From: Octopus sinensis
Lineage: Eukaryota
DNA: 64,000 bases
Direction of reading: 5' to 3'
NCBI RefSeq assembly: GCF_006345805.1
Contig: NC_043003.1
Coordinates: forward strand, 96,348,001 to 96,412,000
Part shown: positions 1 to 64,000 of the stretch, one piece after another
Layout of the letters: the number at the start of each line of letters is the position of its first letter
Numbering within the stretch: the stretch's first letter is position 1
The notes under the pieces: generated by a model
The model's input: only the letters and a program-made list of their open reading frames with translations
Database searches by the model: none
Told to the model about the DNA's origin: nothing
Program-made: the position numbers and the translations under genes

Positions 1-365
1 GAAGCACAACTTTGTTCAAGTTGAAAACTTTCATTTTCATACATCATACTGTTATATGAAGATTCATGTGTATGAAGGCATTATGCATTATCTATATTGT
101 TATAGCCAATTATATAAGCCAGTTACTGTTGTAGTTATTCAAATTGCTTGGTATAACAACCAAATTTTTTCTCAACAAATACCCCTACTGTCTTTAAATC
201 AAACAAGCATGATAGGAAATATTGCTTGAATGCATTATTTGTTCCACAATCTCCATGTTGTACTCCTACTCAAACAAAACTGAACAGGTGGTAGAAGTGG
301 TTGTTGTTATTGTTGGTATTATTCTCCCTGTTGTTGGTTTTTTTTCTTCTTTAATTATAATAGTA

Positions 366-400
<35 letters not shown>

Positions 401-403
<3 letters not shown>

Positions 404-963
404 TTTGGCACAAGGCAACCAATTTCAGTGTTCAGCTGTTACTTATTTTATAAACCCCGAAAGGATGAAAGACAAAGTCGACCTCAGTAGATTTTGAATT
501 CAAAATGTGAAGATGAATGAAATGTTGTTAAGCATTTTCCTCAGCACGCTAATAATTCTGAAAGCTCACCACCTTATTATAGTAATAATAATATTAATAA
601 TAATAATCTATTCTACTATATGCACAAGGCCAGTAATTTTTGTGGGTGGTTTATGTAATTACATTGACTCCAGTGCTCAACTGAAGGGATAAAAAGTAAA
701 GTTGACCTCATCTCCATTGGAACTCAGAATATACAACCAGAAGAAATGCCACTAAGCATTTTTCCTGATGTGCTAATGCTTCTGAAATTTGTGGGGAAGG
801 GACCAGTCAATTACATTGACCCCAGTTGATTACATTTAACTTATATTTATTTCATTGGCCCTAAAAGAATGAAAGGCAAAGCTTACCCTGGCAGAATTTG
901 AAAAGATGAAATACTGCTAAGCATTTTGTCCAGTGTGCTAATGATTCTACAGCTTACCACCTT
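401..963 (-). mobile_element. Three tandem degenerate copies of tRNA-like SINE family D (working name; core gactttgcctttcatcctttcggggtcgataaattaagtacc), bordered by (AAT)n tracts
   Basis: Repeated gaaaggatgaaaggcaaagtygacct...gaatttgaactcagaa...taagcatttt blocks; same family as 15767, 21695, 23790, 32700-33405 and 54177. Confidence 0.75.
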
Positions 964-1010
964 ATTATTATTATTATTATTATTATTATCATTATTATTA
1001 TTATTATTAT

Positions 1011-1372
1011 TTGAAAATCAAAATCGAAATCGATCAACATCAATGGAAATTGTAGCTGTGATACCAGTGCCGGTGGCACGTAAGAGAACCATCCGAACGT
1101 GACCATTGCCAGCACCGCCCCAACTGGCCTCTGTGCCAGTGGCACGTAAAAAGCACCATCCGATCGTGGCCATTTGCCAGCCTCGTCTGGCACCTGTGCA
1201 GGTGGCACGTAAAAAGCACCCACATGGAGTGGTTGGTGTTAGGAAGGGCATCCAGCTGTAGAAACACTGCCAGATCAGACTGGGCCTGGTGCAGCCTTCT
1301 GGCTTCCCAGACCCCAGTTGAACTGTCCAACCCATGCTAGCATGGAAAAACGGACGTTAAACGATGATGATG
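1011..1372 (+). mobile_element. 3' UTR/tail fragment of an RTE-type LINE ending in (GAT)n
   Basis: Highly similar to 63009-63347 and to the 3' UTR of the RT-coding copy at 55667-56859 (ggagtggttggcgttaggaagggcatccagctgtagaaa...ggacgttaaacgatgatgat). Confidence 0.8.
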
Positions 1373-1402
1373 ATTATTATTATTATTATCATTATTATTA
1401 TT

Positions 1403-2308
1403 CAGTAGTTTTATTTTTATAACATGCTTTCACTTCACTACCGAGCGCAGCTCTGTGTGCCTTGGGTATGTGCTGTGGTTTGCTGTGATTCTCTTATGGT
1501 TACTGTATTGAAAGTGTTTTGCGTAGGATGTGTGCAGTGCCCAGTAGTGCAATTTTTCTGTATGTTATATATATTTGTAAGTCCTGGTGTTTTTGTCATG
1601 TATTTGTCTGAATATTTTTTATCATGCCTAATGCACCTACCATGATAGGAATTGTTTTTGTTTTAAGATTCCATTTTCGAGTTACCTCTATTTCCAGGTC
1701 TTTGTGTTTTGAAACTTTCTCCATTTCTTTTAGAGAAACGTTGTCATCTGCTGGTATTGATACATCAATTAGAAAGCATTTTTTTCCTTCATGATCTCTG
1801 ACAACTATATCTGGCCTACTGGCCTTAATTTCTCTATCTGTGTGTATTGGCATATCCCAGAATATGGCTGTTCTCATTTTCTGTGACCTTTTCTGGTGTG
1901 TGCCTATACCATCCTTTTTCTGTTGTTATTCCATAGTGTTGGCATAGTTTCCAGTGTATGTAGGTCCCAACTCTGTTGTGTCTGTGAATATATTCCTTCT
2001 TAGCCAGGACTGGGCAGCCAGGCATAATATGATTTATTGTTTCTTGTCCATCTCCACATATTCTGCAGTTACCTGTTATATTTCTTTTCATTACATGTTT
2101 TTGGTAAATTCTAGTGGGGAGGCTTTGGTCTTGTGCTGCAATTAAAAGTCCTTCAGTCTCTGCTTTGAGTCCTGAGCTTCTCAACCATTGCTGGGATTTT
2201 TCTCTGTCTATTTGTTTTGCATTTAGTTTAGTCCAGTATTTGCCATGAAGGGGCTTTTCTTGCCATCGTTTTATCGTGGTCCGTTGCTGTTGTAGTTTTA
2301 GTTTGGAT
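1403..2308 (-). mobile_element. 5'-truncated R4/Dong-like non-LTR retrotransposon (CCHC zinc knuckle + restriction-like endonuclease), frameshifted
   Basis: ORFs 1834-2340 and 1596-1877: LHGKY, ETEGLLIAAQDQSL, CRIC-x7-H-x4-C, RHNRV, RPDIVV..IDVSIP..EK..K..DL, VGALG. Flanked by (TAA)n on both sides. Confidence 0.9.
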
Positions 2309-2339
2309 TTATTATGATTATTATTATTATTATTAGACA

Positions 2340-3085
2340 ATACAACGAATGCAATGTGATTGTTAAAGATATTTTATTGGTTGAATGATATCACATCATA
2401 TAACTTGGTCAAATCTGAAATCCCAATGTTTGAAGATAAAGCAGGTTTGTACTGGAAACATAAAAATACTTTCGTACACCATTATATCAAATGCAGTTAC
2501 AGTGAATCATGATTAACGGAAATTGCAAATGGCATAACTAAGATTAGCAAAGGAAGTCAAATTTTCATGCATAATTTTAGCAAACAAAGTACAATATGTG
2601 ACAGAATTCTTTTAGTGATTAACTGGTACTGAAATTTCGCTGGCATTTCAAAAGTGTTACAGGAAAGTTACCAGCATGTTGCAGAAAAATATCCTTGTTT
2701 CCTCAGCCATCTGTTGTAGCCTTTAGATGGAATTAAAATATGAGAGAGCTATTAACCTCTACTTCTGACTCCAAAAAAAACTAACATTAGAGTTTCTGCA
2801 TGCTGTACTTTGAAAAACAGCTGCAAGAGAGGTAAGCCCTAATCATTCTGCAACAACATGAGTCAAGTCAATTTCATCAGGGATCATAACAGAAATGTTA
2901 TGATTTACATGGAAGGTGGGACATGTAGGGATTCCCATTTGGTGTATGCAGCAGAATGCACCAAACACAACTTTATTTATGTTGGATGTATAACAGAACA
3001 ATTAAACAAAAGATTCAATGGGCACAGATATGATGTCAGTAGTTCAACAGAACTTGCCAAACATTTTAGATTTATGAAGAGTTAG
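2340..3085 (+). mobile_element. Degenerate Penelope-like element fragment (RT C-terminus + GIY-YIG endonuclease)
   Basis: ORF 2858-3085 TCRDSHLVYAAECTKHNFIYVGCITEQLNKRFNGH..TELAKH fits the PLE GIY-YIG pattern (VY..C..YVG.T..L..R..H). Upstream part is broken and its boundary is approximate. Confidence 0.75.
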
Positions 3086-3119
3086 GTCAATCCTTTAAAA
3101 TATTATCATCATCATCATT

Positions 3120-3993
3120 TATGGTTTCTTTTCATTATAACATTTTTTTCAGCTGCCTGTACCAGGCATCTTCCAGAAGCCAAGAGTAGCAAAGGCACTT
3201 TTGTTTTGCTATGCATGCTAAAATTATCACCACATTTATTCCATTTTAGATGGAAATTGCTTTCCATAGTATATGGGCTGTACCCATCAAAGTTATCTTT
3301 TGTAGTTCACGAAGATTGAAGTTACCAAGGAGTTGCTTAATATACTTCTCAGCTCCCTTCTTTATCATTCCCAACATGCCAATTACCACTGGTATTATCA
3401 TAGTATTAAGCTTCCACATTATTTCAATTTGCAGATCTTTATAGTGAGAAAGCTTTTCATATTCTTTTCTTGAGACATTTTGATCTTGTGGGACAGACAT
3501 AGTTATTAACAGACAAGTTTCTCTGTTGTAGTCCTTGATCACAATGTCTGGTCAATTGGAGTCAATTTTTCTGTCTGTTTGTATTGAGAAGTTCCAAAGG
3601 ATGGTGACGCCCTCACCATTTACTACATCCTCTGGATGATGCCTGTACCACTTATCATGGGATTTAATTTTGTTGTATTTACAAGCATTCCAGTGGATGT
3701 ACTGCCTTCGTCTATCATGTCCTATGAGGTACTCCTTTTCAGCGAGGACTGGGCAGCCAGAAACAACATGATCAATTGTCTCTTTGAATTTTTCACAAAT
3801 TCTGCACAAGGGGTCAGATTCATCTTTAAGGATGTTTGCATTGTAGTTTCTGATAGGTAAGCTCTGATCTTGCGCTGCAATAACAAACCCTTCTGTTTCC
3901 CCTTTCAGACCTGTCCCTTGTAGCCATTGGTGTGTTACATTTTGATCAATATCTGGCTTGGACAGGCAGTTAGGGTATTTTCCATGCAGGAAA
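3120..3993 (-). mobile_element. Second 5'-truncated R4/Dong-like RLE retrotransposon (diverged from the first)
   Basis: ORFs 3552-4082 and 3246-3542: LHGKY, ETEGFVIAAQDQSL, CRICEKFKETIDHVVSGC, EKLSHYKDL, IPVVIGMLG, GTAHIL. Bounded by ATT/ATC microsatellites. Confidence 0.9.
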
Positions 3994-4088
3994 ATTATTA
4001 TTATTATTATTATCATTATTATTATTATTATTATTATTACTATTATTATTATTATTATCATTATTATTATCATCATCATCATTATTAT

Positions 4089-4435
4089 TCAAAATATTAC
4101 ATGTGAATTTAATGAGCAAAAAATGCAATCTTGAGGTTTGGTGACAACAAACCTCCTCATATCTCAGGAATCTTCCTTAGGATTCTTGCAGTTTACCGGG
4201 TGGCACTTTTCTACAGAGTAACAGTACATATCTCAATTCCAATTTTCTTCAATTTCTTAGGTAACTTTTTGGGTGTTATGCCAAGTGCACCACAGGAATA
4301 ATTGTCACATTTCTGCCTCACAAGTTCTTCATCTCTCTGGCTTGGTCTTGATATTTCTTAATTTTCTAAATTTCTTTGGTATCCACTCTACTATCAATAT
4401 GGTATAGCAAAGTCTATGATTTTACACTTTCTTTT
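4089..4435 (-). mobile_element. Third, older R4/Dong-like RLE 3' fragment
   Basis: Manual translation of the minus strand gives KCKIIDFAIP/DSRVDTKEI*KIKKYQD..VTIIPV/GALGITPKKL...TARILRK, with stops and frameshifts. 3' end abuts the (TAA)n tract at 3994-4088. Confidence 0.75.
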
Positions 4436-4682
4436 TTGTATTTAAAAAAATTTTTTTAACGACGGTGCATCAGCATGGCCGCAGCTCTGAGCTGGAACTG
4501 GAAAAACAAAATTTGTTTAGCTTTTGTCCTCCAAGCTCATATCTGGTATCTTTAATTCTTTATTTCAGTGATATTTCAAAAGTGCTACAATACATACTTT
4601 TACTGAGTGAAAGCAATTATATATTTACATAATTTCATATTTTAATTAAACTTGATGTTATTTTCATGTTATTTTATTGTAG

Positions 4683-4788
4683 GTGTTCATAAATTTTGCA
4701 AATTCACAGTCAAGTACAATCGAAACAGAAATTGATATGCATGCAGATTTGAAGTTTGTTGCAGAAAAATATGGCAACTCACCGCAAG
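4683..4788 (+). CDS. ABCA1-like: Internal (near-terminal) coding exon of an ABCA-subfamily ABC transporter: VFINFANSQSSTIETEIDMHADLKFVAEKYGNSPQ plus 1 nt
   Basis: T-rich tract and AG acceptor (4681-4682), open 106-nt frame, AAG|GTAAAT donor (GT at 4789-4790). Starts in phase 0 with VFINFA, matching the conserved C-terminal VFVNFA/VFINFA motif of ABCA1/2/4/12/13 that follows SQTTL(D/E)x. The exact paralogue cannot be determined from this window. Confidence 0.85.
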
Positions 4789-5673
4789 GTAAATAAATTT
4801 TTCTTCATTCGGATTTTTTTTTTTATTTCACTTTATCAATTTAGATATTCCCTCCTCTTCATATGTTAACACATTTGGTCTTGGCACTTTGACAGTCTAC
4901 CATTCAAACCAATCAACTTTTAGCTGTTGCAAAACCAACCAAAGTGATTTATTCAAAACAACCTATTATACTGGCAAAATATTGTCCCCAAAATATCTTT
5001 TGTTGTTATCATTTCATGATTTAAATATCATATTGGTCACTTAGTATTTTCAGTACTAAACATTTAAACTTTGATGTTTGTGATGGTTGACATGTCTCAT
5101 TTGAAATATCTTCAAGCTACCCTGGCTTTTTACCCTACTTGGTCTTAAAGCAAATGAAATTCTTATGAGAGTGAATAGATGTTATTGGCAAAAAATATCA
5201 CCCAACCAGATCTAACAGCCCCTGGTTTCAGTAATGCTACAGCACTAATGAAACAAAAGTTAATTTGTTAGTACAGTTATTTCAACAGCCTACCAAGAAG
5301 ACATTATCTCTTTTACTCTCTCTCTCTCTTTCCTTTTACTTATTTTTCTGACACATAAATGGTTATAACGGTGTATTGTATCATCAGCAAAAGACACAAC
5401 AATACCAATCATAACATGCCTCTGCATGTAGTGGTTAAACATTTTATTGATTTCTCCTTTGCAATTCATATTTCTCAATATACAGGATTTTCTTCCTTGA
5501 GAGAAGAGATATAATAAATAATTTGATGAATAGATATGTCGAGATTCAAGTCTAGAAAGAAATCATTGTTGCTTTACAGTATTGTTATATAGCTCTAAGG
5601 ATGGAAATTGAAGAAAGCTACTTAACTGATACAGATTGTAGAGAAAATTATGTTTTTTGTTTTAATATTTCAG

Positions 5674-5786
5674 CTTTAAAAATTCCTAATTATGAAATGA
5701 AAAAGTCAAAGAGAAATGTTAACATTAGACAACAGCAAAGCTATAATGACTTCCATAAAAATTACATCAAAGTGAAGAAAGTGTGA
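5674..5786 (+). CDS. Candidate proximal alternative terminal exon of the ABCA gene (ALKIPNYEMKKSKRNVNIRQQQSYNDFHKNYIKVKKV*)
   Basis: tgttttttgttttaatatttcAG acceptor (5672-5673), phase-1 compatible (G|CT = Ala), open to TGA at 5784-5786, AATAAA at 5801-5806. Confidence 0.4.
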
Positions 5787-6660
5787 TATTGAAATCACAT
5801 AATAAATACCGAATGGCAAGAAGCTCTTCATTGGTTATTGTTGATTTCTGATTAATGAGTTAATAACTGTTAATTAACTAATTTTTATAAGCTGATAAAT
5901 CTTGTTGAAATCATGACCAGTGTTGTTAACTTCAGATTACTGTGACCATCATGCTAATCAGTGTGATAGCATAAGTCACTTGAGATTTCATTATCATAAG
6001 TATCTTTAATCAACTTCATATATGGGTAAGAAATAGAGCCTTTGAAGGGCATGATGTTTCTGAAAAGCAGTATTAATGTAAGTGAAATAACTACACATAG
6101 GAACCAGTTTTTGTGAGAAAGGTGAAGTATTATCAACTAAATTGACTTAATATATTACCAGCACTTATTTTTACTAACCTTTTAGTTAGACCTTGTTTCA
6201 TATGTTCTGTGTCATATAAAGCTTTCTCTTCATAAGTCCTAAGTTACTCTGTGTGTATTGTCTTGACATCACACAGTAGTTATAAATGAGTGTCACCCTC
6301 ATGCAAGTAGTGTCATTTTGTTTTCCATCATTCATAGAAACATATTTTCCATGGGGAAAATATTACCTTATTTGGGAAATACATGAAGATTGGCAACATC
6401 TGACTGCCCCAATGAACACCAGCCAAACCATGTACCAGGGAAATATGCCTTGTGTATCCACATGTGATACCAGGACAGGCAAAGAATTGCAAAACTAAAC
6501 AAAGTTACCACTAGTCAGGTTTCAATGCAGAACTATAGAGAATAGTGCTAAATACTACAATATCTACTTCGGTACATCTGTATTGTGGGCTTGAATTTGG
6601 TCATAGTTAGCTTTGCTTTTCATTCATCTGTGAATTATGAAATAGACAATAACATTGAAG

Positions 6661-7330
6661 CACAGGCATAGCTGAATGATTAAGAGTTCGCTTCCCAACC
6701 GCATAGTACTGAGTTCAATTCCACTGTGTGACTCCTAAACCAGGCTTCTTCTACATAGCTCTGAGCTGATTGAAGCCTTGTGAGTAGACATAAAGTAAAG
6801 TAAAGGGCCAGTTTCCCAGTTTCATGATGTATAAATTCTCCCCACCTGAATGGGATGCTGGGCCGTTGAGGATTACTCATTTTTGCTAGCTGAGTGAGCT
6901 GGAGTAATGTAAAATGAAGTGTTTTGCTCAGGAACACAAATGCACTACTCGCGAATCAAAACTACAATGAAAACCAGAAATCGAAACCACAATCTCACGA
7001 TCATGAGTTCAACACTCTGACCACTAAGCCACTTGCTTCCACCTGTGAGTAGTCATGGAAGATAGAAACTGAAAATAGTTTATCATGTATGTGTGTGTGT
7101 GTGTGTTATCTTGACATCACACAGTAGTTATAAATAAGTGTTACCCTCATACAAGTAGTGTCATTCTGTTTTTCATCATTCATGGAAACATATTTTCCAT
7201 GGGGAAAATATTACCTTATTTAGAAACAGGTGAAGGTTGGCAACATCTGACTGTAGAAAATCTGCCCCAGTGAACACCAGCCAAACCGTGCGAGCATTAA
7301 AAGTGAATGTTAAAACAATGACAAACATGA
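6661..7330 (+). mobile_element. SINE (family A head, RTE-like tail) interrupted by an antisense family C SINE (6791-7043)
   Basis: Host SINE resumes after the insert; 12-bp target-site duplication tgtgagtagaca (6779-6790) / tgtgagtagtca (7044-7055). Confidence 0.75.
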
Positions 7331-7429
7331 TAATGTTGATCTCTGTAGATAAGTTGATGTTGAAAATAAAAGCAGACTTCAGAAATGTTTACAATATAGA
7401 TATAATTTTTAAATGATAGCTTGTGTTAG

Positions 7430-7790
7430 ATGTAGGCTGTATAGTAAGAAATTTGCTTACCAGCCACATGGCTCTGGGTCCAGTCCCACTACATGGCACC
7501 TTGGGCAAGTGACTTCTATTGTAGCGCCAGGCCAACTAAAGCCTCATGAGTTGATTTGAATGATGGACACTAAAAGAAGCCTGTCGTGTGTGTGTTTGAC
7601 AACCAGACTTGGTTTGTTTACTTCCCCATAACTTAGCAGTTTGGTAAAAAAAAAAAAAATGGGACTGATAGCATAAGTACCAGGCTCTAAAAAAATAAGT
7701 ACTGGGGGGTCAATTCATCCAACCTTTCGAGGTGGTGCTCCAGCATGGCTCCAGTTTAGTGACTGAAACAAGTAAAAGACAAAAGAAGAC
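7430..7790 (+). mobile_element. tRNA-like, CORE-like SINE family A (working name)
   Basis: ggcaccttgggcaagtg core, internal (TG)n, tail ...cagcatgg...gactgaaacaagtaaaaga shared with 25604-25998. Confidence 0.75.
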
Positions 7791-8534
7791 AGATGTGGTA
7801 TAACTTACACAATCTGCTGTAGTAGTTTAACTGCTAGAAATAGCAACCAAATCACCCTTAAATTCCATACTGTCATCTGAAATAAGGAAATACTTATCAC
7901 ATAACATAGTCATAGATACGCTATTATGCAATCCTGGAAATTGTTACAGCTGTAATTTCTTTGATTATCAGTTTACTCAATAAGAATTGACATGAAGCTA
8001 ATTAAAAGTAAAATAAATTGTGCTAGCACGTAAAATTTCCTTCACTTTAGTATACCTCCTTGACTATAAAATTAGTTTTGAGTGTAATAAAATAATACCA
8101 TTATTTATTATCAGAATCATTGATATATTTAGATATTCTTTAAAAAGATATATAGACTTTTTGAAACCTGTTTGTCAATTTCTTGTTTATTCAGAGGTGA
8201 AAATAAAGAAGAAATCTGGTAAACAAAGTTACTTTTATCATATATCTGTTACAAAATGGAAGGTTTAGAACAGGTGTGTACAATATATGGGGTGCTAGGA
8301 CTTTACATGTGAGCCTCATAATAAGTTTGAAATATGTTTCTATTGGAATAAGTGATGGTGATGTTTAAATTAAGGTTGAGCTCTGATCGAAACTGTTGTC
8401 AAGAGTTTCGTTTCCTTGCAGTGTTCAGCTTCTTAAATTGGAAAGATATGGAGTATCAAGTTGGTATTAGCTCATCACCTAAAAACAATATATCAATACA
8501 GTCTCTCATAGTGCTACAACAATGTAATTTTCAA

Positions 8535-8720
8535 ATATACATATACAGGTGTGTATATATGTATGTATGTATGTATGTATATATGTATGTATGTATGTAT
8601 GTATTTATGTATGTGTGTGTGTATGTATGTATGTATGTATATATGTATGCATATATATCTGTGTGTGTGTGCATGTACATGTGTATGTATAGTTGTTCAT
8701 ACATGTGTGTGTGTATTTGT
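8535..8720. repeat. Compound (TATG)n/(TG)n microsatellite
   Basis: Directly visible; source of the spurious MYVC/HTYI ORFs. Confidence 0.9.
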
Positions 8721-9459
8721 GCACATGAGCCTGTGCATGCAAAGGACACTAGAAATCAACTTTTAAGCAGAAATGGATTCCATGGCAGTTTTCCGACTGT
8801 TAGCCAACTTTCAAACACAATTAAATGCATTTGTCATATCACAAGCACCAAATGAACTTAGTGTCAAAACCTAGACACCTTTCAGACTTATACTCTGTGG
8901 TTTATATAATACTGTAACACCAAAACCTGTTTCAGAGCTGTTTCATCTATGCAGTTTGAAAAAATTTCCTCTACATATCTGTCTAAACAATTTGGATATA
9001 TGATTCAATTTACTTTCTGCTTAGATACACTGCACTTGCTCTCTAAGTTATTGAATGAGATAGATTCTATTCTACATTTTAGAATTTTCATGTGGATTGC
9101 ATGAGAAATTAATCTGCAAACTGAACAAAGAGGATTTTTCACAAGTGAAGGAGTGAAACAGTTTACTTTTGATGTAAGGAATCGGAACTTAATAAAACAT
9201 GCATTAAGTAACATCTTTATGCAAAGTTATCAGAGTATATGAAACCCAAAAAAATATGGTTACTAAGAATGAATGAGAAAAAACAAAAACACAATGTTAC
9301 TATGATTGAGAAGATATTGGTACATAAAGAATACAGACTTTGGGATAATTGAGATTAATATATGTATATATATTAATGTATATAACAGCAAATATATACA
9401 TATATAATATGTGTTTGTGTGTATATATGTATGTGTGCATATATATGTGTGTGTATATA

Positions 9460-10292
9460 CAGGGGTTGGACAAAATAATGGAAACACCTTAAAATTTCAA
9501 ACAAATTTATTTTAATATGGGGTAAGAATGCCTTTGGCAATAATTACAGCTTGAATTCTATGAGGTACGGACTCGTACAAAGTTTGAATTCTTTCCAAAG
9601 GAATTTTTGTCTATTCTTCAGCTAAAACAGTCTCGAGTTCTTGTAGTGGTGATGGTGAAGGATATCGACTCTTTACTTGTTTTCCTAAAATGCACCATAA
9701 ATGTTCAATAATATTAAAATCTGGGAACTGTGGTGACCAGATAAAATGTTCAACTTCACTAGAAGGTTCCTCATACCATTCAGTAACAACTTTAGCTGTG
9801 TGAATAGGTGAAAGATTGTGTTTCTCTCTGGAAACAGTTCCACAACCATAGGATGAATTTGATCAGATAAAATGCTTAAATAGTCTTGACTATTAATTCT
9901 GCCATGAAGGGAAAGCATTGGGCTGGCAGATTTCCAAGATCTAGCCTCCCCCCCCCATCCCCCACCAGATCGTCACAGATCCTCCTCCATTTTTAACAGT
10001 TGGAAGAAGGCAGTCTGAGTCAAATGCTTCTTTTGGCTGTCTCCACATGTATACTCAGCTGGTGGTTGGAAATAAGGTAAAGGATGACTTGTCTGAGAAA
10101 GTAACATTTTCCCACTGCTCTAGGGACCAATTCTGTAGGTTTTTGCCCCACTCTAAACACTTAGTAACGTTTGTTTTTGAAAGTAGTGGTTCTCTGATTA
10201 CAGCCCACCACATGAAACCCGGCTTCGTGCAGCTCCCAGTGAACAGTTTTTGTAGAAACTGGGTTCTCGAGGTGGTATATTTTTTAACCACA
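9460..10292 (-). mobile_element. Tc1-like DNA transposon remnant (one terminal repeat + decayed DDE transposase)
   Basis: TA|CAGGGGTTGGACAAAATAATGGAAACACC terminus. Minus-strand peptides PLLSKTNVTKCLEW..W..VTFSDKSSF, PTVKNGGGSV, GRINSQDYLSIL, WSPQFPDFNIIEHLW. Confidence 0.85.
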
Positions 10293-10709
10293 AGCCTTTA
10301 GTGGATTAAGAGTTGATGTGTTTCAGAGACATTGCATACAATTACTGGTCACTAATTCAGATATGATTTAAATATATGAGATGTGTAAAACTCACTTGTG
10401 AGGCTAAACCAAATCTTTCTGTATATAAATCAAGTTTTGTAATGTTTAACTTTATTTAAATTCCTCTACTTTATACTATGTTGTGCATAAGATAAGTATT
10501 GCTTTATTAATAACAAGCTGTGAAAAGATCAAATATGCAATTGGGTTATCCACTATGGAGCTAACCAAATTTAGGACTGCTTTATATAGAAATTGGTCTC
10601 TCCTACTGTGGGGAAATAAACCAGGCACATATATTTCCTCTGAGAAGTTGTCAGTAGACACTAAAATGGATTGCCAAGAAAGTCTCTTCCTCATTTTTCC
10701 TCACATTGG

Positions 10710-10896
10710 TATAGGCTTCGTTGTGTGGTAAAAAAAAACTTGCTTCCCAACTATGTGGTCATCAATTCAATCCCAGTGTGTGACTCCTCAGGTTTGTGTC
10801 ATCTGTTATAGCCCCAGGTTGACCAAAGCCTTGTATGTGGATGTGGAAGACAGAAACTGAAAGAAGCCCATCATATGTGTGTGTGTATGTATGTAT

Positions 10897-10928
<32 letters not shown>

Positions 10929-11150
10929 CATATATATGAATGTTTGTATCTATGTGTGACAATCAGTGTTGGTTTGTTTACATCTCTGTAACTTAGCAGT
11001 TTGGCAAAAGAAAACCAATAGAATGGGTACCAGACCTAGAAATAAGTCCAGGATCAATCTGTTCAATTAAATAACCTCAAGGTGGTATTCTATCATGGTT
11101 ATAGTCTAAAGACTGAAACAAGTAAAAGATAAAACATAAAGATCAATATC
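10710..11150 (+). mobile_element. SINE family A copy with internal (TA)n
   Basis: Head gttgtgtggtaa..cttgcttcccaac; tail gactgaaacaagtaaaagataaaa. Confidence 0.7.
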
Positions 11151-11602
11151 ACCAAAGTAGTGTGTTTACATTTTTATTTCATTTACAGCAAGGCTTTGTA
11201 AGATGTCTAATGCATTTCAGTTTTTCTTCTTTACACTGTGTTGTGCATAAAATATAAGACAACTAAATTGTTTGTACAAGGCTGTGTTGAAACTTTTTTT
11301 TGCCTTTGCATGGAAGAAATAAATGTGCATGAACTAACAATAGGCAAATTACATGTTATAACTGTGAAAATATTTAGTTTTGATGGTGGGAGAGATACAT
11401 TCATTATATTTTGTAAAAAGGTTAATGCCTGGAACGTTGTGAGGAAATCCATTTCTGTTGAATCCAGCTTAGAATGTCCTACATTCTATTTCTATCATCA
11501 TTTTGCTATTGGCCATAAAATGTCTGCTATAATCAAATCAGATATTTTCAAATATTTCTGAAATAATCAGATTAATCTTCTAACCTTTATAATTATGGAG
11601 AG

Positions 11603-11610
11603 TATGTATA

Positions 11611-11658
<48 letters not shown>

Positions 11659-11684
11659 CATACACACATGCACACACATATATA

Positions 11685-11720
<36 letters not shown>

Positions 11721-11767
11721 CATGCATATATCTGTATACATGGACATATATACATATGTATATGCAT

Positions 11768-11800
<33 letters not shown>

Positions 11801-11820
11801 TGCATGTATACATACATACA

Positions 11821-11851
<31 letters not shown>

Positions 11852-11865
11852 GTATGCATACATTT
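11603..11865. repeat. Compound (TA)n/(TG)n/(CATA)n microsatellite
   Basis: Directly visible. Confidence 0.9.
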
Positions 11866-12139
11866 ACATAAAACATAAAAAATAGAATGTGTGAGGTATT
11901 TATAAATATTTGATGTCTTTGGGCCATCTTGTTAAAGCATTTCCAAGAAATTTTACCATTTCAATTTTATCTTGAAAATTTTATTTCATAATCTTCATAC
12001 ATGATCTAATGCTAAATTAAAACAGTCAATAAAGTAAAACATTCTAATAAAATACATTTAATGACATTACTATGAGAAAGTTTTAACGTATTATATATAT
12101 ACATATATACACACACAGTCATATTTGGAGATGGTCATT

Positions 12140-13500
12140 GTCTTTTCTTTTCTTTTTCTTTTTGGCCAATAAACACGCGCACTATTTATTTGATCTTCAC
12201 TTTAGCTTTATCAGAGTTTTTTGTTACACATTCTGTGACCACTTCAGTGACTTTCTGTCCTTCATGTCTCTACTCCAGTCTGGTCTTGTCCCGTCTATCT
12301 CATTTTGTCTTTCTGTAGTATGTAAACCTATATGTGCATGCATTTACATCTGTACATGTGCGTGTCTATGTGTTAGGTATGTGTAGGTGTGTCATATGTG
12401 TGTATATAGGTTTGTATATTACACTGTTTGTATCTGTATCATTATTTATTTTTCTTTTACTCTGTCCTTAGTTGTTGGGTTGCAGAATGTGGTGGTGGTA
12501 GTTGTGGAATTATTACTTCATTCACATTTTCTGTTCAGGCTTGGTCTATTTCCTATTATGTGTGTCGTCTCTGTAATCTGTCTAAGAATTGTGTCTGTTC
12601 TATGTATCAGTAAGATCCCAACATCTATGTTCTCCAGCAAACCCAACATACTCAAGTTTAGCATGTTGGTATAGCACTGACAAGCTTGAGCTTTTCTCCT
12701 CTGTGAGTTCCCACTAATGCTCACTTATCCTCCCACCTATGCTATGGGCTGTCCCTCTAGAATATGTCATTGTCCTGCTTCTGCACCATCCCTCTGTACA
12801 GCTTATGCTACAGAGAGCACTCCTCGTTTTGCAGTTTATCTTTGGGCTTACTCTACACACTATACCATTCCTATTGGTAAAGGTGATTCTCTCAAATGGG
12901 TATGTTCTACTGATCAAGGATTTTATGGAGGTACCTGGCCTTTCCACTACATTTATACATAGAATTGTTTAAGGTGGGGCTTTTCTAAAATGACATGTTA
13001 GTTCACCTTTAGGGGTAGTATTAACAAACATGACACTCTGGTATTTTTGGCTATCACCAGTTGCCCTTAGCTATCTTCCTCTTAGTTTTTTCTCTGCTGT
13101 TCCATGATTTGCTTCTATATAGCAGGCAAATCCTCTTTGCATCATTTTCTAACATGGTCTTGAATTTAGCCATGGCTACTTTGTACACTCCGATCTTGTC
13201 TCGATGGCTGTACCCAGAGAACTGCATGGGGTAGATTAAGTGTTGTTTGTGTCTACCTAATTTTGTTGGGTCACACATTCAGGATATGTTTCTCATCACC
13301 CTTACCAAGTATTTTACTAAGATATTGCACTTGGTATTATCCACAATTGCTGCATTCTGGTAGGTTAGGTATTTGGAGACCATGAGTTTCATGATGTTAA
13401 TATAAAGGAACTGAGCCACCTCCTTAGACTTACATGTGACAAAGAGTATGTAGACAAACATGACCTTAACTGTTTCTGCCCCAGTAGACCAATAAACAGT
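12140..13500 (-). mobile_element. Degenerate Penelope-like element: RT C-terminus, GIY-YIG domain and 3' pseudo-LTR with a hammerhead remnant (12211-12250)
   Basis: ORF 12714-12947 CRVS..NCKTRSALCSISC..C..Y.RGTAHSIGGRISEH (GIY-YIG-like). ORF 13054-13278 FSGYSHRDK..LYRSKSW (PLE thumb/linker-like). Downstream tca-CTGAAGT-ggtcac..gtaac-AAAA..tga followed by AATAAA. Confidence 0.7.
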
Positions 13501-15164
13501 GCGAGTGTTTTTTGACAAAAAAGAAAAGCACAACCATAAAAACCTATGTACTCCTCAGATGACATTTAATTTAATTATAAATTCATTGTTGAATGGTTTT
13601 AGTATGACCACCTTAGTATTATACTTAGGAAAAGCCTTATGAACTTTCTCTTATATATATTATAGTACCCCATTTTTAGGGTTTAAGATAATTTATATAT
13701 CCCCGTTTTTCTCTATATGGTTATAAAATCCCTTTTTGAATTTTTAACTTAATTTCATAGTTGAGATATGCTCCATCACCCTCAGTTTTAACTACTACCC
13801 TTAAGGTTTTTGGCCTCTTTTTGTTTTCAACCTTATGCCTTTTTTATTTGATAATCTAAATATATTTGACCACCCCCTTCCTTCCTCATTCTAGTTCTCA
13901 ACTCCCTCTCTCTCTGTCATTCTCTTACTAGCAGGTCCCTGATATGCCTTTTTATGTAGATTAGGCTAGACTTTTGGTCTCAATAAAATTAGGGCCAGGG
14001 AGAATATCTGACATTTAATTCATTTATCACCACTAGCAGAAACTTAACTGTTAACTCCCAAAGGGCTTAATTCTTAAGAGTTGGAGACAATATGCTGCAA
14101 ATAATCTTAGAAATGTAATAATGATGAATGTAGATTTAACTGTCTCTCTTTTCCTCATTCTTGACTCCCACTGTTCCACTATGCTACTCCAAATCATAGT
14201 AGGCTGTAATTATTTTGGTTGCTTTTACTGATGTCTGTTGCGCTAAAAGAATTATTTATTCTTTATGCCGGGGAATCTGATTGGGTGTTAAGTATCGTGA
14301 AAAGAGACCCTGTGGGATCTTTGACAACATGTACAGCTCTGCTCTTACAGAATTAACCAGAGCAAGTGAAATTGAGAGCTCTGAGAACAGAAATGGAAAT
14401 AATGAGGAGGAGGAGGAGGAGGATATATGTCTCTAAGGAAAAATTTAACTTCAAAATTTTATAGTACTGAAAAGTGCCTCAAAGTTAGTAACTGAAGAAT
14501 ATAAGGAGTATAATTGTAATCATGCTCATTTTAATTATTACCATAGTAAAAAAAAATTCATCATTGTCATATAGAAAATTAAATTGCTCTTTATTTCGTC
14601 ATTTTCACATAAACCCATTAATACAGCTAAAACTATTTGCATTGTGTGTACTGGCAGATTTAATATAGAACACGCACAAAAAAGGAAAAAAAATAACAAG
14701 TCACATTTAATCTTTGATTCATTGCGTGTAATCCAAATGATAGTGACAAGATTAATTTTTTTAGCTTCTTAAATAGTAGCCAACAGCTTTGCAACGTGAT
14801 AGTTTGTTTACTAAATAAATAAAAGAAATTAGCCAATTCGATTGATGCATTAATGAGAACATTTGCCCTGGATAGCTACCAGTGCTCACATGTATTGTAT
14901 GTTTGTTTGTTTAGACCCAAGTCAAACCAGGTCAAGTTGATCCATGATCAAAAGTGTCTGAGCCATCACCATGCCATATTTCCTACCTCAAGCAGAGAAT
15001 ATATCAAACTATATAATCCAACGTGTCCTTCTTCTGTTTAACCTCTAGGACATTGCATTTTCTCTACAACTGTTTCCCCCTGCCACTGCCCAGCAACTAC
15101 AGGACAGAAAACTTGTATGACGACTTAATGCACCTACAGTGTGCTAAAGGTTAAGGTGGTAGAA

Positions 15165-15314
15165 GGCATGGTTGTGTGGTAAGAAGATTGCTTCTCAACC
15201 ACATGGTCCTGGGTTCAGTCCTGCTGACAAGTGTTTTCCGCTGTAATCTTGGGCTAACCAAAGTCTTTTGTGTGAATTTGGTTGACAGAAACTGAAAGGA
15301 GCCTATCATACAAA

Positions 15315-15346
<32 letters not shown>

Positions 15347-15600
15347 AGAGAGAGAGGTAGTGTGTGGGGGGAGGAGGTACTTGTGTCTCCTTGTTTTGAC
15401 ATTGCATGATAGTTGTAAATGAGTGTCAGTCATACAAGCAGTGTTATTTATTTCCAATATTCTGCAAGAATGTCTGGCCATGGACACATATTACTTTGCT
15501 TGGAAACAGATGAAGGCTGGCTGTAGAAAAATCTGCTTCAAATAAACTGTATTTGGACCATGCAATCATGAACAAGTAGATGTTAAATGATGATGATGAT
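15165..15600 (+). mobile_element. SINE with family A head and RTE-like (GAT)n tail
   Basis: ggcatggttgtgtggtaagaag..gggttcagtcc head; tail ctgtagaaaa...gatgttaaatgatgatgatgat resembles the RTE 3' end. Confidence 0.7.
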
Positions 15601-15704
15601 AATGAATGTGATTTGAAGGAGATTTTGTTGCTATTTTTAACAGATCAAATGAACATGTAGAAGCTCTGAGATTTAGTATCTTGACTTATAATTATCACTG
15701 GAGA

Positions 15705-16134
15705 TCTTTTCTTTTATCTTTTACTTGTTTCAGTCATTTGACTAAGGCCATGCTAGGGCACCACTTCTTTTTTTTTTCTACTCTAGGCACAAGGCCCAAA
15801 CTTTTGGTGGAGGGGGCTAGTCGATTAGATCAACCCCTGTACACAACTAGTACTTAACTTATTGACCCCAAAAGGATGAAAGGCAAAGTTGACCTCAGCG
15901 GAATTTGAACTCAGAACATAAAGACAGATGAAATACCGGCGTGCTAATGTTTCTGCCAGCTCACACTGGGGCACCACCTTCAAGAATCTTTAGTCAAATG
16001 TATTAACCCCAATACTTATTTTTCAAAAACCTGGTACTTATTCTATCAGTCTCTTTTACTGAACCACTAAGTTTCATGGACATAAACACCTCAGCACCAG
16101 TTGTCAGGGTGGCAGAACAAGCACAGACGCAAAG

Positions 16135-16189
<55 letters not shown>

Positions 16190-16370
16190 TACATATATAT
16201 ACATTTATACAATGGGCTTCTTTCAGTTTCTGTCTACCAAATCCACTCGCAAGGCTTTGGTCAGCCTGATGCCATAGTAGAAGACACTTGCTCAAGGTGC
16301 CGTGCAGTGGGAATGAATCCTGAACCATGTGGTTGGGAAGCAAGCTTCTTGCCACACAGCCCCACCTGCA
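15705..16370 (-). mobile_element. SINE family A interrupted by a family D SINE (about 15765-15965)
   Basis: 12-bp TSD ctagggcaccac (15753-15764) / ctggggcaccac (15966-15977). Confidence 0.75.
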
Positions 16371-16717
16371 CCAGTTATTTTTTTTTTATCTTGAATTAAT
16401 TAGTTTATTTGTAATCTACAAATATTTTTAAAATGTTTCAACATCACCACCATCCTCCTCCTCTTCCTCCTCATCATCATTATCATCATCACTACAAATA
16501 TTATTTCATCATCATTGGTAGTCCCACTTGGCTGAGTCAGAAGCTAGATTATTTAACTTTTTCCTCCTCCCCTATTAACAGTATCACTATGTGTCCTTCA
16601 CTAATAATTGATTTGTTAGATCCTTACCCTAAACTTAAATGAGTTTATGAACTGAGGATGTCATTGAATCAGTCATACCATAACTTCTGTATTTATTGAT
16701 TACATGTATATACGTAG

Positions 16718-17140
16718 GTGCAGGTGTGTCTGTGAGGCACAAAGCTTGCTTCCCAACCACGTGGTTCTGGTTTCAGTACCATTGTTAGGCACCTTGGACA
16801 AGTGTCTTCTACTATAGCCTTGGGCCAACCAAAGCCTTGAGATTGAATTTGGTAGATGGAAATTGAAAGAAGCTTTGTCGTATGTGTGTGTGTCTGTGCA
16901 CATGTCATCTTTGTGTCTGTGCTTGTCTACCCCACCCTACCCCACCTCTGCTTGACAACCAGTGTTGGTATGTTTATGTTCATGTAACTTAGTGATTTGG
17001 CAAAAGAGCCTGATAGAATAAGTACCAGGCATTAAAACAAAAATAAGTACTTGAGTCAATTCATTTGGCTTAAACTTCTTCAAGGCAGTGCCCCAGCATG
17101 GCCACAGTCTAATGACTGAAATAATTGAAAGATGAAAGAT
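16718..17140 (+). mobile_element. SINE family A copy
   Basis: Head, ggcaccttggacaagtgtcttctactatagcc core and tail all present. Confidence 0.8.
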
Positions 17141-17769
17141 ATTTTACCAGATTTTTAAATCTAGAAACTAGAGGTGTGCATTAGACTCAAGAATTAAATG
17201 CTACCCATTTTTCTTTAAAATCTAAGTTAATGCAATTTATTTCCTTAGAAATTATACAGAAACTCCTAAGAGAGTAGTTTAAAATGTCTTCTCAGTCTCT
17301 AATAATTAAAAATAGTTAATCAACATTAATTGTTTTTTTAAAATTCTTAAATTAAGTTTTTTAATTAAAATGAATTGAGTCTCAGCATCTAAATAAACAT
17401 GAGCTCTAAATTTTTTTCTTGTACAAACTATGAAAAGAGGGAGAGATGGAGAGGTGATGGTGGGGGAGGAAATTAGCAAGGCAATGAAAGCTGTATTCAT
17501 TTCAAATTGTGGGTAATCGTTTTTGGCAGAATTGTAATGTTTATTTAAAATGATGTTTTTTTGGGGTCTTTTTTTTTCATTTTATATACAGCTAACAGAG
17601 CCATCAAATGGTGCACAGCTATTGTATCAAAGTAACATGAACTGCAAAGATGTGATTTGAGAAAGAAATGGTTGCTATTTCTGACACATCTAGCTTTCAT
17701 GTGGAGTCTAACTTGTTATTAGTTCCCATATGTGAGTGTGTAAATTAAAAAGGATAAAGATCTGTTACA

Positions 17770-18005
17770 AGTCATATAGACTCATAGGGCTGATTTCCAT
17801 GGTGTATATGTTCCCCACCTGGACAGGACGCCAGTCTGTGGCAAGTTTACTCATTTTTACCAGCTGAATGGACTGGAGCAATGTGAAATGAAGTGTTTTG
17901 CTCAAGAACACAATATGTTTCCCAGTCCCAGAATAAAAATCATACTTTTATGATCATGAATCCAACCCACTAGTGAATCTAACCACTTAGCTGCCTGCCT
18001 CTACA
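17770..18005 (-). mobile_element. SINE family C copy (working name)
   Basis: ttactcatttttaccagctgaatggactggagcaatgtgaaatgaagtgttttgctcaagaacac is the reverse complement of the core at 24128-24195. Confidence 0.75.
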
Positions 18006-18210
18006 CCCTACCCTGCATATATATATATTGCGAGGATAATTCGGTTCTTGACTGAAGATTAGAGGCTTCGAATGACCCATCCGTTTTTTGTGTCGTCTAT
18101 TTGAATGTTTTGCGTTCTTGTCTCATTGTGTATTTTTATATATGTTTTTTATACATATATATACATGTATAATATTAAGAAAATGGAATTCACTAAACTC
18201 TTTATTCAGA

Positions 18211-18314
18211 ATCATACAATCATTTCGACTCATCATGCACTAGTACTTTGCAGGTGAGATGTTGTACAAACAGTTGTAATGCATCATAGGTGCATATGCA
18301 TCTCCTCAGGTGAT
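18211..18314 (-). ncRNA. Type I hammerhead ribozyme-like motif with extended helix II (Penelope pLTR-derived, decayed)
   Basis: Minus strand: atca-c-CTGAGGA-gatgcatatgcac...gtgcatgatgagtc-GAAA-tgattg-TA-tgat, then AATAAA. tgattg can be read as a CpG-decayed cgatcg palindrome. Confidence 0.55.
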
Positions 18315-18338
18315 ATATATATATAAAGATATATTTAG

Positions 18339-18504
18339 TATAGGACAATCAGTAAGTTATCATAATACAACTCAGAGTTTCAAAAGCCGGAACTAAGAGC
18401 TTCAAGTTATTTTCATCGACTATCATCAAAATAACCAATGAAAATGCCTTGAGGCTCTTACCTCTGCCATTTGAAACTCTGACAACTTACTGATTGTCCT
18501 ATAT
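18339..18504. repeat. Imperfect fold-back inverted repeat within (TA)n
   Basis: tataggacaatcagtaagtt / aacttactgattgtcctata, and cagagtttcaaa..taagagcttcaag..ttttcat / atgaaaa..cttgaggctctta..tttgaaactctg. Confidence 0.8.
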
Positions 18505-18581
18505 ATATATATTCCTCTATTTACATAATATCGAGGTCTCATTCTTTTGTTGTCATTTTATTAATATTATTACAATTATTA

Positions 18582-18655
<74 letters not shown>

Positions 18656-19056
18656 TATGGAGAGAGAGAGAGAAATAAGATAGATAGATAGATAGATTGA
18701 TACATACACATGTTCATATATATATGCATACAGACATACATATATACATGCTTAAAGCAATTGAGACTTAAGTGATTTAAGAGAAGTTTGGCAGCTATTT
18801 CTTAAATAATGTGTCGCTACTATGCAGACGCCTTGCTGGTTAGAATAAGCACACATACACAAACATATAGCCATATGTTTTTTACAGTAAATCCAGTGTT
18901 CAAAGCCAGCAAGTGATGTTATGATGACATTTTTCATCCCAATATTTACATGCTGTAGTTTTATGTGATGTGCCTCGAGAGTGAATGTTCCAAAACAGAA
19001 TTATTTCACTTTCTGTTGAACGTTTATAAAATGATTCTTATGACATCAATAATATA

Positions 19057-19088
<32 letters not shown>

Positions 19089-19167
19089 ATATATGATGAT
19101 GATGATGTATCCAACCCATGCCAGCATGGAAAAGAGATGTTAAGTAACGATGATGATGATGATGATG

Positions 19168-19198
<31 letters not shown>

Positions 19199-20439
19199 CA
19201 TACACACCTACCAATTTATATCTACCCATACATAATCTCTATCTCTACCATAATCTACTTTTTTCCGACTCCATCATGTTGCTTGAGTAACAAGAGATTA
19301 CTCTATTAATATCATACCCCATCTTTTACACCTGTCTTTTAGGTCACTTCTGTATTGACATAAGTCACTCTCTTACCTGCTTTTAGCTTCTATCATACAC
19401 ATGCACATATGCGCACTCCCTCTCTCTCTCTCTCTCTCCAACATTTTGTACATCTCTCATCTCTTGCTACTCACTGTCATTCTCTTAGCAGCATCGAGTG
19501 CTTCCCATTCATTGTGATGCTTAAGTCTTATGAGATTCTGTCAGATATATTGACATCTGATACCTACCAGCTCTCTATATTTTCTACTGTTATTTGTACC
19601 TCTGTTTGTCACTATGCCTAGATGACAAGAGATTACATCACATCTGATACCCCCTACACACACACACACACACAAGCTTCACTCTCTCACCCTTAAACAT
19701 CCACCAGTCTTCTTTCCTTTGCAATATTGACCACTCATCACTCATACCCCTTTTCTTAAATTTTAACTTTATCCTTCTATATTCCTAGCCTCAACATCTT
19801 CCTCAGGTTACTCACTATTGGCTTCTATCACACTTTAACTTCATTCCATTTTACAGCTACCCATCACTCATTCTCTCCCATTACTTCATACCATTACACT
19901 CTACATACACTGTACCAGTACCATTACTGTCTCTTTGGACAACTTCACACCTTTCCCTTTCTTCTCTTCTACCTGTCACCCCAATCACCCTGTTTTCTTC
20001 TCCATTTGCTTCCTTCTTTTCCCCTTCTTATGAAACCTTTCTTCTACCTACTCTGTTAGTATCATTGTCCTGTATGAACAGAGACAATGTAGAACAATGA
20101 TGATTTCTTTTGTTTTCCAGAGTTCAAAGAAAAAGCATTTGTGCACCCAAAATGCCCCCCAAACACTTTGTAAAGAGGTTGGTTAACAGGTGGAGACAAT
20201 GAAGAGTCAAGGGGATTCTTTGCCTTGTTCAAGACTTGGCAGCCTCTTCTCATCGTCATCATGAACATCATCCTCTACCAAGTAAAATGTTTACTTGTGT
20301 CAGATACAGTGACAGGTTTACCACATATCTTGTTCCATCATCTGAGACCAGAATTCAGCTGCAGTGTTGTTGCCACTTTCCTCCATCAGGATTTAGCCAT
20401 AGTTTTGAAAAAAAAGAACAATCGTAGTTCATCCTCCCA

Positions 20440-20920
20440 TCGGTCAATTCCTAGGTCATCACTTAGCTGAGTTTACTGAGCACTGTCAGCAACATCTGAG
20501 AGGTTCACCTGCCATCTTCCTGCACTCCTGTTGGTCATCTGGTGAGATTGCCATTGAGTTGTTCATTGATTACTTTCTACACTCAGCTGAAGACCATATA
20601 AGAGTATCTGAGTGCAGTGACCATTGAGGGATTTAGCTGTGGTCCTAGCAAGGGTTTAACTTTCACATCAGTAAAGGAGGATTGTCTCAATGGTAGATGA
20701 GAAGATTCTCTTCTTCAGTTGTCTGAAGAAGTTGGATATCAAGGATTTCTCATCTCATATCATTGGACACTTTCTAGGCAAGACCTCTATGTACTTTGAT
20801 GTCCTTCACTGAATATGCTATGAATTATTTGTGGCTTTAGAAACTTACTTCAACAAGGCATCTTCAATGGTCTTTAGTGACATTTGGTCAGTTACATTGA
20901 AAACCATATTGTCCATCTTC
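20440..20920 (-). mobile_element. Highly degenerate RTE-type LINE RT C-terminal fragment
   Basis: Manual minus-strand reading gives IETILLY*CES*TL..LNGHCTQIL..INEQLNGNL, resembling RTE RT thumb motifs; many stops. Confidence 0.5.
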
Positions 20921-21694
20921 CTGATATTTGTAGCTTAACTTTATTGCACTTGGATTCTACTCCTTTTTTAATATTATTGTCTGCCGAATTCCCTGTTATA
21001 GCCATTTCACTTACATTTTTAATACTCTTTAGGTGATATGAATATCATACATTCACAATTAGAGCCTCTCTTCTCTAATTCTCAAAACTCCTTCCTGTAT
21101 TACCTATCAATATTTACATTAAGAAACAAGTTCCTGTTTCAAACATGAGAAATATATTCTCCAGGTAGCCAGGAGTAGTATTTATAGACTTTAAACCATT
21201 GAAAGTGATGTATAAATGCAGCTCAGGAATTCAGTTTCCTGCAGTCAGTTTTCAATACAACAGATATGTGTCAGTGTTATTAGATAGATTAGAGATAACA
21301 TGGCTGTTTTGAAAAACATGGAGAAAGCAAACCTATGATTATACAGGTCTACAACAATTTTGCTTTCTTTGAAAATAAAGGCTGTTTTAGTCTACCTTTA
21401 GCGGTGTAGATTCCAAGTATAATATCAGTCTTCCTTTAACATCCCAGTTTTTATCACTAAACATGACAGACCAAAAATCTGAAATCACTCATATTTTGCA
21501 TTTTGGGAAAAATACTGATGGTATTAATTCATTATTTCAAGCCATTCTAGTCATGGTACTACTGAAGTACTATCAATAATTTATTTTATTTAATGAGAAA
21601 AATTAAATGTTTAGAAATCCTGTACACCACACCAGTCTTGTGTTATAGAAAAAGAATCAGAGAACAAGACTGCAAAGTAATAGGCTCTTAACAT

Positions 21695-21910
21695 TAGTTT
21701 CAAATTTTGGCACAAGGCCAGCAAATTTTAGGGGAAGAGTTAGTCAATTATATTGACTCTAGTATTTGACTGGTACTTTATTTTATCGATCCAAACAGGA
21801 TGAAAGGCAAAGTTGACCTGGATGATATTTCAACGCAGAACATAAAGTTGGAAGAAATGCCACTAAGCATTTTCTGTGGCATGGTAACTCTTCTGCCACC
21901 TCACCTCCTT
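21695..21910 (-). mobile_element. SINE family D copy
   Basis: ggcacaaggccagcaaatttt..ggatgaaaggcaaagttgacct..ctaagcattt. Confidence 0.75.
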
Positions 21911-22394
21911 AATAGGCTAATAATAATAAGGAGAGATATCTACACCACCATAAAGCATTCAGAACAGAATAGTACATGAAAATGTTTTCTAGATTAATTC
22001 CCTAAAACAAAGAAAGGGTCTGGTATTGATTCTTACCAGAGAGAAAGTATCTGCTGACAGTTTGTAGCTGAGAAGAGTTTTACAGCTAATATATATATTT
22101 TTTTATATAAGGAATAATCTTAGAAACCTATACTTCTGTACCAATTGGCCACAAAACGGGGAAGTGGCACTGGATAGCTGAAATATTAACATAATTGGTT
22201 AACATGTGGAAATTTTAAAGTGGCCAAGTGGCCAATAAAGCAGTTACATTAGATTTCCATGCTCTTTCTTTTCTTTTTTTTTTGGGGGGGGGTTGCATAG
22301 ATGTAAGGATATGTTTATGGAGCACTCACGTGGTACTTACTCGTATTTTCAAACATAAAGACACAAAGGCATATACACACATAAATATTTTTTT

Positions 22395-22668
22395 ATTTCT
22401 TACTTGTTTCAGTCATTAGACTGCGGCCATGCTGGGGGACTACCTTGAAGAATTTTTTTTTTCAGTCAAATGGATCAACCTAAGCACTTACATTTTCTTT
22501 TTTCAGCCTGGTACTTATTCTATGAGTTTCTTTTGCCAAATGCTAAGTCACAGGGACGTAAATACAGCAACACCAGTTGTCAAGCAGCGGCGGATGACAA
22601 ACACAGACACCAAGACACACACACATTTATATATATATATATTTATATATATATATTTATATATATAT

Positions 22669-22704
<36 letters not shown>

Positions 22705-22870
22705 CAACAGGCTTCTTTCAGTTTCCATCTACTAAATCAACTCACAAGGCTTTGGTCAGCCCGAGGCTATAGTAGAAGACAGTTGTTCGAGATGCCACAC
22801 TGAGAGACTGAACCCAGTACCAAGTGGTTGGAAAGCAAGCTTCTTAACCACACATCCACATTTGTGCCTA
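22395..22870 (-). mobile_element. SINE family A copy with internal (TA)n
   Basis: Reverse complement of the 25604-25998 element throughout. Confidence 0.8.
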
Positions 22871-23435
22871 TGTTCTAATTGCTAGTACATTTCAGTAACT
22901 ACTACGTAAATATTTCATTATATGTTTGCTTAGTTATTCATTTATTTATTGGGAGAAACCTCAAACACTTTGATTCTGGGATGGGGTGGTATGGTTTAGA
23001 TGGGGTGGTATGGGTTAGATGGAGTGGAATGGAAAAACAAAATGGGAATAAAGATAGAGAAAGAAATATATATAAAAAAAAATATGCTTCATGAACTGCT
23101 ATCGAGAGTAGTCATGATTAAGAAACACATTTGATTAATTAACTCTGATTAATGTAAAAAATGAATAAATAAATAAATTTACAGTTAATAAAGTAAATGA
23201 TGTAGGCAACAATCAATATATACCATTCCATATATACCAGCGTGATGGCAATGGTGTGTATAGTTTAGAAGAAATGGCAGGGCCACCATAATAAATTCAT
23301 TACCATTATTTTTGTAGACACTGCTTCTCATTCCTTTCAGATTATAAAAAAAAAATTACCAATACTTGCTATTGATTTATTAATCTACTAATCTCCCTTA
23401 CGTATTGGTAGTCTTTTGCTAATATTAAACACCTT

Positions 23436-23482
23436 TATTATTATTATTATTACTATTATTATTATCATTATCATTATTATTA

Positions 23483-23528
<46 letters not shown>

Positions 23529-23568
23529 CATTATTATCATTATTATTATTATTATTATTAATAATATT

Positions 23569-23605
<37 letters not shown>

Positions 23606-23708
23606 ATATCATTATCATTATTATTATTATTATATATTATTATTATTATTATTATATTATTATTATTATCATTATTATCATTATTATTATTATATTATTA
23701 ATAATATT

Positions 23709-23745
<37 letters not shown>

Positions 23746-23746
23746 A

Positions 23747-23792
<46 letters not shown>
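23436..23792. repeat. Long imperfect (ATT/ATC)n microsatellite, about 355 bp
   Basis: Directly visible; produces poly-Ile/Tyr/Leu pseudo-ORFs. Confidence 0.95.
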
Positions 23793-24470
23793 GCGACAAG
23801 CTGGCAGAGTTGTTAGCATGCTGGACAAAATGCTTAGCAGTATTTCACCTGTTGCTACATTCTGAGTTCAAATTCTGCTATGGTCAACTTTATCTTTCAT
23901 CCTTTCAGGGTCGATAAATTAAGTACCCGCTGAATACTGGAGTCGATATAATTGACTACTCCTCCCCCAAATTTCAGGCCTTGTGCCTAAAGTAGAAAGG
24001 ATCATTATTATTATTATTATTATTATTAGCCCTTTAAAGGCAGGGGTGGAGGCGCGTGGCTTATTGGTAAGGGTGTCAGCACCATGATCATATGATTGTG
24101 GTTTCGATTCCTGGACCGGGCAACGCGTTGTGTTCTTGAGCAAAACATTTCATTTCACGTTGCTCCGGTCCACTCAACTGGCAAAAATGAGTAACACTGC
24201 AATGGACTGGCATCCCATCCAGCTGGAGAACACATACACCATAGAAACTGGGAAACCGGGCCCATGAGCCTGGTTGGGCTTTAAAAGAGGCGCATTTATT
24301 TATTTATTATTAAGGGCAGCAAGCTAGCAGAATTGCTTACATGCCAGGCATGTAAGTTCAGATACAGTTGTGGTCAACTTTGCCTTTAATCCTTTCAAGG
24401 CTGATAAAGTAAAGTACCACCACCCTAGTACTGGAGTTGATGTAATTTACTTGACCCTTGCCCCTAAAAT
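23793..24470 (+). mobile_element. Cluster of three SINEs: family D (23793-24000), family C (24045-24295), degenerate D (24312-24470)
   Basis: tRNA A/B-box-like heads (gctggcagagttgttagc..gagttcaaattc; gcgtggcttattggtaa..gtttcgattcc) and family cores. Confidence 0.75.
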
Positions 24471-25050
24471 GGAAAGGTCATATAGTGATTATTTATGTCT
24501 ACATGCATCAAGTAATTTGAGATGAAAGTACTAAGTCAGTAATTAGGATTTTGTGAGAAATTGCCATTTCTGAGGGATGAAAGACGCTCATATACTCTCT
24601 ATCACAAGATGTTGAATAGATACCCACAGAGAAAGAAAAGTTGACAGGATTGAGAACATGCTGTTAGAATATTTGTGCAATAGATGAATGGAATGTATAG
24701 CTTCTACATTCAATCCTAGATTGCTCACCAAATAAAATTCAATTTATTTTTGAAATAGTATTATGTATTGGAACATTACCTGTCAATGATGGGTAACTTT
24801 GGAAGCATACTTTTGCCACCATGAGTAATGAGATACATACAATAAGTGTTTGGCAAAGTATTTAAAATCCTTGTAGGTTGTACAAATTTTGCTTCAGTAA
24901 GCACCCATGCCTCTCATATGCAGGGCTTTTTTTTATATATTTAGGTGGCGAGTATCTATGTACAAATAATTTGCTTTATATATATATATAAGTTCAGTTC
25001 AGTTCAGTTCAGTAAAAATTTAGATTCAGTTGAATATGGTACTTAAGTTA

Positions 25051-25155
25051 AAGGCACCAGAATTTAGTATGGTATTATCCATATAATTCAAAATTGGGTG
25101 ATTATCACCTCATTTTGAATTATATGGATAATACCATATTAAATTCTGGTGCCTT
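25051..25155. repeat. Near-perfect 105-bp palindrome/hairpin next to (TA)n
   Basis: aaggcaccagaatttagtatggtattatccatataattcaaaat..ggtgat-t-atcacc..attttgaattatatggataataccatattaaattctggtgcctt. Confidence 0.9.
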
Positions 25156-25603
25156 ATATATATATATATATAATGCCTATTCATGTATTATATAGAGACA
25201 TATCTAATATATGCACACACATACACACACATATGTATACAGATACATCTATCTTCGGGCACACGAGGCGTCGGCATTGCTGTAAAAGTCAGAATCAAAA
25301 AATCCTCTAATAAACCATCAATCACTGGAAATACAATAGGCACAACAGAAATTGGGCGACAAGCAAAGAAATTAACTTACCATCTCGGCAGAAAGCTGCA
25401 GAATGAGGAAATAGATATTACTGAATCAATTGATTTTGAATTTTAAAATTAACTCCCTTAATTCACTTCAGCAGGTTTCACTATATACCTAGCATTAAAA
25501 ACTTTACTCTTTCATTGTGCCTGGTGACCATTGAAAAGCTAGCACCAAATTCAAAATTGGTGTCAGTATATAAATTTCATAAATGAATAAATATTCAAAA
25601 AAT

Positions 25604-25998
25604 AGAGTGGCTGTGTGGTAAGTAGTTTGTTTGCCAACCACATGGTTCCGGGTTCAGTCCCACTGCGTGGCACCTTGGGCAAGTGTCTTCTACTATAGCC
25701 TCGGGCCAACCAAAGCCTTGTGAGTGGATTTGGTAGACAGAAACTGAAAGAAGCCCGTCGTATATATGTATATATATATATATGCGTTTGTGTGTCCGTG
25801 TTTATCCCCTTGGCTTTGCTTCACAACCGATGCTGGTGTGTTTATGTCCCTGTTACTTAGCGGTTCGGCAAAAGAGACCGATAGAATAAGTACTGGGCTT
25901 ACAAAAGAATAAGTCCCGGGGTCGAGTTGCTCGATTCAAGGCGGTGCTCCAGCATGGCCGCAGTCAAATGACTGAAACAAGTAAAAGAGTAAAAGAGA
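25604..25998 (+). mobile_element. Young, apparently full-length SINE family A (tRNA-like head, CORE-like domain; resembles described octopus OR-type SINEs, unverified)
   Basis: gagtggctgtgtggtaag (A box-like), ggttcagtcc (B box-like), ccttgggcaagtg core, CpGs retained, (gtaaaaga)2 tail. Confidence 0.85.
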
Positions 25999-26126
25999 TA
26001 TTATTATTAATTATTATTATTATTATTAGTAAAATAAATAAAACCAACAATAACATAAGTGGCCAGCAAGCAAAAGCTGATAAATGGCAAATCCAAAATT
26101 TTATAATTAATTTATAATTATAACAG

Positions 26127-26230
26127 GGCATATGAGGTACCAGTATTGCTGTAAAAATCAGCATCAAAAAATCCTCTGTTTGAGGATTTTTCAACTCTGA
26201 TTTTTACAGCAATGCCAGCACTCATGCTTA
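26127..26230. mobile_element. Small hairpin MITE-like element; a half copy lies at 25258-25308
   Basis: attgctgtaaaaatcag..aaaaatcctc-tgttt-gaggattttt..ctgatttttacagcaat. Confidence 0.55.
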
Positions 26231-26256
26231 GTGGTATTTTGTCTGTTTTTTATACG

Positions 26257-26410
26257 CACAGGAGTGGCTGTGTGGTAAGTAGCTTGCTTACCAACCACAT
26301 GGTTCCGGGTTCATTCCCATTGCGTGCCACCTTGGGCAAGTGTCTTCTACTATAGCCTTGGGCCGACCAAAGCCTTGTAAGTGGATTTGATAGACGGAAC
26401 TGAAAAAAGT

Positions 26411-26447
<37 letters not shown>

Positions 26448-26563
26448 TCAATAGTCAAGATAAAACTCTGAGTTTCAGATGTCGAAGTGGAAATCCACAA
26501 CACCATCTCTTCGGTTATCTGGCCAGATAACCGAAGAGATGGTGTTGTGGATTTCCACTTCGG

Positions 26564-26606
<43 letters not shown>

Positions 26607-26772
26607 ATGTGTTTGTGTTTGTCCCCCACCCCCCAACATCGCTTGACAACCAATGGTGGTGTGTTTATGTCCCCGTAACTTAGCAGTTCAGCAAAAGAGA
26701 CTGATAGAATAAGTACTAGGCTTACAAAAGAATAAGTCCTGGGGTCGATTTGCTCAAGTAAAAGAGTAAAGA
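26257..26772 (+). mobile_element. SINE family A whose internal (TA)n hosts a palindromic insertion (about 26446-26564)
   Basis: Head and tail match 25604-25998; the foreign insert is flanked by TA repeats. Confidence 0.8.
26458..26520 (-). ncRNA. Type I hammerhead ribozyme-like motif (Penelope type), overlapping an 80-bp perfect palindrome (26483-26562)
   Basis: Minus strand: agataa-CCGAAGA-gatg..catc-t-GAAA-ctc-a-gag-TT-ttatct. 6-bp helix I, near-palindromic helix III, GUU site, U4C deviation. Confidence 0.6.
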
Positions 26773-26828
<56 letters not shown>

Positions 26829-27832
26829 CACATGAATATGTGTGCATATATATTTATGAATGTATATATATGTATTCATTTATGATATATATATATATGT
26901 ATATATATATATACACACACACATATACATACACACACATGCATGCATACATATATTGACTGATATTTATCTACTCTATTATCTCTACTCTTGCAAATTT
27001 GTTTTCAGTAATTATCCTCTCTGGGTCCCATAATAATTCCAACATATCTCCAATCTCATAGAGCTGTATTTACATCAGTTATTAATCATTTGCTTGTGAA
27101 GTTTCTCGCTGTTCATTCCACATGATTCCACAATCATTCAATTTTCTGCCCTGAAAGCTTGATCCCTTTATGTTCATGCTGATGATGACTTTTCCCCTGA
27201 TCCAGATATGTCCGTTAGAATCAGACTACCCAACTCATGTTTATTTTGAAATAATGTTGATTATGTACTCTCACTGCAGGCATATCTTGACATTAAAAAA
27301 ATTCTAAACTTTTGATCTTTCTTTTTTTTTGGTTCACATTTTAAGGGATCCTTTTGTGATCAATAATCAAACACCGAAAATTTCTCTATTTTCCAATAAC
27401 AACATTCATTTTATCATGGGACACATTTTTGTGAAACTTCAGATAATTTATGGAAGAAATACCACATCATATTTAATCTCTTGTATTAAATATTTAGTGC
27501 AGTTTCTAGTGTTTCTGTTGTAGCAAACTTTAGAAAATATTCACATTTGTTGTGCTTTCTTGTAAGTTGTAGCACTTAAGAATAAAACTGTGTTTTATCA
27601 GTTACAACAGATTCATTTTATGTTAGGTAAATTTAATTTTTCAAAGTTCACCTATATAAATTTCCAAGTTAATTACTTAAATATCACCTCTAAGCTAAGA
27701 TCCATGCATCATATGAATTTTGATCATATACATCTGTTGATGTTCCAAATAATTGACTCTACAAGATGACATTTTCTTCCCTATTCAGTCCTCATCTTTG
27801 CTTGTCTACTTTGCCATTATTAGGGTGGTCTA

Positions 27833-27875
<43 letters not shown>

Positions 27876-28310
27876 ATAGCCATCTATCAAGAATATATGT
27901 TATTTTCTTTGACAGTTGAGATTCAGGTATCTTTTTAAATAGAATTTTAAATTATGAAACACTTATTCTTCTTGTATCACCTAAAAAAAGAGATTCTGTC
28001 TTTAGTGTAGATATATGAGTAAGCTTTGATTTCAAAAAAATTTACATATCCTTTTACTTGTTTCAATTATTGGACATTTTAATGATATTTCCCAATCTTC
28101 AGCAAGAAGGGTTAATTTTTTACCCAGTGTTTATTAGAAACAAAGACCGAGATGCTAACAGCATAGCCATCCCAAAATATAGAATACAATATTATGTCCA
28201 TTAAGAAATTTGAAATAAGATTTGCTTTAAAAAGAAAAGAACAGCATTCTTGTCAGCTCAAATGTTATTACGTATGCATAATGTAATAATCTATTAATAT
28301 ATTGTCCTAC

Positions 28311-28352
<42 letters not shown>

Positions 28353-28542
28353 CTGGTGATGGTTGTGGTGGGGATAGTAGTAGCAGCAGCAGCAAATATT
28401 TTTGCTACTTATTTTTATAAAAATGTGTTAGTATTATACGTAGAATTACAAAAATGATATATTTAAGATACACATACACTCATGTACATACACACACACA
28501 TGTATATATACATTCATACTTATGTGTGTGTGTGTGTGTATT

Positions 28543-28875
28543 TTCTCTTGCTTGATTCAGTCATTAGACTGTGGCCATGCTGGAGCACCGCCTTGAGGAA
28601 TTTTTGTAAAACTAATCAACCCCAGTACTTATTTTCTTTTTAAGCCTGGTACTTATTCTATCGGTCACTTTTGCTGAACCACTAGGTTATGGGAACGTAA
28701 ACGTACCAACACCTGTTGTCAAGTGGTGGTGGGGGACACAAAGACACACTTAGATATATACATATACAATGGGATTCTTTCAGTTTCCGTCTGGCTATGA
28801 TAGAAGACACTTGCCTTAAGGTGCCATGCTGTGGAAGTGAACCTGGAACTCATTACCACACAGCCACTCCTGCAT
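28543..28875 (-). mobile_element. SINE family A copy with internal deletions
   Basis: ggccatgctggagcaccgcc...ttaccacacagccactcc. Confidence 0.75.
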
Positions 28876-29170
28876 TTATAATATATATATGTTTAAAAAA
28901 AATTAAACAGAAACACAACAAAGGAATGAACCAAAGATTCACACACAAAACATTGACATGCTCTTTCCTCGTCAGTTATCAGCCAAAATATTATTACAAT
29001 TTCATGATTTTAATGATAGTATTGTTCATTTTTGGTGGGGTCAATAGCAAAAAGCTACTGGGAACAGTAAGTAAGCTTTGAGGGCAATGATGCAAACAGG
29101 TACAACACAGATAGTGTGTGTGTGAATATAAATGTAAGTATATAAACAAAATAAAAATACAGTATTTTAT

Positions 29171-29498
29171 TGTGTCTGGGGAGAGTCATTCTCTATAATG
29201 CCTTATCAATTAACACACTCACTGGTTCAATTTCCACTCATTTTTTCTTTTTTTCTAAAATTTTCATTGCTTCTTGCAAGCTCTTTCATAGTCGTTGATT
29301 TTGTCTGTTATCAGAGCTGAGTTCTTTCTTGAAACAAAAAGATCGCTGCTCTGATAACAGATAGAGTCAATCACTATTGAAGAGCTTGCAAGAAGCAATG
29401 AAAATTTTAGAAAAAATAATAAGTGAATGAGTGGAAATTGAACCAGTGAGTGTGTTAATTAATAAGGCATTAAATCAGAATGACTCTCCCCAGACACA
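29171..29498. mobile_element. Fold-back element (about 150-bp arms, 30-nt loop) of inverted Penelope-type pLTR pieces, with a hammerhead-like motif at 29374-29410
   Basis: tgtgtctggggagagtcattct...tcagagc / gctctga...agaatgactctccccagacaca. Motif: cta-TTGAAGA-g-cttgc-aagaa-gcaat-GAAA-at-TT-tag. Same family as 57324-57602. Confidence 0.75.
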
Positions 29499-30033
29499 CA
29501 CAAAAAAAATGCTTCAACAAGAATCGAATCCGTATAAGGAATTCTTGCAAACCAAAAATCCAAATACAAAAACGAAATAAAATATACAATATACAAACAA
29601 AATAAAAGCTGTGCAGCTCTGACACAAGATGTATGTATAAGTATTGCAATGGAAAAAGTGCTGTAGGACTGGAAACAGAAAGTGGACAGAAGGAAAGGTT
29701 GAATAAAAGGTGTAAAAGCAAACCCTTTGTTGGAAGTATAGAAGGAAGTGAGAGACTGAGTGAAAGGTGACTGAACAAATCAGTGGTCAAGTGAAAAAAA
29801 GGAATGGTCATAGATTGTATGGTAGTGAAAGGAGAAAGAAAAATAGTGGTGGAGGACAGAGAAATAGAAAGCAACAGAGAGGTGAGAGAGAGGGTGAAGA
29901 AAGAGATGTCACACAAAAAATTCCTACTGGGTGTAGATGCATAGACAAATTTTTAATTATACGAAAAACTATTGAAGGAAATAGAAATATTAATATTTCT
30001 AAATCTTTCTAAAGGAGACTATGGCAGCAGATC

Positions 30034-30730
30034 ACCAAGCTAACGTGGCAGTCCAGGAAAATAGGACGAATGCTGCTGTTGATTAGCTCCAAGGGGCCAT
30101 CGTCTCTAGCTAGCTATGTGACACACAAACCTCTGTCCATTATAACCTTTGAACAGAGGAGGTCAGCCGCTTCCCCTTGCTGGTCTGGCATCTACAAACT
30201 AGTTTTGGGATATTTGCCCCTTATCAATGTAGAGTAGCCAAACTCAGCAGGCATCACTCATATTTCTAAGTCTCTCTAATAGTTATTGCCAAGCTAACAT
30301 GGCACTCCAGGAAAATAAGACAAATGCTGCCATTGCTTAGCTCCAAGAGGCCATTGCCTCTAGCTAGCTAAGTGACTCACAAACCTGTGTCCATTATAAC
30401 CTCCTTTAGAGAGACTTAGAAATATTACTATTTCTATTTTTGAAGACCAGTGGATATATTCCACCGAATTTAGGTAAATAATCCTTCAAATAGATGGTCA
30501 GCAGCAATGCCTGCTGGGTTCGCCTGCTCTCCGTTGATAAGGGGCAAATACCCCAAAACTAGTTTCTAGATGCCAGTCCAGCAAGGGGAAGCGGCTGACC
30601 TCCCCTGTTCGAAGGTTATAATGGACACAGGTTTGTGTGTCACATAGCTAGCTAAAGACGATGGCCTCTTGGAGCTAATCAATGGCAGCATTTATCCTAT
30701 TTTCCTGGACTGCCATGTTAGCTTGGCGAT
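30034..30730. mobile_element. Direct + inverted repeat complex (about 225-bp unit, 115-bp partial direct copy, inverted full copy) with hammerhead-like motifs at 30191-30233 (-) and 30528-30570 (+)
   Basis: 30034-30258 matches the reverse complement of about 30505-30727; 30288-30402 is a direct partial copy. Motif: tctaca-TTGATAA-gggg-caaata-yccc-AAAA-ctag-TT-tgtaga. Confidence 0.75.
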
Positions 30731-32699
30731 AACAATTAATCTTGAAGGAAAAATAGCTTGAAATTACATATATTTACAGAGTTTTTCAGTTTTATATGCA
30801 CCAAAATAAGTGAAGTTAGGAGCATTGAAAAATAACTCAGTATTAAAGCACATAGCTTTAATCTTTTTCCTACTAGGTGCAATGTCATTTTTAGCAGTAG
30901 GAGAAATTTGGGTGTTTTCCATAATACTGAAAAGGATTTCTTCCATTTTGCAATGAGTGTGTGTCTGTGGATGTAGATAGGTAGATAAATGCAGACATAA
31001 ATATTAAATGTTAGAGTGACATTGGATGGTTCATCGGGAATTGATGGGTGAAAAGACTTCGCTAAGCCCTAATGTCTCTCTTGGTGTGGTTTCAACAGCT
31101 GGATCCCCTTCCTAATAACAACCACTTTACAGAGTGTACTAGATGTCATCATTGTCATCATGATCATTATCATCATCATCATCATCATCAACATTATTGC
31201 CAGCACTAAAGTGATAATGATAATGTTGATGAAGATTATTTGGTTTCTCTCAAGGAAAGAAATGTTGTGTCTAATTCATTGTTTTATTAACGACTGGTCA
31301 ATATTTCCTGCTAAATACTTTCAAACATGTAGTCCATCTAAAGTCATTCCAAGTATTGTATTTAACCAATTGTTTTTCAGTTTTATAAAAATTGTTTTGT
31401 TTGTTCTTCTTCAATATAAATTTATTTGTTTATCTTTATTTGAAAGAAATATCAGTCTATAAGCTTCAAAATCAAATTATGAATTGTTAATATGGTTTTG
31501 TCTTGAATCTATAATCCAGTTTTCCTTGTTTTGTCAACTGTTTACATGGTTACTTCTTTGAAAAAAAAATTTGGAAATATATATATATATTTATTTATAT
31601 ATGTATATATTATATACATACATTGACTTGAAGTTTGCTTATCCTACAGCCAGCTCAAGGCTTGTTGGTGAGACCATCCCCCTCTCTAATTTGGCATGGT
31701 ATGATGCATGTGATAGCTAGTATCTACCTTCACTTAACCCTATGTCCATACTATTGTCCTAGTCGTGAGTTTTTCAATATTTCTATTCCTTCCTTTTTGA
31801 AACTCTTTGAACATCCTGTTGTTTAATATCACCATACTGTAAACCTTTTTCATAATTTTGCAAATGATTTTTTTTTCTTGCTGTTTTTCAAAGTAGAAGA
31901 CCATCCATTACATTTTACAAACAACAGAACTCTATTGAGAAATTAATAATTTTGTTTCCTACTTAAAGTAATTTTACAGTTACAGATTGGGAGTAGCTTG
32001 GTGATTAAGGTGTTGGGATTATTATGATCAGAAAGTTGTGGGTTCAGTTCTTGGAGCAGGCAGTACATTGTGTCTTGGAGCAAACACTTTATTTCCTGTT
32101 GCTTCAGTCTACTCAATTGCATATGAATACCAGGCAAATGCCCTCTCTACCTCCTGCTGGCATATCCTTAATGTGTTGATAGATTCAGGGAGGGCAGGCC
32201 AAAAGGATGTCTGTATCTACTCATGACCACATAGGCACCTACAACAGTTAATAAGAACATGGTATATGCTACCAAGTTATGCTCATTTGTGAATGATGGC
32301 TATACTACCACATTTTAATTATACTTGTGAAGTAGCATGAATAGTAGAGTACAGGGCTAAGTGCCTTTCAATATTTAGTTTCATCCCCCTCTGCTCTGAT
32401 TTCAAATTTCATTGAGATCAACATTGCTTTTAATCATTCCAAGATCAATAAGTACTGTGGTTCAATCAACTGTAACCTACACTGCAAAATATTGGGGACT
32501 ACATTAGTGTAAGAAATTGTTATTATTTTTATCATAGAATCTATATAGTACAGTTTTTAATCACATCCATTTATATTTAGCTTTCAAATTCTACCATTAT
32601 TGGTATTGATTATTGGTACCCCTGGAATTGATAAAACTTACCAGATCCCTCTCCCAATATCTAGGTCTTATGCCTAATTTAGTAATAATAATAATAATA

Positions 32700-33405
32700 A
32701 TGGTTTCAAGTTTTGGCACAATGCAAGAAATTATGTGGGAGGAAGTAAGTCGATTAAATCATCCCAGTGCTCAACTAATTCTTCTCTTATCAACCCTGGA
32801 TGAAAGGCAAAGTTGACCCCAGCAGAATTAGAACTCAGAATCTAAAAACAGATTTGTACTCAGAATCCAAAGAAATGCCACTAAGCATTTTGCCCAGCAC
32901 ATTAATAATTCTACCAGCTTACTGCCTTAGAAATGATGACAATAATAATAATGATAATTATTATTATTATTATTATTATTATTCTTTCTACTATAGGCAC
33001 AAGACCTGAAATTTTTGGAGAGGGAACCAGTCAATTACATCGACCCCAGTGTGTAACTGGTACTTAATTTATTGATCCCAAAAGGATGAACAGCAAAGAA
33101 GACCGCCAACAGAATTTGAACTCAGAACGTAGCGATGGGCGAGATACAACTAAGCATTTTGTCCAGCATGCTAACGATTCTGCCAACTCGCTGCCCTAAT
33201 AATAATAATAATGATGATGATGACGATGATGATGCTTAGTGATATTTTGCCTGTTGCTACATTCTGAGTTCAAATTCTACCAAGGTCGACTTTGCCTTTC
33301 ATCCTTTCGGGGTCAATCAATTAAGTACCAGTGAAACACTGGGATTGATGTAATCAACCAGTCCCCTCCCACCAAATTTCAGGCCTTGTGCCTTTAGTAG
33401 AAAGT
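32700..33405. mobile_element. Three family D SINEs (two minus: 32700-32930, 32983-33200; one plus: 33235-33405) separated by AAT/GAT microsatellites
   Basis: Family D core present in both orientations. Confidence 0.75.
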
Positions 33406-36400
33406 ATTATCATTATCATTATTATTATTTCTAGATTAGGCATAGATACTGGAAGAGGGGTTGTCATTTTTATCAACCCCCAACTTGCTACTAATGTTTA
33501 TTTCATCAACCCCAATACTGACAATTGTAGAATTTGAAATCTAAACTTAAAAGGATGCCATTAAACTCTGTACTATACAGTTTCTATGATGCAAATAATA
33601 ATTTCTCACTCTATAACTAAACTTTTTGTTAAACATAAGCTTATAATAATATATAATGAAAAAAAAAAGTTTAAGCTGAGAAGCATCTATGTAAGAAATG
33701 AACAAGGCAGGATATTTCTAACTACTTTGAGTGGAAAAAAATAAACGTCTATGTAACTATTATGGACAAAGCAGGAAACTTAAGTATATAATAAAAAAAA
33801 AATTAAAATAGGGTTATATTTGATGTGAAAAATGCAGAAACATGTAACCCTTAAAAAAATAGTTAACAACTGCATGCTGTTGGATAGTTGTTATTTTTCT
33901 TTTGTTTTCAATGAGCAAAAATTATCTTGAGTGGTTAATTATTAATTAAAATGTAAATATCTAAAATTTATATAAGTAAATCAGTTTTATATTTTTATTT
34001 TCAAAGAACTATGTACCAGATTCCATCTGGACCATTTTTTATGTTTTTCCTTCTTGAGAACTGTATATCAGTTCTGTAATTTAAATACAATTATTATTGT
34101 AATCATGGTAAAGGCAGTGTGTTTGTAGAACCATTAGTGGCATTTCATCTGTCTATGTGCTCTGAGTTCAAATTCCAATAAAGTCAACCTTGTCTTTCAT
34201 TCTTTTGAGGTTGACTAAAATAAGTACCAGTCAAAAACTACTGGCTCTGTGCTGAAATTTGAAACTATTACTGTAATCATGATAAATGTATTTGTATAAT
34301 ATTCATGAATAGGATGTCATCAGAAGATATTTTATTACCTTTTATTATCTCTATATTTCTTAACATGGTGCTTAGCTGATGTTGAATTTCTGACAGTTAA
34401 TATTTTAGATGAGGATGTTGATTTATGACATGACTTAAATGTCATTTATTTAAAGATGTTGTCGTTAATAGTCTGATTATATTGTGTAATTGATGCATTC
34501 ATATGCTCGTGTTAAATCACCCATGTATTTAGACTCCTGTGCATCTGTTAGACAATGAGAAGGGGATGGCAAGAATTGATACCATAATGAAGCAGATAAT
34601 GAAACAGAGGGGACAGAAAGCAATTATTGTGAAAGCTATTTCATCTCCTCCTTCTCCCCATTGTCACAGTTGTTCTGCAGTCAGATTGTAAATATTGACT
34701 GTATATATCTCATCTTCTATATTGTTAATTTGTTGATTCTTTATTAATCACATTCTAATCGTTATATGTTTGTAATGAGTTTGTGTTTCTTATTTGTTTT
34801 TAGTGTATTTATTATACTATCTAGTTCTTTATTTTTTTCTGTAATATTTATATTTGTCTCTTCTTATGTTGTTTATTGAGCTTGTTGCAGTGTTTCTTTT
34901 CTTTCTTTTTTTTTTTTTTTTTGGTGGTGGGGTATATCTTAGTTGTAATTTCGTTTTGAAGTTATTTTTCACTAAACAAGTTAATGATTTTATTTTGGAA
35001 ATAAAATGAAAATTTTCTTGAAATTTGTCTGCTTGTCATTCCATAATTCAAGTAAGTATATCATTACTTTTGTGATTCAAAGAATTCCAGCAACAAAAAT
35101 TAAGCTGTTTATGAAGTTTAAAGTTGTGTTTAATATAAAGATAACAATTATCAGTCTGTGGGTCTTTTTGTTCTATTTTTAACAATATTTTGTGACATTT
35201 TTCCTCTTTTCTTTCTTTAATTCTGATATGTGTTTATGTGCACACATGCTTGTGCCTTACAATGGTAAACTTGTCCAATATTCTAATATAGTGACTAAAA
35301 TAATAATTGCCTGTAGTTTTAATATATTGATATTTTTAATATGACATTCAAATTCAAGGGTCTGATATTCTGCAGATTTGTAGCATTCTTTAATACTGTG
35401 AAATATGTAAGTGGTGGGGGGTCAAATCAGGAGTGTCATATAAATTATCCTGTGGTATTTAGTCTTGTTGCTCAATATCTGATTTTAAATTCCACCCATC
35501 AACTTTGCTTTGACTTCTTTCCATTCATAAAATGAGGTATCTTTTCATCTGTTCATTCAGCAAAGCTTTAAATTTCAGATGAATTGTTGCTGACCATGAG
35601 AGTACATGTCTTGTAGTTTACCACTAGATTCAGAGGTTGCTTCTATCTGACTATGTTGCTGTTGTCGTTAAAGTTATTAGTGAATCATGTATTGCTATTT
35701 GGTGTTTTGTTTGTGGAGCAATCGTTAAACTGTGTTGACTCAAAAAATTCAGTTTTATGAATCAGTTCACATTTGATAATCTACTTAGCATGTTTGTTAA
35801 GGCAGTCTTTCTTTTATGAAGGAGAAGGGAATTGGTCCCCTCCAATGGGGTTTGTGAGGTTTGACAAAGTGGCAGGAAAATTACTATGCTTAGTAAATTT
35901 AAAATTACATTGTTTTTATTTTTATTTTTTATCCATTTATTTATTTAGATAGCCATACTTCCAAGAAATCAAATACCTATAGGTTTTAACAATTGAAATT
36001 AAAGATAAAATAGCAGTGCCCCAGCGTGGCCACAGCTAATGAGCTGAAACTAGATAAAATAAAATAAAATAAAAATAAATAATTTGTCAAGATAACTTGT
36101 TCCCTTTGATTTGCAAACAAGAAATCTGCATTTCACTTCTGCCTTTCACACAGGTTTTCTCCAAGCCATTACACATGCGATTCTCAACCTTAACTAGTCC
36201 CGATGGTCATGTAAAAGATCAGCTGACCTCACAACCTGTTGACAGTTCAAATACATTAAACTTGTCATGACAGTTTGTTTTCTTTGATCTGCTTACATGG
36301 AAACTATGCATTTCCGTTCCAACCCCCCCCCCCCCGATCATCACACCCTACTTTTTTCCATTTGGGGTTTATAAATGGTTCTATATTCTCATGTACTGAT

Positions 36401-36559
36401 TCTATGTACTGAGAGCTACATATATAACTGCCATAGAGCAGTCATAATTTGCAGCACATTAATCAGTAAAGTTTATATTTAATTTGACGTTGAACTTGAA
36501 CTTAGGTAAGCAATGATCTTCTCTGATTGCATTTATTTAGGAATACAAATTTTTTATCC

Positions 36560-37620
36560 TTAGAGGTAATCTAATGGATAAGTTTCCAAAACAGAATTCT
36601 GTACAGAAGAATTTACACAGATAAAAAGAAAAGAGCAAATCCTGAGCTAAAAAAAGTGTCCAAAATTATCAGAAATTATTGCAATGGTAGACGTGTTATT
36701 TTTTATGCTAGAACCTGTTAATGAATGATAATTGTTTCTTCAGAAGATCACTTGATAGGAAAGTTATTATGAAGATCATGAATGTCATTAAAACCAATCC
36801 AACTAATGTCTGATTATTTTCTCAGCCATCCAATGCCAAGAGCTGCTTATAAAAACTTGCTACTGGACTTGGAAGTTTGATGGTTGTCATATGAAAAAAT
36901 TCTTTAAAAAATAATTGAGCCTCTTAACAAAATATATTATTTATTTTTTATTTTTTTGTCACTAAAAAAAATCTAGCAAATTTCTGACCGAGAAGAAATT
37001 TGTGTTATATTTATCATATTTTGCTTACTTCTTCAATAAAGTTAATGCTTTCATCATGAACCTTTAAAGAGAACATTACCACATGGAAAGAAACTGAGAA
37101 ATTAGTAAACTGAATTATTATCAAGAAATTACAAGTCATTTCCTACTTCTCTAACTTTTTTAAAAGCAACAGAAATTGCAACCATTACCAGAAATATCTT
37201 CTTTGAACATCTAAAGAAAAGTGATAATTTTATGTATAAATACTTCCTGGGATTCCAGATAAAATTACAATTGGATAGTGAATCCAATTATGCAATATTA
37301 AAGAAATTTTGGAAGTGTTAAGAAAAGAAATTATTGATATGGAATGTTATTTTGAAAACGTTTCACTCTTGTAAAATTTCAAACCTTTTGGAGTAAATTT
37401 GTATCTACTCAACAGCACTCAAATTGCTGAAAGAAGGCTCTACAAATTCTGCTTCTGTTCATCTCAACATATTTGTGTTGGAAAAAACTTTTCTGCTTTA
37501 GCAAGAATAACAAAATACAGATGTCCCCAACAAGTGAAAGGTGTCATGTGACTTGCCTTGACAACTGTTTGCTTTAATATCAGTTATTTCGTCAATAAAC
37601 ATAACATTCAAAGTTAATCA
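36560..37620 (+). mobile_element. Decayed hAT (Charlie/Buster/ZBED5-like) transposase remnant
   Basis: Manual reading: KIMNVIKTNPTNV*LFSQ; LLLDLEV*WLS (cf. LLLHTEVRWLS); FWSK..QIAERR; LLLFISTYLC/FSAL..TKYR (hAT dimerisation domain-like). Many frameshifts; boundaries approximate. Confidence 0.65.
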
Positions 37621-38559
37621 CCACATTGATATGACTGTTCAATGTTACTCTTGTTTTAACCCTAGGCAGATCTGCCGGCTGGTTATAGGTGCAGCCTGCA
37701 CACTGTATATATTGCAAACAGGGGAGCAAACTCCTACCATCCTCCAGCAAATGACAAGATCATGTGACTGGCTCAGTTTCAAGCTATTTTTGTTCATCTT
37801 CAGTCATGAACATCTGGCTGCTAACATTATTATAGGCTTTATTTATGTGTACAATTTATTTTCAAATAAATTACTTCCAACTTTTGAAACTTGTCCAAAT
37901 CCATGGCAAAATAAATAAGTGAATAAAAATAAAATAGAAAAGAATCACATGGAGGTAAAATACTTTTGCATTTATTTGCAAAGAGGCTCATAATTTTCAC
38001 TAATGATTTGGCAGGGAGGCCTGATATTTGTCATGCTGAGAACTATTGGTAAACTGTATTAAGGTGTTTAAGATGTTTTGATATTTCACAAATTGTCCAG
38101 TGTTTGCATAAAACACAAGCATTTAGACTCGGATTGTATGCATCTCATATGACTGATTGTTAAGACCATAATTTCATTGTGTTGTATACTGCAAGTATAG
38201 TGTCACCTAACCAGGAGGATTTCTGTTCACTTACTGTTAATTTGTATTTTAAATAGATGATGTTTTCTAAGTTCAAAATGTTTAACTGTGATTAAACTTA
38301 TAGATATTTATAACTTGAGATTTCTTGATGATTGTTTTAAAGTTCAGTTGTATGTATGTATATGCATACTTACAGTTGAGTATTAAAACAATCACCGAGT
38401 GCCAGAATGTGTATCTGTACAGTTATTAGCACCTAATTTTATATTTAATTTTTCAGTAAGCAATAACAATTGGTACACATTTATAACCAATACAAAAGTA
38501 AATGTCATAAGCTCCTCAATGAAAATCAAACCATGCTTATACTATGTTAAGTTGTTGTG

Positions 38560-39200
38560 CTCAGGGAGTTCTCAATAAAACCTGTCGCATATTCACAAAG
38601 CAAATAAATACACCCTATATGTAAAATACAGTTCAACATTGTAAGCAGAAGAAACACTATACTTGACAAGTTTACTATTAGCTTGCTATACTCAACATTT
38701 TTTATCAGGAAACTTAGATATAAAATAGCTTCCTGTCTTGGAGAATTATGGGATTTACCTTTCATTTCATTAATGTTACAAATTGCTAGGTAGATTTCTT
38801 TGTCTGTGAAACCCTGTAGCTTTGACGCAGTCATCTTTATATCAATAAAGTTTATTTCAAAACTTACTCACTTTTTCATATTTCCTCAACTTTTATCATG
38901 TCCTGGTTTATATACTAAATAGAGTCAGGAATCTTTTCTTGAACCAAATTTTGAACTGTTTCATTATCTTCATTTGAGGAACCACTCTGGTGATTTCTTA
39001 TATCACTCATTAAATAACATAATGGAAATTCGTTTTTGATTATGACAAATGTATTTCTTAGGTTTTGTGTCTCCAAATCTTGACTGTTATTATCTTATTG
39101 AGATATTGCATTTGTCTCCTCTTTTATTTATTGGTTATTGAAGAATTATATAAACATATGCATATTTAATTTGGTGTAAGTTCATGGTTTTAAAAAATCC
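38560..39200 (-). mobile_element. Possible second decayed DNA-transposase remnant (hAT-like)
   Basis: Only a weak VSSAYNVE..F resemblance to the S..VER.FS motif, plus coding-like composition. Confidence 0.25.
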
Positions 39201-42081
39201 ATTGATGCCTTTTCAGTAGGAAATTACATATATTTTCAGAAGGGAAATTATTGTAGGATTCAAATTAGAGAATTTGAACATTTTAAAGTTCTTAGCTAAA
39301 TATAGGCTATCTGTCATCTCTTGAGTGGAAGCTTGCACCATTGCAGTATCTCTCACACATGCTCTCAATTCTGATGTTCCCCACAGCTAGTTGTTTCACC
39401 CTCACTATTTTTGCTGCCTCTTCTATCTCCTAAGCAGATAATATTACTCTTCACTTCTCCCCAACCTTCCATCATACACAGGCATCATTCATGTGCATCC
39501 AAGACACCACACATGAAAATTGCACTGTCTCCATGAACACAGATTTCAAAACCCTCTTGAGTGAGGATATGACAATCTTGTCTCTGTCAATAACACAATA
39601 ATACAATCATGGTTCATATCAGGGAAATTATCTTCTTCTTCATGCTCTTCCTGCTCTCTAGCCTTCGACAATAATTGTTATCCTCAAAGCCAATACAGGT
39701 GGTAGGACTCAAAATTCCAGATGTTCTTTCTTGACAATCAAGTAAGACCCCCTCCCCACCAATGGCATACAACAATATCTGGGACACCTCTGCTGCTACA
39801 AGACATAAACATTGTAGATCACATCTAAATGAAAAATATCTGATAATTAAAGACTGAGTCCACAGCATACTATGATCTCTGGCCCACTGACATACTGTCT
39901 CTCTGTTTATGTAAGTCTATCACAGCCATGAGCAAACTGTGGCCTGCTGGATTTTCTGAATGACACACCTAATGAAAAATTACCTTAAATTCTTTTTAGT
40001 TGTGCAGCCCACCTGATGATGAGCCATGTCTCATGCAGCCTGCTTCTTGGTAAAAGTTTCCCATGGTTTATTGCTACAATGTCTTAAACTCCTGGGAACT
40101 AGCTAGTGTTATACCACTTCTACCTAAACCCACCTAACATACTAATCACCCCCTCTTATCCCATATACTATGTACCCTTTTCTTTCAGGTCATGCACTAC
40201 TCATTATGCTTGATCACTTCTCCCCAGAATCTCAAGACTATGGTAGATAGCACTTGTTCAAAATACTGCACTAAGGGATTGAACTCAGAGCCACATGATT
40301 ACAAAGTGAACATTTTAACCACACAGCCATACTTTGCTGCTGAACCTCATTTCAGAAACTGTACTGTCAGTTTAAATATTAAACAAATTTCAGTTTTTAT
40401 AGAAACTATATGTAAAAGTTAAAATTGGCTAAAATAATTGTTTGTTTTGTTTTTTGCTATTAGTTTAAAATTTGAGTCTTTGTTCATAAGTATAAGCAAT
40501 ATAAAATTTCAATTGAAAATAGGAATTTATTTTCCTCTTTGAACAGATGATCTAACATTTTTCAATATATCTTAAGGAAATACTGATAATCTTTCATAAA
40601 TAAAATTGCACCAAAAAATAAAAAATAAAACTCTAAACTGAGTTAAAATTAAATAAGATGTGCATTTTTACTGACAGCATACACTATCAATTTTAATCCA
40701 AAAGACTCTTGAAAACTCCACTCTTTCTTCTTTATCGATTACCATAGATCTTAGATTAAAATGCTTCCAGGGAAATTCCAGCAGTGCTATACAATGTGCA
40801 AACTATAAAATTCAGATCAAAATATGAAAGCATATTTAAATTTATTTCACACTAATGGTAAAAGGAGTTTTGGTCTATATCCTAAGGGTAATGTGAGAAC
40901 ACTTCAACAGCTATAGCAAGGCTATTTTAATTCTAATTGTTGTCTTATCACCTATGGGGTAACTGAAGACTCTGACTATACACACCTTTATATGGTTAAA
41001 TTTATCCACTGTGAGCATGAAACAACCCAATGAAGTGACAGAATATGTGAACCAGTTATCAAAATTAGTGCAGCCAAAATAGATCAAAACAACCATTCAG
41101 CCATTCTCTTAATATTCATCTCTCTCTCTCTTTCTCTCTCTCTCACACACACACTACACACATTACAGCAGTATTTAATACTTTTTTCAATAACAGATTT
41201 AAGTAATTATTTCTAAGTGTGGTGTATAATAATTTAAAATTCATCAATTTCTTGATGTGTAAAAACAACAACAAAAAGCCACTAAGAAACTTAATTTCAG
41301 CAAAACTCACTTAAAAAAACCCATGTTCTCTTATGATCCTTCAAAGGAGTCCCATTTCAGCTTCAGCCATTTGTATTTCCGATCATACTCATTCATGACC
41401 ATAGTTGAGGATAAACACAAAAATACTGAATTGAAGACAACGAATTTGGTTTTTTTACCAACCTCTCCTCTTTTGAGAATCGAATGCTGAAGCTTGTGCA
41501 ATACTGTGACTGCACCTGCAATTCTAGCATTCCACAGTTAGGCTTAAATATATTTAAATATGTCTGCATACATAAAATCATATTTAATTTCCAAATATTT
41601 CTTTCATCACACTTTCTTTCAAATATAGACAAATGTTTGTTCTGTTTGCACATTTTTCTGCTTTCTACGTTGTCAACTTGTGAATGGTGTAATTAAATAT
41701 CATAGTCATCACAGTTATTTTCATAAAAATTCATGGGCATTATGTATTTCAGTTGTTAAAATCATCATTCATCTAATTTGATATATTTATAAATTCATTA
41801 TTTGAATATAGAAACATATTTAACAAACTTAATTCTCAGAGTAACAGGATTGAATTTCTAGTGTATTTAAAATAATGAAATCCTTATATTTTCATTATTA
41901 GAGCTACAAAACATTATATATATATATATATATATCATTGATTTCATATATTATTCTTGGAAATATCTACTAAAATCATACTTTTTTAAACAGTTTAACT
42001 CAATTTGATATATGTAGACATTTAAATACATTTTAGTCACACAGCAGTAAAATAGTAATGTGAAAAGAATTGATTTTATCT

Positions 42082-42440
42082 TGTTACATATCTATATTCT
42101 GTAACATTCCTTACACTTCTATTATATGTCTATATTTTGTGTCATGCCTATACTCTTGTTACATGTCCATATCTTATAACATGCTTACACTTCTGTTACA
42201 TTCCTATATTTTGTAACACACCTACTCTATTGTTACATGTCTATATTTTTCACATGCTTATCCTTCTGTTATATGTCTATATTTTGTAACATTTCTACAC
42301 TTTTATTACATGTTTATATTTTGTGATGTGCCTACGCTCCTGTTACATTTTGTAACATGCCTACTTTCCTGTTACCTGTCTATATTTTGTAGCATGTCAT
42401 TGTTATATTGTTATATGTTTGTATTTTTGTTACATGTTTA
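42082..42440. repeat. Minisatellite, about 37-bp unit x 9-10, degenerate
   Basis: Consensus tgttacatgtctatattttgtaacatgcctacacttc; unit starts at 42082, 42120, 42157, 42194, 42231, 42267, 42304, 42341. Confidence 0.85.
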
Positions 42441-42612
42441 TATTTTTGTTGTTTATTTTTTTATATAAGTTATTATTGGAGTAATATACTTTTTTCTTAA
42501 CTTGATATTAGCTTCATATGTGTTTCTACCCATTCTGGATAAGATTATGGAAATCCTGTGACTGGAATAAAGCTTCTGCATCCAATCTTAAGCAAATGAC
42601 TCATATATATAA

Positions 42613-42670
<58 letters not shown>

Positions 42671-42756
42671 GAATAAGGGTAGAAATTGATATTAATCAAT
42701 TAAAACCAGTGGCCTAGCATATTAAAAAAAATCCAAAGATTAAAATATTTTTTACC

Positions 42757-42938
42757 TACAAAATTTAAAGGACTGACCACTAAAAGTGGACGGTCAATAT
42801 ACTAGATATAGACGTCAAAAATCGCTATTTTCCACAAAGAATGTGAGAACACATTCTTCGTTGAAAATAGCAGTTTTTGACGTCTATATCTAGCATATTG
42901 ACCGTCCACTTTTAGTGGTCAGTCCTTTAAATTTTGTA
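42757..42938. repeat. 182-bp near-perfect fold-back hairpin (89-bp arms, 4-nt loop) between (TA)n tracts
   Basis: tacaaaatttaaaggactgaccactaaaagtggacggtcaata...gaatgtg-agaa-cacattc...tattgaccgtccacttttagtggtcagtcctttaaattttgta. Confidence 0.9.
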
Positions 42939-43477
42939 TATATATATATATATATATCAGTCATGATCATAGTGGATCTCTTCTTAGTGAAGATGTCCAC
43001 TTAAATCAAATAGTTGTGTTTGAGGAATTTGATAAGGTTGGACTGTTGCACAGTAGACATTACATGCAGACTGAATTAAAGTCCTGTGTCAGAATCCAGT
43101 CTGTGGTGGTTAGTTTAAATTGATAGTGGCAAAAGAGGTAATTACTTGCCAACTGCCTTACCTCGGTTTATTGGGAAAATTGATGCATTCAGTATAGCAA
43201 ACCTGACAAAATTCTGATCATTTTTATACTGCTGTTGTTGTTGCTACTGAATGTTGTAAGTCATTTCCATCCTCTGGAACTTTTTTTATTATTCACAGCT
43301 ACATGAATAAGTCCAGTTGAAACTTAAGTGCCTTGGCTATGGATGCAATGCAGTTTCAGTGAAAAAATATGAACTGTCAACCTTTCAAATAGTTATTTAT
43401 ACATCATGGGCTCTGCTTCCTTCATTTAATAAACCATTAATTAAAAAGGATTACTAAATCAGCCTTCAATACTGCTG

Positions 43478-43693
43478 TGTTTAAACCAGCCATATCTGGC
43501 CCAAATATTCGAAATGTTTTATATTCAAATTGGCCATATCTAGCCTCTCACACCTAACCTACAGTGACATTCTAAAAATAAACAATCATATCATTGAAAC
43601 CTCAAAGCTATAACATAATGCATGATTAATTCAAAACAATTTAAGTGAAAAAGTATTACATTTAATAGAGAAATTTGAACACCAAAGGGTTAA
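43478..43693 (+). mobile_element. piggyBac-type (TTAA) MITE copy 1
   Basis: Body tttaaaccagccatatc..cctctcacacct..atgcatgattaattcaaa; right end aaagggTTAA. Confidence 0.7.
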
Positions 43694-43978
43694 ATGCTAA
43701 AATTAAAATTGCCTCTAATTTTGTGTAATGTTTAATTCTTAAAAAAAGAAGAAAAGCTCCTGAAGATGGTAAAAGAAAGAAAAAAAACTATATTCCAATA
43801 ACATAGGATAACTCCATACAATTCCCTTATCTATTTGTATCTTGTTTCTCTAAATCCAAATTCATTTCATTTTGTTTTAATTTTTCTTTTGACTTCACAT
43901 TTTATACACTCTACACATTTATATCCCATAAACAATTTTATATTTTATTGGTCTCATTATTCTTTTATTTCATTATAG

Positions 43979-44196
43979 ATTCAAGAGACACAAAAAATTC
44001 ACTGCCAGTATCTAACAATTTCCTACAAGTTTGTGATGAGGATAATCTAAGCAGATGTAGCAGTACAGTTGAGTTGGTCCCCAATACACCAGAAGCAAAA
44101 GCTTCCAAACAAAAACCAATGGAGGAGGGCCAGCTCTATGCTTACGAAAACACACTGCAATTAGATGACGAAGAGAGGAGAGATATCATGGTGTGA
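43979..44196 (+). CDS. ABCA1-like: Probable terminal coding exon of the same ABCA transporter (DSRDTKNSLPVSNNFLQVCDEDNLSRCSSTVELVPNTPEAKASKQKPMEEGQLYAYENTLQLDDEERRDIMV*)
   Basis: Long pyrimidine tract ending cattatAG (43977-43978). The phase-1 start joins the leftover G of exon 4683-4788 to give GAT (Asp). Non-repetitive, protein-like 72-codon frame ending in TGA. Linkage to the upstream exon is inferred from strand and phase only. Confidence 0.7.
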
Positions 44197-44339
44197 TGAA
44201 GCCATGTTGAGAACACACCTCTTTTGCTTCAAGCTTTTGTGCATGGGTGTACAAAAACTAAGATACATGCACTCAAAATATTTGTCTCTGCTACAAAAGT
44301 GTATATTTACACAAGCCTAAACATTCATGTAAATATAAT

Positions 44340-44426
44340 CGTGTGTGTGTCTGTGTGTGTGTGTGCATGTGTATAATATATATGTATATATAAATATATA
44401 TATATAGACATATACATACATATACA

Positions 44427-44482
<56 letters not shown>

Positions 44483-44639
44483 TGTATATATATATATCTA
44501 TATGATATATATGTGTGTGTTTGTATGTATATATGTGTGTGTGTTTATATATATGTATTATATATGTATATATGTATGTATATATATATATGTGTGTATA
44601 TATATATATATTTATAAGTGTGTGTGTGTGTTTAAATGT

Positions 44640-44681
<42 letters not shown>

Positions 44682-44725
44682 ATATATATATATATATATG
44701 TGTGTATGTGTGTGTATAAATATGT
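44340..44725. repeat. Compound (TA)n/(TG)n microsatellite just downstream of the ABCA stop (putative 3' UTR)
   Basis: Directly visible. Confidence 0.9.
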
Positions 44726-45704
44726 GTAGTGTACTGTTCATTTTCAGAGTTACTACTTTTTATATGCAGTCTCTTATTTGCAAAAAAAAAAAAAAAATTA
44801 CTCTATGTTTCATAATCTTCAAATTATGGCTGAGCTGGGCCAGAACATCTTTTTTTCCTAGAATTAAATTAAATTGCTCCAAATAAGGGACTGTATTTAA
44901 TATATTATAATATATTAAACGTACGTTTGTGTGTGTGATATGTATGTATGAAGGTTGTTTGTTGTTAACTTGGCTTTGGAACCACATAGTTTGGAATTCA
45001 CATCAACTGCATGGGCAGTATTGGATGGTGTTCTCTAGTATAGCATCAGGTTGACCAATAAAACTTACGAGTGAAATTTGTTAGACAGAAACTGGAAGAA
45101 GCCCTTCATGTACATATATATATGTATATGAGAAATTATTATAAACACAAGATTATATCATTTGTTCCTACTTACATTTTGCCATTGTGGCTGTTTGGAT
45201 TTGTGCAGTTGAATGTTTAACCATAATGGTAATTTCTACATTTGCTCCATATATCTTAACCAATAATACTACTAAGAACAGTAGTAGCCACCACCATTAT
45301 ATTAGAAGTAGACTGGATGATGATAATCTACATGGAGCTCTAAATCCAACAGTAGCAGTCATACATCTACTTCTGCTCACAAGATGTACTCTGTGTGTGT
45401 GCACTTGGCAAAATGTTATGCTCCTTATATTGATGTATGAATGTCAATAGTAAACACAGTGTCATTGTTCATACAAATTATAATTTTTTTTTATGCAATC
45501 TTGTATAAAAACATACCTGGGTTGTTCATTGTTCAGTAGATTAGGCTAAGGGAAATAGTACCTTCCTTGGAAACATGAGGTTGGTGGCAGAAAGAGCAGA
45601 AAAGCATCCAGCTATGACAAATCTTCTCCAATGAAGCCCAGTCTAATCATGCAAGCATTGAGAAGTAGACATTTAAACAACAGTAGTAGTGGTGGTGGTG
45701 GTAA

Positions 45705-45717
45705 TGTATATGTGTGA

Positions 45718-45770
<53 letters not shown>

Positions 45771-45900
45771 TATATGCATATATATACATTTATACGTATA
45801 TATATACATACATACATACATACATACATACATACATACATACATACATACATACACACACGTGTGTGTGAGTGTATATGTGTATATATGTATGTCTGCA
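45705..45900. repeat. Compound (TA)n/(CATA)n microsatellite
   Basis: Directly visible. Confidence 0.9.
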
Positions 45901-48698
45901 TGTGTGTCTTTAGTGATAGAAACAGGAGCAATAGAACTCAAAAATGTAAACTAGAACATATATATATATATTTTCTCATTTCTTAGCTGTGAAAGTACAT
46001 TAGTGACTCAAAGGTCTACAGTTTTGTGTATGGCACTTAAAATTTGATAAGTGTCTTGCATGAACCTTTTGGCTCTAGAGTCACTTATGTAGTTTCATGG
46101 CTTATAAATGAATAAATAAATACATATATATATATAAATCAGATAAAACAGAATCCTAGGAAACTGGTGGTGTTCTGCATCAGCAAGACTTGTATTATTT
46201 GGAGAAAATGATTGAGTAATTGCCTTGGAAAGTGGAGTTTCCATCAATTTAGATAAAGTCTTTCACCAGGCGTTAAGATGATGGGGTGAAGGAAAGAGTT
46301 TTACATTACATCCTCAGTGTTTGAGCAATTGGCTGCAACTGATGAGGAACACAAAACAACATGACCATGCTTATATAATCAGAAAGCAGTAGGAATGAGA
46401 GTTCAGATAAGAGTGGTGGAAGGAAAGAGAAATGTAAAGAGGAAGAGAAGCTAGCCAAAATGAGGTGGAGGGAAAAATTAAGATGAAAGAGGAGCTGAAA
46501 GATAAAACAGAGTGGGTGAAGAAGCAGAAAGAGAAAATGTTCAGTGAAACCTGTCGGTGCTTTGGGTATGAGCTTCAATATTACACATTCTTTCTGTTTC
46601 TTTGAGTGTACACTAATATCATATGCTGATAAATGGATAATGGAAAGGGCTGTTTTTTTTTTTGAAGTGGGTGGCAAAGGGTTGGCTTGGTATTTGTAGT
46701 GGTAGTGTGCTTCAAATACATATCTGTATACAAGTTACATATATATGTAAATGTGTGTTTTTCCATAACTCCCATTCAAACTTAATAGTCAGGCCTGCAT
46801 GACATATGCTCATGAACACAGAAATATGCGCTGTCTCAAAGATGAGACATATAATGTCATCTCAAACAGCCTGGAAGGAAATTTTATCTTGAGTTGAAGT
46901 CAATGTTCATGAGTGATGAAGCATAGACTAAAGAGGGAGAGAGTGTACACACACACACATGCATATATACAACCCTTGGCAAGATTAGATATTGAGAATA
47001 TTATACATTGTTTTAGAATAGATGTGATTCTTTACAGATGGACACACTGTTCACTCTGTATATGCTTTTCAAATGTCAGCTACTTCACTGAGAGTAAATG
47101 GTGCTCTTTTCATGTTTCCATTTCTAGTACAGTCATTATGTAACTTACAAGTCTAAAGAAACCATTTAACTGAACGAGAGTATAGTAGAGAGGGGTGCAA
47201 TTTTATGTTATATGTTGAGAGGTTAATGTAAGTTCCTTATTGTAGGAGTAATACATGTCTACCTTTCATCATAAGAAGACAAATGGGAGTTATTGAGGTA
47301 AAGTTGGAAGGACAGATAAAGTTGGAAAGATGGTAGTGACTTCAAGGTCATTAGAAGGTAAATAAAGGAGTAGGACCAGAAGCTCGAACAAGGTGGGCGA
47401 GTAGAGGTTGTAAGGTCGTGTGGAGAGTATTTCTTTATTCACCATAAGGTTGAGAAAAAGAGGGGACAAAACAAACGTTGGGGTCAGGGTATCAAATGAG
47501 ATGAAACATATGAATAAACAATTAAAATATATGCAATTAAATGAGAATGAGTGAATAACAAAAAATGAAGCGGAGGACGCGGTTGACCCCACAAACCACA
47601 TACTCACACTGAAGACTTTGCTTTCTCCTTTTTTACAGTCTCGATTAAACAGGTTCTTTCACTCGCAACATACTTGCTATTGACTTCCATCTTTTACGAA
47701 ACACATTTTGCAACAGGCATTTCTTCTCCAGCCTTATTTTCCGTTTCAACAGATGTATAGTGATAGGTGGTCAGAAGTACTTAGGGGTGAGTCAGGAGAA
47801 AGTGGTTTAGGAGAGAGGGTGAGATAACTGGTAGCACAGAAAGGGAATGGAGAGATACACTGTTAAGAATGACGTATAGATACCAAAAGTAGTGGTGCCA
47901 AGGAGTGGAAGAAGTAGCAACACATAAAAGGATGATGAAATATGTAATTATTCTCACATTTAATGACAGCAAAAGACTACCACAATAGTTCAGAGAGTGA
48001 TGGCAATACGAGTGATAGGCAGATGAGGGGCTAATGGGGAAAGCTTGACAGGAACAAATTGGATGAGGAAACCCAGTTATATATATATATATACATTATA
48101 CTTCTAGAATCTCAGATTTATAGTGACGAGCAGCTCTTCTCAAGTACCACATATCACCAGTCATTCATGTATGTCACATTCACATACCAATGCATTCTTC
48201 TCTCTTGTACACTACACTTGATTCCTCTTATGCCCATTTTTTTCTCTTAACATATTTGTACTTCATTATTCATGCACACTGGTGTTGCACATCCGATGGA
48301 GTATGCTAGCTTCGTTTTTTTAAAACTGTTTTTTTCTAGACTCTTCAAGTCTAGAAGGCTTCAAAGCATTGAAGTTCATACTCAGACATCATACAATCTG
48401 TCTTTCACTCTGTAAGAGAAACCTTTTTGTTACCATCAGAGGTAATAGCTCTCTGAATTTTCTTTAATCTACTCTTACTATCACTACTATACTTTTAGAA
48501 TATCTTGCTCCACTAAATCAAATTCAAATACAGAATTCAATAAGAAATAGTTTAGATGTGTTTTAGTTTTAATTTCTCAAAAACCAAAACTTAAAATATG
48601 TTGATTTTGTTACTCTTCAAAAATTAAATTATTAAAAAAACAAATTATTAATTGCATTAGCATTTCAGTGACATTTCAGAAGAGATGATAGTTTAGAT

Positions 48699-48907
48699 CA
48701 GTGGTTCTCAAGCAGAATCTATGTAAGATTTCGTTGTTAAAATATGTGTAATACACATAATATTTAAACAATTTTTTATACAATTCTAATAATATTTAAT
48801 AATAAAAATATAATAGAAGTTTTTACACATATGGCTGTGGGGTCCCTCTGACCAAGTAATATAGAAATGAAAAGGACCCATGGGTATAAAATGGTTGAGA
48901 ACCACTG
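48699..48907. mobile_element. hAT/Charlie-type MITE, 209 bp
   Basis: 13-bp TIR CAGTGGTTCTCAA / TTGAGAACCACTG. Flanks gtttagat and (gtt)gtctagat approximate an 8-bp nnnTAnnn TSD. Confidence 0.8.
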
Positions 48908-49200
48908 GTTGTCTAGATGAACAGAATGTGATTATGTACGTTATGCAACACTATTATGTTAATAATATTGTTTCATAGTGTCTGTTCTTATGTATTTCTT
49001 ATTATGTTAAATGATGATGAAGATGATGATATTCTTATGTATTATACTATAAGTATTGTTATAGTATAATACATAAAAACATAATACACACACACACACG
49101 TGTGTGTGTGTATGTATATGTGTATGTGTGTGTATGTAAGTATGCATATGAATATATATAAGTATATGTGTGTATTTATGTATGCACACACACACACACA

Positions 49201-49305
49201 TGAAATTCATGGAATGACTAGGGAACAGGAATTATATAATCAACTTCAATAGCTGTTTCTGCTACATTATATCATTCCTGTTCTCTTGCCTTTCCATTAA
49301 TTTCA
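49201..49305. repeat. Degenerate fold-back hairpin (about 40-bp arms) with a GAAACAGCT hammerhead helix-III-like remnant in the loop (minus strand)
   Basis: tgaaattcatggaa..gggaacaggaattatataat / attatatcattcctgttctc..ttccattaatttca. Confidence 0.65.
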
Positions 49306-49774
49306 TATTATATTCTGTACTTTTCTAACACTTTATTCTGAAGCATATGCATGTTGAATTCTAACAACAGGTTATTAGTATCACTGTCATCATCATTTAA
49401 CATCTGGTTTCCATGCTGGCATGGGTTGGACCACTATATGTAAGTGAAATCATAATATATGTTCTTTGTCTTTCATTTTTTTTATAAATGCTCAGTGGAG
49501 TAAGTAAAGTAACTACAGCCAAAAAATGATCCTGGGTCACAAATTTGGTTTTGTTAGAACTAAACCACCTCTGCAATGGCACCCACTTTTTCTGATTCTG
49601 AAATCATATCAATAAAGACTCCAATATAATTGCAGTGACTGAGTGTTACATTGATTGACCTAACCATTTAAGATTTTGGTTCAAACAACAGTTTTGTTAC
49701 TTTGTTTCATTTTGCACAGTTCAATAATCACTGTCCCCCTTCCCCTCCTTGTTGAAATTTTGACATTAGAAATG

Positions 49775-49990
49775 GAGTTAAACCAGCCATATCAGGCCAA
49801 AATATTCAACTTGTTTCATGTTCAAGTTGTCCAGATCTAGCCTATCACACCAGCACTGCAATATCATTCTAAAAATTAATAGTTACCTCATCAAAATCTC
49901 AAAGCTACAAGATAAAGCATGATTAATTCAAAGCTAAGTGAATAGATTTGGTTTACTTTCAACAGAATAATGTGAATATTAAAGGGTTAA
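49775..49990 (+). mobile_element. piggyBac-type MITE copy 2
   Basis: Same body as 52647-52870; ends aaagggTTAA. Confidence 0.7.
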
Positions 49991-51360
49991 AAAGACAAAA
50001 AAAAACTGCCCAGTATTTCCAAAAATCAAATGAAAAAACAATTGCAAAAGAAATGTTTTAAAATGTCATTTGTTATTGATGACTGAGTTTCTCATTTGAA
50101 CATTTCAGGTGAATTTCATTGAGTAATGTTTCCCTTCACTAATTTCCTGTTGAGAATACATGATTATAAAAGACAAACTTTTAGACTAAACTTGCACAAC
50201 ATACAACTACACAACAGCTTATGATGTAAATTTAGCTGTAACATTCACTTCAAAAAGGGTAGTAAAAAAAAGGCCCATGACAGTTGAGTACCAGATAAAA
50301 TGCCTTAAACTTTTTAGTTTTGTTTCTTTTGGTTCCAAATTCATATCTCACGGGGATTGAGTTTGTTTTTCATCCATCCAGAGTTACTAAACTAACCAAC
50401 AGCAATATAATGGGAGCTATTCAATTGATTATGTTGCCTTCCTTTCTCAGATTGATGTCATGCCTGTCCGACAAATTAGTGATTATTTACAATAAATAGA
50501 TAAACGTCATGGGTTACATGTCAAAAATATTAAAGTAAGAAGGAAGGTATTATATATGTGTGTGTGAATGCAGAATCAAGACTCAAAATTGAAAGCTTCC
50601 CATCTATCCCATTTTTATTATTCTTCATTAGAATTTTCAATAATTAAAAATATATATAATATTAATTTTTTTAAAATCATCTGTAACCTGCCATACTTTT
50701 TCTTAAAGCAGTATAACCTCTCTTATGCAAGTCAGTTTTAGATATTTGGTAATGAGCAAATAATGCATCCATTGGCCTGCATTGAGAGTAAAACACTTCA
50801 TGGTTTTTACTAAGTAAATTAATTAAACCTTTCACTGATGAGAATCTGGGTAGATTAACAATTGTAATAATTTGCTTTGTGATTAGATGCTCTCGGTAAC
50901 TTGTGTTTTGATCCCAAATAGTCATCAGAGAAAGGATGAGTCTATTAGTTAATAAGCAATAGTTTTCTATAGACTAGTATGATGGTGATTTGTTTTGTGA
51001 AGGAAACAGACAATGTATTTATTTTGGGTTCCACCATATATTGTGATAGGTTGTTCATTGGAAGAAGACTGTGTGACATTTATGCTAGTTTGTCTGTTGG
51101 TTAAATAATAGTTCTTAGATAATATATTATAGTGTAAACAACTAAAAAAAAAACATGCAATGATGTTAAAAAAAGACAAGTTCTCTTCTATAGAAAGTAC
51201 TTTTTTTTTTACATAAAACATTAAATGTTTGTAGTTAGAGTCTAGATATGTGAAATGGCTTAAAGAACTTGTTAAATATAATGTAGATATGCATTAACAT
51301 CTCCATTTGGGTTCAAAATCAATGTGGAAACATATACTGACATAATTCAACAAAAAAGAG

Positions 51361-51576
51361 CTTTAACATTTAAATCAGTCATATCTGGCCTAAATGTCCT
51401 ACTTGTTTTATGTTCAAACCAGCCAGATCAAGCTTCTCACACCTACCCAGTAATGTCATTTTTAAAATAAACAATCATATCATCAAAATCTCAAACCTAC
51501 AAGAATGCATGATTATTTCAAATGTGAATAAATAAGCATTACGTTTGACTAAGTAATCTGAATTCTGAAAGGTTAA
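51361..51576 (+). mobile_element. piggyBac-type MITE copy 3
   Basis: ctttaacatttaaatcag...aatctgaattctgaaaggTTAA. Confidence 0.7.
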
Positions 51577-52646
51577 TTGAGAATTTCACCTATACACTCT
51601 ATTCAGAAATATTTAACTGAGGAAATTTACAAATATTATGTTGTATATGAACTATACATTTTTTTTAATAATTAAATAATGTTTTGATACCATAAAACTG
51701 CACTTCACCCTTAACTTCCCTCTGTTTTTTCTTTCTTTGGTGAATATTTTAAGTTCATTGCTCAATTTTAGAAAAACTTAACTTTTCACCAACAGCTATT
51801 ACATCAAAATATTACATTAAATTTTATAAATATGGAAGTATATATATATATGAATATGAAAGTATATATATATATTTTTTAAATATTTGTTTATTTCATT
51901 CAATCGTTTGATTATTAGAAGATTATTGTGAGATAATTAGGGCAGTAGATTAGCAAAAGTGATTAAGACATTAGTCTTTACTCTCTTTACAGCCTCAGTT
52001 AAAATTCTGCTTTTAGCCTGCTAGGTTTAACAACATAAACACTAGAAACATGCTGACTATATCCTCCATATATACACAAACTGACTCTCTGACTAGCCAA
52101 CAGAAATTAAAATTAGTATCAATAATATCAAAATAAATAATCACTGAGAAACAAATATTGTCTTTTAAATTCTTTTTAAAGATAACTTTGGATTCTACTA
52201 TTGGAGTAGCTTGAAACATATAAGCTAAAGTTATGGATTTCTTTTATATTATAAACTCTAGATAATGAATAAATATAATTTTATTATTATTAATATTCTC
52301 ATTTAAAGTACTAATGTGATAATTTCATAATTAGCATCTAAATGCTAATAAAAGATGAACGTCTTTTTTTTTTATTGGTGAAACAAAAAAATTGAAGTGT
52401 GTCCACTGGTTTCATCTCTCACTTTACTGCAATCCACAGTAAAAAGAAGACATTGAGGATAATTGAAGATGTTATATTTTTATTCAAAATTTGTAAAGCT
52501 TTGTAATTCAACTAATAATACTAACAATTTTTAATGTCTTTTTTTTTTTTTTATTTAAAATATAATTAGAAATGAAAGTTTCAATAAAATGTGTTGTGAA
52601 AACCTATTGCTTTCTTTGATATTCTTTTCGTGAAATTAAACCTAAC

Positions 52647-52870
52647 TTAATCCTTTAACATTTAAACCAGCCATATCCAATCCAAATATTTTACCTGTTC
52701 TATGTTCAAACTGACTGGGTCTGGTCTCTCACACCTACCCTAAAATAATATTCAAGAAGGTAAGTTATCACATTATCAAAATCTCAGTGAGATAATGCAT
52801 GATTAATCCAAAACAATGTGAATAAAAAAACATTGCATTAGATATAGTAATCTGAATGCTAAAAGGTTAA
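52647..52870 (+). mobile_element. piggyBac-type MITE copy 4 (complete)
   Basis: TTAA at both ends (52647-52650, 52867-52870) with imperfect TIR tcctttaacatt / aatgctaaaagg. Confidence 0.8.
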
Positions 52871-53089
52871 TCAACTGTGGTTAAGACTCATCATTTGGTA
52901 ATAGATAATTGAACATTTCTTTACAGGCTGTTAACCCTCTGCCATAATTGGGATTACAGAGATGCACAGTCCCAGCTCAAATCACTTGCTAGGGAAGTGA
53001 TTCGATCTGAGACTGTGCATTGAAGCTAAAACAACTGCAGTGTGGAAGACACATGTTATCCATTCAGAAACACACAAAGATTGTTAACA

Positions 53090-53900
53090 TCACTTAAACA
53101 TTTATTAGTTGCAATATGGTGTCAAAATTTTCATCACTTGAAACTGTGACTTTGTCACTGACACCATTACACAGCATAACAAGGATGTTCAAATAAATCA
53201 ACAATGATTTTAAAAAATAAATAAAATCAGAAATGCAATATGAAATACCTCATGAGTTAGACAGTTTAAGCTAAAATTTTGCTTCTTAACTGGTATATTT
53301 TGGAGTTATTCTAAAAGAGCATCATGTAAACAGATAGCTGATATTGTTGTTATTGTGTTTGCAGCATCTCAGAGTTCAGCATTACAGGCCAATAAATCAT
53401 TTGCAAGTGTTTTCTTGGCCCACAGAAAGTGTACTTCTCTCTGGGATTTTATACTTTATCTCACATACACAGTAACGTTTGGAACATTAAGATGATGCAA
53501 CCAGTTAGTTGACTTAATACCTTCAACCAGCTGATTTCTGTTCCGAAAGACTTTTAGATAATTCATTAATAGCTGTGTTCATCTTAACTTTATCTTAAGA
53601 CATGTCTTAAAATATATGATAAAACTTACAAGTCCTTTCATAAAGACAATAGTGAGTGTGTTAAGTGGAGATTTATCTCCTTCTCTAATTCAGTTGTTGA
53701 TTATGCTAAAATTAGTTAAGGATGGTTCTGGTTGGTACGATGTGTTTATATCTCTCCTTATGATGGATGGGAATGCTACATACTAACATGTGGTTTACTG
53801 TACTATGTCGGTAACACCATATCTGCTCTTTTGTACAATCCTTTCTCCTTGTTATTTATTTCTCTCACTGGGTAGTAGCAACAAGAAATTTCCTCACCTC
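53090..53900 (-). mobile_element. Very degenerate Penelope-like element 3' remnant
   Basis: Fragmentary HP..K..I, E...L..L and C.CE..Y...KH-like peptides upstream of the hammerhead/AATAAA module. Confidence 0.45.
53116..53167 (-). ncRNA. Minimal type I hammerhead ribozyme-like motif in a Penelope 3' pLTR
   Basis: Minus strand: atggtgtca-GTGACAA-a-gtcac-agtttcaa-gtgat-GAAA-at-TT-tgacaccat. 9-bp helix I, 5-bp helix II, AATAAA about 10 nt downstream. Core positions 3/8 are non-canonical. Confidence 0.6.
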
Positions 53901-53949
53901 TTTGAATTAATCTGCTGTCTCTGTCGTCCTCTGAACACTTCCAACTATG

Positions 53950-54790
53950 ATGGTTTCATAATCATCATTCCCACAGAGAAAACTTCCAATTATACTACAT
54001 GTTGTGCATCCATCTCCACAATACACGTTTGACTAGACCTTCGTAACTTTCTCTTTTTACTACACGAGTCTCACTACTATGTTTGCATACATTGTCAAGT
54101 CTTTTCAGACTTTTGATCACTTTAAACCAATAAAGCCACTAACCCTTACACTGTCCCTTTCATAACCTTAAATACCTGTTTCTTTACTACCCACAAGGGC
54201 TAAACACAGAGAGGACAAACAAGGACAGACAAATGGATTAAGTCGATTACATCGACCCCAGTGCGTAACCAGTACTTAATTTATCGACCCCGAAAGGATG
54301 AAAGGCAAAGTTGACCTTGGTGGAATTTGAACTCAGAACATAATGGCAGACGAAATACAGCTACGCATTTTGCCCAGCGTGCTAACGTTTCTGCTATCTT
54401 ATCGCCTTAAATACCATGCTTCAGATCCTCCCATTATCTTTGCCAAACTCTTTAACCATTTCCTATAGGGGATCATCTCAAGCTTTAAAAATAGACTACA
54501 ATGTGTTCCATTCCCCAGATGACAACTTCACTAATCCTTTTAACTATCAACCAATCATGCTCATTCCAACATGTTTAAGGTGATAGAAGCAGCCATTAAC
54601 AATTATCTTCTCCAACACCTTACGCCTCTCTTCTACATCACTGCCACAATGGTATTAGTCACATGCTCTTCTATGTCACTCACCTGTAGTCTTTTGTCCT
54701 TGTGAAGTTCATTGAAAACAATGTCACTGCACTTGATACCAAAATATTAACCTGTGTCTTTTACCGGCTGTCTCATTATAAAGATTTAGT
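53950..54790 (+). mobile_element. Decayed CR1/L2/Jockey-type LINE RT fragment interrupted by a SINE
   Basis: Manual reading NKAT.P..LKY|..FAKLFN..P..DNFTNPFNYQPIMLIP/KVIEAAINNYLLQHL (cf. KA.GPD, NYRPISL, KVLE motifs). Confidence 0.65.
54177..54404 (-). mobile_element. Family D SINE (alternative tail) with target-site duplication
   Basis: ccttaaatacc at 54166-54176 and 54405-54415 (part may overlap the SINE 5' end); young CpG-rich core. Confidence 0.85.
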
Positions 54791-55666
54791 CAAAAGTCAT
54801 CTCTTACCCACAAATATCAAACATGATAGATTAATTCCCAAATTCTTGAAGTTGTCTTGCTTTTTCCTTCAAGGGTTGCTAATAATTGCTGCTGTTTGTT
54901 TTCTTTCTTTTACAAAGAGAGTAATTTCAAGGAATTAACAACATTGGTTTAATTTAATTATCTCCATTAGCTCATTTTATAGATTTTATTCTTTTTCATA
55001 TTTTAGTCATGTGACTATGGCCATGCTGGGACACCACCTTGATAAATTTATTTCAACCATTTAAAATATTTCAAGTTTTCACCACATTATTTTCAAAAAA
55101 TGTAGTTTGATATAGCTTTGCATGGTGATGACAAAAATGGCATTCATTTTTCCCCGCTAAAAATTAATAATAAAGACGTTACAAGTATTTAAAGTTATGG
55201 AATGATAACCAATAAAAAATTCCCATTGCTGACCTATCAGAAGTTTCAACTATTTATTGTCTTGGAGTTGAGCATACACAATGCATTTTACTTTTAATCT
55301 ACATAATAAGCTCAACGTTTGTGTGTCTGTACATCTATAGGACGAAAAGGAATAGAAAATACATAAAAATAAAGTGTTCTCATGTAAACTTTTACGAGGA
55401 AGATGATGAGCTACATAAAATTTACCTTCTATTGTGATTAGGGGGCTTAAAGGGGGGCAAACACCCCCTGTGAAATTTCAAATACCTCTGATTTCAATGA
55501 AAATAACAACATAATGACTAGGTACTAAATAAAGACGATTTCCAAAATTTCACCATACAATATTATTTAACCACCCTTATTGGGTTTTATAACATGGGAC
55601 AGAGCCCCTTTGAAAGTGCATATACATCCACATATATGTATACATATATATATATATATATATCTG

Positions 55667-56859
55667 ATCATCATCATCATCATCGTTTAACATCCGCTTT
55701 CCATGCTACCATGGGTTGGACGATTTGACTGAGGACTGGCGAACCAGATGGCTGTACCAGGCTCCAATCTTAATCTGGCAGTGTTTCTACAGCTGGATGC
55801 CTTTCCAAACGCCAACCACTCCGTGAATGTAGTGGGTGCTTTTACTTGCCACCAGCACAAGGGCCAGTCAAGCAGTACTGGCAATGGCCACGCTCAAATG
55901 GTATTTTTTTATGTGCCACCTGCATAGGAGCCAATCCAGTGGCACTGGCAACGACCTCACTTGAAAGCTTTTCAGGTGCCACCGACACAAGTGCCAGTAA
56001 GGCGACGCTGGTAACAATCATGCTCAAATGGTGCTTTTTATGTGCCACCAGCATCAAAGCCAGTTAGCCGCTCTGGCAATGATCACGCTCAGATGGTGCT
56101 CTTAGCGCTCCACTAGCAAGGATGCCAGTTATCGAATTTGATTTCGATTTTGATTTCACTTGCCTCAACAGGTCTTCACAAGCAGAGTTTAGTGTCCAAT
56201 GAAGGAAAGGTATGCATAAGTGGGCTGATTACACCCCTGGCATAGGCTGGCCGGGTCTTCTCAAGCACAGCATATTTCCAAAAGTCTCGGTCACTAGTCA
56301 TTGCCTTGGTGAGGCCTAATGTTCAAAGGTCATGCTTCATCACTTCATCCCAGGTCTTCCTGGGTCTACCTCTTCTACAGGTTTCTTCAACTGCTAGGGT
56401 GTGACACTTTTTCACACAGCTGTCCTCATTCATTCGCAACACATGACCATACCAGCACAGTCGTCTCTCTTGCACACCACATCTGATGCTTCTTAAATTA
56501 AATTTTCTCTCAGGGTGCTTACACTCTGTCGTGTATACACTCTGTCGTGTATGCACACTGACATTACACATCCAGCAGAGCATACTGGCTTCATTCATTG
56601 CAAGCTTACGCATGTCCTCAGAAGTCATGTCCCATGTTTCACTGCCATGTAGCATGGCTTTTCGTACACATGCGTCATTCAGTCTACCTTTTACTCTGAG
56701 TGAGAAGCCCTTTGTCACCAGCAGAGGTAAGAGCTCTCTGAACTTTGCCCAGGTTGTTCTTATTCTAGCAGCTACACTTTCAACGCACCCTCAACCGCAA
56801 GGTAACGGAAGCTATCAACTACTTCTAGTTTTTCTCCCTGGAAAGTGGCGGAAGTTGTT
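55667..56859 (-). mobile_element. 5'-truncated RTE-clade LINE: RT C-terminus, 3' UTR and (GAT)n tail
   Basis: GEKLEVVDSFRYL..ARIRTTWAKFRELLPLL; ORF 56323-56718 MLHGSETW..RRLCWYGHVLRM..RGRPRKTW. Confidence 0.9.
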
Positions 56860-56860
56860 T

Positions 56861-56922
<62 letters not shown>

Positions 56923-57047
56923 AGTAATAAGTATCACAGTTTTATCACGCTAGGCCACTTGGTGTTTTAAATTGGTGTTATTAATTAATATTCAATTTTT
57001 TCCCCCTTATTGTGATTTTTTATATATATAGATATATATATGCATAT

Positions 57048-57213
57048 ATCATCATCATCATCATCATCATTTAACGTCCGCTTTCCATGCTAGCATGGGT
57101 TGGACGGTTCAACTGGGGTCTGGGGAGCCCGAAAGCTGCACCAGTCCAGTCAGATCTGGCAGTGTTTCTACAGCTGGATGCCCTTCCTAACGCCAACCAC
57201 TCCGAGAGTGTAG

Positions 57214-57214
<1 letters not shown>
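57048..57214 (-). mobile_element. RTE LINE 3' tail fragment
   Basis: Matches 55667-55830 and the reverse complement of 63190-63347. Confidence 0.8.
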
Positions 57215-57305
<91 letters not shown>

Positions 57306-57323
57306 TATATATATATATATATA

Positions 57324-57602
57324 TATACTGTTGTATCTAGGGAGAGTCACTCTCTTCTGGCACCCTACAACTCAACACACTCACCAGTAAAACTTCCACC
57401 CATTTCCCTGCTATTCCTCCAAAACTCCTACTGTGTCCCACAACCCTTTCAATAGTTTTGAAAGTCAAAACTATTGTAAAGGTTGCAAGACACAACAAAA
57501 ATTTTAGAAAATTAAAAAGAAACAAGTGGAAACTCCAGCGGTGAGTGTGTTAAATTATAAGGCACCAAAAGAGAATGACTCTCCCCAGACACAACAGTAT
57601 AT
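57324..57602. mobile_element. Fold-back Penelope-pLTR-like element (about 138-bp arms, 3-nt loop) with hammerhead-like motif at 57471-57507; left arm T>C hypermutated
   Basis: Centre caatagttttga-aag-tcaaaactattg; same family as 29171-29498. Confidence 0.8.
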
Positions 57603-57661
57603 GCTTCAACACACAAACTCACATAAAGAATCTTGCAAACCAAATCTAAAGACGAAATATA

Positions 57662-58183
57662 TTGGGTTGTCCAGAAAGTTCATGCCGATTTTTAAAGGAA
57701 AGAAAAAGGTCAATAAATACTTGCCATTACATTTTTAATCAACCAAATATGAACCATTTTGTAGCACAATACGTCTCCATCTTTCCTTTAACTTGAAAAT
57801 ACCCTCTTCCCAGAATTGAGGTGGTTTCATGGCAACAAATTCATCAAGGTATCTTTTTACTTCATCCAAGGAATTGAAATTTTTACCATTAAGACTATTC
57901 TGCAGAGACCTGAATAAGTGGAAATTCGAAGGAGCAATATCTGGTGAATATGGAGGGTGAAGCAATTTTTGTCTGGTTCCCAAAGCATCAAATGCCAAAA
58001 ATGAACTTTCTTATATTCCATTTTAAAGGGTTACAGAATTAACACAGGTTATAGGAACATAAATCTTCCACGAAAAGATAGCTTAAACTGTGCTCTATAT
58101 GGAGGTGTAGTCAAATCCTATTTTATGGACTCAACCATGTTTCTAAAATAAGTCGAAACGTAAGCTACTACTTTCCAGACAAC

Positions 58184-58187
<4 letters not shown>
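57662..58187 (-). mobile_element. Internally deleted mariner (DD34D-type) element with both TIRs and TA TSD
   Basis: TA|ttgggttgtccagaaagt ... actttccagacaacccaa|TA. N-terminal MEYKKVHFWHLMLWE joined out of frame to C-terminal HPPYSPDIAPSNFHLFRSLQNSL..GIFKLKERW..NGSY. Confidence 0.9.
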
Positions 58188-58227
<40 letters not shown>

Positions 58228-58229
58228 TA

Positions 58230-58445
58230 CGAGGTGGGTGGGGTTGAAAAGTTCTTGGCTTTGAGTAAAAGAAAATATAGGTGGATCAGTTACTTAAGAT
58301 TTTATTCAGCATATTCCATTCTCAGACTCGCATGCTTATTGCAGTGACCCTTCAATTTTTCTAATCCCTGTAAAAGAACTCAGAAGGTTGGGACTCCAAC
58401 CACACTTTTCATGATACCCTTAAAGTCAGGAACTTTTCAGAACCT
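58230..58445. mobile_element. Mariner-type MITE/terminal fragment
   Basis: TA|CGAGG..GGGGTTGAAAAGTTC start and a partly complementary ggaacttttcag..cctc end. Confidence 0.5.
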
Positions 58446-58459
58446 CTTGTGTATATATG

Positions 58460-58655
58460 TTCTTTTATTCTTTTACTTGTTTCAGTCATTTGACTGTGGC
58501 CATGCTTTTAGTCAAACAAATCAACCCCAGGATTTATTCTTTGTAAGCCTAGTACTCATTCCATCGGTCTCCCTTGCAGAACTGCAAATGTATGGAAAAC
58601 ATAAACACACCATCAGTTGGTAATCGATGGTGGGGGACAAACACAGACAGACAAA
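58460..58655 (-). mobile_element. SINE family A 3' half
   Basis: tcttttacttgtttcagtcatttgactgtggccatgc...ggggacaaacacagac. Confidence 0.7.
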
Positions 58656-58679
58656 CATACAATGTAATTATTCTTTTTC

Positions 58680-59680
58680 ATTCCAGGTGCCATTATATTA
58701 AACATTTGCAAAGAGTAACCATGCCTTGCACAAAAAATTCAGCAGAACTGTCAGATTTTCAAAGCAGTCATATTGTTGGGCAATCTGAGGCTGGTCTTTG
58801 CCAGCGAAAAATTGCCGAAATTCTTCAAATTCCTTTTGCTACTGTAAATAGAATTATAGTGCAATTCAAAAGCCAAGGAAAGAATCAACAAATTCTCATC
58901 CCAGCTGACCTGGGACTTGGAAATGAAGCGTCACTGTTTGAAGAGAATTGTGAAAAACGAACCCCGTTAAAAGGCTTCTGATATTGCAAAACAGCTAGAA
59001 GTTAGTCCAAGAACGTATGTTACATATCTGCATAAGCTTAGATATTATAGAAAAGCCGCTAGAAGAAAACCTCTCCTTCAACCAATTAATATCATGAAAA
59101 GAAAGAAATGAGGAGATGCCAGAGAAATCCAATTCATTTTAGGATAGAGTGATTTTCTCAGATGAACCCAGATTTGCATTATTTTCAGACAGTAGACGTG
59201 TTTGGATCGGGAGGCTTCCCAATCAAGAATTTGATTTGAGACAACTCCAACCAACTGTGAAACATGGTGGTATCTCTGTGATGGTATGGGAGCTGTCATC
59301 AGCAATGGCTGTTCTGAGCTGATTGAATGTGTTGGAACCATAAACTCTGAAAAATACATTCAAATACTTAAGCAAGGACTACTTCCGATGTATTCACGTA
59401 GTACCATAACGAAAAATGAGTTTTTATTCATGGAAGATGGGCTCCATGCCATACAGCAAAAAGGAATTAACAATGGCTGACTGAAAATGAGATGAAAAAG
59501 CTTACTTGGCCCAACCAATCTCTTTACATGAACCCAATTGAAAATCTTTGGAGTATATGAGATAGAGCTATACGAAAAACTCGACAGAAACCTAAAGCTG
59601 AAGGTGAATTCTTTTGATTGTTGAATGAAAAGTGGGCAGAAATTCCACAAAGCTCATCAGTTCAATGCCTAAAAGACACG
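58680..59680 (+). mobile_element. Tc1-like transposase pseudogene (near-full-length coding region, frameshifted)
   Basis: ATG at 58721: ELSDFQSSHIVG..CQRKIAEILQIPFATVNRII (HTH); ARRKPLL; VIFSDEPRF; [13 protein letters not shown]; GTINSEKYIQIL; FMEDG; WPNQSLYMNPIENLW. Confidence 0.9.
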
Positions 59681-59689
59681 ACATGTTGG

Positions 59690-60139
59690 GGGGGATTTGC
59701 CAGGGCAGGGCCAATCCATAACATTACATGACATGTCAGATTAGTCAGAGGGGCAGACCCAATTCATAACATTACATGACATGTCAGATTAGCCAGAGGG
59801 GCAGACACAAACCAAAACATTACATGACATGTCAGATTCGCCAGAGGGGTAGACCCAATCCATAACATTACATGACATGTCAGATTTGCCAGAGGGGCAG
59901 AGTCAATGCATAACATTACATGACATGTCAGATTAGCCAGGGGGGAGACCCAATCCATAACATTACATGACATGTCAGATTCGCCAAAGGGGTAGATTCA
60001 ACTCATAACATTACATGACATGTCAGATTAGCCAGGGGGGCAGACACAACCCATAACATTACATGACATGTCAGATTCGCCAGAGGGGTAGACCCAATCC
60101 ATAACATTACGTGACATGTCGGAGATTCGCCAGAGGGGC
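59690..60139. repeat. Minisatellite, 48-bp unit x about 9
   Basis: Consensus ccaatccataacattacatgacatgtcagattcgccagaggggyagac; units at 59711, 59759, 59807, 59855 and onward. Confidence 0.9.
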
Positions 60140-60145
60140 ATATAT

Positions 60146-60192
<47 letters not shown>

Positions 60193-60266
60193 ATATAAAG
60201 ATATATATATATATATACATGTATATATAAAGATATATATATATATATATATACATGTATATATAA

Positions 60267-60300
<34 letters not shown>

Positions 60301-60339
60301 GAATATATATGTATACACATATATACATGTATATATATA

Positions 60340-60770
60340 TTGGCCACGTGTGTATCATTGGCGATTTTCTTTCTCATCTTCCTTTCCTTGGACCTTTTCT
60401 TTTTTCTATATTTCTGAGGAAGATCTTCTTTCTTCCCTCTCCTGAGCATCCAATAACACTATATTTGTTCCACGTCCTCACATTGTGTTTTCTCTTTGTT
60501 CATGTTTGGATTAACTATATATATATATATATATATGCACATATTCGTGTATATATATATATGTGTGTATATATATACATGATAAATCGCTAGCCACTAC
60601 GCATTCTTTATTTTCTCTCCTTGATTCTTTCTATGTTCCTTTCAGTGGAAGTGCGTAGGCTTGAAATGTTAAAGACTTTTTCATTTCCCGAGCATTTAGT
60701 TAATACATTTGTTTGTTGTCTACACCACCTGTCTTTGTCTTTTGTTTTTTGTGAATTCTCCCCTTATATA
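60340..60770 (+). mobile_element. Penelope pLTR-like fragments in (TA)n with a decayed minimal hammerhead at 60639-60674
   Basis: cttt-CAGTGGA-a-gtgc-gtag-gctt-GAAA-tg-TT-aaag; a second CTGAGGA half-motif near 60414. Confidence 0.45.
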
Positions 60771-60784
60771 TGTATATATATATA

Positions 60785-60945
60785 TGCTGTGTTTACATCC
60801 CCATAACTTAGCCGTTTGCAAAATATACCTATAGAATAAGTACTATGCTTACAAAGAATAAATCCTGTTGTCAATTTCTTCAACTAAAGGTGGTGCTCTA
60901 GCATGGCCACAGTCACATGACTGAAGCAAGCAAAACAATAAAAAA
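60785..60945 (+). mobile_element. SINE family A 3' half
   Basis: gtgtttacatccccataacttagc..tagaataagtact..gcatggccacagtc. Confidence 0.7.
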
Positions 60946-63008
60946 GCATGCCATTTTAATCCCGAGCAAAGCCAGGTATCTCTGCTAGTTATATAAATAA
61001 CCAAACTTTAAAAATAAATCAAAACAACTCCCTATCTATGCTGTCATGGAAAATGAATGTGTTGCATAAATTTTATTTATTCTGTTATTCAATGTTAAAA
61101 TCTGTTTTTATATTTCATTGGGAAATATGTATGATAAAACACCAGACTTATGCATTAAGATATTTAGTTTGCTCTCTTACAGTTAAGGTTCAAAACTGCC
61201 AAAACCATCTCTGCCTTTAATTCCTCCAGGTTCAATACAATAACTACCAGTTATATACTGTGGTTAGCTCAGCTCACTACAAAATATAATCTTCAACCAA
61301 ATCAAAAGAAATCAATATTTTTACACACACAGCCATCAGTTTTCATAACTTCTTATCATTAAACAACAATGATATTTTATGTTTTGTTTTCTTTTTTAAA
61401 TATATTTTTTATATAATAAAAAAAAACAGTTTAATCCTTTAAATCATTTAAATCACTTTGGACTTAATCCACGGAATTTTCTGTGCTCATATTCCATATA
61501 AGAAGATTTGGAATTGTAAATGAATGCTTTTAAAGTGTCTTTAGAAAAGCTTTCTGGTAAACAACAGTCAGATGCCTCTGGAACTATACTTCTGTTTGGC
61601 TGAAATATAATACTTTCAAAATTAATATAAACTAAACTAAAATAATAAATTATTAATTTCTTTTTTTAAATATAAATTATAATTTAGCAACAAAATTCAG
61701 TAATATATATTTCATTATAATTTTTAACACACAAATGCATAGTAAACAAAAACTGCGAGAAAACTGAGACACAAATAAAAAGATCTAATGCTTTATCAAC
61801 ACTACAGCTCAGTAAATTGTTCTATGAGACAAGCTTCATCATTGAAAGAGATCTAAGATGTGTTGTTTTTGTAGTGTGGCCTATTTTATCAGGAGCAATA
61901 TCTGATAAGGCCTAGTGCTAGAAAGAGATCATTTATGACTGCCATAGTTTCAGTTCATAACCCACAATGAAGATGATCAAAATGAACTCAGTCAGATCAT
62001 AACAGTTATTGTTCTTTTACTGTGTTAGGTGTTGTTAAGCAACAAGATGGATAAGGGTGATTAGGTGGTCTAGGGCTTAGGAGCAGGAGACCCCAGACCT
62101 TGGAAAAAAAAGAACTTTGGTCATCTTGTTGTAGTCGAGGGCTCTTCATTGACACCCGGCACCACTGGGAGGTGGCCCTCGAAGTCGCTGGAAATGGAAA
62201 TCTCCAGGTCCAAATTCTTGGATGGCTGTGTTAGGTGTTGGGAGAATTGGGTAACCTAGTAAAATGTTTGATCTGAATGACATTTGAGGTTGTAAAATTC
62301 GCTTATGTGCTTTTTTGTGTATGGGACAGGGAGTTTGAGCATGGAATGGAAGGGACTGTGTATGTAACAGTATGCTATAGCAATACACTCTGCTCCCTGC
62401 ACACACAGAAAGGCCATCATTTTATCACATGTGTTATTTTATGTTGTGATTTGCTGCACAAAAGATTGAAAATTCAAACAGGACCGATTCTGTAATATAT
62501 AGTTTGCACTTTCAAGATTTTATATCAGAGTATTTACCAAATGTGCTGCTTCAAAGTGTTCCAGGTATGTTTGTGTGCATTACTTTGCTTTCTTTATGAG
62601 TAAGTAAGTTCTCCGGATAGTACTGTCCTAGAGTTCTTGGACTCATAGACTGTCCCCATGGTGTACAAGTGATAAAGATCACAATAACCCCACCACCAAA
62701 CAGGATGCCAGTCCATTGAAGGGTTATTCATTTACAGCTGAGTATTCAACTTTTCCAAAGATTCTGAAAATTATGTCACATGTGCCGCGGTGTATTGTGT
62801 AATTTTCCTTGTGCACTAAATATCAAATCAATACCACCATATGAGTTATTCTGATTTATAAAACAAATTGGTATATAAATATACTGACAAGATAGCGTGT
62901 GTGTGGTTCCAACTGTATGAAATTTGTATGAAACCAAACTAAATCTAAATTGCAGTTCTTCACTTGTATATTTTCTATAGAATTTTAACCCAAAACTTTT
63001 ATATATAT

Positions 63009-63344
63009 ATCAATGGGAATTGTAGCTGTGATACTAGTGCCGGTGGCATATAAGAGAACCATCCGAATGTGGCTGTTGCCCTGACTGGCCTCCGTGCTGG
63101 TGGCACGTAAAAAGCAACATCCAATCGTGGCCGTTTGCCAGCCTCGTCTGGCACTTGTGCCAGTGGCACGTAAAAAGCACCCACTACACTCACGGAGTGG
63201 TTGGCGTTAGGAAGGGCATCCAGCTGTAGAAACACTGCCAGATCAGACTGGGCCTGGTGCAGCCTACTGGCTTCCCAGACCCCAGTTGAACCGTCCAACC
63301 CATGCTAGCATGGAAAATGGACGTTAAACGATGATGATGATGAT

Positions 63345-63347
<3 letters not shown>
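63009..63347 (+). mobile_element. RTE LINE 3' UTR/tail fragment within (TA)n
   Basis: Colinear with 1038-1372. Confidence 0.8.
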
Positions 63348-63379
<32 letters not shown>

Positions 63380-63419
63380 ATACATACATATGTATATGTG
63401 TGTGTGTGTGCATATGTTT

Positions 63420-63955
63420 ATGTTTATGTTTATTCCCCTACCATCCCTTGACAACTGATGTTGGCATGTTTATGTCCTTGTAACTTAGCGGTTTGGCAAA
63501 AGAGACTGATAGAATAAGTACTAGGCTTACAAGGAATAAGTCTTGGGGGTGATTTGTTTGACTAAAGACAGCGCTGCAGCATGTTCACAATCAAATGACT
63601 GAAACAAACAAAAGAATAAGAGTGGCTGTGTGGTAAGCACCTTGGACAAGTGTTTTCTACTATAGACTCGCACTGATCAAAACCTTGTGAGTGGATTTGG
63701 TAGATGGAAATTGAAAAGAAGCCCGTCATATATATATGTGTGTGTACATGTTTGTGTGTCTGTTTGTCCCCACCAACATCTCATGACAACCAATGCTGGT
63801 GTGTTTACGTCCCCATAACTTAGTGGTTCAGCAAAAGAGACCAATAGAATAAGTACTGGGCTTACTAAGAATAAGTCCTGGGGTCGTTTTGCTTGACTAA
63901 AGGCGGTGCTCCAGCATGGCCGCAGTCAAATGACTGAAACAAGTAAAAGAATAAA
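63420..63955 (+). mobile_element. Two tandem SINE family A copies (3' half, then an internally deleted full copy starting at about 63620)
   Basis: Tail repeated at 63450-63620 and 63785-63955; head gagtggctgtgtggtaag at 63620. Confidence 0.8.
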
Positions 63956-64000
63956 GAAAAAATAATAGAATATATAGACATTTATATGAAGAAAAGAAAA

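Follow-up and report, generated by a model that had tools for sequence, protein, structure and literature searches.

Organization of the composite element

The window, that is, the whole 64,000-nucleotide stretch analyzed here, contains a long hairpin that sits in a composite element of ∼4.5–5 kb, whose minus strand ends in a LINE 3′ tail (Table 1). Read on that strand, the parts are in order a tandem array with a period of ∼48 bp, a Tc1-like, a MITE-like and a Mariner-like piece, the hairpin, microsatellites, and a LINE 3′ end with its (ATG)n tail. Sequence common to the copies of this element spans 55665–60140. Copies whose hairpins carry the T>C changes described below are called edited for brevity; the array is where the window copy and 11 other edited copies end on the right, and in some the common sequence runs up to ∼0.7 kb further. 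Copies of the LINE family carry a Pfam RVT_1 match upstream (E = 6e-13 in L131). Like the Mariner-like fragment, the LINE C-terminal fragment has no Pfam match; by its motifs the LINE may belong to the RTE clade, and the transposon remnant is called Mariner-like for a motif in the ORF at 57735–58010.

Table 1. Parts of the composite element and the related palindrome in the window
Feature	Position	Strand	Remark
LINE 3′ end: RT C-terminal ORF (56323–56790), 3′ UTR, (ATG)n tail	55665–56860	−	
(CT)n/(TA)n microsatellites between LINE part and hairpin	56861–57322		
Second short LINE 3′ end nested in the microsatellites	about 57021–57214		window copy only
Whole hairpin	57323–57602	−	minus strand predicted to form one almost fully paired stem
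Hairpin left arm (3′ arm in minus-strand RNA)	57323–57461	−	23 T>C on plus strand versus family majority
Hairpin right arm (5′ arm in minus-strand RNA)	57462–57602	−	5 T>C on plus strand in window copy, 6–11 in sister copies
Unpaired extension of hairpin repeat family	57603–57642		1 doubtful T>C in 39 called bases
Mariner-like transposon remnant	57643–58186	−	no Pfam match
MITE-like piece	58232–58445	−	window copy unedited; second T>C cluster in 7 other copies
Tc1-like transposase remnant	58700–59680	+	Pfam HTH_SB E = 6e-6, below curated cut-off
Tandem array, period about 48 bp	59690–60140		period by eye and from match offsets
Sister palindrome, unedited, from the hairpin repeat family and outside the composite	29171–29498		78–81% alike

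The array is rare (66 candidates). The Tc1-like part and the array also occur without the hairpin, at L153, L156, L158, L168, L170, L173, L176, L180 and L192, some with inverted pieces. In L093 (3767–4000) and L094 (6218–6570, both in window orientation) the composite breaks off at 58564, where an inverted piece of the array follows; the two are 99% alike there and represent a recent duplication, with later insertions in L094.

One-strand differences between the hairpin arms

A computed alignment of the left arm (57323–57461) with the reverse complement of the right arm (57462–57602) gives T>C at 22 of 62 aligned T and G>A at 10 of 23 G, together with four transversions and neither C>T nor A>G. 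The 22:0 ratio gives a binomial p = 5e-7, and comparison of the left arm with the 29171 element likewise yields T>C at 20 of 56 T. Where both neighbors are aligned, T before C is altered at none of nine sites, versus 22 of 53 other T (Fisher p = 0.02). Four of the ten apparent G>A are right-arm T>C, and the remaining six are left-arm G>A, four of them at CpG or new-CpG sites.

Because the 29171 element and the majority of 41 ordinary arms of the hairpin repeat family carry T at the changed sites, C is the derived state. The repeat family is abundant (2326 candidates, 40 of them scored), and its 41 ordinary arms show a normal substitution spectrum, with at most four A>G and at most three T>C per arm. 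These results bear out much of an earlier note made from this DNA sequence by hand count, which had reported about 20–23 T>C between the arms, essentially no C>T, a derived C, unchanged T before C and CpG decay after a new C. Its neighbor bias persists in the computed alignment of the arms and, more strongly, in the pooled data below (p = 1.5e-6). Its approximately six G>A compare with ten in the alignment, of which four are right-arm T>C.

The predicted fold differs greatly between the strands: −187.7 kcal/mol for the minus strand versus −106.8 kcal/mol for the plus strand. On the minus strand 32 of the 36 arm differences are G·U-compatible, so that this strand is predicted to keep a single stem. 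Three right-arm sites near 57555–57558 are T in the window copy and C in 21–23 of 23–24 sister copies; the window copy either descends from a less edited source or was converted at these sites.

A subfamily of edited copies

The C-rich arm and the right junction served as queries in the search for copies, which were compared over 10-kb stretches around the matches; 40 candidates were scored for each query, so the counts are lower bounds. At least 30 composite hairpin segments were recovered: 22 full edited hairpins, four with a truncated left arm and an edited right arm, and four unedited segments (L116–L119). The 22 full hairpins represent 20 independent ones, since L094 duplicates L093 and in L107 a gap separates the two members of a tandem pair. 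This leaves at least 24 edited copies that are independent, with T>C on the plus strand in both arms, equivalent to A>G on the minus strand. Per full hairpin (n = 22) the left arm carries 15–27 T>C and the right arm 5–11, with 0–4 A>G; the right arms of the four partial copies are also altered. The four unedited segments have 0–3 T>C per intact arm. Alteration of both arms on one strand matches the expectation for editing of a folded minus-strand RNA.

A palindrome serves as its own control. Transitions at a frequency of at least 25% affect 30 of 79 T sites versus 1 of 76 A sites (p = 1.4e-9), and at a frequency of at least 50%, 25 T sites versus one A site. This comparison used 20 copies per arm after dropping two duplicates, with the homopolymer tract and the ends masked. 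One of the T sites and the single A site are two faces of the same family polymorphism, and the site-level p-values are indicative, as sites are linked by the ancestry of the copies. The edited subfamily shares about 25 near-fixed edits.

The C-rich arm also has matches in DNA runs, of which X3 may come from close to the source of the assembly. At a likeness of at least 88%, contigs from three DNA runs with differing organism labels (X2, X3 and X9) match the left arm, covering five of five bins in X2 and X3 and four of five in X9; these contigs include paralogs, and none spans the whole stretch. In the DNA-run contigs position 57371 shows no T at depths of 475 and 373. A single RNA run of another organism label, without matched DNA, covers the left arm at a depth of 0–9 in both directions. 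At L107 (G000:C19, about 50.778–50.786 Mb) two near-identical composites are separated by 4.6 kb that includes a run of N, and the pair may be an assembly duplication.

Confinement of the changes to the duplex

Comparison of the unedited composite copies with the majority of the edited copies places the changes on one branch. In the hairpin we find 30 T>C in 95 T (two of them doubtful), one A>G, one G>A and no C>T; an APOBEC-type sense-strand G>A cluster is absent from the hairpin, with no fixed C>T on the plus strand. The adjacent Mariner-like part, a negative control, has one T>C in 163 T and no other change in 531 called bases. The LINE part, compared with 28 family loci, has one T>C in 285 T. 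Between 58235 and 59680 the spectrum is mixed (10 T>C, 7 A>G, 7 G>A and 3 C>T). Judged from the genomic copies, the hairpin carries changes of the kind expected from ADAR: A>G on one strand, in both arms, limited to what would be double-stranded RNA.

At 58549–58600, L117 and L118 differ by seven T>C in ∼52 bp from L116 and the edited copies. The vicinity also has several G>A and transversions, and the region is possibly an earlier, third editing patch.

A screen for skewed inverted repeats in ∼1.06 Mb of redundant and biased sequence gave 355 alignments, of which 89 were skewed. The composite hairpin accounts repeatedly for 84 of these; four are low-complexity noise (three in L230, which were checked, and probably a TA-rich one in L108) and one is an unpolarized case. 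This unrelated old inverted repeat, in L057 (1722–1945 and 2725–2949), has a 19:2 skew of transition mismatches (8 C/T, 11 A/G).

Neighbor context and candidate enzymes

ADARs prefer 5′ neighbors in the order U>A>C>G. On the minus strand, with the hairpin and the second cluster (see next section) pooled, changed sites make up 16 of 28 adenosines preceded by U, 28 of 64 preceded by A, 2 of 26 preceded by C and 3 of 26 preceded by G (U/A versus C/G, p = 1.5e-6; G versus the rest, p = 0.006). Each cluster shows the U/A preference separately, the hairpin at 24 of 51 versus 4 of 26 (p = 0.007, with p = 0.002–0.007 across variants) and the second cluster at 19 of 40 versus 2 of 27 (p = 0.0005). In the hairpin alone the contrast of 5′ G with the rest is weak: p = 0.05 or 0.19 depending on one ancestral base, and p = 0.35 in a separate test. 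The 5′-neighbor bias of these genomic changes is ADAR-like. On the 3′ side, the hairpin shows no preference for G (6 of 14 versus 24 of 65, p = 0.76, small numbers) and no enrichment of A (11 of 36). The available text of PMC5625713 gives upstream G depletion as a shared ADAR motif and a downstream-A preference for invertebrate editing.

Genome G000 has 17 matches to the A_deamin profile (PF02137) above the cut-off, at several loci. This profile also takes in ADAT and ADAD proteins and does not separate them from ADAR. At G000:C2502:263721-264758 there is a full-length, intron-free match with six stops, which may represent a processed pseudogene derived from a deaminase gene.

A second cluster and signs of repeated rounds

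A second cluster of T>C lies at 58250–58440 in seven copies, each with 11–21 changes, for a total of 116 T>C versus 2 A>G. The same region in 15 other composite-type copies, including that of the window, has 13 T>C versus 6 A>G. Gene conversion from free MITE copies was considered as a source and rejected: other alleles of the free MITE family number 9 of 111, six of them at one CpG site.

The changes form three patterns with a common core: A (L103, L095, L092 and L106), B (L110 and L186) and C (L115). Sites 58266 and 58276 link A with B, and sites 58290, 58300, 58303 and 58357 link A with C, making the patterns partly incompatible. Either separate transcripts were edited at the same hot sites, or rounds were nested and two back-mutations followed; either reading requires more than one event. 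L115 has six private T>C (Poisson p = 3e-4), and the group A copies have extra hairpin C's in common. In the hairpin, the low-frequency changes common to several copies comprise 13 T>C sites versus 2 A>G sites.

Within the 10-kb loci around the edited copies we found no inverted copy that could pair with the second cluster, and a test for A·C mismatches gave p = 0.06. The tree of the flanks is star-like with low support and included the second-cluster columns, so the order of rounds is not given by the tree. Its terminal branches are mostly 0.02–0.04 non-CpG substitutions per site. The available text of PMC13282606 provides a scale of 0.065 for 18 My, on which the edited copies would be very roughly 6–11 My old if the host group is assumed to apply.

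Evidence on a LINE-mediated route

Relative to the LINE 3′ end at the close of the composite, the A>G changes are in sense orientation. An adjoining LINE part is present in 19 of 24 edited copies versus none of the four unedited ones. The LINE tail is reached by 12 of the 24 edited copies that are independent; seven end inside the LINE part and five lack an adjoining LINE. In the tail-less copies the upstream view covered 1.7–2.6 kb, and a later insertion or deletion may lie behind the loss. Decay may explain the missing tails, because ordinary LINE copies often stop short as well (10 of 28 reach the tail region, and four stop near 56140, as do two composite copies) and large internal deletions are common.

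The right (5′) ends lie at 57697, 57800, 58068, 58199, 58564 (followed by the inverted array) and 59171, with twelve within the array and several beyond it. This ladder matches the expectation for 5′ truncation of a minus-strand RNA, as does the inverted 5′ piece of one lineage (L093/L094) for 5′ inversion; later deletions could mimic such a ladder. A search for target-site duplications (TSDs) in 21 copies gave nothing convincing, only (TA)n or chance matches, and several ends lie in (TA)n. Splicing was considered as proof of an RNA step and set aside; among eight internal deletions one is ambiguous and none is convincing.

Composite or 5′-transduced elements mobilized by LINEs are known, with an SVA-like architecture. 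The present element resembles them in that its LINE-type 3′ end is preceded by unrelated repeats and a tandem array, in its variable 5′ ends and in the inverted 5′ piece. Unlike SVA-type composites, it has no TSDs that we could find, half of its copies are tail-less and its parts include DNA-transposon debris.

Proposed mechanism and alternatives

We think it probable that an ADAR-hyperedited RNA was retrotransposed in the germline by a LINE RT, that the edited master was amplified, and that descendants were re-edited in later cycles. We infer the enzyme and the RNA step from the spectrum, strand, confinement and context of the changes, and the germline setting as well. Minus-strand transcription would have run from nested transposon debris, with its unedited palindrome, into a LINE 3′ end lying downstream. 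ADAR would then have converted roughly one adenosine in three to inosine across the two arms, and reverse transcription, reading I as G, would have produced the master copy from which about 25 near-fixed edits derive. This master would have founded the subfamily, some descendants being re-edited later at extra hairpin sites and in the second cluster (58250–58440). The copies would since have aged normally, with CpG decay at the new C's.

The earlier note had proposed, for the window's hairpin, an ADAR-edited RNA that was retrotransposed. Of its proposal the one-strand A>G, the ADAR-like bias and a reverse-transcription route, which the LINE-sense orientation fits, are supported; the single hyper-edited copy has given way to a subfamily in which at least 24 copies are independent and the single altered arm to two arms altered on the same strand, and a hammerhead with a destroyed core finds neither an Rfam match nor a core motif at the hairpins. 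The note had also called for the bases to be confirmed with independent genomic reads, to which the contigs of three runs that match the arm (paralogs included) speak, and had counted an ordinary subfamily of C-rich copies as evidence against editing. Many C-rich copies do exist, yet the subfamily is not ordinary, because its defining changes are almost all T>C and do not extend beyond the duplex, and more clusters were added later.

Four other explanations were weighed. Deamination of adenosines on DNA or on an RNA:DNA hybrid, by ADAR or an ADAT-like enzyme acting on a folded single strand and followed by spread by any route, would leave an identical one-strand A>G pattern. In model substrates ADARs can act on the DNA strand of hybrids, according to the available text of PMC12925331, and the absence of TSDs and of a LINE tail in half of the copies fits spread by another route. 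We nonetheless regard this explanation as unlikely: the edited strand is the LINE sense strand, and hence the RNA template and not the first cDNA; the changes end at the duplex, whereas a hybrid would span the whole element; and spontaneous single-strand damage would give mostly C>T on that strand, yet a single fixed G>A is seen on the plus strand.

Slightly less likely still is an A>G burst produced by RT misincorporation or nucleotide-pool bias on a strong hairpin, with no deaminase involved. Such errors are inherently strand-specific and would need only the retrotransposition step, but they leave unexplained why one substitution type affects about a third of the sites, why 5′ U/A is favored over C/G in two separate clusters, and why the second cluster lies in a stretch without a long hairpin.

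Ordinary mutation could also have combined with selection for the stem of the minus-strand RNA, where G·U is tolerated, as the DNA palindrome broke up. The G·U-compatible differences and the strand disparity in folding energy agree with such selection, and one unrelated inverted repeat has a 19:2 skew too. Selection would, however, accept plus-strand G>A equally, the commoner mutation, whereas 30 T>C versus one G>A were fixed; the adjacent 531 bp barely changed on the same branch, and the second cluster has no stem to preserve. The spectrum already largely refutes this explanation, and we consider it very improbable. A sequencing, assembly or RNA-polishing artifact beside the (TA)n run has a negligible probability: long (TA)n runs do flank the arm and no contig spans the whole locus, but the same C's recur on many contigs, at 24 loci that are independent of one another, where new C's have since undergone CpG decay. 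Contigs of three DNA runs, each with its own organism label, have them too, which excludes an artifact at the family level.

Relation to known editing of retroelements

The closest precedent is in avian retroviruses. The available text of PMC12925331 describes ADAR-type A-to-G hypermutation in Rous-associated virus as well as avian leukosis virus, where, as here, sense-strand A>G is concentrated in an inverted repeat and fixed in DNA by reverse transcription. The edited fraction of A is near 50% in the avian retroviral inverted repeat versus about 30–40% here. Unlike those viruses, the present element is a non-LTR, non-coding composite that is fixed in the host genome in at least 24 copies and was apparently re-edited later.

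Endogenous LTR retrotransposons show DNA editing of the APOBEC G>A type, in a screen of LTR elements in which invertebrates were at noise level (PMC4866542, in the text available); its main text has no mention of ADAR. The likeness to these elements lies in strand-biased clusters of one substitution with a neighbor motif in genomic copies (PMC4866542, same text). The difference lies in the A>G change, in a substrate that was likely dsRNA before reverse transcription, and in the restriction to duplex parts. At the level of the transcriptome, the available text of PMC5625713 ranks octopus and a frog, the latter with a palindromic repeat, highest among animals for A-to-I hyper-editing of repeat dsRNA. 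Our case shares the long duplex substrate and the upstream G depletion; unlike that RNA-only editing, the pattern here is in genomic DNA and lacks the downstream-A preference.

The available text of PMC4982230 calls a part for ADAR in subfamily evolution undetermined but logical. A search of the open-licence literature turned up no account of ADAR edits that had been fixed in the germline and amplified in a non-LTR element, and the available texts of PMC8466645, PMC9599045, PMC5974252, PMC2873906 and PMC13282606 contain none. A precedent is thus known for retroviruses, and the germline non-LTR case seems new with respect to this literature.

Nearly all the changes that define this composite subfamily are A>G in a duplex, and its unedited relatives and flanks act as built-in controls. 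If the proposed mechanism is correct, edits made in RNA can be inherited, retroposon RNA encounters ADAR in the germline, and mobilization survives editing. We lean, with less confidence than for the locus itself, toward a broader picture in which germline ADAR hyper-editing is written back by LINE retrotransposition over successive cycles. Editing would then found and diversify retroposon subfamilies, old copies would form a dated record of ADAR site preference, and many more such families would be expected. The G·U skew of palindromes, polarized by strand, offers a simple genome screen for them.

Hammerhead motifs and other forms of the hairpin family

The term ‘hammerhead strand’ is ambiguous in a palindrome, and here the LINE tail fixes the strand. 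Rfam hammerhead models have no match in the window at the gathering score, none in either hairpin at E ≤ 10, and none at E ≤ 1 among the best 150 of 163 matches at 10 family loci, although minimal variants could be missed by these scans. Matches to miRNA families were discounted as generic hairpin matches, all below the gathering score. No CTGAnGA core lies near either hairpin, the one at 28969 being outside the element. At 28960–28975 the minus strand reads CTGACGA followed by GGAAA, ∼200 bp from the 29171 palindrome, with no Rfam hammerhead match at E ≤ 10.

Members of the hairpin family (L012, L029, L054, L057 and others) take the form of single arms, tight palindromes with varied centers, and inverted pairs ∼0.9 kb apart. 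The extension of the family is on one side only, and candidate classes are a Penelope-like end or a foldback element. A second long inverted repeat lies near the sister element at 30031–30738, with 224-nt arms that are 91% complementary.
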